Source: the human T2T-CHM13v2.0 reference genome, Homo sapiens
Direction: 5' to 3' (one strand)
Length of the DNA: 64,000 nucleotides
NCBI RefSeq assembly: GCF_009914755.1
Contig: NC_060935.1
How positions within the stretch are numbered: position 1 is the stretch's first letter; the number at the start of each line of letters is the position of its first letter. A program made the translations under genes and the position numbers. Under the pieces are notes generated by a model, which had not been told where the DNA came from, ran no database searches, and was given only the letters and a program-made list of their open reading frames with translations. Positions 1-64,000 of this stretch are shown one piece after another.

Positions 1-744
1 GAGTTTCTACTTCACGTTCTTGCTTTCTTTGATATAAACAAGCAAAACACATTTGTACCTTGTGGGGCCTATGAGTAATAGGAGCCAACCATTACCATTT
101 AGCGATTGAGCTTTCCTTGTATAAGCCAGTATGTTCATAGCAGCAATGATAGTTCTCCTTTTTACAAAAATCTGTACTTGGTGCAGTAAGTACTTAGTGC
201 TGTTAAATACTGAAGAGTATTGTGTGTGCAGCTATAGAACTGGTTTTTCTCGCTTGTTGCAGTCTTAACTGCTTTCTGTGGCTAAATTCTCCTAAGTGTG
301 TTTCTAGGCATAAGTTAGGACAGTTTTTATGCTGATCACTAGTGCTATAATATAATTCATAGTTGTCATCATTAGTCACAAGGTACCCTTAGCCACATCC
401 TTGCCAGGAAAAGGAATATGAACTACGAATGAGCACCTGTCTCCCTCTTTCTATTCTTCTTGGGACGGGCTAAGCTTCATGCATTTGCTGCATGAAAAAC
501 ATATTTATAACTATCTCCCATCCAACCTCCTCTTCACATCCTCCTCTCCCAGTCATTTATACTGGGAGCTTTTGCAGCATTTTTTCATTGTTCTTCCTCA
601 CTCTCCATGTGGTTCTGTCTTTGCAGTGTCTCCCTGACTTATACTACTCTGTTTCCTTAGACTCTTGCCACCTTCCTAATTTATCACCTTCTAGTGTCTT
701 GCTTGGCATGGTGGAACAGCCACCTGACTGATTTCCCCTTTTGA

Positions 745-1420
<676 letters not shown>

Positions 1421-1437
1421 ATTTTTAAGTTCAGAGC

Positions 1438-1600
1438 TAGGCTTGGTGGCTCACACCTGTAATCCCAGCTACTCGGCAGGCCAAGGCAGGAGGATCACTT
1501 GATCCCAGGAGTTCAAGGATGTTACAATGAACCGTAATCATGCTACTATACTCTAGCCAGGGTGACAGGGTAAGACCCTGTCTCTTAAAAACAAAAAACT
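1438..1600 (+). mobile_element. Alu monomer (FRAM/FAM-like)
   Basis: Single Alu arm with an A-rich tail. Confidence 0.75.
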
Positions 1601-1676
1601 CCAAACAATTGGGTCCAATTTTCATTCAGCTGTCATACAAGTAACATTACCAACCCTTCTTCAACACCTGAATTTG

Positions 1677-1980
1677 GGTTAAATGTGGTGGCTCACGCCT
1701 GTAATCTCAGCACTTTGGGAGGCTAAGGGTAGAGAATTGCTTGAACCCATGAGTTCAAAACCAGCTTAAGCAACATAGTGAGACCCCATGTCCAAAAAAA
1801 AAATAAAAATTAGCCAGACATGGTGGTATGCACCTGTTGTCCTAGCTCCTCAGGAGGCTGAGGTGGAAGGATCACTTGAGCCAGGAGGTTGAGGTTTCAG
1901 TGAGCCATAATCACACCACTGCACTCCAGCCTGGGTGACAGAGAGAGACCCTGTCTCAAACAAACAAACAAACAAAACCC
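1677..1980 (+). mobile_element. Alu (J-type)
   Basis: Diverged dimeric Alu with an (AAAC)n tail. Confidence 0.88.
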
Positions 1981-2431
1981 AAACCCTGAATTTGATTCCC
2001 ATTACTTACAAAATACAGTTGACACCCTGAACGGCATGCAGGGTGTTCTCTTGGCTGTCCCCATCCTGACTGTCCAGCCTCATCACTCAGTCCATTCTCT
2101 TATTGCAGCTACCGACACCCTCATCCATTGCAGGGCATGTCACATACCGTTTCTATCTCTGCAGTATTTAATTCTGCTGTTCCTTTGCTTATGCTTAGTG
2201 TTTCTGCCTACGGAAATCCCAGTTATCCTCCAGAATTTAGTTTCAGTACCTCCTCCTTGAAGAAATCTTTGCAGATTTAATTGATCCGCGAGTAGGAATT
2301 AGTTGTTTTCTATTCTCTGAGCACTATGGATTCCTATAATTTCAGTGTCTTGGGTTAGATATCATTCTGTCTTTTATAACATATTAAATCTTCTCTAAGA
2401 GTAAAGAGTTATCTCAATTTTTCTATCTTCC

Positions 2432-2735
2432 TTTTTTTTTTTTGAGATAAGGTTTCTGTCATGTGGGCTGGAGTGCAGTGGCATGACCACAGCTCACTGT
2501 ACCCTTGACCTCCTGGGCTCAAGTGATCCTCCCACCTCAGCCTCCCAAGTGGCTGAGACTATAGGTGTGCACCACCATACTCAGGTTTTTTGGTTGTTTT
2601 TTTTTTTGTATTTTTTGTATAGACGGAATTTCACTGTGTTGCCCAAACTGGTCTCAAACAACCGGGCTTAAGTGATCCACTCACCTTGGGCTCCCAAACA
2701 GTTGGGATTACAAGCATGAGCCACAGCACCCAGCT
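2432..2735 (-). mobile_element. Alu (J-type)
   Basis: Poly-T followed by a diverged antisense Alu. Confidence 0.88.
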
Positions 2736-3305
2736 GAGTTATCCTAATTTCTCTTTTATTTTCTCAGTGTACTTTCTACAAGGCTTTACACATAGTTGGT
2801 GCTCAAAAAGTATTTGCTGGATAATTGATGACACTTTGCATTTGTATAGTATTTTTGCTTTTTAGAGTTCTCTTACATATGTCTTCTCTTTAGTAAATTA
2901 GAATTAACTAATAATGTGAAGAGAAAGTTATCAGTAATCATAATTTGTTTGACTGTTGTTTTTTTTTAACACAAATTATCCATGGGCATTGTATAAAAAT
3001 TAGAAAATATAAAGAGCCAAAAGAAAACGAAATTGGTCATAATACCACCCCATATTAGCATTTTGGTTTATATCCTTCAAGCTATTTTTTCTATATATAT
3101 TATAGATAGATACACACATACATTTAAGTCATCCTATATATTCTGATAATTAACAATATCTGATCTCTCTATAACAATAAGTGTTGGTTTTCATAGTTAA
3201 TTTTAAGGATAGCATCACAAACATGCATCCCTATCTGTCCAATCTACTTGTATTTGACATTGAGCTTATCTGTAGTTTTTTTTAATTTAAAAATAAATGT
3301 CATGA

Positions 3306-3610
<305 letters not shown>

Positions 3611-4743
3611 ACTAGCATTCTTTAGATAGAAACCTAGAAGCCAGATTTCTGGGTCCCTAGTCCAAACTGCCTTTCAGAGAGGCTGTTCCAGCTTACACAC
3701 CAAGCAGCAAGTCATGAGTACTGGCTTCCTCCCCGTGTCCTTCCTTGCCTCGGTATTTCCATTCTTTTTAGCCTTTGCCAATCTGATATTTCAAAAATGG
3801 TATCTCAGAGTTACATTGGTTTGCATTTCTTTGATCATTGGTAACATGTTATTAATTTTCATATGATCTATTTATATTTCTTCTGTGAATTGCTTTTTTT
3901 TTTTTTTGGCCTTTGCTCCCTTTCTTGTTGACTTGTTTGTCTTTTTTATTCGTTGGAACTCTTTAATAAAGATATTAACCTTTGGTAATACATGTTGCAA
4001 GTACTTTCCCAGAGTTTCTTTTGTCTATTAACTTTAAGCTGATTTTTAGCCTATATAAGTTTGTTGGTTTGTTTGAATATAATCACATCAATCACTCTTT
4101 TCCTGTATGGTTTCTACATCTGGAATTATTCACAGGAAGTTCCTCCTGAAGTTTAAGAGTATATGTATTCTTATCCTATGCCTTTTTTTTGAGTCCTTCT
4201 GTGATTTTAAAAATTAATACATTAGTACACCTTGATATAATATTATATCTACTTTTATAAAACCTAGATGACTAAATAAATCTCAATCATGGAATTAGAG
4301 GGGACTTTGACAGTCATGTCCATTTTCCTAGCATCAGGTGCCAGGTAGATGAGTACCCCTTCCAGAGTGTGACTGTCGACCACTTCCCATCACTCCCCCA
4401 TATTTTTCATTAGCTTTTCTAAAATCAGCCACTTTATTTTATGCCAGCTATGTATTTCCTAGTACCTGTCCTTAGTAGGTTGGTTTGAGGACTAAATCAG
4501 TTTGTAAATGAGATATAGAGCAATCTATAGTGCACCGAGTGGCACACCAACATTCCACATATGTCTTGGTGTATGTGAATGCATGGATGGTGGCATGAAC
4601 AGTGATGCCAGATCCCTGAGGATAATGTAAGATAGCAGCTCTTTCATTGAAGCAGGGCCTTGGCCAGGCAACTGAGAGCACTCGCCAGTTACAAGGTCCC
4701 ATAGGGAACGTGGAAGGAAGGAAACGTCATGGGATGCCTTTGA

Positions 4744-5315
<572 letters not shown>

Positions 5316-6133
5316 TAGTTTTTCTTTTTCTTTTTTTTTTAAATTGAAACAGTGAAGTGAATTTGTTTCTTCCCTGTCTACCTCCTTTGCACTTGATTTC
5401 ACTGTTTCCTCATTCTCAGCTTACTTTTTATACCTCTCGATTTTACTGCCGTTAAGAAATTGTCATTTTGCAGTGCTCGAGCTTCTGGGTGGGAAGACAC
5501 CAGGGAGCAGGAAATAAACACATCTCAGAGAGCCTTCTGAGAGAACGCCAACCATAGCCTCTCTGCCAGCCTTCACTGCCAACCAAGGTAGAGGTGAAAT
5601 GCTTGCTTTCTAAGATTTACCTGGAGCATGGTAGGCACTCCCCTATTTAACTGGATCAGTGAAAGAATAAAAATATACATGGACTTTCTGAGATGTGTAG
5701 CTGTTCAGGAAGCTGGTAAAGAACAGACCTGAAACCTCTGTGGCCAGGGAAGTTGGATAGGGGATGGACATTTGCTATGAAGGACATTGGTGTGGACACC
5801 TTGGGGGTGGCCATTCAACCCTCACTAAGTTGGCCAAAGGAGGAAACCCTGCTTATGGGCAGCTCCCACTGTCACATAACAGCAAGAAAAAGAAACCTTT
5901 GAAGTGGAGAGAGATACCTATAAACTCTGGATATGAATGCTGAGGAAACCAGAATAGAGAAGTCAGTGCAGTTGGCTGGTGTTAGCCAGAAACTTTTCTT
6001 GGAAGTCAAGTAACTGGGTAAAATACTTGCATTCCTAAGGTAGAAGGTCAAGAAATAGGCTTCTGCCTCCATATCTTTGATCCCATTTCGCAGAAGGATT
6101 CGCCATTTCCTCCACTGATGCCATCCTTTATCT

Positions 6134-6331
6134 CAGGGGTCAGCAAACTTCAGCCCGCTGCCTGTTTTTGTAATTTGTTCTAGGATGTAGTCACAGGCTT
6201 TCATTTACTTGTTGTCTGTGACTGCTCTTGCCCTATCACAACAGAGTTCAGTAGTTAGGACAGACTGTGTGGTCTGCAAAGCTTAAAGTATTTACTGTCC
6301 GGCCCTTTGCAGAAAAAGTTTGCCGACCTTG
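6134..6331. mobile_element. MER58A-like hAT MITE
   Basis: TIRs CAGGGGTCAGCAAAC / GTTTGCCGACCTTG; 8-bp TSD CTTTATCT / CTTTATAT. Confidence 0.85.
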
Positions 6332-9300
6332 CTTTATATTGTTAGCAGTTGAATAATTCTGAGTTGTTTTTCCACAAGACTCATGGTGACTCATGGTTTG
6401 CACCAGCCCGTGCAATTTTCTTAATGAGGGCCTCCTTTGCTCATGGCATTATTTGCAAGATGATTTACTAGAACCAGGGGTGTGGTCTGGGAATTAGGCC
6501 TTTTGAGGAGAGATTGAACATCTGAGCTGCCTACAAGACACACATGGAGTGGCTAGTGCCCTAATAACAGACAGTATTTGTTTCTGATATTTATTTACTG
6601 CTCAATGTATGCCAATATTGTAGAGAAATCAAGGCTAAGAAGTTAGGAAAGGTACCCAAGGTCAAGTACCAGGATTTGAACCCAGTCTGCAGAATAAAAG
6701 CCCTTGCCCTAACCACCCCACTGCTTCCAACCAAACCCCTGACCACCTTTCCTTCCTAACTCTTTCTACTCTCTACTCTGTTCTCTTTGTGATTTCTGGG
6801 CCAATTGTCAGTTAGCCTTTGCTCTTTTAGTTCATATATGTCTCTCTTGGAGCATTCACTCCTTGGCCAGTTTTCTTTTTGACCCCACCCCTCCTCCTGT
6901 AGGTGGCTTTCCAACCTTGCTCCAACACCCATTTCTTGCTAACTCTCCCTGGGAGGAAAACTTGAGATGCACAGGAGGTCCTGGGTTCCCTCCACATCAG
7001 CCATTCCTGCCCTGTCACTGAGCATTGCCCACAGCGGCGGTTGTCATCCAGGTGCCCTGCCTTCTTCAGAAGCCAGCAGGTGCACAGAGAACCAGCTGGA
7101 AAGGGCATTGCCACCAGGGCCCCCGGGCCCCAAAGTGCCAAAAAGGCAGCCTCTGGATAGGCTGAGCTGGCATTTCTGACCTTTGTGTAGAGAGGACGTC
7201 CTTAAAGGGACAGCGAGCTCTTTTCTTTCCTGGTGGCTGACTGCCAGTTCAGATGCCAGGGGTTTGAAGAGGCCATTGTTCTGGCGATGGGAGATAGGGG
7301 CCAGACCGCCTAGTCTCTTTTTCTTTCCCTGTTACCAACTGCCTGTCTCCCTCTGATGTGCAGCGTGTCAAGTGTGGAAGGACAGTGGGCTGTCTTTGGT
7401 CACATACCCTCCCCTCCTCTGAAGGCAGCCTTGTCACCGAGGCTAAGGGACAGAATTGCCTCACAGCCACCAGCTCCCCTCCTCCAGGGCAGCCGCCCCG
7501 GTGCGAGAAAGAATGGTCTCTGCAGACTTCAGTGAGGTGCCCGCATCAGTTTCTGTGCCCCAAGTGGGTGGGGTGAAGTGGGAGGACTGCAGGCACCCTT
7601 TCTCCAGTGCCTTCCTTTCCTGCCCCACCCACCCTAGAATCGCGTTAGGTGCTTGTTAAAACTACAGATTCTGGGTTCCAATTCCAGAATTTCTGGGCCC
7701 CAGGAATCCAATTATCAATAAGCACACCACAGTTTGAGAACCACTGACTTAGTGATTCCCAAACCTGGCTAGTCATCAGAATCATGTGGGGACCTAGTCC
7801 ATCAGAATATCTGCCTGGGGCCCATGAATTTGAGCAGGGTAGCTTCTCGTTAGTGGTCAAGAGCAGGTATCCTGGAGCCAGGCCCCTGGGTTTGAATCCT
7901 AGCCCCACCAGCTACTATCTGTACGCTCTTGGGTAAGTTTCTCAGCCAATCTCTGCCTCTTTTCTCACCTCTAAAATAGGCTTATGATAGTGCTCATTAA
8001 ATAGAATTGTTATGAGAATTAAAGGAATTAATATTTATAAAGTTCTTACAACAGAACTGCCTCATTGATAAGAGTATTATGTAAGTTTTCATGAAATCTT
8101 TCTCTTTTTTTTTGGTAAACTAACTGGTCATCTAAGTTGGAGATCACAATTTGAATAATCTCTTATCAGCAAGGTTGCCTGGCTAAGCTGGCTTTTCTGT
8201 GTGCTTTACTAAATGACCAGCAATTCTCTGAGCTGAGCCCAGGCTAGTCCTCAGTTCAGTCTGCGTGACTTGTTCTGCAAAGGCAGCCCTGTCATTTGTC
8301 CTCCCTGCCTTGTGGCTTACAGAGTGAGGAGAAAAATCCCTTCCTGGTTTCCACCACCAGGCAATGTGGACAGCATCGGCAAGTCTGTCCCAGGAGGGCC
8401 CAGAAGCCACATCTACAAGGCTCACTGACCTCTTTGGATGGAATTGAAGGAAAACAAGCTGCAGGCCAGGAATAGCTAGACATAAGTACAAGGTATTATA
8501 ATTACTACCCACGCCCAACTTGGTCCCCTGAGTTAAATTTAACCCTCTGCACAGTCTTCTGACCTCAGGGAAGGAGGATGGACAGAAGTGTCTGTGGGGG
8601 ATCGGGGTGGGTGTAGCCAGGAGTATGTGGGAGGCATTACCCTTGGGAGCTCTGTCAAGCCAAAATGGGCACCACGGTTCAGCACGCATCCAAGCTTTTA
8701 TTATAACTTCTTGGTTTTGCTCAACTACTACTTTTCTGAAAATGATGCTGTTAGACTACATGTCTAGTATTCAGCTCAAGGTTTCTTTTTCTTCTTGTAC
8801 TCTTTAATCTCTCTTTCTATTCACTACTTAGGAGACTTATTTGTCCAGCTGCTTATGAATATGGCATGAGGTATGTGGAGGTTGGGAGAGATGGCCAACC
8901 TGGGAGGACTGAGCTGCCCAGCTTCAATCTGCCCCTGTTCCCCAGTGAGGTCTGGGAGTAATCAAGGCTGGAAAAGGGCCATTGGTCGAGGAGAGAATTC
9001 TAATGCCACATAGCAGACAATGGTATTTTACAGATCCTGATATCAGGGGTTTTGGTGAGTCAAATGTTAGATTATTTAGAAGAAAACCATCCAGTCCTCC
9101 AGGGCGTGTCTGTGGATGTTTTCCATCTTGACTACAAATGTCAGCATACAGGGACCCAGCAGTGGGCAGAGCTTTCCTAGCATCCACTCCCTCCCACTTG
9201 TGCATATTTCACAAGACTTCCAGGAAGCTGCACAGGGCCATTTCTGTTCTTGGTGGGGGTTTGGATACCTTTGGTTGCTCTGAACCCAGAATGACCAGTA

Positions 9301-10644
9301 GGAGCAGGGCCTCAGTGGATTGAGAGACACAACCTGTCAACCTGTCTTGAGAGAAGGATTTGGTTACCTAGTTAAGAATATCAACCCACTCTTTTGGAGG
9401 TGAATGGAAGAGACCCCATGGTTTCTTTTCCTTTCCTACTTTTATCACCTCCTCTTTGGAGGAAGCTACAGAGGCAATACCTGCTTTGGGTGGAAATTGG
9501 GCTGAGCGAGATTGAAAGGCCTTTCCACTTTGGAGATCTGTGAGTCTATGGATATATTTCTGGCCCCCAACAATAGAGGGAGGACCCCAACTCTCAATCT
9601 GGAGAAGAAGGATCTATAAAATAGAAGCAGATGGATGTCCCTGGTGGTTTCCAGTACAAAAATCACATGGCCCTGTGCTCACTCCTCCTCTGGGGCTTTG
9701 CTGGATGTCACCTGCTACTGGGCACTGTGCAGACAGTTGATGTCTCAGAGTTGGGAGGTTTTTAGAGGGAGTCTGGACTGAGATGAGGATGTGAAACCAA
9801 TCTCTTGACTAGGAACTCACCTCCTATGCACTAGCCTCTTGCAATGTTTGTGAGAGTGGCCTAAACTCTTAGAATATTCCTTGTTATTTCAAACCCAATT
9901 ATGCCATCTGATAACCTCCCTCTGGAGGAACAAAAAAAAGACTTTTCTCCCCTTTTGCTTCCCCTCTCTCTTCCTCCTCTGAGATACTCAAAATCCTGTT
10001 TACCTTAAGGCATCTCTCCTTTAGTCTAAACATGCCTAGTTACTTTACAGTTTTGCACAGGGCAGGGTTTTTAGACCCACACTGTCTTTATTTATCTTTG
10101 AACAATAGGCCTTGCCGAGTATGATGCTTTCTAGTTATGCCCCTTACTGACATCATCTGTGGTGGGATTAGTACATTCCTTCACTTGCTTCAGTTGACAA
10201 GGCCCACATGTGTTAATTATTCTTACAGTCATGTTGTAATTTTGGTCCATGCTGAGCTTTATGGCCTTCACCTGCTGGAAGTTAGACTTTCACACTCCTG
10301 CATTTGTAGAGGACAGGTCCTTGCCAAGGGTCAGGGGCTTATTCTGCAGTACTGCCTACCTCAGGCAGGCTCCGGCATCTGGGGTGGGTGCACGGCTGCA
10401 TGATCCATAGTGTATGGACTGTAGGATGGGAATCAGATTTTGGTTAGGGCCATGTTATCAATGACGTGAGAAGAGATTGCAATGGGGGGTGAGGCACTGC
10501 TAGGATGTCATAGCTTGTGCCCGTGGGTGAGTCGGTGTCTGCAGCTTGTCATTTGGCTACTTTTATCCTTAGATCTCTTCTCTCCTGACTTGTTCCCTTC
10601 CAGTCCCCACTAGGTTTAAATTGGAAGAGTCAGGCTGTGCCAAA

Positions 10645-10714
<70 letters not shown>

Positions 10715-10738
10715 GTACACACACACACACACACACAC
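10645..10738. repeat. Compound (TA)n(CA)n microsatellite
   Basis: Directly visible. Confidence 0.93.
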
Positions 10739-10950
10739 CCAGACAGGACCTGGCAACCTCTCAAAGCAGTGTGGGCACAACTGCAGAAAGCCAGGCAACA
10801 GACAGCACTTCCTGGAGTCCATACCTCCATGCCATCCTATGGAAAGAGAAATAGGGGAAGTTCTCTGAGTACCTGCATGCAAGCACTCCTGATTGCCCTC
10901 TGGAGAGTCCAGGCTGAATTAAAGAGGAGCTGGATTCGATGCTTGAAAAT
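10735..10950 (+). repeat. Copy 1 of a ~217-bp local direct duplication
   Basis: Near-identical to 12334-12551 (ACACCCAGACAGGACCTGGCA...GGATTCGATGCTTGAAAAT). Confidence 0.93.
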
Positions 10951-10984
10951 TAATTGAATGCTTGAAATAAATATATATATATAT

Positions 10985-11260
10985 GAGTCACTTTGTCACC
11001 CAGGTTGGAGTGCAGTGGTGCAATCATGGCTTACTGCAGCTGTGAACTCCTGAGCTCAGGTGATCCTCCCGACTCTGCCTTTGGAGTAGCTGGAACCTCA
11101 AACATGTGTCACCACATCTGGCTGATTTTTAATTTTTTAAATAGAATCTGGGTCTTGTCATGTTGCCTAGGCTGGTCTCAAACTGCTGAGTTCAAGAGAT
11201 CCTCCTGCCACGACCTTCCAGAGCACTGGGATTATAGGCAAGAGCCACTGTGCCCAGCCA
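10985..11260 (-). mobile_element. Alu (J-type) with (TA)n tail
   Basis: Diverged antisense Alu. Confidence 0.85.
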
Positions 11261-11613
11261 GCCAAAACTCTTTAATGAGGATTGGTTTAGCATTTAGAGA
11301 GAGAGCGAGCAAGCCTCCCATCTGCCCAGCACAGCCTCCCACCCCCTCATGGCAGTGTAGCTGTTCTTCTCTGAAGAGGCAGGAAGATGCTGGGGAAGGG
11401 AGAGGAGAGGTAGTTAGTTGGAGGTGATGAAATGGTCAGAAGAGAGAAAGGAGAAACAGGGCAGGGTTCGGCAGTGCACAGCCGGGTTGCTGGTCCCATT
11501 GGCTGTGGTCAGCATGGCTGCCTTCTCCTGCTTCACTTCCTATGGCCACAGAGCCCAATTTTTCTGCATCTTCTTAACACTTGCAGAGCTGTGAGATGAA
11601 GAATGATTGTGGG

Positions 11614-11918
<305 letters not shown>

Positions 11919-12333
11919 TTAGGACAGGAAATGACCTACAGAGTCATCTAAGTCATCTTAGACCAACTCCTCCTTATAACAGATGGGGAAACTGAGGCCC
12001 AGAGAAAGGGTGAGCTACATCCATGGTCACGCAGCAGTGTCATGCCATCTGAGTGCTCATACTCTGTGAATGCAGATGCTGTCTTAAAGAGTGGGTTTTG
12101 GATTGCAGCATGTCAGTAACTCCTCCCTTAGTCTGAACCCTCCTCTTTAAGAGTCAAGTGTATATTGCATCCCTAACCAGGAAAAGGCCTGTCTGGAAAC
12201 AAATGCATGAGCAGCCCAGGTGCTGCCCTGGGGGAGGGTGACTGAGCAGGCTGACTGTCATGGTCGGACATGTATGGGAAAAATGGGCACCAAGAAAAGA
12301 TGTCCATAGATGTGAATAATCCACATCGTAGGT

Positions 12334-12551
12334 ACACCCAGACAGGACCTGGCAGCCTCTCAAAGCAGTGTGGGCCAACTGCAGAAAGCCAGGCACCAGA
12401 CAGCACTTCCTGGAGTCCGTACCTCCGTGCCATCCTATGGAAAGAGAAATAGGGGAAGTTCTCTAAGTAACTCACATCCGTGAGCGCTCCTGATTGCCCT
12501 CTGGAGAGTCCAGGCTGAATTAAAGAGGAGCTGGATTCGATGCTTGAAAAT
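12334..12551 (+). repeat. Copy 2 of a ~217-bp local direct duplication
   Basis: Near-identical to 10735-10950 and retains CpGs lost in copy 1. Confidence 0.93.
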
Positions 12552-13309
12552 GAATTCCGTGCTTTACTTTCCTCCTGGGTCTTGTGTCCTGACTGCTCCC
12601 ATTGATCAACCTCTCGAGACACGTGGGCGTGAGGATGGGGGCCAGGAGGTAACAGCAGCCCAGGGCCCTTGCCTTGACTTCTTTGGTTTCTCATGACTCA
12701 TCATGATCTCCTTCCCCCCAGACTCACACATGCATACTCACACTCAGACACACCCACACACACTGACACATACTCTCTCATGCACACTCACTCTGCCATT
12801 GTCTTTCTCACTAGCTCCCAGTGCAGCACAGGAACCTAACAATAGTGTTTTCACGCCGTGAGCCCTGCTAACTGGCAAAGCCGGCTCGTTGTCTCTGGTT
12901 TAAAGGAAGAGTGGGGTGGAGGAAGGTGGAGGGGATGTTCATGTGGCTCAAGCCCAGGGCCAGTGGCAGGAGGGACTCAAGATCTGTTTTTAAGGACGAC
13001 ATGTCAGCATCTTAACTGGGGCATCCAGCAAGCAGACATCCCTCGTTAAGACCTTAATCCAGGATTAAGAAAAGGTCAGTTACCTCTGCAAAGAGGTGAT
13101 TTGGAGAGGGGCTTAGTGTCTCCTAATATCCTAGAGTGGGTAGAGGAGTGTAAGCCAGAGTGTGGTCACTGGCCTGTCCTAGGGGCCGGGACTCTCTAGA
13201 AATTCCAGGGTGGTACCGAATTCCCTGAGCCTCAGTTTGGCCTTTCTCTTAAACTTTAGCAATGTGTCTTGTCTCCTGTTCACACACATTCTTTGGTGGT
13301 AATTAGTAC

Positions 13310-13745
13310 ATGTCTTCAGTTGGAAAGGGACTCTACAAAAGACTTGGAGACAGATTTGCCTGCAGGAGTTTTATTGGGAAGTGCTGTTGGGAGCAAAGCT
13401 ATAAGCAAGTGAGGGAATCAGGATTGGGCTGAGGGAGAAGTTCAACTCTCACGCACCTGCTTTAGCCAATTCCATAAAAAATTCTAGAGCTGAGATTGCC
13501 CTGCAGGGTTATCCCAAATTGAGGCAAAGGGCAGGTTTTTGTATCCTCTCCTGGACTAGTCATTGGATGCGGTCTGTCCTCAGGGAGGGGCGTTTTTTTG
13601 GGCGAGGCTGCTTCCTTTAATCCAGGGCAGGGCCCAGAAAGGGACTCAGCTGTAACCCATCAGCAGCTATTACTCCAGGCAGCTGGGGAGATGAGTACTT
13701 CATTCTGGAAAGGAGTATCATGCCCAGGCGAAACCTCTACACTAC
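13310..13745. mobile_element. Probable MaLR solo LTR (MLT1-like)
   Basis: MLT1-like motifs (tttattgggaagtgct, ggattgggctgagggagaagtt); boundaries approximate. Confidence 0.55.
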
Positions 13746-14614
13746 ATGGGACAGGGACTCTACGATGTTGTACTTTGCCTTACATCTGTTCATTCTCACA
13801 GTCATCCTTTTATAGAGCAGGTGTCATCTCCCCTTCACAGATGGGACTTCTACTGAGGCAGAGCCACATGCGGAAGGTCAGAGGGTAGCTAGGGGCAGAC
13901 CATGTCCAAAACTTGGTGGCTTGCGGTGGTGGAAAGAACATAGGACTTTGTTGTATATGTGATTATTTAGTCTCTTTCCATGGTAAACCTGGGATTGTGG
14001 GCAAATGAAATTACTCTAATTTGCATAATTAAGGCAAATTAGATGCATGCCCATGTTTTAAAGGTCCCCAGCCCCATTTGTAGCCACCTGTTGGTAGTTT
14101 CTTCATTCATGGCCTTCCTTTTTGGGCAGTTATGGTTGCCTATAAAGAGGACAACTTGCCTTAGGATATTCCCCAGTAGGTGAGACTCTGAGTTCTGCCT
14201 GTGAGCAGTTCCACCCATCATCCTTCTCAATTTTTCGCTTTCATTTCCCTATGCTTCTCTGCAGCCCCTGGGCTCCATATATGTATGCTCCTACTACACT
14301 GACTTCCATAGAATCATGACTACAGATTATTTAATTTATCCTCGTTTTCCCCAATCCCATTTTTTTCCTCCCCAGGAATCAACTCCATTTCCTTGCCCAG
14401 TCCTTTCCACATAGGAGGCTTAATGTCCTGATCACACATGGGGCCCTGTGCGTTCTCCTCTGGAGAAGAACACTTTTAGAGTCAGCCATCCTGTGTAGAT
14501 TCTTGCTTGTGGTCATTCAACACTCTGATGCTGAAAATCTAGAAAAAGGAGGGATTTTTCTTCCCTTAGTATATCCCAGAATATCACCAAATTTACCTAC
14601 ACACAGTTGTCTTC

Positions 14615-14899
14615 TCTTTCTTTCTTTTTTTTTTTTTTTTTGATTTTTTTAATTTTTTGAGATGGAATCTCACTCTGTCACCCAGGCTGGAGTGTAGTGG
14701 CAGAATCTCGGCTCACTGCAGCCTCCAATGCTCCTGCCTCAGCCTCCCCAGTAGCTGGGATTACAGGGGTGCATCACCACGCCCAGCTAATTTTTGTATT
14801 TTTAGTAGAGACGGGGTTTCACCATGCTGGCCAGGCTGTTCTCGAACTCCTGACCTCTCAAAATGCTGGGATTACAGGTGTGAGCCACTGCGCTCAGCC
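14615..14899 (-). mobile_element. Alu (S-type) with small internal deletions
   Basis: Antisense Alu lacking two internal segments. Confidence 0.85.
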
Positions 14900-15365
14900 T
14901 GTCTTCTCTTTCAAAGGCAGCAATTTTCAAAACCAAAAAGATTACAGTAAATGTAATCGGGTTGAGTTAAAACCCAAAGATCAAAGGAAAGGTAACATGG
15001 GAGAATTTGACCATTCTAAATTTGTCTATTTCTCTAGTCCCTGATGAATGACATCTCGTTATACTGAATAAAGTTGCAGGTGTGCTCATTATCTCTTTGA
15101 CTCAATTTTCTCTTCCGTGAAATTGGAATAATAAGATTAAAGGAGATATGACCCACTGTGCCCTTCATAAAGTACCTACAGCAAGGCCTGGCAATACCTT
15201 CTCAATGAGTGTTAGCTCTTTTTATGTGGGAAATTATTAAACAAGAGGAAGGATATCTTGGATTAAAGAAAATTTTAATATCTAGAAAATATAGATCACT
15301 AGTCTATGTTTTCTAAAGTTATTTAGATACTAAATTACTAGAGAATTAGGTTAAAATAGTATAGA

Positions 15366-15520
15366 CCAATGATTCCTAAACATTGCCGCATATTTCAATC
15401 ACTTGGAGATCCTTCAAAAGCTCTGATACCTGGCTCCCACCCCCAGACATTCTTGTTTAGTTGGTTATGTAAAAACTCTCAGATGATTCTGAAGTGCAGC
15501 AAAGTTTAGGGAGCACTAGT
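15366..15520. mobile_element. MER5-like hAT fragment
   Basis: ccaatgattcctaaac...gattctgaagtgcagcaaagtttagggagcact pattern. Confidence 0.6.
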
Positions 15521-16690
15521 ATAGATCATTTGGTGAATTTGTAGTTGAAGCTGGCTGAAAATGTAGATTTGGTTGTAGTGAACACTTAGAAAAGAAAAAG
15601 ATAATACCCAGGAGCCAGTTATTCTATTTGGATAAGATTAAAAGAAAATTGGAAAAGAGAATTGGTGTGCATGGTGAAATGGGGTTTAACTAATATGTAG
15701 AAGGAGACCTACCCCTAGTAAGCTCTGTTCCCAGTGAGCTAAGGGCTAAGTGTGTTTATTCTGCTGGGCTGCATTTTGTCCCAGGGAAGGCTTTCATATG
15801 TATCCATGTGTACATGATAAAATTTTACTTAAAGGGTGGCTACCTGATTGAATGGCAATGTTGGTTGCTAAAGGGTGAATGTTGTGTTGGAGCCATCTGA
15901 ATCCTCAGCTTCCTCACCCTTCAATCTCCTGGCCATTTCTTGCTTTAAGTTTTAATTACGTAGACATCACTCACCTCATGAGAGAGATGCAGTATTAATG
16001 AGAGGTCTTGGGTTACAGCTGGGTCAGAGGCAATCAGTATATCCATTTGGACACCCCTGAACCAGCCTCCGTGGATTAGAGTCTGAGTTGGGGAACTCGG
16101 AGAGGACAGAGTGGACATCTGTGGAACATCAGTTCTCTTGCATTAATGGCTCATAATGCACAGACTATATCCTAAGCATTAATTCAGGAAAGAGTTATTT
16201 AATAGGGTCTCTAGAGTCCCTGATGGCCAGTGTATACCAACTCGTTTATAATTCAAGGACTGAGTTAGAAGATCTTTAATGACCCCTCCCATTAAAAAAA
16301 CTTTGGTCAGATGTTGACCTCTTTGGCTAACAATCTAGCTTTCTTCCTCTTCCAAACTTCCTGACAGACTGTCTATATACCCTCTGTTTCCTTGACCCTC
16401 TTTCACTCTCAGGGCAGCCAGTTGTTTGGGGCAGCACTGCAGAATCTTGGAGACAAATCCTGGTTTCTCTGTTTACTCTGTATGTGATCTGGGAAAATTC
16501 TTCAGTCACTGAGATGCCTCAGTTTCCTCTTCCATAAAGTAGGGTCAGTGGATAAAAGGAAGGAATACATATTAAATGTATAAAATCCCTGCCTGGCTCA
16601 TAGTATACTTTGAATGCTTTTAACCATTTTATTGGAGGAATAACTTGAGGAAGGGATGATGTCCTACTCATCTGAGTTTCTTTTTGCTCA

Positions 16691-17208
<518 letters not shown>

Positions 17209-17455
17209 TCACTGAAGGACAAACTTCTAAGAAGGCTCCCTGCACTTCCTCCAAACCCAAGGCTAAAATTCAGAACTTATTGGAGAGGGTGTGGCCATTG
17301 CCCAGTGTATGGCACAGAGGCTCTAGAGGTTCTGGGGACTGGGGCACATAAGCTGGAAACTGCCCATTAGGGTATCAGTGAAACTCATTGGGAGGCTGGT
17401 GACTTCTGCAGAAAAGCACCAGAACAAAAAAGGGCAGCCCCTTCTAGTGTCTCTC

Positions 17456-17473
17456 TAGCGCCCTCTACTGACA
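17456..17473 (-). promoter_or_regulatory. Candidate CTCF site in the LTR41-like element
   Basis: Reverse complement TGTCAGTAGAGGGCGCTA matches the CTCF core. Confidence 0.6.
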
Positions 17474-17695
17474 AGATATAACATTGTGCCAGCCGGCAAA
17501 GAAGAAACGTTGACAGGGCACAGCTCCAGCATCACAAGGCAGGGAAAAGAAGGGTGGATTTGCAGCTGAGGGGCAATACATGGATACGTAGCCTGAGTAG
17601 GAACAACGGAACTTACCTTGAAGGGTTGTTTTGAGGGTTAAATGCAATATTATACAAGCACCTTTTGCCTTGTAGATGTTTATTTATGGAAGTAG

Positions 17696-18064
<369 letters not shown>

Positions 18065-18114
18065 TAAAGTACAGGCTCCTGATACTCAGTTTTCTCATCA
18101 GTTTGATAAAATAC

Positions 18115-18463
<349 letters not shown>

Positions 18464-20261
18464 TGAATTCTCAGTAACTTGTCGATCCCTGTTTCTCTTC
18501 TTCTTTGTATCCCACACACTCAGAAATCTCCTAAATGACTATGCTTCAGAAAAGCACTCGTGATTTGGATGATAGTTTTAAAACAATGAGATTCGCTTTT
18601 GCCTATCATTCTCCATGATTCAACAAATTCAGATTTATGTAAACTGTTTGGAGTGCTACTCTGTAAAAGTTTTTAAATTTTATTTTATTAGTATGCAGGT
18701 GGGATTCAGAGACTTAAGATCTTAGCCTTTATTTTCAACATCTCCCATGCATGTCAACAAAGATTATCAAACACAGGAAGTGAATAAAATACTATGTAGA
18801 CACTGACCCTCTTTATATAAAATGTGATTGATCAGGTCTGGGTTGAATGGATTGGTTCAGTTGGATTTGCAGGTGTATCTTAACTTCTCTTTCTTAGCCC
18901 TGATTCATCTAGGGTGGTCTCTGGAAAGTGCTTTTGACACTGCACAGGACTCTCAGAAACCTCTTTTCCTTTAAAAAGTAGAAGATAGTGTCAGTTTTCT
19001 GTATCTCTGAAGGAAAGGTTTAATTCAGAGAAAGGTACCCACTTTTACCTCAATTTCCTAAATTCATTTACAGAAAAGCAGCTTGGGAATTTAGGCACCA
19101 AATAGCTGTGAAAGTGTGGAGATTGAGTCCGGAGGCGTAAGTTCCGTTTGTGGAAGTCCTGTTGGCTTTGTTAGGATTGCAGCATGTACCTGCTCTTGGA
19201 TCAGCTGGTCACCCCAGAGTTTGTGCTGTCCTTTCAAGAAGGACAAGGGCAGAAAGTATGAGTGCCTCTATGGGAAATTATAAACACCGTTAGGACAAAA
19301 AGGCCCATGCCTTCCTAATGGCATGTCAGTAGCCCCTTCTTTTCACACGCAATGTAATCGTTCAGAGTAGGACTCGGGTAAGGCAGATGGGGTTTCAGAT
19401 ACAGGCTCTACTACTTAATAACCATGTACTATAGGCAAGTTATTAAACTTTCTACCTCTTCGTTTTGTCATCTGAGAAATGGGAATAGTAAGTAGTATCC
19501 ATTTCATATACTGTTGATATAATTCAGTGAAATAATTCTTGTCAGGGGTTTAGCAAATTGCACTGCACATAAATAGTACTCTTTTGCTATCATCAGGATA
19601 GTTTTGGTTTTATTGTAGCTCAAGTGAAGCGCTTCTCATCATGAAAGCCTTGTATTCTGTAACAGTAGACACAGTCCAGATTCCCTGATTCGCTTGTTTT
19701 GTTACTTTTCTATTATTTAATGTGTCCATTTTGAGGGTAGCAGGCAAATAACATTTTGGTGACTGAAGAAATACCACGCACATACTTCGTGCATCTTAAG
19801 GAACTGAGATCTTTCTTGTATCCAAACTCAAGGCTTCTGAATATCTGTCTGACCACTAGAAAATATTTTTCACTGTGTTTTTCAACAGTAGCTATTGCTT
19901 TTGACCAATATTGATTATAGTAGCTGTAGTTTACTGGACAGATACATACTATGTGTCAGATGCAGTGAGAAGCAGGTTGCATGTATTTACATCATTTAAT
20001 CCTCACATGTTCCATTAAGATTGAAAGATCGGAAACTTAGTGAAGCTAACTTTTCAAAGAGCACAGAAGAAGTAATTGATAGGACTAACATTTGAAGTTG
20101 TATTTGTCTGGTCCCTGACATACGGTTTTAACCCATTGTATTTAATATAAACCATGAAAATACTAACAATGTAAGCCCATATACAGCTGTACATTTTGTA
20201 GTGGAAGAAGTAAAGTCCCCTCAAAATTAGCACAACTTGTTCAAAGTTACATAGTAAGTGA

Positions 20262-20672
<411 letters not shown>

Positions 20673-21463
20673 TGAATATGTGTGTACCCAGTACTCCTAC
20701 ATGCTGGAGGGACATGAAAGAAAAAATAGCCTACGATCTTCTCAGGGATGTAAAACCAACAGAGGACAACAGAACCTGCAATTAAGTTCTAAATGTATAC
20801 TGTAAGGGCAGGGGCAGGAGAGGTACCCAACCGTTCTCGGGTGCTTTCACATGCTTTTTTGACTTCATCATCTTTTCAACAGTACAAAGGAGGAAATATG
20901 TAGTATTAGCATTTTCAGATGAAGAAACTGAGTTTGAGATAAGAGTACGTGGGTGACCAACAAGCAGTGCAACTCAGTTTTGGTTTCAGATCTGACTCTA
21001 GTCCAAGATCTTTCCGTGGATTAACAGAGAAGAGCCAGAAAGGCATTTCAGAAGAAGTCGGACTTGAGCCAGACAAGGAGGGAGGCTGAAATCGGGGCAT
21101 TGCCAATATACCTTTCTTTGGAGCTGGGATTCCTCTAGGTAACGGAGGCAGGGCCAGACAGCCCAGAACTATCTGCTTCCCGGATACTGTGCGGCTGCTG
21201 TTCTATCAACGGGCTGCAGACAGAAGCAATCTTGGAAAGACTTTTCATGATGAGCCTGCAGGGGCTGGCCCTCCCAGAATGAGACATTTTGCCAACAGAT
21301 GCCCAAGAAATATTAGCTCTCAGCATGAGTTCGAGCAGGATGCAGGTGACATCAATGGATTGTAATTATTATTCACCTTCAGCATGTTTTCCTATGCAGC
21401 TGCAGTGGACAGACAAAACTGTCTTTTTGGAAGATTCAAAGCATGAGAATGCATAAGCCAAAC

Positions 21464-21612
21464 ATTTGCTGTTCAGGGTGGTCCCGGAATAGCAACGTGG
21501 GCATCGCCTGGGGTTTGTTAGAAAGGCTGACTTTTGGGTGGTCCCCTAGACCTGCTCTATCAGAATCTGTGGGTGAAGAAGATTCTTAGGGGATTAAAGT
21601 TTCCCAGGCATT
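21464..21612. mobile_element. MER5A-like hAT fragment
   Basis: gtggtcc...cacctggg-like and atcagaatctg motifs. Confidence 0.55.
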
Positions 21613-22379
21613 GAGCTAACCATCATCATTGTTAGTGTTGTCAGTTTTGTGCTACATGCCTCAAGAGATGACAATGGTTCTCAAATAGTTGGGGTGTGAG
21701 GCAATTAGTTAATCGCCATGGGTCTAGAGGCAGGTGATCTGGATTCCCAGCTCTGCCTCTTTCTTGCATGGGACCTTCACTTTTCCAGGACTCAGTTTCC
21801 AGATCCACTAAACAGGTCAGTATTTAGGTGATTGTGGTGGGAATGAAATGATTGAATGTAGGCAAAATGCTTTGTAAGTCATGAATGACTTTCAAAATAT
21901 TATTAATATCGTTGCTGAATAGAATACCTCGCACTGCCAGAACTTTCCTCTGGGGGCTGTCTGAGTACTAATACTGCATTTCGGTGAATGGACAGAGAAA
22001 AAAAAAACACTTCTAAGAGGTGCAGCTTAGAATTAGAAGACCCAGACGACTCTGCTTTGCCACGAATGTAAGTGCTTTCCCTGAGTGTTACTCTTGCTGT
22101 CTGTGAGAGCCTGACCTGCGGGAGAAGCGAGCATCCTGGAAGTCTGGGAGCAGCTACACTGAAGAGGCCCTCGGCCATCTTTTCTTGCGGATTATGGTCT
22201 CAGTGCTGGCCTCCTCTCTTCCTCTACTCCCAGGCCTCGGGCCGTGAGAGAGCCGCCATCCTTTGAAGGATGCACGACTCTCTTTAGAGCCAGGCACCTG
22301 TGTTTTTATTTAGTGTCACCTCCTTGATACAGGTCGACCTAGTGGGCAGCACCTGGGAAATAATTGGTGGCAGCGAAGG

Positions 22380-23030
22380 GAGCAGAGTCTCCGGGGAACA
22401 TGGTCTTGTATTTTGTCGGATTGAGGGTGAAGAGGAAATAACCCCCCCCCCCGCAGCCCCAGCGGCTCTGTCCTCCACGCTGGCATGAATAATTGAGCGC
22501 CGGCAAGCTGACTGCACCAAAGAGTTGCATTATGTAAACCGGCAGGCGACGTGTGTGCGTGTGTGCGCGTGTGCGTGTCTGCGCGCAAGAGGGGTGCGTG
22601 TCTGAGTGTGTCTGTGCGCCTGTGCGCGTGCGTGCCTGAGCTCAGAACAGCTGTCTGTGAGGGAGTCAGAGGGAGAGAGAGAAAGGGAGCCAGGCAGAGA
22701 GAGAGAGGGACTTCTGTAAGGCGGCACGACCACACCAAATAACAGCAGCAGAGGGAGGTGGGGGAGAGGGAAATAAAGGGGAGTCATGCTTAAAATGCTA
22801 CAGCGGTGTGAAACAGCAGAGCAAAGAAGCGCCCCCAGCTTCTGAGAGCCCTGGCCCGAGTCCCCTCCCCCGTTAGAAACAGGGCTTTGGGATGGTCATG
22901 GAGGTGAGTGCCCTCCAGCCTCCTCAGGGCCCCCGCTCCCCGCCCCCGCCCCCCACTGCCCAATGCATGAATGAATGAGTTCCTCTCTGCACTGCACTCT
23001 GCTACTGTTCCTACCTAATGGCTTCCAGGT
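22380..23030 (+). promoter_or_regulatory. GRAMD1B: Internal GRAMD1B promoter / alternative first exon region with two 5' splice sites
   Basis: CpG-enriched island-like stretch with a (GT/GC)n tract, a GA-rich tract, GC boxes near 22935-22955 and a TTATGTAA motif at 22530-22537. Donors are GAG|GTGAGT (22903/22904) and CAG|GTTAGT (23028/23029). Confidence 0.7.
23018..23028 (+). CDS. GRAMD1B: Candidate coding end of alternative first exon: ATG GCT TCC AG| (MAS-S), phase 2
   Basis: Phase-2 donor matches the phase-2 acceptor at 39734, giving MASSTASNSNRS.... An in-frame upstream TGA at 22976-22978 bounds the ORF. Confidence 0.55.
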
Positions 23031-23055
23031 TAGTGCTAACTCGTGCTGACGCCTG

Positions 23056-23060
<5 letters not shown>

Positions 23061-23102
<42 letters not shown>
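23061..23102. repeat. (TG)21 microsatellite
   Basis: Perfect dinucleotide run starting 32 nt after the 23028 donor. Confidence 0.95.
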
Positions 23103-23105
<3 letters not shown>

Positions 23106-24114
23106 CTTTGTTTCCTCGTGGGATTTTTTGGAAGCGGTGGCTCTGTCCTGGGGTCAGAATGGGGCCCTGGGGGCTGTGGTGAAGACCTGTCTTTCTGGTT
23201 GTGTGCTTTTCTCATCTGACGCAGGCTGCTCAGAGCTGCCAAGAACACAAACCTTTCAAGGCAGAGTAAATCCGGAGTCCATGTTGTTTGCTTCTGTTTT
23301 CTGTTCTGGGGATCCGAAAGCAGCCAGTGTGACATCATGCTGCAGAGATGCCACCTTCTTTTCCCTCCCTAGCCTTTTCTTTTCTCCTCTATAGTAGCAC
23401 TGCTTGAGCTGAGCTCTGGATCACGGAGGGGTGGCCCTGGGGTGGGCTGGAGAGACAGGCTGGGTTGAGGGTGATGATGGTCTCCTTGTCCAGCAAGACT
23501 TAATTCAGTGCCCTCTAACTTGGAGAAAGGAGGGCAGAGGAATGAATTAGTGGCACAATGCATCATGGAGAACTGGCTGAGAGCTTCTGGGGGAGGTGTG
23601 GACAGGCCATGTGCTCCTGTTCTCCACCTGCTGGCTTCCCTCCGCAGTGCCTCCGGCGGGGGTAGGAGCTGGCCAGAGCTGTGGTCAGGAAGATATGGAC
23701 AGACACTGCTTATCCCACAGGGAGAGGGCCATGGGACAGATGGATCTGGCCAGCAGAAGGAGAGGATGAAAGGGGAAGTTGATAGCTCTCATCTCAGAGA
23801 AATAAAAGGATTTGTTTATTCTTTGGCTTAGCCAGCATTTGGCGCAGAGATTTGCCATGTATTTTGAGAAAATAGCTACCCAGTGGCTGGGCCTTACTCC
23901 CCCACACCTCCTTGCATTGTTAGTTATTTGCTTGATTTAGGAAGTAGAGGGCTGGGGGAGGACTTGGAGCTTGCTCTGTCCCCGGGGCCTCAGCCAAGAG
24001 CTCAGGCAGGGCTAGAGAAAGCCATCTTTGCCTCTTCTCTGGTACTTGCTAGCACACTGTGCTCCGGGGAGACCCCCTCGCTCCTCTACCTCCTGCCTCT
24101 CCTCCCTCTGCAGC

Positions 24115-24278
24115 TGACCTTGAATGGTGGTCATATTTCTAGCCTTTGCCTTGGATAGCACTCGGCAGGTTAGAGAAGTTTGGAACCAAGATGAAAAAAG
24201 CTGGCCTTGGAAGAAGGGTAAGGGAAAGGGATGATTTTGGGAGCCACCCGGAGCAGGAGATTGATAATGTCAAGGCCA
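24115..24278. promoter_or_regulatory. Cluster of three NR5A (SF-1/LRH-1)/ERR-type sites
   Basis: TGACCTTGA at 24115-24123, TGGCCTTGG at 24202-24210 and TCAAGGCCA at 24270-24278. Confidence 0.5.
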
Positions 24279-24435
24279 TGATTAAAAAGTAGTGCCCCGT
24301 GAGGATTGGGGGTGGGTAGGGAGTGGAGAATCAGCTAGTCCGGTTACCTCTGTAGGCATTTAAGCAACTGCAAAACAATCACTTGTGGAAAGAATGAAGG
24401 AATAAAAGCTGTCATCACCTAGAAGAAAAACTCCT

Positions 24436-24572
24436 GGCTGGGTGTGCTGGCTCATGCCTGTAATCCCAGCACTTCGGGATCTGAGGTGGGAGGATCGCTT
24501 GAGCCTAGGAGTTCAAGACCAGCCTGGGCAACATCGCGAGACCCTGCCTCTATTTAATAATAATTTTTTTAA
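24436..24572 (+). mobile_element. Alu left monomer (FLAM_C-like)
   Basis: Single left arm ending in an A-rich tract. Confidence 0.8.
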
Positions 24573-24732
24573 AAGCCTAAGACTAAACACCTCCCACACC
24601 CCCTCCCTGCTTCTCTCTTTTCTGGCCCTACAAATTTCTTCTGCTGACAGGAGCAAGCCTGCAGCCCTTTCTCCCAATGGTTGGGACGCAGGCACCCTCC
24701 CCTTGACCTTTTCAAGGTCTTTTCTGTTTAGA

Positions 24733-24991
24733 CCAGAGGCCAGCAGACTGTTTTGGTACAGGGCCAGACAGTCAATACTGGAGGCCTTGTGGGCCGGGCT
24801 GTCTCAGCTACTCAATTCTGCTTTGCACAGTAGAAGCAGTCGTGGACAATTTATGAACGAACGAGCATGGCTGTGTTCCCAATAAAACTTTATTTATGGA
24901 CTCTGAAATGTGGATTTCCTATGATTTTCACATGTCACAAAATATTCTCCAGATGTTTTTCAGCCACTTAAAAATGCAAACACTATTCTTG
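24733..24991. mobile_element. MER58B-like hAT fragment
   Basis: gggccagacagtcaata...gcatggctgtgttcccaataaaactttatttatggac pattern. Confidence 0.7.
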
Positions 24992-25802
24992 CGTCCAGAT
25001 AACAGACTCTTAAGGTCTGTAGTTTTGCATCTGGCCTAGAGATCCTCATATAAACACTCAGAATTTTAGTGTAACCTGAGTTGGGGTAAAATTGTTCATC
25101 CTTCTGCCGAAACTTGGATTTGTCTCATTGGGGGAAGTGGTGGGGGTGTTTGCTTCTTGGAGGGATATGCACCCCCACTTAGCCTACAGGAGAAGGTTGA
25201 AGCACTATACCCAGAGACTCCTAAAGGAACAGTGAGCAATTTCTTGATTCTTTTGATTCAGAAAATGACTGAAAATATATGTTTGCATTGTGATTCCCAA
25301 AGCAGGTGAAGTGATGATTCTGCTCTATTCTGAGCGGCTCAGGCCACTTCTCTGCAGTATTACAACTCTGTCTGGGCTTCACAGTTAAGAAAGTTGAGAT
25401 CACCCGGACTCCGTTCAGAGGAGAAGGAGCCCAGTCGCTGGCTGAGGGAGCCATCGCCATGTTAATGTGAGAGTCCAGCAGGTGCCGAGAAGGCATGAGA
25501 GCCACGTGAAAATGTCACGTGGAGGAGAAATTAGATTTGTTCTATGGCTCACAAGGGAGTAGGATAGGACCTCTGGTAGGAAGCCACAGGAAACAGTTTG
25601 AGCTTAAAATAAAAACTATCAGAGCTGTCCCAAGGTGCAATGAGTTACACATCAATTAGTGACTGGCCCTTGAGAGGTAAAGATTGGGTGGGGATGTTGT
25701 AGGAGAAGTGATTTTTAACTTCAGAGAATAGGTTTAAGGAAGTAGAATTGTTTCACTCAAAGAAAGGAGGATAGGAACAGAGGGAGGGATTATAACTGAT
25801 GA

Positions 25803-26120
<318 letters not shown>

Positions 26121-27404
26121 TTTTCTTTTTAAAATCATAAATAACTTCCTGATGATAGCAGGAGACAATGAGAAGGGTGGCAAGGGAAAGCCCTGGGATT
26201 TCGTACCCTGAATGTATTTTAAATTAGACTAAAGCCTCTCTTGGTTGACGGGCATCTGATTGAAGCCAGCAGCGGGACCGACCTCTTACAGTTTTCTCTA
26301 TTCTAAAATTTCTGACTTTAACATGTGGTCATTCTTCGGTATGCTTCGATTTGAGTTATAGCAGGAAAATAAATCAGAACCAGGTTTGAATCCCAGCGGT
26401 CAGGCAGCCATCCTGGTAGGCCAGTGAGGTCAGGGGAGGAGCGATATGAGGGGCAGGACATGTGGCGTGTCACAACTTCTCCCCCACCTGCACAGCCTTA
26501 GTCTGACTGCCTCTTGAGGAACATTGACCTGACAGTACCATAGCAACCTCTGGCACTGAGGTGATGTGTCCCTGGCCAGAGAAAAGGCTGGTGATGCTGA
26601 GTTAACTGTGGGCCCAGACTGCCTGGATTTTGTTTCTGGATGCTTTGCCTAATTTAGATCTGAATCCTTCTGTCTCAGAGATGCTACTGCTCTCAGTACT
26701 TCATAGTGTATTCTTTATATGTTCTTTGTCATCCTCCTCCATGTCCTCATGGGGGTTAGACAGCATCCACTCTAGTTCTTGCATAATAAAAGCGGAAGCT
26801 CAGAGAGGAGTAGTTTGTCCCCAGATCAGACATGAGGAAGGCCTGAGTCAGGAAGGCCACCTAACTCCTGGGGGCTATTCCTCAGTTTCCTGACCTGTCT
26901 CCCTTGACGAGCGGTGATGGGAGATACTGTAAGGTGTTAGTTCATTACATGTCTGTCTCTCCCATCAGACTGTGAGTTTCTTAGAGTCAGGGACAGTATC
27001 CCCAATGCCTAAACCTTTACCTGGCATGGGCATAGAACATGGTCCTCACCAACTGTTTGATGGGTGGATGGATGGATCCTGCAGGAATTCCTTTTGGTTT
27101 TAGTAGCAGCATTTCTCTTGCTGAGGATGGGGGAGGGGTCCTTGATGAGCAAACACAGGAGAAGCTGGAAGTTCTATTCAGTTGAACTCCTTGCCTTGTT
27201 CCAGTGGTCTTTGCCTCCCAGTGGATTGGAAATCTCTTTTGAGGAAGGGGCTTCCTGGGAGAGTTTAGCGCCTTTCTGCTTTCACAAGGTTCTATTCCCT
27301 TGAACATTTAGGCTTCTGAAATACTTTGGGTGGGATTGTACTTAAGAGTTGACTGAGATTGTTAGAGGCAAGTTTATTATATACTTTTATTAATGTAATT
27401 TCAT

Positions 27405-27706
27405 ATTTTATTTTATTTTGAGAAAGGATCTCACTCTGTTGACTAGGCTGAAGTGTAGTGGTGTGACCATAGCTTACTGCAACCTCGAATTCCTGGTCTC
27501 AGGTGATCTTCCTGCCCCAACCCCTGAACAGCTGGGACTACAGGCATCTGCCAGCACGCCTGGCTAATTCTTTTTTTTTTTTTTTTTTTAGGGATGAGGT
27601 CTTGCTATGTTGCCCAGCCTGGCCTCAAAGTCCTGGCCTCAAGCAATCTTCCCACCTCGGCCTCCCGAAGTGCTGGGATTACAGGCATGAGCCACTGCAA
27701 CTGGCC
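27405..27706 (-). mobile_element. Alu (J-type)
   Basis: Diverged antisense Alu. Confidence 0.87.
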
Positions 27707-28852
27707 ATAGAGGCAATTTTAAAAGTATTAAGTTCTTACTGTGTGCCCAATATCACATTTAATATCATGTGGATACAAACAACCATGACACTGTTGCTGT
27801 CCTATTGGGCCCTCAGGATGAGTATGTAATACAAAGTTAGAGGTGCTCCAAAGATTCTTGCTTAATGACATTGAATCAGCAAGGTTAGGTTAATTTCTAA
27901 AGACTATTAAAATCAAAGAGGTTTGGACAGATAATGATCGCTGAGACTCATGGAGGAATGAGGACTGTGGCACGTAAGAGTGCCATTAACATGTAAGCAG
28001 CTGGCCAGTGGGAGCTCTGTCAGTGGAGATCTGAAGCAGAGGCCTGATGGCTGTTGTCAGGGCCATTGCAGAGGGAGCCCTGCACCCAGTGGGAGGATGG
28101 ATTACATGACCACTATGCGCTCCTTCCAAACTACAGACTATTGTAGATCAGCTCAGCCAACACCCAGCCTGTGAACCCAGCAGGACTGTCCCCTAAATGT
28201 TAGGCGTTTGTTCTGTTGTGAACAATCTCAGGAAAAGGAAATTATACAACACCAGTAAGTTCTTATGTTTGATTTTAGTATCTTCTGCTTTATCTTAAGT
28301 CTTTATTGTCCCAGCCCTGTGGATGTAGGAACTAGCTGAATATATGCCTAGCCACAATCTGTACTCTCATCCCGTGTCTTTGCCATGTGGAAAGGACTGA
28401 ATTTAGGAACAGGATTCAGTTTCTTAACTGGGAATTCACATTCCACTGCTAATCCTGTTTCACTCCATGAGCAATTATAGGAAGCTCTTTACTTTTGGGA
28501 TGCATGGTCTAATTAGGTTTATTCTTTAAAGGATTCTCACTCCAGGAAAATAGGTTGTGATCGTGCAACAGACTAAAAACACAGGTGCACAGAAAGAAAA
28601 AGTGATTTTCTCAAGGGCACCAATCAGCTCAGGATTTTAAAATCAGGTACCCTGATGTCTAGACAGAGTGATAAGGCTAGCAGAGAGTCTGGAAGTGATG
28701 TCATATTTTAGTTTTCATGGACCCAAGAGCTAGAAAAAGGACTTAAAGGCTGGCCTTTTTAAAAAGGCAGATTTGGGGCCAGCTTTAGAAAGACATGTCT
28801 ATCAGAGTGGCTGGACGATGGAATGAATGGCTTTAAGAAGATCCCACTTTTT

Positions 28853-29177
<325 letters not shown>

Positions 29178-32100
29178 TCATGGACTATATATCTGCAACC
29201 CCAGTATGTGCCAGTCATTTTGCTGGAGGTACTGGGGAAGCACACATAGACGTGGCCCCAGCCCCCATGGAGTGCTCAGCCTGGTGGTAAGCAAGGAAAA
29301 AACAACAACAAGAAAACAAGACAATTTCCGCTCCTATAAGGGCAGTGAAAAGAAACAGGGCCACGTGGTAATGATTGCCTGGGGTTAGGAAGGCCACTTT
29401 ATATGGAGTGGCCCTTCAAGAAAGTCTGCTCTGAGGAGGTGACATTTGAGCTTTGATCTGAAGGCTGAAAAGGAACCAGCATTCAAAATGTTAGAGTAAG
29501 AGTTCCAGGCGGTGGGACCAACAAGTGCCAATATCCTAGGTGAACTGGGTTTGTTCAAGAAAGAGAAAGGTCCAGGGAGGCTAGAATAAAATGAGGGAGG
29601 AAATGGTGCAAGAGAAGTTGAGGAAATAGTTGGATTCTATAAGAAGTTGGATAGCTGGTCATTAAATCCTTCTCTTAGGGGATATGAACCTTTTCCCCAG
29701 CAGCTTCGGAGGAGGAAGCAGATGGATTTACTGCAGATGAGCCCTTTGGGTAAAGTGATTTATGTCTGATTTCTGACACTGGTTCTGTAGCATTATCAGT
29801 GTTTTCAAAGATGGTTATAATTTGTTCCTCTTTGAAATATCCTTTGAGATAACAGGAACTCTTGCTTTTTTCTCCTTGGCTCTGGCAGGACCCAAACAAA
29901 CTTATTTTGTTTTTGTAGGAAGGGGGAAAAGTGGGTCAGGCTGTTTTGTCATTTCGGGCATGGAGTCCTGGTTCTATTGCAGGGCCTTGTCTCCATGGAA
30001 ATGAAAAATAGTGTTTGTCATGCCTGTTCCTGGATTGAATTCCAAACTCTGGACTGAACAGAAGCTGCAGGAAAGCCAGGCAGCAGGGGGGAGTGGGATG
30101 GATGGAGACTCCAGCCATGGTGATGAAGGACCTCTTCTCCTTGCCTGAGCAGGAAAGGCAAACAACCTTTGCCCAGGTCCAGCTCTTCCTATCACCTCTC
30201 TGGACTGAGAACACCACTGGAAGGGTAACTGAAGTGCTACTTTTCTCTACTTCGCCAAAAACTTTCCGTGAACTTTGCCCTTATGTTAATTAGTCAATTA
30301 ATAAATTCATCAACAACCAAAGTCAGTGCTCAGACTTTCCCTTGTACCAAGTAATTCCTTCCAGGCTTGAGGAGATCCCTAATGAGACTATTTCTAGGTA
30401 TTAAATTAGTCAGCTGGCTGCAAATGTTTTGGATGGGCTGTCCCATCTTTAAATTTCTTTGTAAAAATTTTTTAAAGTTTTGGGTTTTTTTTTTAACTGA
30501 AATATTTATACAAGACAGGGAAGGAGGAATCAGTAAGTGGGGCTTGTTGCCCATAGGAAGTGCCCTGAATTATCTACACAGTATTTACAGAGATAGGGCA
30601 TGTGAGGGGCGGAGTGCAGAAGGAGGTAGGGGCATGGGCCGTGTGGACGCTGAGTGAATGTTCGGATGGCCCACAGTAGCTGGTTCATGAGCCTGGAGAA
30701 TTGTCAGGCTTCCATTTGTAAGGTGTCTCTACCAGTGGTCTGAACCTGGCAACAGTCCAGTTCCACCTTTGGTCCAAATTTTGGGCAGATCCTGTCCCTG
30801 AACACCTTGTACACTTCACCCAAGATCCCCATTTGGAAAGGCCTCCAGGAATCTCCACAATTTTCCCAAACGGAGGAGAGGGGACAAGAGGTTCATTTCT
30901 GTCAAGATGTTGCCCTTGCAGCGGGTAGGGAAGGCCCATTCTGTGTCAGATCTGCAGATGGCATTTGTAGGAACTGTGACAGGGAAGAAAGGCGTTAGCT
31001 TGGGAGCCCTTTCCCTTTCTGTCCCTTGCTGAAATGCAACCTCCTGCTAAATCTAGGCCGAAGTGTGGCACGCCTGGACCAGGCTGAGACTCTGCTTTAG
31101 TGTAAGTTTGGGAAGAGAACTTCTATGCTGTAGGGAAAAAAAAGCAACTCTTCTCAAAGCTGTTCTGGTCCCTTCTTTCAAACAGGTAATCACAGCTTGA
31201 TTTTCTCCCCTAGAAAGGGAACTGGACCCGGTGGCAGTTATCACCAGGCTTAGATGCCAGCGATAGGCACACAGAGAGCAGGTTCCATGCGTGGTCACAG
31301 GGAGCTTCTCTTAGAACAGTGCAGGTCTTATCCTTTTGAACCCCAGTCCCATCCAGCATCCTGAAAAGTGTGTGTGTGGGGAAGGGGAGGCACTGAGATT
31401 GGCACTGTTGGGCATCTGAGTCTGAGCTGTGAAGGGGAAGAACCATCCTGCTGTCTGTTAACTCCTTGGTGGACAGTCGTGTCATCTCTCTGGACCTTTT
31501 ATATTCATAGCAGTGAGAGGGTTGGACCTGAAAGGCCCTTTCAGCTCTTTCTCTGAACCAGTCAAATCTTCTGGGAACTTGGGACTGTGGGTTTATTTTC
31601 ATGAGTAAAAGGAGCTGAGACCAGGAACTTCAGGGGGTTATGACAAGGAGTGAAGCAAGCCTTACCAGGTCACTACTAGTGACTTGGTAGTTTGCTATCT
31701 AAGGAGGAGGATCCAAGGGGAATTGGGGGCCCTGCTGGTATTTGTGATTTGGGCTTTTCACTCCCCTCTACAAGGTTCTGGTTGGGTCTGCCCTTCCCAC
31801 CTGCCGTGACATGGGCACAGAATGTAGACTCTAGCAAGTGACTAGTGATAGTACAGAAAGAATAACCATCTTCATGGAGTCCTCGTAGACTCTGAATTTG
31901 GAACTGGTTTAGTGGGGCAGACCTGCAAATGGAGGCATTTGCAGGCAGCATGTAAATTTCATGCAAATGTTATACAAATACACCTGTGGCTCTCCTCTCT
32001 CAGCCACTTGAGCGTGTGCTATGGGAAAATTCGAAGGGGAGTTGGCTAATTTGTATGGATATTTGCAGTGGCATTATAAAGAACTGAGAAAGATTATTAA

Positions 32101-32770
32101 TGAAACTTTGGAATCAGCATGAGGATAGGACGTGTGTAACTGGATAACAGGGTAGTCTTCTCTTAGGAATTAGGGACTAGTCATCAGCGTTTACCCCATG
32201 CTACAAATGGCAAGGACAGAGGAGGTGCTTGTGATATGGCTGTGGGCCTTCGCGCCAATGGTAATTGTTAGGCTCCTACATCAAAAGATGATGTCCCATC
32301 GGGTTCTGCCTACACCTGATCGTCTCCATGTCAGATTCTTCCACATTAGCAATTCCTATGACAAGCTCAAATGATTTTACTATTCCAGCAGGTCCACCTA
32401 CCTGGTGGACACTGCACAGCTGTTATACCCGGAGTTGTAAACAGGTCTCTGTCACTTTTGGCAGATATGTCACTCACTCCTTGATACTTAAGAGATAGTT
32501 TCTTGGGAGCGTAGTGGTTCTCAAACTTCAGAGTGCTTCAGAATCAGCCGTGATACTTATTTTGAAATGCAGATTCCTGAGGCCATCCACTGGAAATTTT
32601 CATTTATTGGTGGGGGTGGTATCAGGTTAAGGCTGGGATTCTGCACGTTAAGGAAGCATCCTTTGTGTTCCTGGTTCCTACTGTGGGAAGTGAGACTTGG
32701 GAGCATCAACACCTCTGAGGAAAGTGGACAAAGATATTTACTCCACATTTTACAGAGAGGAACAAGAGTC

Positions 32771-33090
32771 TTTATTTTTTTTCTTTTCTTTTTTTTTTTT
32801 TTTTTTTTGAGATGGAGTCTTGCTGTGTCACCCAGGCTAGAGTGCAGTAGCACAATCTCAACTCCCTGAAACCTCCACCTCCTGGGTTCAACTGATTGTC
32901 TTGCCTAAGCCTCCTGAGTAGCTGGGATTACAGGTGTGCACCACCACGCCCAGCTTATTTTTGTATTTTCAGTAGAGATGGTGTTTCACCATGTTGGTCA
33001 GGCTGGTCTCAAACTCCTGATCTCAAGTGATCTGCCTGCCTCAGCCTCCCAAAATTCTGGGATTACAGGTGTGAGCCACGGCACCCAGCC
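32771..33090 (-). mobile_element. Alu (S-type)
   Basis: Antisense Alu flanked by CAAGAG(T/C)CTT. Confidence 0.9.
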
Positions 33091-35115
33091 AAGAGCCTTC
33101 TTAATAATACCAGCAGCTCAAAAATATTTATGGAGCGTACCAAGCACTGTGCTAAATATTTTACTTAGGTTATTTCATTTAACACAGTAGTCCTATGAGA
33201 TAGGTGTTTGTATCTCTCATTACCAGTGCTCCTGGCACTGAGATGATTACAGCCATACATTTGATCATCTAGGTCACTGTAGGGCTGGGCTTAGAAGAAA
33301 CAACGAAGTCAACACTTCATTGCAGTGTCCAGGTGTGGGGAGGGGGGCTGACAGTCTGACTGGGAATGCGCCAGGGCTGGGGCAGCCAGGCGCACTGCAG
33401 AGGGAAGCAGGAAGGAGCAGCTGCAGTCCAAGCAGGTGGAGGCACCGGGGGCCAGAGAGACAGGTACATATTTTGCAATATCTGGGGCAGAAATGATTTT
33501 CTCTGAAGGCAAACAAGTTAACTCAAGTGATGAACACCGGAACACCAACTAACTATTCTGCTCTACTCAGGATTCTGAAAAATGCACGGGTAGCTGATCA
33601 GGGAGCTGGCTTGCTGACAAGGTCTGCCTTGTGCCTGCAGGACCACAGTGGGGATAAGGATGAGGAAGAAAGCCAAGCAAAGTGGTGTAGCGGCCACCGT
33701 GTCTGCAGTGGGCGTGGGGGGTGAGGGTGGGGGCAGGGATGCCGCAGAGAGTCACTGAAGAAAGCCTGAAGAGAGTCCTCATCCTCTTTTTCTACTTCCC
33801 TTTTCTCAAGGACATCAGCTAGACCTAACTATAGGAGGTAGGATCAAACCATAGGTAGCATGAGATACTGTGATCAGACTTCAGGGAGCACTGTTTGCTA
33901 GCAAGGTAACCAGGGGAGGAGAGCAATAATAGTCTGTGTTGCAGGTCTTAAAAAGAGGGGAAATGGGGAAATGAATGAATGACCTCCGGGTCCCCTGCCA
34001 TGGCTTAAAGGTGGCTGGTGGGGGTCTTAGAAGACCTATTATGAATGAGAGCTGATGATTTCAGGAATCTCTAAAACATCAGCTTGAGCATGTTATACCT
34101 GGTGACTCATGGTTTCTGTCAATGTTCCATATATCCCATGCTATTTTATGCCTTTTCACCCTTGTTCATGCTGTCCGCCACCCCGAACATTCTCTTCTCT
34201 CCTACCATGCCCTCCTTGAACCCCGTACCCTTCACCTGGCTAACTCCAACACATTTTCTGAATCTAGCTCAAGTGCCACATCCTCAAGGCAGCATTTCTT
34301 GTTTTCCTTTATTCTCTTCTATCATCCCACCTACTGATTATATTAACACGGGAAGAATAGGCCTCTAGCTCTTCCTGACTGGAAATGTCCCAAGCACACA
34401 GATCCTTTCTCATTCACCAAAATGAACTTGAATGCCTCACATATGCCAGGTGGTCAGGAAATATTTGTGGAACTGAAGAGCCAGATCCAAAGTCATATCA
34501 CCTTGTCTAGGTACTTAACCCCCCTAGACTCAGGTTTCTTACATGTGAAGTTGAGAGCTGAATATACTAACTCTAAACTCTGGGAGGGAGTCTTAGTCCC
34601 ATAGCCCATCTAACACCAGTCTTCCTTCCATCCCTACAGCATATGTAAGGTCTTTTTTATTTTTAGCTCTTAAATCCCAAGATTTTGAAATATAATGCAA
34701 TCCTGTTATTAATAATAGTGGCAGGGTCAGATGAATGGCACATTATAAAGTTGGTTTGAAACTTTATGTTATGTTATGCATGTTAGGTGTTAGAAGATAC
34801 TCAGGAATTGGTTTTGTTTGCTCAGCAGGACATCCAAATCCATGGGATAATGGGTTAACTGGTAAGAGTTTCAGGACTCTAGCAAGTTTAGTGCTGACTT
34901 TGCTGAGTTAGAACTAGAACTGCAAACATTTCTTCTTTTGTAGAGAAGGATCAGAGTGGAGGTAGAGCACCGGGTGGGGACATGTAAGGGGTATATGTGG
35001 GCTTAGTCTGGAAGTGTAGATGTCCATCAGGTAATTGGAGGGAGAGAGAGAGAGAGAGAGAGATTGCTGAGACATGGAAGAGTGAGTGTGTATGGCAAAA
35101 GGATCTGCAGACAGA

Positions 35116-35574
35116 CCCCAATGGCTGAGGCAGAGGCGCAGGTAGGCCCCGATGGCTGGGGCAGAGGCGCAGGTAGGCCCCGATGGCTGGGGCAGGGGCG
35201 CAGGTAGGCCCCGATGGCTGGGGCAGGGGCACAGGTAGGCCCCGATGGCTGGGACAGGGGCGCAGGTAGACCCCGATGGCTGAGGCAGAGGCACAAAGAG
35301 GCCCCGATGGCTGGGGCAGGGGCGCAGGTAGACCCCGATAGCTGAGGCAGAGGCGCAGATAGGCCCCGATGGCTGGGGCAGAGGCCCAGGTAGGCCCCGA
35401 TGGCTGGGGCAGAGGCGCAGGTAGGCCCCGATGGCTGGGGCAGGGGCGCAGGTAGGCCCCGATGGCTGGGGCAGGGGCGCAGGTAGGGCCCGATGGCTGG
35501 GGCAGGGGCGCAGGTAGGCCCTGATGGCTGGGGCAGGAGCTCAGTTAGACCCCGATGGCTGAGGCAGAGGTGCA
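35116..35574. repeat. GC-rich minisatellite, 31-bp unit CCCCGATGGCTGGGGCAG(A/G)GGCGCAGGTAGG, ~14.8 copies
   Basis: Directly visible tandem array with variant units. Confidence 0.95.
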
Positions 35575-37727
35575 CTGGAAATGTAGCCAGTGTTGGGGTT
35601 TTCAGAGGTAGGCTGAGTGAGATAATTGAGGAACATATAGTCTAGAGTTCAGGTTTTATTCCACAGAGGGTGGGAAATTATAGGGGTCTTTAATCATCAA
35701 AAAGGATGAAAAAAATGCCAAATCCTCTTTTTAGAAAGTTCACTTTGACAGGAAAAGAGAGAATGGATTGAAGCCTGGAGGCAGGAAGTTGATTCCTTCT
35801 TTCTTTGTACTCACCCAGCTACCCACTGTCTTTCCATCTGTGCCTCTTTCTGTCCACCGGGCAAACAAACACAATTGAATGCCTGCTTCCGAAAATGAGC
35901 TTGACAATCAGATAGGCCTGTGTTTGAAAGTTTGAAATCTTGCCCTGCCTCCCATCCATCTGTGTGACTTTGGGTGAATTATTTAATCTGTCAAGAATCC
36001 AAATATATCACCTGAAAAATGGGACTAATAATACTGTTCTTTGCAACTTCATGGGTTTGTTGGGGGGATTAAACGAAATAATATTTAATAAGTACTCGGT
36101 GCTGCACCAGGAGCTCATGAACACTCAATAATGTTTAGTTATTTTTATGAATATTAGCAGGTTGTAGGTACAGATTTGGGAGCCATCTTGATATTCGGAA
36201 TTGGTAAAGCCAAGGGTATGAAGACTGTCACTAGGATGGGATTCAGTTCAGCGGAAAACATGCCACTTACAGAGCCCTGCTGGGTCGTGTGGGGCGTGCA
36301 GAGGGCTGAGCCTCCAGGAGTTTGTAGGTCCTTCATACCAGGCTATGTGCTTTCAGTGCTTTAGTCAGCTCCAAGGTGGAGATTTAGAAAAGCTTTTTGG
36401 AGCAAGTGGGATTTGAAATGGGTCTTGAAGAATGAACAGAATTAAAAAAAAAAAAAAAAAGAAGAAAGAGCAGGACTCCAGCAGGGAGATGCAGAGGGCA
36501 AGGGCTCTTTAGGCTCAAGTAGTGCGTCGTATGGGAGTTTGGAGGCAGGAGAAAGAGCATGTATATTAAGGGAATTGGGGGAAAGTGTATAGGTGTGGAA
36601 TATGCAAGCCCTTTAAGAGCATATAAGGAGAGAAAAAGCATAGAGGTGTCATTTACTTTTAGCAGAGAACTTTAGATTCCATTTTGAGGATTTGGGACTT
36701 TAATGTGGGAGCTACTAGAACACAGTAAGATGTTGGGCTTGTATTTAGAAAGATTAATGACACAGCTGTGAGTGAGTAGGAAGAGGAAAAGGAGGCAGAG
36801 AAGACCACTCAACTGGCTATTTATTGGAAGAGGGTGAGCAGAATTCCTTGAACCTGAACTGGGGCCCTGGGGAAGGAAGGGAAGGATGAGGTAAAAAGCT
36901 TTGTAGAAATAGAATTGGTGGAATTCAGTGACTCATTTTTTAGTGGAGTGAGATGGAAGAGAGGGGTCTGCAGCCTGAGAAACCTGGTAATGAAACTGCC
37001 ATTGAGAATGGGCAGTCGTGGGAGGAGGTCTGGGAGGAAAGATGTCCAGCTCTGTGTTCAGTGTGGGGCACTCATGAGACATTGTCTGGAGGAAGCATCC
37101 ACCTGGCAGCAGGTTGTTGGGTCAGGCTAGCGACTGTGACCAGGGCCGGAAGCAGGTAGAGGAGTCTCTGCCTGGTTGAAGTTAGAGAAAGCTGGAGACG
37201 GCCAGGGAGGTGACAGACTCACCTTTAGGGAAGGATTAATTGCAGGCTGGGTAGCAAGAGTTGAGACAGTAGTTGAGACCGGCAGAGGAGTAGAAGAGAG
37301 GTGCTTGTCATCAGGGAGAAGTTTCCAAGAACAGCACAGATGATCAACAGCCTTAAGAGCACAGAGAGATGGTATAAGTTGTTTATTGGCTGATGTGTTG
37401 AAGGCAGCATTTTAGGTGTGTAGATCTTTGCATGGTGTGTGTAGAGTGGGCTAAAGTGGGACTGCTGGGCGGTGAGGAGTTCTCATGCTTTGATCATTTC
37501 ATGTGAGATTCGTGTGGTTTTGGATAGTTGGAGTCAGTTCTCCTCTGGTTAGAGTGTGTTGCCAACCTCTTGCTTGAAGCCAGTTAGCAGGGATTCTGGG
37601 TTTGGGGAAGGATGAAGGAATCTCCTTTCCATTCCAGGGTCTGGAATTTGTGAGGAAATTACACAACGGCTGGGGGGCCATTGTGTCTGAGATAGGCATG
37701 TACTTGATTGTCATCCTTTTTCTAGTT

Positions 37728-37850
37728 CTTTTTGAGACAGGATCTCATCATGTTGCCCGGGCTGGTCTCAAACTCGTGGTCTCAAATGATCCTCCTGCCT
37801 CAGTCTCCCAAGTAGCTGGGATTACAGCTCATGCCACCACTCCCAACTTC
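37728..37850 (-). mobile_element. Alu monomer (FLAM-like)
   Basis: Single antisense arm. Confidence 0.75.
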
Positions 37851-39733
37851 TCTAGTTATTTTTTGAGCAAACTATTATAGTTGGGACTAGAGGGTAGAGG
37901 TCCTCGTTGTTCTAGTAACATAATCCTAGAAGACAGTTTAAACCTTGGAATATGTGGTTACGGGCTTGAGTTGGCCCTAGAGCAAGGAGGCTCACCCCAG
38001 AAAGACGTGTGTTGGCACCTGCTCTCCACGCTTCCCCAGGGGTTGTGCACTCATGGATCTGCCTGCCACCAGCCCCACGGCCTGGCATCTCTAACCAAAG
38101 TAAAGGAAGGTACCTTCCTTTCTCCAGAGTTTATGGTAGCAAACGAGTTTAGAGAGTAAGGATAAGGAATGGGTGGGGCAAAAACGGGAAGAGCCTCTTT
38201 TGAAAGAGGCATCTTGGGCCTCCCCCAATAACAATTATTGTTAGTATTAGAAATGAGATTTTAAATGCAAATTCTGTTTTAGGATGAAGTGGAACATTGG
38301 GCCTTGCTTTTCTCCATACATATTTGGGGCACATTTATCTTCCTTTTCTCTGGTCTCCTTTTTTTTTCTTTATCAGTTTCCTTCCAAAAGTTACCGCACT
38401 GCCTGCCCCCAGCTCCCCTCCTGCCCACACTCGCTGGTTTAGGCTCTTGGGATTTGTTGCCTTTCTCTCTGCTAAGGATGTCCAGGTGGAAGGTTTTGCT
38501 GAAAGGGGCATGGTTTTCATTGCAAATGGGGCCAATGGGACATCTGAGGTCACAGCTGCATCTTCATGCAAATGACAGTGTCCCCAGCCCTGCACCCCAC
38601 TCCCCGAGGGAAGGCTGGGATGCAGCCTGCAGGGGGGTCCAGGGTGTTCCTGAAGCCTGACCCAGCTGAGAGGCTGCTGAGCAGGTGGGCAGGACACCCC
38701 AGCAGCCCCGTGCAGGCTTTCCAATCTCACATTTCCTTTCCTTCCCATTTCTGCTGGCACTTTCTACTTAGCCTCTCCCTTTCTCCATCTCTTTCCTTTC
38801 TCCACTCTCGGAAGCAAAGCAAACATTCAACTGCATTCAGTTTCTCTCTCCCTTCTGTCTCTCATCTCTTCTTCTAGTCCATTGAAAACGGAAGTGAAAT
38901 ATCAAATAGTCAATATTTTATTTGCAGCTTATAAGCCTTGATGTAAGTGGATTTGGTCCTGTGGGAAGTACAAGGTACTTATTGGGAATAAATGTTGGGG
39001 TAAGGGAATATGGAATGTGAGAACTTCGGCTGTGTGCATCTTTACCCTGGGCAGAGGAAGCAGGAACCCACATGGCTTCCTTACAAGGAAATAATATGGT
39101 GTGGGTGAGTTACAAATCAGAAGAGCTGCACTTTGTTTCTCTCAACAGTGGGCATTTAGCTTCCCTCTGTCAGGCACTGGTCTTCATTTTTTAACATAGG
39201 GATTATGGTACTTGCCATTACTCCCTTGGTGGAATGTTTTAAGAAATAATGCGTATGTGAAGGCTGTGAAAAATAGGATTGTAATTGTTATTTTCATGAA
39301 CAAAAATATCTGAACAAAATATAGAAGCTTTGCATTTGCAGTATGTATAAAATGAGCTGATTGTATTGGATGGTCTCCAGTGAGCCTTTCAGGTATTAAA
39401 TTCTATATGCCCCAGACAATTTTTGGCATATAATAGGGGCTCAAACAATAACAGGTTGGACGGACGGATGGACGGATGCATGTCTAGATGTCGATTGCCC
39501 GTTGGCTCGTGCGTCTGTGTCCACATGGGCACTGCTGCCCTCCCGTGGCCAACGGCAGTATTACGGTGCGGCAAGCCGCAGCCTGGGCCCCTCTCTCCCG
39601 GTTTCTCCCCAGCCCCTCACCTGGCTCCCTGAGCTGGCTCCTTTGGGCTTGTCCTTGGCCTCGATCACTGACTGCCTGCCTTTCCTCCTCCTTCTCTTTC
39701 CACCCCGCTCCCTCTCTCCATCTGCCGCTGCAG

Positions 39734-39944
39734 CACTGCCAGTAACTCCAACCGCAGCACGCCGGCCTGCTCGCCCATCCTCCGGAAGCGGTCTCGCTCG
39801 CCAACCCCGCAGAACCAGGACGGAGACACCATGGTGGAGAAGGGCTCAGATCACTCCTCGGACAAGTCCCCGTCCACACCGGAGCAGGGCGTGCAGCGCA
39901 GCTGCTCCTCCCAGTCCGGCCGGAGCGGCGGCAAGAATTCCAAG
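39734..39944 (+). CDS. GRAMD1B: GRAMD1B shared coding exon, 211 nt, phase 2 to phase 0: (x)TASNSNRSTPACSPILRKRSRSPTPQNQDGDTMVEKGSDHSSDKSPSTPEQGVQRSCSSQSGRSGGKNSK
   Basis: Pyrimidine tract plus CAG acceptor at 39731-39733 and AAG|GTGAGC donor at 39945. The translation matches the Aster-B N-terminal Ser-rich region as I recall it. The internal ATG at 39831 (accATGG, strong Kozak) can start an MVEKG... isoform. Confidence 0.95.
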
Positions 39945-40776
39945 GTGAGCGGGACCCCGTTGAGGCGGTACCTCCTTGTCAGGGGCTGCGGGGAGCGATA
40001 TTGGGGTGGTGAGCCGGAGAACATCTGCGAGGGTCCTCACGTGATGAACAGCCCTGATGGCTCAGAGACAGTCATTATCCAGTGAGGTGAGGCGGGGCAG
40101 GCAGGAGAGACCCTAGTTAAATATCTTCCCCGCTAAGCATTCTTGGTGGGCTGGGCGAGGTAGGGAGGCTCATATTTTTTTTTTTTAGATTTGGAGGGGA
40201 GACGCTCTGGGAATCATTAGGGGGTCATCTGCTTATTCCTGCTACCGTTTTCAAATTTGGTTCCTAGAGCCGGGGTAGAAGGCAACATTATTTGGGACAT
40301 TATACTGCTAGGGAGAGTCCTCAGGGAACCTTGCAGAATGCTATTTTTAACCTCCTCCCCGGCCATCCTTCCTGCCTTACCTTTGCACTAATCCACTTGG
40401 TACTCACCTGGCAGAGAGGAGGGTGGCAGGGCCTTTCCATCCTCCCAAGGATGTCAGGACTGCCCCCTGAGTACCGGGGCCCTTGGCCCATGGATATGCC
40501 TAAAATAGGCCCCAGGGGGGCCTGGGCTAATTATGGTTCCCCAGAGATGTCTTCCCCACCCTCGGTCCTTTGGGGAGCAGGAGATGTCTTTGCCCAGGGT
40601 CTCCTTCAGGAAACTTCTCTTCACCCTGGGACCCCCAGGGCCTGGGAAGGGGTTGGGGACCCCTGGGAGGCATGGGAGCTGGCTTCCCACTTGAATTTGT
40701 CTTTTGATTTCTTGTTCTTCCTCTCCTCTTCTTCCCCACCATTTCCCAAATACCTTCTTTGCATGCATGGTCTTAG

Positions 40777-40797
40777 TCTCACAAGCGCCTCTCAAAA
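40777..40797 (+). CDS. GRAMD1B: GRAMD1B alternative 21-nt microexon, SHKRLSK (phase 0/0)
   Basis: ttctttgcatgcatggtcttAG|TCT CAC AAG CGC CTC TCA AAA|GTAAGC. It is frame-preserving and matches a 7-aa insert I recall from a longer GRAMD1B isoform. Confidence 0.8.
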
Positions 40798-43085
40798 GTA
40801 AGCCATCTTTTGTCTCTGTCCTTTTATCTCCCCTCTAGTGTCGATCTGTCTGTAGTGCTCAGCACCCCCTCCCTCTGGCCCTGCCGATTCTGGCCCTTAT
40901 ATCCTGCTTGGTCCCTTTCCCAGAAGGGCCGGCCCCACTGTCCCCCGGCAGGCTGGCTTGGAAGTCATTGAAGGCCCATTTTCACTGCACCTGATGTCGG
41001 AGAACAGACCCTCCCCCACTCCCGACCCTGCACCCATGTCTGCCTGCTCCCTGGACACTGCCTCTGGCTGGGAGTTTATTCCCTCCTTACATGGTGCGGT
41101 CGAGAAACAGAGCCCTGCCTGGCGTTAGTTTCATTCCTTTGGGGCAGGAGACCCCATCTGGTTGTACTCCAGGCCCCTCCCCTTTGGTGGTTGATTCTGG
41201 ATTGCCCAGCAGTGGTGAGTGAGGATGGCAGGAGGGCTGCGCTGACTGGGGGGCAGGGGTTCAGGTCGATGAGTTCATTGGTGCAGCAGCCACGCCCTCA
41301 GGAGCTCTGCCTGCGTACTCTGTTCCTCCCCACTCGAGAGCTGCTCAACCTGGGCACCCCTTAGCATTTCTAACCACTGCCCAGACTGGGGTTCATGGTG
41401 TGCTTAGGATCCTGAATCATGATCAGAGGGGAAAGCTGTTCTCCCAGAGGGTGGGGTGCCCATGCCTGGAGGTTGGCAAACATTGGCAGAACCTGGAGAG
41501 ATGTGGCCAGTGCCAGAGTCTTTCCCGGGAGCCCAGGAATTCTGAGGCCACAGGAGAACGTGCAGCGAGTGGAGGGTGAGCGATAGGTGTTGTGGAACAA
41601 CAAGGCCCATGGGGCAAGGAGGTGGGATGCAGCCCGAAGAAGGGGAAGCCGAGGATGACTTAATAATAGTCCCAAGTCTCTCCGTGCTTTGGGGAGGAGG
41701 AGGGTGAACAGCTGTTCCCTTTCCTAAGGGAAGCACAAGGGGCGACACGGCTAATCCTGTAGTCTGTGATCTTTAGACTAAATGCACATCTTGGCTGTGA
41801 GGATTTTAAATGGCCGTTCCTGGCTGTGGACAGGGAAGGAGGAACTTTACCTGGAGCGAGGAAGCCAGCAGGAGATCTCTGTGGGCTCCAGCGGCTCGGC
41901 AGGTGCAGGCATATCTGATATCTGGGAATGGGGTTTTGAAATGCCCTGTGGCAGCCCCCTCTTGAGTGCCTCCCACCTCTGGCCTGGTTGATGTGGGACT
42001 AGTGGGTGCTCGAGGCTCAGCTGGCAAGAGGGTGGATATGGCCTGACAGGGGCATCAGGCTCCCCACTCCCTGCTCCTGCACACTTTTCCATCCAGATTC
42101 TGTACACCCTAAGCCTGGCTCTTGAGTAGTTGGGGATGTTCTGTAAGCTCCGAGGTAGGATAAATCATTTGAGTGGGGCAGCCAGGACAGGCGTCAGGGA
42201 CCAGGTAGAATTCTGAGTGGGGTTTTGGAGATGCTAAAAGGAGACATAATGAAGGGACTGAGAGCTGAGCAGGAATCAGGGGCCAAACTGGGCCTTTTCA
42301 TAGGAACTGAGGAGGGAGGTGCTGGGGTGAGTGCAGGTCTCCTTTCCCCTGGGAGATTGGGTGGACGCCATGCCCATCCCTGGCAGACACATTCTGAGTT
42401 TTCTGACATTGGTTACCCACTTCCCCACCTCATTCTCCCACTGATCATTGCCATCGACACTTGCCCTGCCATCCTTTCAATGGAGTTAAAAGAGGACGGG
42501 CTTGTGCCAGGAGGGACACTGTAGCATCCCACGTGGAGCTGGGAGCCATTGCATTGGCCTGGGACGTGCATGTGCAGGACACACAGACTTCAGAAGAGGA
42601 ACACAAGAACCAGTAGGGGAATTAGGTTCTTTGAAGGCCAGGGCCTGAAGTAGATGGTGCGGCAAAAAGAGGAGGTTCTGGTAGCGGGATGGGGACATGC
42701 CCCTCCCCGTGGAACATCTTCTGGGGTTAATCACATGTCTTCCCAGCAAGCCATTTCATAGCTGTTTTTACTGATATTGTTGTAGCTGGTCCACCTCACT
42801 CCCTGTCTCCTGGCCACCCCTAGAGGACACCATGCCTTATATTTTTTGGGCAAGCTGGCCAGTGCCTCTGCTTCTCCCTGGGGTCAGGTCCCATGCACGG
42901 TGTCTTTCTTCCCTTCTCTGGGCCTCAGTTTCCTCATTTGCTACTATGTAGGCATGGCACCAGGTGATCGCTAAGGCCCGACCCCTCTGGATCCATCATT
43001 GTGCTGTCCAGGCCGACCCTCCTAGGTGCAGTCCGGCCCCAGCACTTCCCTCCCAATGAGTTTGTGCTACCGCCCAGCTTCCGCT

Positions 43086-43120
43086 CTGTAGTGACAGCCT
43101 GTGGCCACCAGAGGGAGCGA
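43086..43120 (+). promoter_or_regulatory. Candidate CTCF site with upstream motif
   Basis: Core TGGCCACCAGAGGGAGCGA at 43102-43120, preceded by CTGTAGTGAC, in a CpG-rich patch. Confidence 0.65.
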
Positions 43121-43312
43121 GGGGCCGTTCTGCCGCTCTCCCACCTGCCCTGAGGGCGCTATGCAGCAGGTGCGGCAAAGCGCGCCTCCTCCCGCCCTGC
43201 TGCACACCTCCCCACCGCGGTGCGGGCATCGCGCTGGCGCTGTGGCACTGACCCTTCTTTGACTTTCCTTTTTTTTTTTTTTCAAATCTAATTTTTGTGG
43301 TTTTCTTTCCAG

Positions 43313-43336
43313 TATGACAGACTTAACCTGATCAAA
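43313..43336 (+). CDS. GRAMD1B: Candidate GRAMD1B 24-nt microexon, YDRLNLIK (phase 0/0)
   Basis: Long T-rich tract (43250-43310) with a CTAAT branch-like motif, then ttttctttccAG|TAT GAC AGA CTT AAC CTG ATC AAA|GTAAGA. In frame with the flanking exons and has no stop. Confidence 0.7.
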
Positions 43337-45350
43337 GTAAGAATTGTTTTTTATTTCTAACTCCTACTAAATGTAGAGCTCTCCTAGTCCCTGCCCCCCT
43401 ACCTCCTCCACACCCCGCACCTTACTTAATCTTCCAGACTCCCGGAGCCTTCGCGGTGGGAGATGTTTCTGGAAACCACCTCCCAGTAACCTGGGTCTGT
43501 TTCCAGGGGCCTTGCATTCCTTTAAGTGCTTGCTCTTCAGACCTTCTAGGAAAAATGATAGAAACGAGCATGTCCCCAACAGCTGTGTCTTTGTCCTGAC
43601 TCCCTTCTTCCTCTTTGGCCAAATCCATGTGTTTATAAGCTGTCAGAGAAGGCTCCACTGCTGCTCCCTGGTTCTGTGCCTTCCTTCCCTCTGGCCTGGT
43701 CCTCCAGGTAGGGGCGCTACAGCAAACTAAAGCCAGAGGATGAGGGACGCCCCTTCTCACCCCCAGAGGCCGGCAGCTCCTCTGACTTCCCTGCCCCTGT
43801 GGGTCTGGGTCCTTCCCGTCTGGCAGAGCCTTTGGGACTCATTTCCGGGAATGCAGAACCACGGGGATTGAATGTGCCTCTGGGCAGAGTTCAGGGACCC
43901 CTGCCCACAGTGGACAGGCTCGGGGGCTGCTTTGGACGTGGCTGGAGGGGGGACCCATTTTTCCTGTGGCCCCTCAGTGGCAGCAGGTAAGAAGCTGCCT
44001 GGAGATTGCTGGTTCAGGGCAGAGCCTCAGCACAGTCCTACTCCTTGGTATGTTTCACGTTTCTTTTCAGTTCTTTAGTACATGTTCTTACCCACGCTTT
44101 ACAAAAGAGCAAACATTAGATATAAGAGCATCACAGATCAGGTTAAAGACAGGACTGGCTTCCCTGCCTGAGGCTGTGTGTGACCCTCACACTTTGTTCC
44201 ACATAGATTTGGAAGGCACAAGCGCCGATGTGCCAGCCCATGCAAAGGGACCATCTGCTTCTGTCTACCTGGGGCAGGAGGGAGCCCCGTGCAGGAGGAG
44301 TCACAGGCATCCGGGGTCCCCCTGTCAGCCCATGTTCCTGTTGCCCCCTTTCCTCCCAGCGTCTTACACGAAGGTCACGGCATTGAGACGAGGAGCTGGG
44401 AGCTTGGGAGATGGTTTCTCCGTTGTAAAGCAGGGATCTCGTGACCTGGGTTGCATTTGAGGAAGCACAAGGAGACTGTGGGGCTGCTGGGGCCGGCAGC
44501 TCCCAGAGCGCACCTTCCTACTGCTGGGAGGTGTCTTTTGTAATGAACATCTGCACAGCCTCTTGCCCTGTGGGCTTCGGATCAGGGCTTCTGTGTGAGG
44601 ACGCAGGAAGTGAGCCATCCCTAGGCGCAGACGCCAGACGCAGCCTGCTTGCCCCATCCACCCCCTCCAGAAGGGGGTAGCCTTGGCTGCAATGCCTAGA
44701 GGCGAGTTTTCAGGTCCCGGACTCCCATGTGGCCGCACCTTTGTCAGGAAAAAATAGTTTTTAATATTTGGATTTGGGCCCTTTACCTGCTGAGACCTCT
44801 GAATTGGAGGTGGGGATGAGGCTAAGATGGGAGGGTGTGGCCTCTGGATGGACCGTGGTGACAGGTTGGGAAGTGACCCTGGAGAGCACCTTGCAGAGGG
44901 GGACTGGGAGCCTTGCTACTGGCCTCTAGTCACATCCTGGCCATCGAGGGCATGTGTGAGGACGAAGCTGCTCAGAAGCAGCCCCACCCACGCGAGGCCC
45001 CTCAGCCCCCTCCAGCTCCTCTGTGGACTGGTTTCACTGTGGGGGGTGAAGGTGGACCGTCTTTACAGAGTTCAGGTGGAATGGGGGAGATAGATCACAT
45101 GGCCACTGGTCATCACCGCGGGCACACACCCACCCTTGTGCGTAGTCGCTTCCTTCCCTCTAGACACAGCAGACATTCGAGGACCATGGCTACTCTTGTC
45201 TGCCCTTCTGGGTTGGGACGCTTTAACACCAGGTGGAGGGGATCCAGACCTCTGGGTGGAGCTAAGGTATTGATCTGTGAGCAAAGCTCCCCCACCCAGC
45301 GATCCCTAAAACTGAAAATAATCTAAGCTCCACCGAGAGATGGAGCTTAG

Positions 45351-45848
45351 GCATGTGTGTGTGTGCATGCGCACGTGTGTGCGTGTGTATGTGTGTGAAT
45401 GTATGTGTGTATATATGTGTGTCTCTGTATATGTGTGTGTCTCTGTGTGTATGTATGTGCCTGTGTGTATATGTGTGTGTATATGTGTGGTGTGTGTGCA
45501 TGTGCACATGTATTTGTGCATGTCTGCATGTGTGGGTGGTGTGTATGTGTTTGTGTATATGTGTGTGTACGTGTATTCGTGCGTGTGTGGTGTGTATGTG
45601 TGCATGTCTGTGTGAATGTGTGTGCACATGCGCATGTGTGTGTGCATGTGTGTGTGGTGTGTGTGAATGTGTGTGTGCACGTGTGGATGTGTGTGCATGT
45701 GTGTGGTGTGCACGTGTGCATGTGTGTATGTGTGTGTGCACGTGTGTGGTGTGTATGTGTGCGTGTGTGTGTGTGTCTGTGTATATGTGTGTGTACTTGT
45801 GTATTTGTGCGTGTATGTGTATGAGTATGTGTGTGTATATGTGCACAC
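45351..45848. repeat. Degenerate (TG)n/(CATG) simple repeat, ~500 bp
   Basis: Alternating purine-pyrimidine tract with at least 8 TGCATG hexamers. Confidence 0.93.
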
Positions 45849-46678
45849 AAGCTTGTCTATCTGCGTGTCCATCTATCTTTCAAGGGGGATGTACATGAAG
45901 GACTACTGGCCATAGGGCTTGAAGACAGACAAGGCACGATCTTAGCTATCCCTCCTGTTCCCCTGAGACACATTCAGGTCCCCTTCCTCCTGGGTCTGGG
46001 AATGGAGAACACTTAAGTTCTGGAGCTGGGGTGGGGTCTGTTTTGCTTGTTCTGAATTATGGCACCACTGGGTTGGAATGGACCCTTAGTGATTATGTGC
46101 TTCAACCTCCTGCCCCACGCAGAACCCCCAGGCACTCCCCGACCATTGCAGTTTAGGTACAGCCCATTTTTTGGCGCAGGAGGGATTTACTCACCCGCCT
46201 GCTGAGAGTGCAGTTGGAGGGAGTTTTAGGTAGTCCCCTTTCTACCTCGAAAGTGTCCCACCCTGCCTTTTACAGGGGGCTGTCTTAGAGCAGAAGGCTG
46301 GGTTGGCCGCCATCAGCATTTTGCTTCTGGTCAGGGCCCATTTGGGGACTGGGTCTCCAATGCCCACAGCGCGCCCCTCACCCCATCAGAACCTTGCGAT
46401 GGGGCTCCGACTCCCTTCCGGTTGAGCTCTAGCTGGTGCTGCCGCTGCCTGCCACCCCGCCCGCGGTGGGCTTCCAGCATGGACTGCTCCCGGGCCTCCT
46501 TTCTGGAACTGCCTTGAGAAAGGAGGACCCCTCCTGAGCAACCACATGGGAAGCATTCAGCTGCATTTGGACCCCTCCTCCCTGCCCACCCTCCGCTGTC
46601 TGTGTGCCCTTCCCCCTGGCCCTTCCCCCCATTTCTTCCCTGACTAATTCTACCTTCTCTTTCATTTTCTCTTTTCAG

Positions 46679-46699
46679 AAAAGCCAGAGTTGGTATAAT
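46679..46699 (+). CDS. GRAMD1B: GRAMD1B 21-nt microexon, KSQSWYN (phase 0/0)
   Basis: ttcattttctcttttcAG|AAA AGC CAG AGT TGG TAT AAT|GTAAGT. It supplies the ...NSK-KSQSWYN-VLSPTY... junction of Aster-B. Confidence 0.92.
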
Positions 46700-46741
46700 G
46701 TAAGTATTCCTGTTTCCCTTCTTGTTGGGTACCTGAGAAAT

Positions 46742-47391
46742 GGGAGGGGGAATGGAGGTTGGGGGGAAAGGGTGTGGGGTGCGATTGGGGGAGGGGGAAT
46801 GGAGGTTGGGGGAAGGGGTGTGGGGTGCGGTTGGGGGAGGGGGAATGGAGGTTGGGGGAAGGGGTGTGGGGTGCGGTTGGGGGAGGGGGAATGGAGGTTG
46901 GGGGAAGGGGTGTGGGGTGCGATTGGGGGAGGGGGAATGGAGGTTGGGGGGAAGGGGTGTGGGATGCGATTGGGGGAGGGGGAATGGAGGTTGGGGGGAA
47001 GGGGTGTGGGGTGCGGTTGGGGGAGGGGGAATGGAGGTTGGGGGGAAGGGGTGTGGGGTGCGGTTGGGGGAGGGGGAATGGAGGTTGGGGGAAGGGGTGT
47101 GGGGTGCGATTGGGGGAGGGGGAATGGAGGTTGGGGGAAGGGGTGTGGGGTGCGATTGGGGGAGGGGGAATGGAGGTTGGGGGGAAGGGGTGTGGGATGC
47201 GATTGGGGGAGGGGGAATGGAGGTTGGGGGAAGGGGTGTGGGGTGCGGTTGGGGGAGGGGGAATGGAGGTTGGGGGAAGGGGTGTGGGGTGCGGTTGGGG
47301 GAGGGGGAATGGAGGTTGGGGGAAGGGGTGTGGGGTGCGGTTGGGGGAGGGGGAATGGAGGTTGGGGGAAGGGGTGTGGGGTGCGGTTGGG
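46742..47391. repeat. G-rich minisatellite, 46-47-bp unit GGGGGAGGGGGAATGGAGGTTGGGGG(G)AAGGGGTGTGGGGTGCG(G/A)TT, 14 copies
   Basis: 14 AATGGAGG cores counted; five G4+ runs per unit. Confidence 0.95.
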
Positions 47392-50300
47392 CTTTCCTGT
47401 GGGCTTCTTTCCTTGGCAGCCCCTTTGCTCCTAAACCAGCTGCAGCGGTTATTTTCTTCAGCAGGACAGGGCAGCCTTGGGGAGGGAGGATTGCATTCAG
47501 GGGACCAAGGAGGCGTGGCCAGCTGTATCCCCTGCCTCACCTAGGCTCTTAGACAAGGGTCTGTCAACCCTAAAAGAGGAGACCAGTCAGGGAGGGAGTG
47601 GCCATTCCAGACCCTGACAGAATTCTGGTGCTGGGGCAGCCTGGGGGCCTGAACTTAGTTTTCTTCCCTTAACATTTTGGGGCAAATGCAGCGAGAAAAC
47701 TTTCCCCCATTGATAGAAGAGTCAACCCATGTGCTGGGATTTGACCCCTGTCCCAAGTACCCCTTCAACAGCTGCAAAAGCGTGCCCTTCCTACAAGGCC
47801 TCCTGGTGCTTGGGACTGTGGTGAAGGTGTGGCGTGGGGCCACTGTCTAGGTCATCCTGGGGCGCCCTGTGCAGCTGCTGCATACCTAGAAACTGTTGTG
47901 GGGTAAGCAGGCCTGGCAGAGGCCACCGCCTGTCACTCACACAAACTGGGTGGTGGGATTTGGACGTTTTCCTCTGCAGAGCAGCTGTCTGAGGCTCTCA
48001 GCTGGCCCCCGCCGTGTGTTCTGCTCTTTGGGGACTTCACAGTGGAGGGGCTGACCTCAGATGACCCTCTTTGCCTCTCTGAGCCTGCCCTCCTCACACC
48101 TAACTCTGATGAATCCTGGGAAAGCCATCTTTGCCCCCTCCCCGGACACACCAGGTTCTGCTGCAGCAGGAGATATGGGCATGGAGTAGCTGTGGCTGTG
48201 AAGGACAGAGCTGAGGAGGGTACTCTGGCCAGGGGATGGGCTGGAGGGGAGAGGTGTGGGTTTAATGTAGGGACAGGGTTGCAGATCAATTGTGTGGGCT
48301 GTGTGTGTTTTCCTACTTGGCGCTGGGCGGTTCCTCAAAGTCAGGCATGTGCTCACGAGCCCTGTGGCTGCCAACATCCTGCTGCCCAGTGACCAGCCCG
48401 TCCTGGGTGCTGTTGATTTGCAAGCCTTGGCTGCCACCTGCCCAGCACCGCAAACAAGGCAGAATTTGGTGGGCTGTGCTGAGTTGTGGAGAGAGTTATG
48501 GGCTGAGGTATCTTGGGGTGGGAGAGAAGCCACACTCTACTTCTATCTCTGAGCCACCCCCTTACCTTCTAGGAGGTTTCCTGGCCTGTGGCGTCAGAAG
48601 AGGGGAGGGGGATGAGTGCTGAGCTTCCTGGGAGCGACCCGCAGCCCAGCTGTCATGGGGACCCCAGCATCCTTCACTCAACTCTCCCTTGCACCTTTTT
48701 AAGCAGCATCGCACAAACTCAGGCCCCCATAGGGGAACAGGACCCACGTGGCTGCAGGCCTGTTAGTTCAGACATCTCCGTTTGGACAGGCCAGCCCCTG
48801 TCCTTGTTGCTAATCTCCTTCCTCTTCTCATCTGTCATTTCTCTTTTTATTGCTCTTTAGCTCAGACTTTTGTTTTGTCTCAGCCTGTGCTTCCTTGGAT
48901 TCTTCTCAGCCCTTTGCTTTCTGACTCCACCCCTTTCCTTTCCTTTAATCTCCTACCATTAGCTTCTTTCTCTGATTTCCATTCTCCCGGCTAGGTTTCC
49001 CTCTCTGTCTGATTCTAACAGGCTTTACTTCTCCCCTTCTTTCCGCCATCCTTTCCCCCTGTTTCCTTCTCCCTTAGCCTCCGCCTGAGTACTCAGCATA
49101 GCGATGGGGTAGAAGCAGATGCTGTCTCTTGGCTGGAGGATGGGGTGGGCCAGAAGTCAGGGGTTCGGATGACACATATGAGAGCCAGCGGAGGAGCTGG
49201 GCGTGACGGAGTCCTGCTTTCTGATGGTTCCACCTGCACCATGTCTGTGCAGAAGCTGTTGGACCTCAGCGACTCTGCATCATCCTCCTAGATGTTCTCT
49301 TTTCCCAGCCTTGTCCTGCCTCTTCCTCTATTAATTCTCACTTGTCTCCTTTCACCTTCCACCCTCTCATCCCAAGTGCATTACAGAAACATCCCTGACT
49401 CTCCACTTAGCTCAGATCATTCATTCTCAGAGGCCAAGCGCACAAGGGGCTCTTTGCTGAGGAGTGTGTGGGGCGGTCCTCTCCTGGACTCATGCGGTCC
49501 CTCTGGGGGTCCGCCCTCGGGTGACAGGGCACCCTGCTCCTTCAGTGTGCAGTGCTCATGTCCGTGCTTTCATGTGCAGATGCCTCCTTAGGAGCTGCAG
49601 CTGAACGAGCTCCTCTCCGCAGCACCCCTCCACAGCTGTCATCTGCGCCTCTTCAGGAGGCCCTTGCCCTGCCCCTGCTGCTTTGACCTGGTTTTCTGTG
49701 TTCCTTCAGGGAGCTCCACCTTCCTGCCTTGCCTCTGCTGGGCTGGTTGGAATCTGCCCTTCAGGCAGGATCCCTCTCCCCTTCTCAGCTTTGCTGACTG
49801 TCCCTCTATAACCTCTCTCCGGATCCCAGGGTCAGTGCTGCAGCCATTCTGATATCTGAGGCTCATTCGTTACACTAGACGTCCTTCAGATAGGTAAAGG
49901 CATTGTAACGCCCAGCCCTGGGGATGCTTAGGAAACCCCTGGCTGGAGTCAGGGCAGTGAGGGCCAGTGCCCTGCAGAATCGCTGATAGTGGCAAGAGCA
50001 TTCAGGCCCACTGGAGCAGCCTGGGTCTGGTGGGAAAAGCCCAGCCACCAACCAGTCCATGCCCCAGCCTCCCCTTCACCTGCTGCCTCTCTGCAGAAGA
50101 CAAAAGCATTTCCTTTGACATGACCAGCCAGGGAGGAGCCATTGCCATGATGACAGACATGCTTGGTCTAAAGAGTGAGTCATGCGGAGGCAAGTGGCTG
50201 GACCCCAGGGACACAGGGAGAGGCCATAGCAGGAGAGTGTCAGGTCCAGAGTGGGGTTTGAAGGCAGTGCCATCTACAGGTGCCCTGAGTCCTCCCATGC

Positions 50301-51800
50301 CCAATTATATGTACTCCTCCTTACCCCCGAAGCCCCAGTCTACCACCCCAGTCATATTCATCAGGGCCTTCAGATCAAGGGAGCTGCCCTAGTAGACATG
50401 AGATGGAGGGAAAAGCAGAAATAGGGTTTTGCCTTCAGCAGGGAGCCAAGGGCAGAGTTGAGGGGCAACCTGGCCAGGGCCACTGGGGCAAGAGGGGTGA
50501 AATTTACTCCCCCTCAGCCCCCAACGGGGCATAACATCACAGGGGTTTCCTTCCTTGGCCTCCTGGCGCATTCCTGCGGGCAGTCTTCTCCATGGCAGCC
50601 CCAGAAGGAGCATTTCTGAGATCAGAGCACAGGAGCCCAGACCCTGGCAGCCGCCTGAGACTTAGCACCCTGCTTGCCTGAAGCACCTGCAGTTAGGGCT
50701 GCAGCTTTGTGGAGGAGAGGGAGGGATAGTGCCAAGCCTGGGGAGTGGCTGGCACAAGCGAGAAAGCAAAAGAACAAAGGTTTGTAGGAATGGAATCCAG
50801 GGTGTTGGGGTTGGGCAGCGGAGAGGGTAGGAGACCTGCCTCGAACCTGGTGTTGCTCCAGGACTGACACTGCTCCTCCTCCTCTGTCTGTCTCCCCTCT
50901 CTATTTACTCCCAACTTGAAGGGTCTTCCTGCCTCCCTTCCTGAGTTTTTCAGATGAGCCCCCAGCCCAGCCCAGCCCCACCCCTTCTCTACCCTTCTCC
51001 ATAGCCCCCATGCCTGCCTCAGTCTCCCTTTCCCTCCTTTGCTCAGTTACGTCCTCGTCTCCCGTCCCACTCTGCCTTCTGCCTATCCAGATTTGGCTGT
51101 AAGGTCAGAGTTTCCTGTGTGGATCTTAACTGGTTTCTTCCTAGCTGAGATCAATGCCCCACCGAAATCCATCTGTTTTCTCCTGGGCTCCTCCACCCCC
51201 TCCTTCTCGCCATCCCTGGGAAGAGGGTACCACTTGGTCCCAGCTCCTGGTGTTTGCCGTAGAGTTAATGTTTAGCCCAGGGTCAATTCGTTCTCTGCTG
51301 GCTCTCACCCAGCCCTGCCCAGCCCTTGGCATGGGTGTGGGGGAGACAAAGCCTTCTGCGTACGGGACTCATCTCCCAGGGCTTTATCTCACAGGGCGTA
51401 TCCTGTCTCTATCTCACCCCTTACAGCTCAGGCAGCCACTTGGCCTGTAGCAATACTCAAATGTTTTTGGGTAGTTACTGTAAGGATCCAGAGCCTCCTG
51501 GAGCTACCTACAGCCTACATACTGGGGTCTGGTGTCACCCCAAGGGAGGCATTCTGATCACCTTGGAAAATGGACTTGCTACGTTTGCCTGCCACGCTGC
51601 TCGGGATAGGGCTGACATGCAGGGCGAAGAGAAGTTTGCACGTGTGCTGGGGAGAGTGTTGGCAGCAACCAGGTACTGACACGCCAAGCATATAGAATCA
51701 GGGATCTTCGTGTGTACATGTAAGATGCAGTGTCAACAGGCATCCTTTGAGAGGTAGATAAGGAATGCATTCACTTGGTAAATACTTTCTTAGCACCTGA

Positions 51801-52162
51801 TACAGTATCCCTTATCCAAAATGTTTGGGATCAGATGTGTTTTGGATTTCTGATTTTTTTGGATTTTGGAATATTTGCATATATATATAATGAGATATCT
51901 TGGGACCCAAGTCTAAACACCAAATTTATTTCCTATATCCCTTATACATATAGCCTGAGGATAATTTTATATAATATTTTAAATAATTTTATGCACAAAG
52001 AAAAGTGCTGACTGTGTTCCATTCCTACAAACCTTTGTTTGTGACCGGAATGTGTCACATGAGCAGCGTGTCACGTGAGGTCAGGTGTGGAGTCTTCTGC
52101 TTGCGGCATCATGTTGGGGCTCAAAGGGTTTCATGTTTTCAGATTAGGGATGCTCAACCTGT
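51801..52162. mobile_element. Tigger4 (Zombi/MER46)-like TcMar MITE
   Basis: Termini ...tatcccttatccaaaatg and gattagggatgctcaacctg are Tigger4-type TIRs. Confidence 0.75.
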
Positions 52163-52428
52163 CCTTGAAACATATCACGGCAAGTGCAGTAGAAGATATG
52201 AACCTGTTTGAGGCATAGATCCTTCCTGGAGGTGTCCTTCAGACAGAGTGAGACATGCTACACCATGAATGGAGAGCTGCGTCTGCATCCGTGGGGTGTC
52301 CATCTAGAGAGGGTTGTAGGAGTTTGTTAGGGGAGGGTTTGCAGGAGGAGTCAGACTCTTCTACTTTCTCCAACACTGTTTACCTGGGAGAATCCAGGTT
52401 CCTTTAAATTAGCATCTTTGGAATCTAC

Positions 52429-52731
52429 TTTTTTTGAGAGTCTCTCTCTGCCGCCCAGGCTGGAGTGCAGTGGTGCGATCTCCGCTCACTGCAACCTCCA
52501 CCTCTGAGGTTCGAGCAATTCTCCTGCCTCAGCCTCCTGAGTAGCTGGGATTACAGACACCTGCCACCATGTGTGGCTAATTTTTATATATATATATATA
52601 TATATATTTGTAGTAGAGACGGGGTTTCACTATGTTGGCCAGGCTGGTCTCACACTCCTGACCTAAAGTGATCCGTCCGAATTGGCTTCCCAAAGTGCTG
52701 GGATTACAAGCACGAGCCACTGTGCCCAGCC
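52429..52731 (-). mobile_element. Alu (S-type) with a (TA)n linker, inserted in a MER5-like fragment
   Basis: TSD GGAATCTAC on both sides. Confidence 0.88.
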
Positions 52732-53469
52732 TGGAATCTACGTTTTTACATGTGTTCACTGGGCCATTTTGAAGTACAGTAAAGTTTGGGGGCTGCTGTA
52801 TTAAATTACCAAGACTCCTAAGACAAAAGCACCATTCCTAATCCTATGCGGGCCAAGACCCTCCTGGCAAGGTGGCAGAGCTGGGGAGAGTGAGGGAGCA
52901 GCCCCATTTGTTTTAAGGGTCTGACTTTTCCTGGGAATCCACATCTTCCCCACCCCACTGCTGTCTCATCCCTGTCCCTAGCTTCTTGGTCTGGAGGCTT
53001 TCTTGCCCCATTGGCCTGGCTTTCATTTCCCTGGATTTTGCTGCTTTGAGGACCAAAATCTGTGCTTTTAGTATTGCTACTTTGACCTGAAGATCTGACG
53101 GTCTTTTTGGGCTTGGTCCCCCTCTTGCTAATGCTGAAGGTTGTATAGGGTCCATGGGAAGGAAGAGGGTGCCTCAGACAGATCCCGAAGCTGTTGATCT
53201 CAGCGTCTCCACCACCAGCGTGTCTGAAACTGGATCAGCAAAATCCCCAGGCTGCTACTGCTGCTTTGGGGAAGTTGGCGGATGGATGGGTTGGTGAGGT
53301 GTGAGAGTGTCTCCAAGAAGTCCCTGGCAACTTGAGTCTCACATTTCAGATTTCATCCTAACAGCAGTGCCCTGCCACCTCCCCTCCCTACTCCACGCCT
53401 CCATGTGGAGCCCTGGCCAGCAACTTTCCATTGCAGGAAACATCTGCTGGGGAGGCCAGGCTCAGCTGG

Positions 53470-53485
53470 GGGTTACTGGAGGACA
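53470..53485 (+). promoter_or_regulatory. Candidate LXR response element (DR4)
   Basis: GGGTTA-ctgg-AGGACA, ~880 bp upstream of the alternative ATG at 54365. Confidence 0.55.
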
Positions 53486-54364
53486 TTGGCCGGGACCATC
53501 ACCCAGATCCTGTAACTTGAAGCATGTGTAGGGCCCAGCTCTTCCCACCCACCTGCCCTGCCTCCCTTCTTCCCTCCCTCTCTGCCACGGGTGACTCTAA
53601 CAAAGAAGCTGTTTGCTGGTCAGGCGAGCAGAGCAGGGGCTGAGGAAAGGGGTGTGTGTTGGGCTGGGGTTGAGAGCAGGCCCTGTTGCTGCAGCCAGTG
53701 GTGGCTGCTCTGCCTGGGTGAGGGCTGTGAGTCATAGTCCAGTGCCCGCCCAGGGTAGAGGTTGATTAAACGTGCCACTCTGTGGGACAGACCAGGACTG
53801 GGGAGCTGGGCATTCGGTTCCTTTGCTGGAGTTTCAGACCAACGATGAGTCACTCTGCTGCGTCTAAGTGACTGGCGGGGTTAGACCCTGGACCCGGCTG
53901 TGGATCATCCTTGTCCTGCAGAATCTGCTTGTCCACCCAGGGGCCTGCCTCCCGGACCTCCAGCTGGCCCTGGGCACCTGCCATGCCATCTGCATCCTCT
54001 GGACCCTTGGGGTGACTGTCTGCACTGACCAGGTGGAGGTGCGTGACCACACCACCTCTGGGCTACTCTCTGCCCGTGGACCAGCCGAGAAGAAAGCAGA
54101 GCCCGCCATGGGAGACTGGCTGGCCAGCTTGTCCTGAGAACCACGCTGACCACCTCGGCTCACTTGTGAAGCTTCATGCTGGGCATGCAGCTCTAGGAGC
54201 AGAAAGGACACCTGTCAGAGTCACACAGGCCCTCTGCTGAGAAACCAGAGGCCACCCATCCACAGTCAAGCCAGGGGAGACCAGTTGTTTTCATCGTGTG
54301 GGGACAGTCGGGAGTCAGTGCTCAGGGAGCCAGGCGTCGTTGGGAGGGGCAGCCGTGCTGGGCA

Positions 54365-54511
54365 ATGGAATCACTGACGGAGTCGGGGGTCCTCTGGAGC
54401 CTTCTGCTGGAGCAGGAGAGCCAGCTGCTGCAGTGGTACCTGAAGCAGCTTGGCCATGCACCTGCTGCCGCTGAACACCGTTGCTGGCACGGATCTGAGG
54501 AAATCCCAGCC
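54365..54511 (+). CDS. GRAMD1B: Alternative first coding exon of a short GRAMD1B isoform, 49 aa: MESLTESGVLWSLLLEQESQLLQWYLKQLGHAPAAAEHRCWHGSEEIPA
   Basis: gcaATGG strong Kozak; 147-nt open frame ending exactly at a GCC|GTGAGT donor in phase 0, compatible with the VLSPTY exon. Resembles a rodent Gramd1b N-terminus I recall (MESLTESGVLWSLLL...). Confidence 0.72.
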
Positions 54512-55903
54512 GTGAGTGTGTGACTCAGTTTCTCTGAGTCTCTGTGGTAGTTCTGCACCCTTGTTATGCCACTTGGCTCTCCTACCCGAAGGCCCCAGAT
54601 TTGACAATCTTGGAACCGAAATTATTTGACCATTTTAAATTGAAATAGGTGAGCCAGGCCCCGCCTTTGGGGGTGGAGGAGGGAGAGGGCTGGGGTCCCT
54701 GGCTTCGAGAGGCTGCATGGTGGCAGGCCCAGCATGCCCAACTGATGAGCCTGCCATGCACACAACAGCCTTGTGGAATAGGCTTGTGTTGGGAAGCCTG
54801 GATAAAGGAGTTTCCAGACTGGCTGACTTAGCAGGCCAGGGCTGGATTCACTCTCCCCTCTCCCTGCCACTGCTACAGCTTTGTTTTAAGGAAAGTAGCG
54901 GCCCCCTCGATTTGCCTGCGGGTTGGAGATGGTGGCCAAACGCCCTGTACCTCCACCTCTGTGGATACCTGAGCTATTACTGGATATGTGAGAAGCAAGG
55001 GGGAGAAGGCACTAGGACAGGAAATTAGAAATAGGAAGACTTGGGGCTTCAGGGGGTTGGAGGCCTGACATCCGGTTTCACCTGAAGTGTGTTTGGGGTC
55101 TCCTGGTCGGCTGCTCCTCAGGCTGACACTGGAACTCTGTAAGTATGAAGACCTAGTAGAGGGCTTGGAAGGCTAGCAGGGGCCGCAAAGCAGGTAAATA
55201 TCTCATTCTCAAGGGAGTGTGCTCTTTTGGGGAAGCCCTTCTGCTTCCTCTTGGCAGGAGGACCAGGAGCAGTTACCCTCCAGAGGCAGCACAGAGTAGG
55301 GGCTCAGACAGCACTGAGTCAGACTGCCTCACTCATATTCCACTCCAAGTTGCTTAACTTCTCTGTTTCTCAATTTCCTCAAGTGCAAAATGGGATAATA
55401 AAAATAATCTGGGGTCTGATGCAGTGCCACATGCACATGGCTTATGGCTGTGCTTGGTAGGTGATGATAACTCCATGTTAGCCACATAGCAGCTCTAGAA
55501 GGTCAGTTAGGCATAATGAGAACTCACTGGCGATCAGGTGGTCAAGCTGGGGTTTTCAGTGTGTGGACTCTGTTCTAAGAGGCTAGGGGGCCATCTTGAT
55601 TCCATATCTCAGTGCCAGTTTGAAACTAATATAGGGGCCAGAGGAATGTTGTTTTCTAAGTTTTTTGTTGTTGTCGTTTTGTTTTGTTTTTGTAGCCATT
55701 GGCTACACCCTAGGCTGAGGGTCAGCAGTGCTGTCTCTGTGTAGGTAGTCAGTGCATCACAGGTGGAGTGTGGGTGTCTCCGTTTGGCCGTGCGTGGCTC
55801 GTCCCAGGTTTTGCACTTGATTTCATCTGTCACCCCCGGTGCTCCTCATTTGTGGGCACGTATTTTCTTTTTAGTTTCTTTTTTATTTTATTTTTTAAAT
55901 TTA

Positions 55904-56323
<420 letters not shown>

Positions 56324-57051
56324 TCATGTTGCAGTGGGGGGAAGTGAGCACAGGACCAGGGGTCATGAGATCTGACACTGACCAGCTGAGGACCTGGGGC
56401 AGGGGGCTTCTCTCTGGCCTTGGTCTCTTCCTTGATGCTGTAAGGATTGGTTTAGATAATGTAAGGATGGAGAGGGGAGTTGGATGCCTCTCGTGTGCCC
56501 GTTGTGTTTTTTTAATTCTCTATCTCTGCGCTTATTGCAGTACTGGTTTTATGTGATTTCTTAGAAAATCATGTCTTTCCCACACAGCCAAGTGCTCACT
56601 CTGATAATCACGACAACACCTTCTTCTGAGAGGTGCTCTGGGCAACATCATGGGGGGCTGGGCAGCCTTCTTGGGTCCCTGCTTCACTGTCAAGGTGGTG
56701 CTGGCAGAAGGCAGAACAGCAGTAGCTGGCATGGTGGATACCAGGAAGCACCCTGGAGGTGTCCCTCCTTCCTTTCTCTTACGGGATATAACGAGAGCCC
56801 CTCCTTGCTGTGTCTGGCATTTCTCACTGGTGGAGGCCCTGGCTGCATAGTGTTTCCCAGCACCAGATTCTCCCCACTGTGTTTCTCCACACCGAGGCCC
56901 CGTTCCTCAGCCTGGCCTCCTAGGGTCTGTGGGAGGGCAGAGCCTCATCTTTGCTTTTTAAACACACAAGCAAGTGCTCCTCATCTTGCCCTTCCTTCCT
57001 AACCCCACAGAACCGGGGTACATCCTACTAACCTTGGCTATTGTCACGCAG

Positions 57052-57136
57052 GTGTTAAGCCCCACCTACAAGCAGAGAAATGAAGACTTCAGAAAGCTCT
57101 TTAAGCAGCTTCCAGACACGGAGCGCCTCATTGTTG
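57052..57136 (+). CDS. GRAMD1B: GRAMD1B exon, start of GRAM domain: VLSPTYKQRNEDFRKLFKQLPDTERLIV(D), phase 0 to 1
   Basis: Perfect TACTAAC branch point at 57026-57032, CAG acceptor at 57049-57051, TTG|GTGAGT donor; typical GRAM-domain N-terminal motif. Confidence 0.96.
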
Positions 57137-57704
57137 GTGAGTTGGGTGACCTGGGAGGGGATGGGAAGGAAGTCTGGGGAGCCCCCGGCATAGCACTCAG
57201 GGTGCTTCTCTCTAGAGGCCTCAAGCCAACCCAGGTAAGCAAGGGAACAGGGAGAGAGGCTGTCCAGACCCCTGGCCCCAGCTGTCAGGGCTCGAGGCTG
57301 AGTATCAGGCTTGTGGCAGCCTCAAGAGCCCAACCTGGAGTGAGTCACTGGCATTTTTATCTCTGCAGTTGGCCCAGTGGCAGAAGGGGTTAGCATAGTT
57401 GTGGACTGGGGAGGGAAGTTAGTTGAATTTTGTTGGTCTTTTCCACCTCTTGCTTCCTTGGCCCACTTTGCCTTCACATTTATTTATCTGCCTCTAGGCA
57501 GTTGCACATCACACCACCTTTATGCTCCTCATCATGAGATGGTAGGGACTTCCTTGGCTGCTAGTTCAAGTGTCTGGCACCCCTTGTCCGTGGTGGGCAT
57601 TGGGCTCCCCCAGTGCTGGTGGGAGGGATGACATGCCTACTCTGCAGTGGTTTGCCGAAAATGCTTCCTGCCTCTGAGCTCCCCTACCTCCGCTCCTACC
57701 ACAG

Positions 57705-57808
57705 ATTACTCATGTGCACTCCAAAGAGACATTCTCCTTCAGGGCCGACTCTACCTCTCTGAAAATTGGATCTGCTTCTACAGCAACATCTTCCGCTGGG
57801 AAACTCTG
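57705..57808 (+). CDS. GRAMD1B: GRAMD1B exon, GRAM domain: (D)YSCALQRDILLQGRLYLSENWICFYSNIFRWETL, phase 1 to 0
   Basis: acAG|AT acceptor and CTG|GTAAAG donor; contains the GRAM signature CALQRDILLQGRLYLSENWICF. Confidence 0.97.
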
Positions 57809-58251
57809 GTAAAGACCTGGGCATGCTCCCTTGGGCTGTCTCCTTGGCTATGGCTGAGCAAGCTGCCCTCGCTTTCTTCCTTTTGCTGACTTCATGCTCT
57901 TCCCAAGCCTTTGCGTAATTAACAAAAGCATGCCTGAGTCTTGAAAGATATTCAATTCTAAGTCCCAATAATCAGGTCTCCTCTGCCATGTCTTCCCCTC
58001 CCTCCCTCCCCTTTGGGTGTGGAAGAGAGGACTGGGAACATTTGCTTTTGTCAAATGCAGGCAAATATTTGGCATGAGTGACTGCAGGAGGAGGCATAGT
58101 CAAGTAGAAAGGGCTTTGGCCTTGGGACTTTAAAGAACCGGCTTGCACAATTTCTGGGTTCTGTAACTAATCAGCGGTGTGATTTTAGGCTAGTCCTTTC
58201 TTTGCCTCTATTTCCTCATCTCGTATACTAAGGAAGAGAAAGATTAACTAG

Positions 58252-58562
<311 letters not shown>

Positions 58563-58911
58563 TAACTAGATGATTTATATGGCCACATCCTGCACCAATA
58601 TTCTGTGTTTCTGTAAGTGGCAAATAATGGCAGGACCTCTGCACATTTAGCAGACTGTATAGAAATTAGAAAGCTCTTTGCCCAAGAATCAAGATACTCA
58701 TGGCTGTAGACAAGGCTCAGTCCCCACTTTGCTGTCTGCCCACTGTGAAATAAAGGGGTAAACCAGATGATCACCAATGCGGCCTCTTCCAGGGTTATAA
58801 ATATGTGATCTGATTGCCTCTGTCTACACTGGCGCCCCCTGAACACTGTTTACCTGACTTACTAATGCCCCACTTTGCTTGTTGCCCATTCTCTGTCCTC
58901 TTGGATGCCAG

Positions 58912-59007
58912 CTGACAGTCCGTTTGAAAGACATCTGTTCCATGACTAAAGAAAAAACAGCTCGCCTCATTCCCAATGCCATCCAAGTTTGCACTGATTC
59001 AGAAAAG
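58912..59007 (+). CDS. GRAMD1B: GRAMD1B exon, GRAM domain: LTVRLKDICSMTKEKTARLIPNAIQVCTDSEK, phase 0/0
   Basis: ccAG acceptor, AAG|GTAAGT donor, 96 nt; KEKTARLIPNAI motif. Confidence 0.96.
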
Positions 59008-59690
59008 GTAAGTGGAGTCTAACTCTGGCCTTTCTAATCCTCCCTTACTCCTCCTACTCTTGTATTTCTGCCCTTTCTTGAATCGCATGAATGTGGAAGC
59101 CAATAGGATTGGGATGAGAGGCGCTAAGGGCGATGCAGATTCCAGGAAGCACCTCCTGGGTGGACAGGCTGGGGGAGGCTGAGCAGCGGGAGGATAGAGT
59201 GGCCAAACATTGGACCTGGAGCCAGAATACCTGAATTTGAGTCCATCGACAGTAAGCGTGTTGGGTAATATCTCTAAGCCTAAGTTTTTCACCTGCAAAA
59301 TGGAGCCAGCAATACCTATTTAACACAGTCTTGAAATAATATCACATATATGAAAACATATATGAAAATTGTAAAGCAGTATACAAATGTTAAGAAGTCG
59401 TCATTATGTATCAGCTTAGCTGATTATCTCTCAAGAGGATGGGGAGTCTGATAGAAAATGGATTGTCCTTATCAGTATGGGGAGAATACGTTGGATAAAA
59501 TTCAGGACAGAACAAACTTTTCACTAGAGCCTGAAGATGAAGAGGTTCAAGGCTAGGGGTAGACTGGGTTTCTGCTGAAGGCCAAGTTTACAGTTCCCTT
59601 GGACTCAGGCAGTTCAGTGGCAAGAGCCAGGAGGCTTTGGGGTCAGATAGTGTTTGGTTTGACCTATATTTGTTGTTGTTGTTGTTTTTT

Positions 59691-60218
59691 GCTTTTGTTT
59701 TTGTTTTAAGTAGATTATTAAAAAACAATTGAAGGCCTGAGTGTTGAGAGGCAAATGGGGCCTCTGGGGGATCCTGTCCTGCAGCAGGCCTGACTTTCAG
59801 ATGACTGTGCTTATAAGGCAGATCAGTGCCTTCCTGGGCTGCCCTAGTTCTTTCCATTTCAGACACTAGATTTGGATCCTGGGGCAGCTGCTCAACTCTA
59901 CCCAACTCTACCATGGCTACCTGGGCTTGGAGAACATGTGAATATTAGCTACTTTTACAGTCATAGGGATCTTGTAGAAGAAACAGGTAGACAGACCCAT
60001 CAAAGTCTCTCATTCTGACCTAGCAAGCAGGTGAAGTGACTGCTGGTCCTAGTTCCATTGTATGTTGGGCTGCAGGCCAATTCCAAAGAGTCCAACTCCT
60101 TTTTTTTTTTTTTTTTGAGATGGGGCCTCACTATATCTCCTAGGCTGGTCTCAAACTCCTAGGCTCAAAGGATCCTCTAGCCTCAGCCTCCTTAGTAGCT
60201 GGGACTACAGTGCATGCC

Positions 60219-60260
<42 letters not shown>

Positions 60261-62444
60261 GACAGGCTCTCACTATGTTACCTAGGCTGGTTCTCAAGCA
60301 ACCCTCCTGCCTCAGCCTCCCAAGTAGCTGGGACTATAGGCACAAGCCACTGCACCCAGCTCCAACTCCTTTCTTTATGGAACTATAAAGGCAAACCTTG
60401 GTGCCACACTTAGTCCTTAGTAGCAGCCCTGGCTCATCCTCCTAGTCTTTCCCTAGTATTTGCATCAATGGCTAACTAAGCTGATGGCAGACCTCATCCT
60501 GGGGTAATACTCATTCAGGGAAGTAGCAACAAAGGAGGGTGGGGAAAGAGCTCAGGTCAGATTTACCTGCCATGATGTGTAGCATAACAGGTGCCCATTA
60601 AATCTCAGCTACTTCTGAAGTTGGTGAGAAAGAGGTATGGAGGCATTAAGACCAGACGCACTGAGTTAGTCCATAACCCTGGGCTTCAGAACAAGGTCTG
60701 GTTTTATTTTCTTGCAGAATCTTTTTAAATATAAAACATAAAACACATCTCAAACCTGCATTCTGCCAGCCTGCCTTGTTTCTACAAGTTGCATGCTAGA
60801 CCATGAAACTAAGTAGCAAAAGGTCTTTAAGAGGATTTGGTTGGGAGAAATAGAACAAGCAGATCTCAGGGAAGCCTGGGCTAGCCCCAAAGCTGAGCTA
60901 CATCCCTGAACACTAGAGCAGTCCTTGTTTTTTCAGATCCTCATATGTCTTCTTATTCACAGCATTCCCACTTGAGTCTTCATATTCTTCCTCAGTGTCA
61001 GGCTGCCATCATTCTGAAGCCTTCTGCAATTTCAGTTTGGCCCACAAGGAGACAGCATCTTTAATCTGTGTCACATTAGCAAAGTGAGCAGTGTTTGGGA
61101 TGCCCAAACACCTCATGCCATGCCATGAGCATGATGCCATTCAGCAAAGTGCCGCTGGAAGGCTTTGGGTCCTCGGTAGGTGTAGTTTCCACAGATCTCA
61201 CAGTTGTAGTTGATATTTAGGCCATGAAGCATATACAGCCAGTAGGGAATGGGTTTGCCAAGTGGCCAAGTGGCAGGTTTTTGGGGTTGTAAATGATCTC
61301 GTTCTCTTCATCTTCACTCTAACTCTCACTGATTTGCTCTTTTTCGTCTTCCTCTCGCTCTTCTCCTGTCCTTGCTTGCTCGCGTTGTACATTTTCATGA
61401 GTGAGATGTCGCTGTTCTCCGAGAATCTCTACGTATTCATAGATTTGGGCTTCTAGAAAAGCAATGTCTTTGTTCCTCTCAGTGTCTTACTTGGTGCCCT
61501 TTGACTTGGGATTTTTGGCAAACAAAGAGGTATCAAGTGACTCTAGGGACTTTCCTTTGGTGCTGAATAGTCTCTGGGCTCGCTCTTCTGGGATCCTGCC
61601 ACATTTCAGTCCTAAAGCTAAGAGAGCGGATTTCAATCTGTCCAAACCCAGAGAGGCCAACTCCTCCCAGGAGGAGAATGCAGAGAGGTCAAGATGGGCT
61701 CCAGCCTGCGTCAGAGCACTGCTTGTCTCTTTCGGCCATCCAGGAAAGATCCCATTCTCCCATTTCTTCTCAAATTCAGCCTGAATCTTCCCAGAAAGTT
61801 CATTCTGATCTTGGAGAGGCTTCACTCTATCTGTGTAATCCTGAAGGTACTCAAGCAGCATCTCTAGGTATCTCTTATGCTCTGCATTCCTCCTGTCTTT
61901 AGGAATGTCAAATAATTGGTCTAAGATGGACAGGTATGTGATATAATCCAGCTTCTCAGATGCCTTCAGGTTAATGTACTTGAGGCAACAGTCATGGAGA
62001 TCGAGGTAACGACCATATCCCTCTTCATCTGTGAACTCCACCGAGTTTTGTGCCTCTTCACTTGGATTCTCTCGAGCCTTCAGGAGCTCCTCAAATTCCA
62101 CTGACATTGCCACATAGATCTCATTTGGGTGCTTCCGGTGGAATTCCTTTATTTGCTTGAGTCTGTTACAGAAATCAGAAAATTCCTTGGGTCCTGAAAT
62201 GGCACCGAGCTCCTCCTTTCGTAATCCATCCTTATCATCATACAAATCCCTTGGGTTCCCACTGACCTCCATATACCTATCTTGCGTGGCCCGAGTGCAG
62301 TGATCAGAATTGATCTGGTCCCAGAGCATGGACTTTTTAGTGAGCATCTCTTTGGCCATGACATCCATGAGCCATTCCTTCTCCTCATGATAGCACTGCT
62401 GCTGCTCCAGTATTGTCTCCATCTTCCCTTCACCACGGCCTCTC
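59691..62444 (-). pseudogene. SF3A3P: Processed pseudogene of SF3A3 (splicing factor 3a subunit 3), full-length mRNA copy, antisense in a GRAMD1B intron
   Basis: Intronless. ATG at 62422 gives METILEQQ...KNPKSKGTK, with a premature stop at 61487-61489. Further lesions include TAG in the SESESED acidic tract and short duplications causing frameshifts near 61260 and 61120. The native end (KKTYEDLKKQGLL*) is at 60913. A 3'UTR and decayed poly(A) (59691-59707) follow, and the TSD is GTTGTTG(T/C)TGTTTTTT at 59675-59690 / 62445-62460. Confidence 0.95.
60103..60360 (-). mobile_element. Two tandem Alu left-monomer (FLAM-like) units inside the retrocopy 3'UTR
   Basis: Two poly-T plus monomer units, bracketed by TCCAACTCCTTT at 60091-60102 and 60361-60372. 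Confidence 0.75.
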
Positions 62445-62460
62445 GTTGTTGCTGTTTTTT

Positions 62461-62742
62461 GAGGCGCAGTCTCACTCTGTCACCCAGGCTGGAGTGCAGT
62501 AGCACTATCTTGGCTCACTACAACCTCTGCCTTCTGGGTTCAGGTGATTCTTGTGCCTCAGCCTCCGGAATAGCTGAGATTACAGGCGCTCACCACCACG
62601 CCTGGCTAATTTTTGTATTTTTAGTAGAGGCAGGGTTTCGCCATGTTGGCCAGGCTGATCTCGAACTCCTGACCTCAGGTGATCCACCCACCTCGGCCTC
62701 CCAAAGTGTTGGGATTACAGGCGTAAGCCATGGCGCTCTGCC
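62461..62742 (-). mobile_element. Alu (S-type), separated from its tail end by the SF3A3 retrocopy
   Basis: Full Alu body; TSD TGGTTTGACCTATATTT at 62743-62759 and 59655-59671. Confidence 0.92.
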
Positions 62743-63437
62743 TGGTTTGACCTATATTTTGGACACTAACCAGCTTCTTGATTATACAAGTTGCCTAACC
62801 TCAACAGCCTGTTACCCTTTATTAGTTGTCAGCTTTGTTTATTATCTAAGGCTTTTTGTGTGGTTTAAGTGAAATAGCATTTGTGGACCACCTTGTGGTT
62901 GATCAGTAAAATCTTCATTACTTTCTTTCTGTCTGTTTAATGGGTAAACTCCACAAGAGCAGGATCTCTTTCTGTGTTGTTTCTTGTCCCTCACACATGT
63001 AGATTAGTGCCTAATACATACTAATACTCAAATATTTGTTGAATGAATGAAATAGGTCGGCAGATTAGTAGATTGTGGGTTTGTCTTGTCCTTCCATTTA
63101 GGCTAGTTCATAGCTCACCCCTTACCCAGTTCCAGTAGGTGGGTGAGGGACATTTCTTATGGAGATGAGAATTTCAAAACAGGGAGAAAAGCACTGAGGA
63201 AAGTGTGGGTAAGAGTGGAAGGACTTTGTCACACTGGGAACTTAACAGTATCAGGTACCCAGGCCTCTGGTGTGCTGACCCCATCACTAAAGCGGATGTA
63301 CGTGATCACAGGTAACTGAGAGTCATTAGTGTTTGAGGATGAAGTCAGTATCTTTTCTTAAAGGATGGAGGACCATGTCCCTCTTAATTATATTGTAACT
63401 CAACAGATATTTATTGTTATTTTCTTTTCCAATCTAG

Positions 63438-63518
63438 CACTTCTTCACTTCGTTTGGGGCCCGGGATAGGACATATATGATGATGTTCCGGCTCTGGCAG
63501 AATGCTCTCCTTGAAAAG
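63438..63518 (+). CDS. GRAMD1B: GRAMD1B exon, end of GRAM domain: HFFTSFGARDRTYMMMFRLWQNALLEK, phase 0/0
   Basis: ttttcttttccaatctAG acceptor, AAG|GTAAGT donor, 81 nt; FFTSF..RD..Y motif of GRAMD1 proteins. Confidence 0.96.
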
Positions 63519-63734
63519 GTAAGTACGGCCGAGTTTGCTTTTACTGTGGGACTGGCTATCTCTAGAGAAGCCTTTGTCTCCTCAGGGTTCTGGGAATCCC
63601 CCACTGATAGTATTCTCCCACTGATGGTATTGGCCTGAGTCCTGAAAGTAGCATATAATCTCCCACGAATGGCCTCAACACCCCCAGGAGTAAGGCACTC
63701 ATTGTCTTCAGGGGCTTCAGTTCCACTGCTTTGA

Positions 63735-64000
63735 AATGTCTCAGGATTTTCTCTAATCAGTTATGGTAATGCATGCAGCCCTGAAGAAAGAAGTCCTTAA
63801 ATTCACAGACCCCCAGAAATAGGAAGCACAGCAGGATGAGGGCCACCAGGGAAGCACCAGGGTCAGTCAGGAGATGGAAAGGGAAAGGGGAAGAAGTGGG
63901 CAGAGCCTTTATTGTAGTTTTTGCAGGAAGGAGTAGGGGAGGCAGGGCAAGCAGGCCGAGCAGGTCTAGGATTGGCTAGTTTGAATAATTTTGGCAGGCT
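63735..64000. mobile_element. Probable old LTR fragment running off the window end
   Basis: LTR-like motifs (gagcctttattgtagttt, aggattggctagtttgaataattt); family uncertain. Confidence 0.45.

What the first reader, a model, noticed from the sequence alone, without database searches (positions are those of the whole stretch)
40777..46699. Tandem cassette of three phase-0 microexons that builds a variable basic peptide directly N-terminal to the GRAM lipid sensor
Seen: between the large exon ending ...GGKNSK and the GRAM-domain exon VLSPTY... lie three short exons of 21, 24 and 21 nt. Each has canonical AG/GTAAG sites, is a multiple of 3 and has no stop: SHKRLSK (40777-40797), YDRLNLIK (43313-43336), KSQSWYN (46679-46699). 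Known: the Aster GRAM domain binds phosphatidylserine and accessible cholesterol at the plasma membrane, and 3-27-nt frame-preserving microexons are typically neural-regulated. Inference: independent inclusion gives up to 8 linker variants, for example NSK-SHKRLSK-YDRLNLIK-KSQSWYN-VLSP. These differ in Lys/Arg and hydrophobic content and could tune the membrane-recruitment threshold, acting as a splicing dial on cholesterol sensing.
Basis: partly seen in the sequence, partly recalled or inferred. Interest (0 to 1): 0.8.

Follow-up and report, generated by a model that had tools for sequence, protein, structure and literature searches.

The report
Ancient GRAMD1B microexon cassette beside GRAM
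Three tiny in-frame exons just before the membrane-sensing GRAM domain of the cholesterol transporter GRAMD1B are real and almost unchanged from sharks to humans, and the middle one is missing from the human RefSeq gene table, but what they do is still untested.

Summary
Exons of 21, 24 and 21 nt sit at 40777-40797, 43313-43336 and 46679-46699. All are phase 0, stop-free and flanked by AG/GTAAG.

They are not chance. The same three peptides occur in the same order in Aster-B proteins of primates, rodents, bats, cats, a bird, lizards, teleosts, sharks and a ray.

The 24-nt exon (YDRLNLIK) is absent from the 46 human RefSeq transcripts in the hub table. It is modelled in Old and New World monkeys, gibbon and many other vertebrates.

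"Eight variants" overstates it:
- KSQSWYN is effectively constitutive, present in 108 of 110 parsed mammalian models.
- It belongs to a family-wide basic-cluster plus Trp motif.
- It is also a 21-nt microexon in GRAMD1A.
- So there are four main variants.

Fish, rays and a bird carry a fourth microexon (HERQHILR-like) that I could not find in human.

AlphaFold2 leaves the linker disordered. Published GRAM sensor constructs exclude it.

Membrane tuning is plausible by precedent but untested. The near-invariant peptide sequence fits a specific motif equally well. Neural regulation was not shown.

The parts
39734..39944 (+). Upstream coding exon of the long GRAMD1B isoforms. It ends in phase 0 with ..GGKNSK.
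   Evidence: plus the hub RefSeq table. Used as the 70-aa query.
40760..40769 (+). TGCATGCATG: two overlapping GCAUG (RBFOX-type) and two UGC motifs, 8-17 nt upstream of the E1 acceptor.
   Evidence: This is the only occurrence in the 64-kb window. GCATG density is 1.39 per kb. The meaning of the motifs is recalled, not tested.
40777..40797 (+). Microexon E1: 21 nt, SHKRLSK, optional. It has the weakest polypyrimidine tract of the three (70% Y).
   Evidence: Listed in the hub table as an exon of other RefSeq transcripts. Present in 41 of 110 parsed mammalian models.
43313..43336 (+). Microexon E2: 24 nt, YDRLNLIK, optional. It is not among the exons of the 46 human RefSeq transcripts in the hub table.
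   Evidence: Present in 30 of 110 parsed mammalian models. The peptide is identical in teleosts, sharks and a ray.
46679..46699 (+). Microexon E3: 21 nt, KSQSWYN, effectively constitutive in long isoforms. It carries the near-invariant Trp of the motif just before the GRAM domain.
   Evidence: In the selected RefSeq transcript. Present in 108 of 110 models. The Trp is conserved in at least 90% of a 60-sequence family alignment. The GRAMD1A paralogue has a matching 21-nt microexon.
52669..54511 (+). Alternative first exon. Its last 49 codons run from an ATG to the donor in phase 0 and would splice straight to the GRAM exon, bypassing E1-E3.
   Evidence: Matches the '49 amino acids in B1' of Xiao 2024. 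Equating this exon with Aster-B1 is an inference.
57052..57136 (+). First exon of the GRAM domain region, starting VLSPTYKQRNEDF.
   Evidence: Pfam GRAM begins 11 residues after the start of this exon (P0019 residues 210-317). The first AlphaFold2 helix is residues 205-215.

Best explanation
This is an ancient, alternatively spliced microexon cassette of GRAMD1B/Aster-B.

Shown:
- E3 (KSQSWYN) is the ancestral, essentially constitutive piece. It carries the Trp of a 'basic cluster plus S-W-Y' motif that precedes the GRAM domain throughout the family. It is a separate 21-nt exon in GRAMD1A too.
- E1 (SHKRLSK) and E2 (YDRLNLIK) were found only in GRAMD1B. They are present from cartilaginous fish to primates, are independently included or skipped, and are inserted into the middle of that basic cluster.
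- The cassette exists only in transcripts from the upstream promoters. The internal-promoter isoform bypasses it.

Inferred:
- The encoded 7-22 residues form a disordered basic and hydrophobic segment 6 residues upstream of the first GRAM helix.
- E1 adds net charge +3 and a conserved [KR][KR]x[ST] site. E2 adds four hydrophobic residues.
- Together they change how strongly, and perhaps under what signalling state, the GRAM domain engages the anionic, cholesterol-rich inner leaflet of the plasma membrane. That would set the recruitment threshold of Aster-B to ER-plasma membrane contacts.
For: Anatomy.

Independent inclusion: all four E1/E2 combinations occur among 110 parsed mammalian models.

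Deep conservation:
- The 22-residue triple linker is identical in primates, bats, cats, squirrel and many teleosts, and in a catshark.
- It also occurs in a ray, a bamboo shark (E2+E3), an eel and a bird.
- Of 148 retrieved proteins with E2, 139 have exactly YDRLNLIK. These are isoforms of many species, not independent counts.
- Two unnamed proteins of 788 and 799 aa lie on contigs of only 3.8 kb, so they are spliced transcripts. They carry all three exons.

E3 is ancestral:
- 48 of 150 family representatives show a K/R-rich stretch (median 5 K+R in 14 residues) before a conserved Trp.
- The Trp is conserved in at least 90% of alignment A1.
- GRAMD1A has a 21-nt AG/GTAAGT microexon KMQSWYS 444 nt upstream of its GRAM exon. 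No E1- or E2-like exon was found in the 9.3 kb upstream of it.

Disorder: AlphaFold2 gives pLDDT below 50 and no secondary structure for residues 158-200. The first helix is at 205-215.

Charge: linker net charge runs from +1 (E3 only) to +5 (all three), and hydrophobic or aromatic residues from 2 to 7.

All five E1 variants seen keep [KR][KR]x[ST]: SHKRLSK, CHKRLSK, SYKRLSR, SRKRLSK and SHKRHTK.

Precedent:
- Ercan 2021 (passages read) states that residues outside GRAM 92-207 may contribute to anionic-lipid sensing.
- Xiao 2024 (section 8 read) shows a longer, basic N-terminus gives stronger plasma-membrane recruitment.
Against: - No membrane-binding or localisation data exist for any linker variant. 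The isolated GRAM construct 92-207 senses lipids without any of these residues.
- Near-invariant peptide sequence over the whole of jawed-vertebrate evolution is more than a charge dial needs.
- Hydrophobic-moment analysis gives no convincing amphipathic helix. The best 11-mer has moment 0.60 but mean hydrophobicity -0.9.
- Within the 14 residues before the Trp, K+R changes only from 4 to 5 with E1 and stays at 4 with E2.
- Human use of E2 is not shown. It is absent from the 46 human RefSeq transcripts (hub table). None of the 10 great-ape proteins listed carries it. The database is clustered at 90% identity, so this is weak evidence.
- Tissue regulation is unknown.
Confidence: 0.45

Rival explanations
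1. The microexons insert specific short linear motifs for protein partners rather than tuning lipid binding. E2 would be an adaptor or sorting-type signal (YDRL fits Y-x-x-hydrophobic; DRLNLI fits [DE]xxxL[LI]). E1 would be a basophilic kinase site (KRLS). Splicing would then decide which partners or which membrane Aster-B meets.
For: - Sequence conservation is very strict. 139 of 148 E2 peptides are identical. The 9 variants (YDKLNLIK, YDRLKLIK, YDRLNLLK, YNRFYLIK) all keep Y-x-x-[LF], and 8 of 9 keep D-x-x-x-L-[IL].
- The segment is disordered, as such motifs usually are.
- The motifs appear only when the exon is included.
- The motif definitions are recalled, not taken from a tool.
Against: - Short motifs match by chance often.
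- No partner is known.
- Aster-B is ER-anchored, so a clathrin-adaptor signal has no obvious role.
Confidence: 0.3
2. E2 is a conserved exon in other vertebrates but is not, or barely, used in humans and great apes. The human RefSeq annotation would then be right to omit it.
For: - The hub table of 46 RefSeq transcripts lacks 43313-43336.
- 0 of 10 great-ape proteins among the 120 listed carry E2.
- No great-ape protein appears among the triple-linker hits.
Against: - The human sequence encodes the identical 8 residues.
- It has an intact AG, a strong polypyrimidine tract, a CTAAT branch-point candidate at -25 and a GTAAGA donor.
- The exon is modelled in gibbon, macaques, baboon and New World monkeys.
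- Clustering at 90% identity can hide human isoforms.
- Microexons are often missed by annotation (abstracts of PMC7821500 and PMC8831610, listing).
Confidence: 0.15
3. E1 and E2 are mere spacers or near-neutral variants. Isoforms would differ only in linker length, with no isoform-specific function.
For: - The region is disordered.
- Published functional work uses E3-only or cassette-less proteins without obvious defects.
Against: - Peptide-level near-identity from shark to human contrasts with the adjacent disordered residues, which do vary. For example ..RSCSSQSGRSGG in mammals against ..RTYSLQSARSGG in teleosts.
- A neutral spacer would drift.
Confidence: 0.1

Closest known systems
Vertebrate-conserved, frame-preserving microexons (3-27 nt), including the SRRM3/4-dependent neural programme
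   Same: Length, phase 0, strong donors, peptide-level conservation across vertebrates and location in a disordered surface segment next to a domain. GRAMD1B already has one listed neural, srrm3/4-dependent microexon (zebrafish gramd1ba, 12 nt; human event HsaEX0028506).
   Different: None of the three exons here is in that list. Only E1 has UGC motifs near its acceptor. Neural specificity and SRRM4 dependence are untested. E3 behaves as constitutive.
Aster-B2 versus Aster-B1 N-terminal isoforms (Xiao et al. 2024, PMC10866650; section 8 read)
   Same: Variation in the disordered region before the GRAM domain of the same protein. A more basic N-terminus gave stronger cholesterol-induced plasma-membrane recruitment.
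   Different: That variation comes from alternative promoters and first exons, not from microexons. The section read does not mention E1 or E2. The B1-type first exon (52669-54511) bypasses the cassette altogether.
GRAMD1A (Aster-A) microexon before its GRAM exon
   Same: A 21-nt phase-0 exon KMQSWYS, flanked by AG and GTAAGT, directly upstream of the GRAM exon. It is the paralogous copy of E3.
   Different: No E1- or E2-like exons were found in the 9.3 kb upstream of it.
Tandem microexon inserts that tune binding combinatorially, such as the agrin z-site exons (recalled, not checked here)
   Same: Two neighbouring optional mini-exons give four insert states next to a binding domain.
   Different: For agrin the ligand and the effect are established. 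Here neither is.
Polybasic, phosphorylatable membrane-binding segments such as the MARCKS effector domain or the K-Ras4B tail (recalled)
   Same: A disordered K/R cluster with interspersed hydrophobic or aromatic residues and a Ser in a basophilic kinase context.
   Different: No lipid binding or phosphorylation of this segment has been shown. The cluster is short.

Membership tests
Conserved alternative microexon (3-27 nt cassette exon) | Length 3-27 nt, multiple of 3, no stop, canonical splice sites | tested here: met
   21, 24 and 21 nt. Each is flanked by AG and GTAAG and is in phase 0.
Conserved alternative microexon (3-27 nt cassette exon) | Both inclusion and skipping forms exist | tested here: met
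   Met for E1 and E2: all four combinations occur among 110 mammalian gene models. For E3, skipping is seen in only 2 of 110. These are gene models, not read counts.
Conserved alternative microexon (3-27 nt cassette exon) | Conservation of the exon across vertebrates | tested here: met
   Met at the peptide level from cartilaginous fish to primates. Intron and splice-site conservation in other genomes could not be examined.
Neural SRRM3/4 (eMIC)-dependent microexon programme | Higher inclusion in neural tissue | not testable with these tools
   No expression data were available. The three exons are absent from the conserved neural microexon table of PMC12626424, which lists a different 12-nt gramd1ba exon.
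Neural SRRM3/4 (eMIC)-dependent microexon programme | UGC motif within about 20 nt upstream of the acceptor (recalled criterion) | tested here: inconclusive
   E1 has UGC at -17 and -13, inside TGCATGCATG. For E2 the nearest UGC is at -92, and for E3 at -74.
GRAM domain (Pfam PF02893) proper | Residues lie within the domain model or the folded unit | tested here: not met
   Pfam GRAM covers P0019 residues 210-317 and the cassette is residues 178-199. AlphaFold2 gives pLDDT below 50 up to residue 200. Solved GRAM structures align from residue 207 onwards.
Family-wide basic-cluster plus Trp motif just before the GRAM domain | K/R-rich stretch followed by S/T-W-[YF] a few residues before x-Y-K-x-R | tested here: met
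   E3 supplies the K..SWY part. The pattern is found in 48 of 150 family representatives. The remaining 102 did not match the pattern or lack that N-terminal region. The Trp is conserved in at least 90% of A1.
Polybasic electrostatic membrane switch | Binds anionic membranes and is released by phosphorylation | not testable with these tools
   Only composition and conservation of [KR][KR]x[ST] in 5 of 5 E1 variants were examined.

The most novel reading that the evidence does not exclude
The region before the GRAM domain of Aster-B carries an ancestral combinatorial code of four microexons: E1, E2, E3 and a fourth, HERQHILR-like exon. The fourth is kept in fish, rays and at least one bird and was not found in human or in the 110 mammalian models parsed. 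On this reading the invariant peptides are regulated targeting motifs. One is a phospho-switchable basic patch. The other is an adaptor- or partner-binding YDRLNLIK element. Together they would decide when and at which membrane the long Aster-B isoforms engage. Human annotation and all published GRAM sensors have missed this layer.
Probability: 0.25. Interest if true: 0.7.

Novelty: new member of a known kind. Interest (0 to 1): 0.45.

Why it matters
Aster-B/GRAMD1B moves accessible cholesterol from the plasma membrane to the ER. Ercan 2021 reports that the R189W change in its GRAM domain is associated with intellectual disability.

All biochemical work I read uses proteins that contain none of the optional residues:
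- The GRAM sensor is residues 92-207.
- The 'near full-length' protein is residues 82-548.
- The full-length clone is NP_065767.1, whose residue numbering matches the E3-only linker models.

An 8-residue exon that is nearly invariant from sharks to primates yet absent from the human RefSeq table is a concrete annotation gap. It is also a cheap target for experiment.

If E1 and E2 alter recruitment or partners, isoform choice would be a new control point for cholesterol sensing. It combines with promoter choice, because the internal-promoter isoform bypasses the cassette.

Tried and rejected
Literature:
- Full-text searches found no paper discussing these exons: 'GRAMD1B' with 'microexon' (0 papers); with 'alternative splicing' and 'exon' (20 papers; I opened two, neither relevant); a six-term search with splicing regulators requiring any 2 terms (none of the 20 listed mentions Gramd1b); with 'isoforms' or 'splice variant'; with 'exon inclusion' (1 review).
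- Ercan 2021 and Naito 2019 contain 0 occurrences of 'isoform' and 'splice'.
- Supplement searches for Gramd1b: MicroExonator PMC7821500 gave 0 of 7 files. PMC12626420 gave 0 of 12. PMC4387716 gave 0, with one file not searched. PMC7935315 gave only gene-expression rows, with 6 of 18 files not searched. PMC12626424 gave only the 12-nt exon.
- Irimia 2014 was not held under the id I tried. Gene tables that use coordinates or Ensembl ids would escape these searches.
- VastDB, GENCODE, GTEx and phyloP could not be consulted.

Sequence and structure:
- I scanned the human intron for a counterpart of the fourth (fish/bird) microexon. The best 24-nt window scores 22 (HCRKHLLG) and has no splice sites, so it was rejected.
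- I looked for an amphipathic helix in the linker and found nothing convincing.
- AlphaFold2 of the full 848-aa triple-linker isoform with a 60-sequence alignment leaves the linker unstructured. This says nothing about membrane- or partner-induced structure.
- I rejected the nested shorter acceptors (RLSK, SWYN) and the WQQ, NQGSSCVH and GSSCVH candidates, because none occurs among the linkers of the 239 proteins.

I did not run a complex prediction, because I claim no protein-protein binding.
Full report
**1. Observation**

- E1, 40777-40797: 21 nt, SHKRLSK, flanked by AG and GTAAGC.
- E2, 43313-43336: 24 nt, YDRLNLIK, flanked by AG and GTAAGA.
- E3, 46679-46699: 21 nt, KSQSWYN, flanked by AG and GTAAGT.

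The upstream exon 39734-39944 ends in phase 0 with ..GGKNSK. The exon at 57052 begins VLSPTY. Any combination of the three therefore keeps the reading frame.

According to the hub's RefSeq table, E3 is in the selected transcript and E1 is in other transcripts. E2 is in none of the 46 transcripts.

**2. Is it more than chance?**

The bare pattern is common. AG, then 9-30 nt in multiples of 3 without a stop, then GTAAG occurs 8 times in the 17,107-nt intron, with 3 of those nested. Shuffles give a mean of 4.9. Requiring a pyrimidine-rich upstream 20 nt leaves E2, E3 and a 9-nt WQQ candidate, against 0.025 expected. E1 has a weaker tract (70% pyrimidine).

Orthology is the decisive evidence.
- I searched a large protein database with the 70-aa upstream exon, asking for longer proteins. 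This gave 1040 hits, of which 120 were listed, all mammalian.
- In 110 of the 120 the linker between ..KNSK and VLSPTY could be parsed. The other 10 run into intron or have other junctions.
- Counts among the 110: E3 only 56; E1+E3 22 (one reads CHKRLSK); E2+E3 11; E1+E2+E3 19 (one YDKLNLIK, one YDRLKLIK); no microexon 2 (both Ensembl gorilla models).
- E2 therefore appears in gene models of macaques, baboon, marmoset, squirrel monkey, capuchin, owl monkey, ground squirrel, guinea pig and rabbit.
- None of the 10 great-ape proteins listed, the one human entry included, carries E2. The database is clustered at 90% identity, so this is weak evidence against human use.

**3. Depth of conservation**

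I ran two further searches centred on the linker. They are biased towards inclusion forms, so they give no frequencies.
- The 22-residue triple linker is identical in gibbon, cats, bats, squirrel and many teleosts, and in a catshark.
- It is also present in a stingray, an eel and a bird. A bamboo shark model has E2+E3. Two lizard models have E2+E3 preceded by different short peptides.
- Over the 239 GRAMD1B-type proteins retrieved, 148 carry an E2 peptide and 139 of those are exactly YDRLNLIK. These are isoforms, not independent samples.
- The residues just upstream in the same disordered region do differ between mammals and fish.
- Two unnamed proteins of 788 and 799 aa lie on contigs of only 3.8 kb. 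They must be spliced transcripts, and they carry all three exons.

A fourth 8-residue insert (HERQHILR, with variants HERQHIMR, HERQHLLR and HERQYIRR) follows E3 in many teleosts, the eel, the ray and the bird. None of the 110 mammalian models has it. The human intron has no recognisable counterpart: the best 24-nt window scores 22 and lacks splice sites.

**4. E3 is different from E1 and E2**

I searched representatives of the whole family. This gave 4959 hits, of which 150 were listed.
- A K/R-rich stretch followed by S/T-W-Y/F lies a few residues before the x-Y-K-x-R-x-x-F start of the GRAM region. It occurs in GRAMD1A-like proteins and in distant, presumably invertebrate homologs. An example is ..KKKKSSSWYNVLNPTYKSRSDDF.
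- The pattern is seen in 48 of the 150 representatives, with a median of 5 K+R in the 14 residues before the Trp.
- In a 60-sequence alignment the Trp of E3 is conserved in at least 90% of sequences, and the Tyr of VLSPTY is invariant.
- In the human genome, GRAMD1A has a 21-nt exon KMQSWYS flanked by AG and GTAAGT, 444 nt upstream of its MLSPTYKQ exon. No E1- or E2-like exon was found in the 9.3 kb upstream of it. GRAMD1C shows no such microexon in the stretch fetched.

So E3 is an old, essentially constitutive exon. E1 and E2 (and the fourth exon) were found only in GRAMD1B. They insert between the basic residues and the K..SWY element. The realistic repertoire is four variants, not eight.

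**5. Structural and experimental context**

- Pfam places the GRAM domain at residues 210-317 of the triple-linker protein P0019. The cassette is residues 178-199.
- AlphaFold2 with the 60-sequence alignment gives pLDDT below 50 and no secondary structure for residues 158-200. The first helix is at 205-215. Overall mean pLDDT is 64.8, and the folded domains are confident.
- No solved structure covers the linker. GRAM matches start at residue 207.
- Ercan et al. 2021 (PMC7957428, passages read) defined the GRAM sensor as residues 92-207 of NP_065767.1 and the near full-length protein as 82-548.
- By my numbering, residue 92 is the K of KQRNEDF and residue 82 is the S of SWYN. These constructs therefore lack E1, E2 and all or most of E3.
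- The same paper notes that basic-patch mutants of the near full-length protein still tether membranes. It says residues outside the GRAM domain may contribute to anionic-lipid sensing.
- Xiao et al. 2024 (PMC10866650, section 8 read) describe Aster-B2. It is a long-N-terminus isoform from an upstream promoter and is recruited to the plasma membrane more strongly than Aster-B1. The authors suggest the basic character of the N-terminus matters.
- In the window, the alternative first exon 52669-54511 ends with an open frame of exactly 49 codons from an ATG to the donor, in phase 0. This matches their '49 amino acids in B1'. The short isoform therefore most likely bypasses the whole cassette, which is my inference.

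**6. Mechanism**

Shown: the exon anatomy, independent inclusion in gene models, deep conservation, predicted disorder and the position next to the GRAM domain.

Inferred: function.
- The linker's net charge rises from +1 (E3 only) to +4 (E1+E3), +2 (E2+E3) and +5 (all three). Hydrophobic or aromatic residues rise from 2 to 7.
- All five E1 variants keep [KR][KR]x[ST], including SHKRHTK, where Ser becomes Thr.
- My preferred reading is that E1 and E2 modulate an auxiliary membrane-engaging segment beside the GRAM domain. E1 could be switchable by phosphorylation.

Against this reading:
- The strictness of sequence conservation.
- The weak amphipathic signal.
- The small change in local K+R count.
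- The absence of any direct data.

The main rival is that the exons insert specific linear motifs. E2 fits both Y-x-x-hydrophobic and [DE]xxxL[LI], by recalled definitions. All 9 variant peptides keep the first pattern and 8 of 9 keep the second.

**7. Regulation**

I could not test tissue specificity.
- E1 is preceded by TGCATGCATG at -17 to -8, the only such decamer in the window. By recalled knowledge this offers UGC (SRRM4-type) and UGCAUG (RBFOX) sites. RBFOX sites upstream of an exon usually repress it.
- E2 and E3 have long pyrimidine tracts and no nearby UGC.
- A zebrafish study's supplementary table of conserved neural microexons lists one gramd1ba exon of 12 nt. It has neural dPSI 91, dPSI -44 in srrm3/4 mutants, and human event HsaEX0028506. 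It lists none of the three exons here.
- A 4-residue ICFS difference in the transmembrane region separates otherwise identical isoform pairs. It is probably that exon. It lies outside the window, since the matching genomic region is near window position 82,000.

**8. Novelty**

E1 and E3 are annotated. E2 is annotated in many other species but not in the human RefSeq table. I found no paper that discusses the cassette (supplements).

This is a new member of a known kind: a conserved alternative microexon cluster. It has a concrete human annotation gap and an untested, plausible role in setting how Aster-B meets the plasma membrane.

Noticed in passing
Proteins P0176-P0218, P0372, P0380, P0386 and others; human intron 46700-57051: A fourth 8-residue insert (HERQHILR, HERQHIMR, HERQHLLR or HERQYIRR) follows KSQSWYN in teleosts, an eel, a stingray and a bird. 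None of 110 mammalian models has it, and no counterpart with splice sites exists in the human intron.
   Followed up: partly
window 52669-54511: An alternative first exon ends with a 49-codon open frame from an ATG to the donor in phase 0. It would join directly to VLSPTY and so bypass all three microexons. This matches the 49-residue N-terminus reported for Aster-B1 (PMC10866650).
   Followed up: partly
window 40760-40769: TGCATGCATG lies immediately upstream of the E1 acceptor and is unique in the 64-kb window. It is a candidate RBFOX/SRRM4-type regulatory element.
   Followed up: partly
outside the window, near G000:C11:123648074 (about window position 82,000): A 4-residue ICFS difference in the transmembrane region separates otherwise identical Aster-B isoform pairs. 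It probably corresponds to the 12-nt neural, srrm3/4-dependent microexon listed for zebrafish gramd1ba and human HsaEX0028506.
   Followed up: partly
L005:9340-9360 (G000:C19, GRAMD1A): GRAMD1A has a paralogous 21-nt microexon KMQSWYS flanked by AG and GTAAGT, 444 nt upstream of its GRAM exon. The same zebrafish supplement also lists a neural gramd1a microexon, whose position I did not determine.
   Followed up: partly
proteins P0384 (Anolis) and P0388 (Heteronotia): The lizard models carry different short peptides (RASSFPN, VSPV) where E1 would be, followed by normal E2+E3. This could be a lineage-specific exon or a gene-model artefact.
   Followed up: no
window 43978-43986: A 9-nt candidate microexon (WQQ) has a pyrimidine-rich upstream tract and a GTAAG donor. 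It is not seen among the linkers of the 239 retrieved proteins, so it is probably chance.
   Followed up: partly
protein P0013 (Pteropus isoform X2): This model joins KSQSWYN directly to ..LTVRLKD. It skips the first GRAM exons and would destroy the GRAM domain.
   Followed up: no

What the first reader, a model, noticed from the sequence alone, without database searches (positions are those of the whole stretch)
43250..43345. YDRLNLIK: 24-nt candidate microexon invisible to the ORF track
Seen: an unusually long U-rich acceptor tract, a branch-like CTAAT, an AG acceptor, 8 sense codons and an AAA|GTAAGA donor. It does not appear in the Aster-B sequence I recall, so it may be rarely annotated. 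Inference: a tissue-restricted exon adding an amphipathic-looking peptide.
Basis: partly seen in the sequence, partly recalled or inferred. Interest (0 to 1): 0.7.

Follow-up and report, generated by a model that had tools for sequence, protein, structure and literature searches.

The report
Ancient photoreceptor microexon in GRAMD1B
A 24-base exon missing from the human RefSeq annotation of the cholesterol transporter GRAMD1B encodes eight amino acids found letter for letter in shark, fish and monkey protein models, and its mouse counterpart is spliced in mainly when photoreceptors are present, so it likely gives light-sensing cells their own form of the protein, predicted to bind membranes differently.

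Summary
The exon is real. Window 43313-43336 is a 24-nt, phase-0 cassette (YDRLNLIK) between the 21-nt SHKRLSK and KSQSWYN exons of GRAMD1B/Aster-B. The peptide occurs in 90 of 327 listed vertebrate GRAMD1B protein models: 86 identical, 88 joined to KSQSWYN, from sharks and rays, teleosts, a gecko, rodents, rabbit, bovids and monkeys. The mouse orthologue (mm10 chr9:40330584-40330608) is already in a 2016 supplementary table: PSI 0.71-0.84 in wild-type retina, 0.06-0.21 in photoreceptor-less retina. Its neighbour SHKRLSK is a listed human retina microexon. So this is likely a photoreceptor microexon pair. The human exon is absent from RefSeq, and I saw no human reads. The 'amphipathic' idea is not supported. 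The insert is predicted coil and lands in a family-wide basic-plus-tryptophan arm just before the GRAM domain; it most likely tunes membrane engagement (untested). Overlapping YxxL and DxxxLI sorting-like motifs are the bolder alternative. Verdict: new member of a known kind, modest interest.

The parts
43313..43336 (+). 24-nt phase-0 microexon encoding YDRLNLIK (T2T chr11:123609313-123609336; estimated hg38 about 123580946-123580969)
   Evidence: conservation; mouse reads
43181..43312 (+). AG-free zone (130 nt) with U-rich tract (T14 at 43269-43282) and acceptor AG; no UGC in -30..-3
43248..43292 (+). three branch-point-like motifs: CTGAC (A at 43251, -62), TTGAC (A at 43262, -51), CTAAT (A at 43291, -22); which is used is untested
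43337..43342 (+). 5' splice site gtaaga, followed by a U-rich stretch and two UAG triplets at about +38 and +49 (no enrichment test run)
40777..40797 (+). partner microexon SHKRLSK (21 nt), inferred to be the listed human retina microexon HsaEX6005337; two overlapping TGCATG (RBFOX-type) motifs at -17 and -13
46679..46699 (+). near-constitutive microexon KSQSWYN (21 nt), the core of the conserved basic-Trp arm; downstream partner of the new exon
39734..39944 (+). upstream 211-nt coding exon ending ...GKNSK in phase 0
57052..57136 (+). exon starting VLSPTYK, leading into the GRAM domain
   Evidence: hub table

Best explanation
Window 43313-43336 is an in-frame 24-nt microexon of GRAMD1B that is near-invariant across jawed vertebrates and photoreceptor-dependent in mouse, and it is likely spliced in, mostly together with SHKRLSK, in human photoreceptors, where the pair is predicted to lengthen the basic/aromatic arm in front of the GRAM domain and so likely retunes how Aster-B engages cholesterol- and PS-rich membranes. 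Shown: anatomy, frame, conservation, mouse inclusion. Inferred: human inclusion (about 0.85); co-inclusion with SHKRLSK; a switch by loss of repressors (RBFOX upstream of SHKRLSK, U-tract binders upstream of YDRLNLIK) rather than by Musashi or SRRM4 alone (about 0.5); the membrane-tuning role (about 0.45; direction unknown). The insert falls between K78 and K79 of the 738-aa numbering. Both exons together raise the net charge of the GKNSK..WYN stretch from +3 to +7 and add five hydrophobic residues in the 20 residues before the tryptophan.
For: 90 of 327 listed proteins carry the 8-mer, 86 identical, and 88 of 90 are followed by KSQSWYN; they include Scyliorhinus, Hemitrygon, Chiloscyllium, Anguilla, many teleosts, Heteronotia and monkeys. 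PMC4991804 S3 Table: a 24-nt exon between two 21-nt exons, with introns of 761/2054/3146 nt against human 832/2515/3342; inclusion reads 136,130,115,124; PSI 0.71,0.84,0.81,0.80 against 0.08,0.15,0.06,0.21 in Aipl1-/-; dPSI 0.666, FDR 0. The downstream mouse exon's printed sequence encodes KSQSWYN, which anchors orthology. The exon is not among the mouse microexon tables of PMC7821500. The neighbour has PSI 61.8 in human retina, 0.17 in other tissues and 1.12 in neural tissue, and a 21-nt chicken GRAMD1B exon is also listed. 69 of 90 models pair the two exons. 74 of 80 family representatives have at least 3 K/R in the 8 residues before the conserved Trp, against 6% of upstream windows. GRAMD1B protein is reported in human rods and cones (PMC9169810).
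Against: No human spliced read was seen. The exon is absent from 46 human RefSeq transcripts (hub table), from the retina-microexon lists in files 1-12 of 18 of PMC9303857 and from the searched part of a human-brain circRNA list. 0 of 10 ape- or human-named rows carry it, though none carries SHKRLSK either. Eleven primate models and two bovid models have it without SHKRLSK, so it may be used independently and outside the retina. The protein hits are gene models, some possibly projected between species. The insert lowers K/R directly before the Trp from 3 to 2. The 82-548 construct that revealed 'other' anionic-lipid residues starts after the lysines, so that result does not implicate this arm directly. 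Aster-B protein was not detected by western blot in mouse retina. Near-invariance of the sequence suits a specific protein partner at least as well as a membrane arm.
Confidence: 0.75

Rival explanations
1. The 8-mer is a sorting or protein-binding motif: overlapping YxxL and acidic dileucine (DxxxLI) signals would recruit an adaptor and redirect photoreceptor Aster-B to a special compartment such as the ciliary base or outer segment.
For: Both patterns match only when the exon is included (patterns recalled). Both together arise in 1.6% of permutations of the 8-mer; the dileucine pattern occurs in 0.8% of background 8-mers. The three observed kinds of substitution (R3K, N5K, N5Y) spare Y, D, L4, L6 and I7. 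Antibody signal in human outer segments (PMC9169810) is unexpected for an ER-anchored protein (own knowledge). Predicted disorder.
Against: Short motifs match often and five patterns were tried. Polar positions are the most mutable anyway. Adaptor-type signals normally act on cargo in endocytic or Golgi membranes, not on ER residents (own knowledge). No binding test was run.
Confidence: 0.25
2. The insert creates a MAPK-type docking site (K..K-x3-L-x-L) about ten residues before the conserved S-P of VLSPTY, which would give kinase control of the GRAM arm in photoreceptors.
For: The recalled docking pattern matches only the forms with YDRLNLIK; SHKRLSK adds a K-R-x-S kinase motif.
Against: Low-specificity pattern from recall; no phosphorylation data seen; the serine before the proline varies in distant family members.
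Confidence: 0.1
3. The exon is real but not photoreceptor-specific in primates: it is included at low to moderate levels in brain or other tissues independently of SHKRLSK.
For: All 11 'YDRLNLIK alone' rows are primates; goat and buffalo rows are also alone; residual PSI is 0.06-0.21 without photoreceptors; it is not in the human retina-microexon list.
Against: The neighbour shows the same residual (0.05-0.19) yet has neural PSI about 1 in human; not detected in the mouse microexon tables of PMC7821500.
Confidence: 0.2
4. The exon is silent or decaying in humans and apes, though active in other vertebrates.
For: Absent from human RefSeq although SHKRLSK is annotated; 0 of 10 ape/human rows.
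Against: The human peptide equals the shark and fish peptide, and both splice sites are intact and rank 6 of 13291. A run of seven A at the junction with the next exon makes alignment ambiguous (mouse shows a 1-nt-shifted twin), which could help explain missed annotation.
Confidence: 0.1
5. A chance AG..GT pair beside a poly-T run.
For: 12 T-runs of 12 or more occur in the window, and an unsupported decoy scores higher.
Against: Same peptide at the same protein position in sharks to monkeys; more than 100 inclusion reads per mouse replicate.
Confidence: 0.01

Closest known systems
Retina-enriched microexons (RetMICs, PMC9303857), including GRAMD1B HsaEX6005337
   Same: 3-27 nt, frame-preserving, conserved in vertebrates, lost from Aipl1-/- retina in mouse; lies 2.5 kb from a listed member in the same gene.
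   Different: Not itself in the lists I could see; has no UGC before the acceptor; human PSI unknown.
Photoreceptor 'switch-like' exons (PMC4991804)
   Same: The mouse orthologue is a significant row of that paper's S3 Table (row 25; dPSI 0.666).
   Different: Not named in the main text (0 occurrences in the listing); no function, conservation or human annotation given in what I read.
SRRM3/4-dependent neural microexons, e.g. the 12-nt GRAMD1B exon HsaEX0028506/DreEX0035920
   Same: Size class, frame, long AG-free pyrimidine-rich upstream region.
   Different: No upstream UGC here; the neighbour shows dPSI 0 on SRRM4 expression in four human lines; the 12-nt exon lies outside this window.
GRAM domain of Aster-B as PS/cholesterol detector (PMC7957428)
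   Same: Same protein; the insert lies 13 residues before the studied domain (92-207).
   Different: The constructs described in the passages I read start at residue 82 or 92, so neither microexon nor the lysines before them were tested there.

Membership tests
Conserved vertebrate microexon | 3-27 nt internal exon with AG/GT sites | tested here: met
   24 nt, AG|...|GT
Conserved vertebrate microexon | Frame-preserving, stop-free | tested here: met
   phase 0/0, YDRLNLIK; 88 of 90 models joined to KSQSWYN
Conserved vertebrate microexon | Deep conservation | tested here: met
   86 of 90 identical, sharks to monkeys; protein level only, no genomic alignment
Conserved vertebrate microexon | Spliced reads in human | not testable with these tools
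   no RNA-seq access; mouse orthologue has junction and exon reads
Retina/photoreceptor microexon (RetMIC) | Inclusion falls by more than 15 PSI when photoreceptors are lost | tested here: met
   mouse orthologue dPSI 0.666, read from PMC4991804 S3 Table
Retina/photoreceptor microexon (RetMIC) | Retina-specific inclusion across human tissues | not testable with these tools
   not in the lists of files 1-12 of 18; only the neighbour is
SRRM3/4-activated microexon | UGC shortly upstream of the 3' splice site | tested here: not met
   none in -30..-3
SRRM3/4-activated microexon | Response to SRRM3/4 | tested here: inconclusive
   no row for this exon; neighbour dPSI 0 in 4 lines, NA in the others and for SRRM3
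Musashi-activated photoreceptor exon | Cluster of three or more UAG in the downstream intron | tested here: not met
   two UAG (+38, +49) in +7..+200; criterion
Musashi-activated photoreceptor exon | Loss in Msi1/Msi2 knockout | tested here: inconclusive
   exon not found in the searched tables (one file cut, one unreadable); neighbour unchanged, dPSI 0.011, FDR 1
Amphipathic helix insert | High helical hydrophobic moment or predicted helix | tested here: not met

The most novel reading that the evidence does not exclude
Since the origin of jawed vertebrates, photoreceptors have made their own Aster-B by adding two stacked microexons; the invariant YDRLNLI is a sorting or partner-binding signal that sends this ER-type sterol/carotenoid transporter to the ciliary or outer-segment compartment, setting disc cholesterol or macular pigment delivery. 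The human exon is unannotated, so variants in it would be missed in retinal-disease sequencing.
Probability: 0.2. Interest if true: 0.75.

Novelty: new member of a known kind. Interest (0 to 1): 0.42.

Why it matters
It adds a missing coding exon to human GRAMD1B, conserved from sharks to primates, and defines a likely photoreceptor isoform of the cholesterol/carotenoid transporter that the constructs described in PMC7957428 do not include. It gives a direct test of whether the conserved basic-Trp arm ahead of the GRAM domain sets membrane binding or location, and flags 24 coding bases that RefSeq-based variant filters would treat as deep intronic. It is not a new kind of system: photoreceptor microexons are well described, the mouse exon is in a 2016 table and other species' models contain it.

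Tried and rejected
Amphipathic helix: rejected. Musashi as the main switch: disfavoured. SRRM4 sufficiency: disfavoured. A human counterpart of the fish/shark/gecko exon HERQHILR: best + strand score in the window 27 of 44, outside the right intron and without splice sites, so not found. The 9-nt WQQ candidate: no support in the vertebrate proteins at this position. The 50%-identity representatives hold the 8-mer in 0 of 150, as expected when one isoform stands for a cluster. No solved structure covers the region: 9 PDB matches, all to the StART-like or GRAM core. Full-text searches found no paper for GRAMD1B+microexon, YDRLNLIK or GRAMD1B+retina+long-read+isoform, and 20, 13, 4 and 25 listed papers whose titles and abstract openings do not describe this exon; subscription papers are not covered. 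No complex prediction was sent: candidate human partners are not available to that tool.

Full report
Observation. The window shows an acceptor AG at 43311-43312, a 24-nt exon 43313-43336 and the donor AAA|gtaaga; it reads YDRLNLIK. The upstream 211-nt exon ends ...GKNSK in phase 0 and the two flanking 21-nt exons are phase 0, so all combinations keep the frame. The upstream intron has a 130-nt AG-free zone, 25 T in 37 nt and a T14 run; there are three branch-like motifs at -62, -51 and -22 and no UGC in -30..-3. With a rough matrix of recalled frequencies the pair ranks 6 of 13291 AG..GT pairs; the annotated KSQSWYN ranks 1, SHKRLSK 352 and an unsupported 9-nt candidate 2. The anatomy is therefore suggestive, not sufficient.

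Conservation. Three protein searches listed the best 120 of 1039, 783 and 854 hits, giving 327 distinct proteins. The 8-mer is in 30 of 120 mammalian, 39 of 120 teleost and 21 of 87 further rows: 86 are YDRLNLIK, 2 YDRLYLIK (goat, buffalo), 1 YDKLNLIK (guinea pig) and 1 YDRLKLIK (rabbit). 88 of 90 continue into KSQSWYN; the other two are Ensembl-type models that seem to read from the exon's last lysine into the intron. 69 of 90 are preceded by SHKRLSK. Carriers include catshark, stingray, bamboo shark, eel, many teleosts, a gecko, ground squirrel and six monkey genera. None of 10 ape/human rows, none of 11 bichir rows and not the single amphibian row carries it; no listed row was named as a bird. 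The ape rows also lack SHKRLSK, so their silence says little. These are gene models, clustered at 90%, so human isoforms could be hidden inside clusters.

Expression. PMC4991804 (seen: abstract, sections 7, 9 and 27, and seven S3 Table rows; the file was cut when stored) lists mouse Gramd1b chr9:40330584-40330608, 24 nt, between 21-nt exons at 40332662-683 and 40327417-438 and below a 211-nt exon. Intron sizes are 761/2054/3146 against 832/2515/3342 in human, and PMC7821500 (supplement rows only) prints the sequence of the downstream exon, which encodes KSQSWYN and is classed as included everywhere. Inclusion is 0.71-0.84 in wild-type retina and 0.06-0.21 in Aipl1-/- retina, dPSI 0.666, FDR 0; the 21-nt upstream neighbour behaves alike (dPSI 0.717). 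Neither optional exon's coordinate is in the tables of PMC7821500. PMC9303857 (passages; supplement files 1-12 of 18) lists a human 21-nt GRAMD1B exon, hg38 chr11:123578410-430, with PSI 61.8 in retina, 0.17 elsewhere and 1.12 in neural tissue, and a 21-nt chicken exon. I infer this is SHKRLSK, as KSQSWYN is near-constitutive. The same exon, not the 24-nt one, is in the searched part of a human-brain circRNA list (PMC8355340, supplement rows). I saw no human reads for the 24-nt exon, and the hub's RefSeq table lacks it. Both optional exons end in A's and the next exon starts AAAAG; the mouse table shows a 1-nt-shifted twin, so misalignment may contribute to under-annotation (inference).

Regulation (inferred). 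The neighbour is unchanged in Msi1/Msi2 double-knockout retina (dPSI 0.011; PMC9509328, passages and supplement rows) and unresponsive to SRRM4 in four human lines. The 24-nt exon has two downstream UAG, short of the three-motif clusters, and no UGC. The neighbour has two overlapping RBFOX-type motifs at its acceptor. PMC9303857 proposes that Nova, Rbfox and Elavl repress such exons outside photoreceptors, and PMC6952364 (passages) points to PTBP1 loss. De-repression is thus my preferred switch, about 0.5. Extended pyrimidine tracts are described for neural microexons in PMC12871342 (passages).

Protein. The insert falls between K78 and K79 of the numbering used in PMC7957428 (K161, G187, R189 and R191 match), 13 residues before the GRAM construct 92-207 and 3 before the 82-548 construct (passages). 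Among 150 family representatives, 89 have the anchor with enough upstream sequence, 80 of these have a Trp just before it, and 74 of 80 have at least 3 K/R in the 8 residues before that Trp, against 6% of 465 windows further upstream. Such a basic-plus-aromatic arm is typical of membrane-binding tails (own knowledge). Both exons raise the local net charge from +3 to +7 and hydrophobic residues from 0 to 5, but YDRLNLIK lowers K/R next to the Trp from 3 to 2, so the direction of any effect is open. AlphaFold2 on a 100-sequence alignment gives coil at pLDDT about 40-50 for residues 171-200, with the folded GRAM starting after 200. The 8-mer is not amphipathic. Of five recalled patterns it matches YxxL, DxxxLI, a MAPK docking pattern and RxxL; the first two co-occur in 1.6% of permutations. 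PMC9169810 (passages) reports strong Aster-B staining in human rod and cone outer segments and three bands in retina, but no detectable protein in mouse retina. PMC10259818 (passages) gave background only; PMC12626424 (supplement rows) lists only a different 12-nt gramd1ba microexon.

Novelty. Searches returned no paper; searches listed none describing this exon in title or abstract opening. The mouse exon is in a 2016 table and many species' models have it, so this is a new member, for human annotation and function, of the known class of photoreceptor microexons. Real exon about 0.97; used in human photoreceptors about 0.85; membrane tuning about 0.45; sorting or partner motif about 0.25. Interest 0.42.

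Noticed in passing
window 43978-43986 +: A 9-nt phase-0 candidate (WQQ) with a strong donor ranks 2 of 13291 AG..GT pairs but appears at this position in none of the vertebrate proteins; probably a decoy.
   Followed up: partly
between window 46699 and 57052: Sharks, gar, eels, teleosts and a gecko have a fourth microexon (HERQHILR/HIMR/HLLR/QIRR) after KSQSWYN; no match in the human window and none in the mammalian rows, so it was likely lost in mammals. It would split the conserved WYN-VLSP motif.
   Followed up: partly
window 46679-46699: The near-constitutive KSQSWYN exon is itself a 21-nt microexon carrying the family-wide Trp motif; mouse data class it as always included and missing from VastDB. 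Two gorilla and several fish models skip it.
   Followed up: partly
window 40760-40776: Two overlapping TGCATG motifs sit in the acceptor of the retina microexon SHKRLSK, whose acceptor scores poorly: a likely RBFOX repression site.
   Followed up: partly
outside the window, 3' part of GRAMD1B: A 12-nt neural microexon (HsaEX0028506; DreEX0035920; probably mm10 chr9:40300439-451) is srrm3-dependent in zebrafish eyes, so the gene carries at least four microexons in mammals.
   Followed up: no
window 43100-43247: A G+C- and CpG-rich patch with many YGCY (MBNL-type) motifs lies directly upstream of the U-rich tract; role unknown.
   Followed up: no
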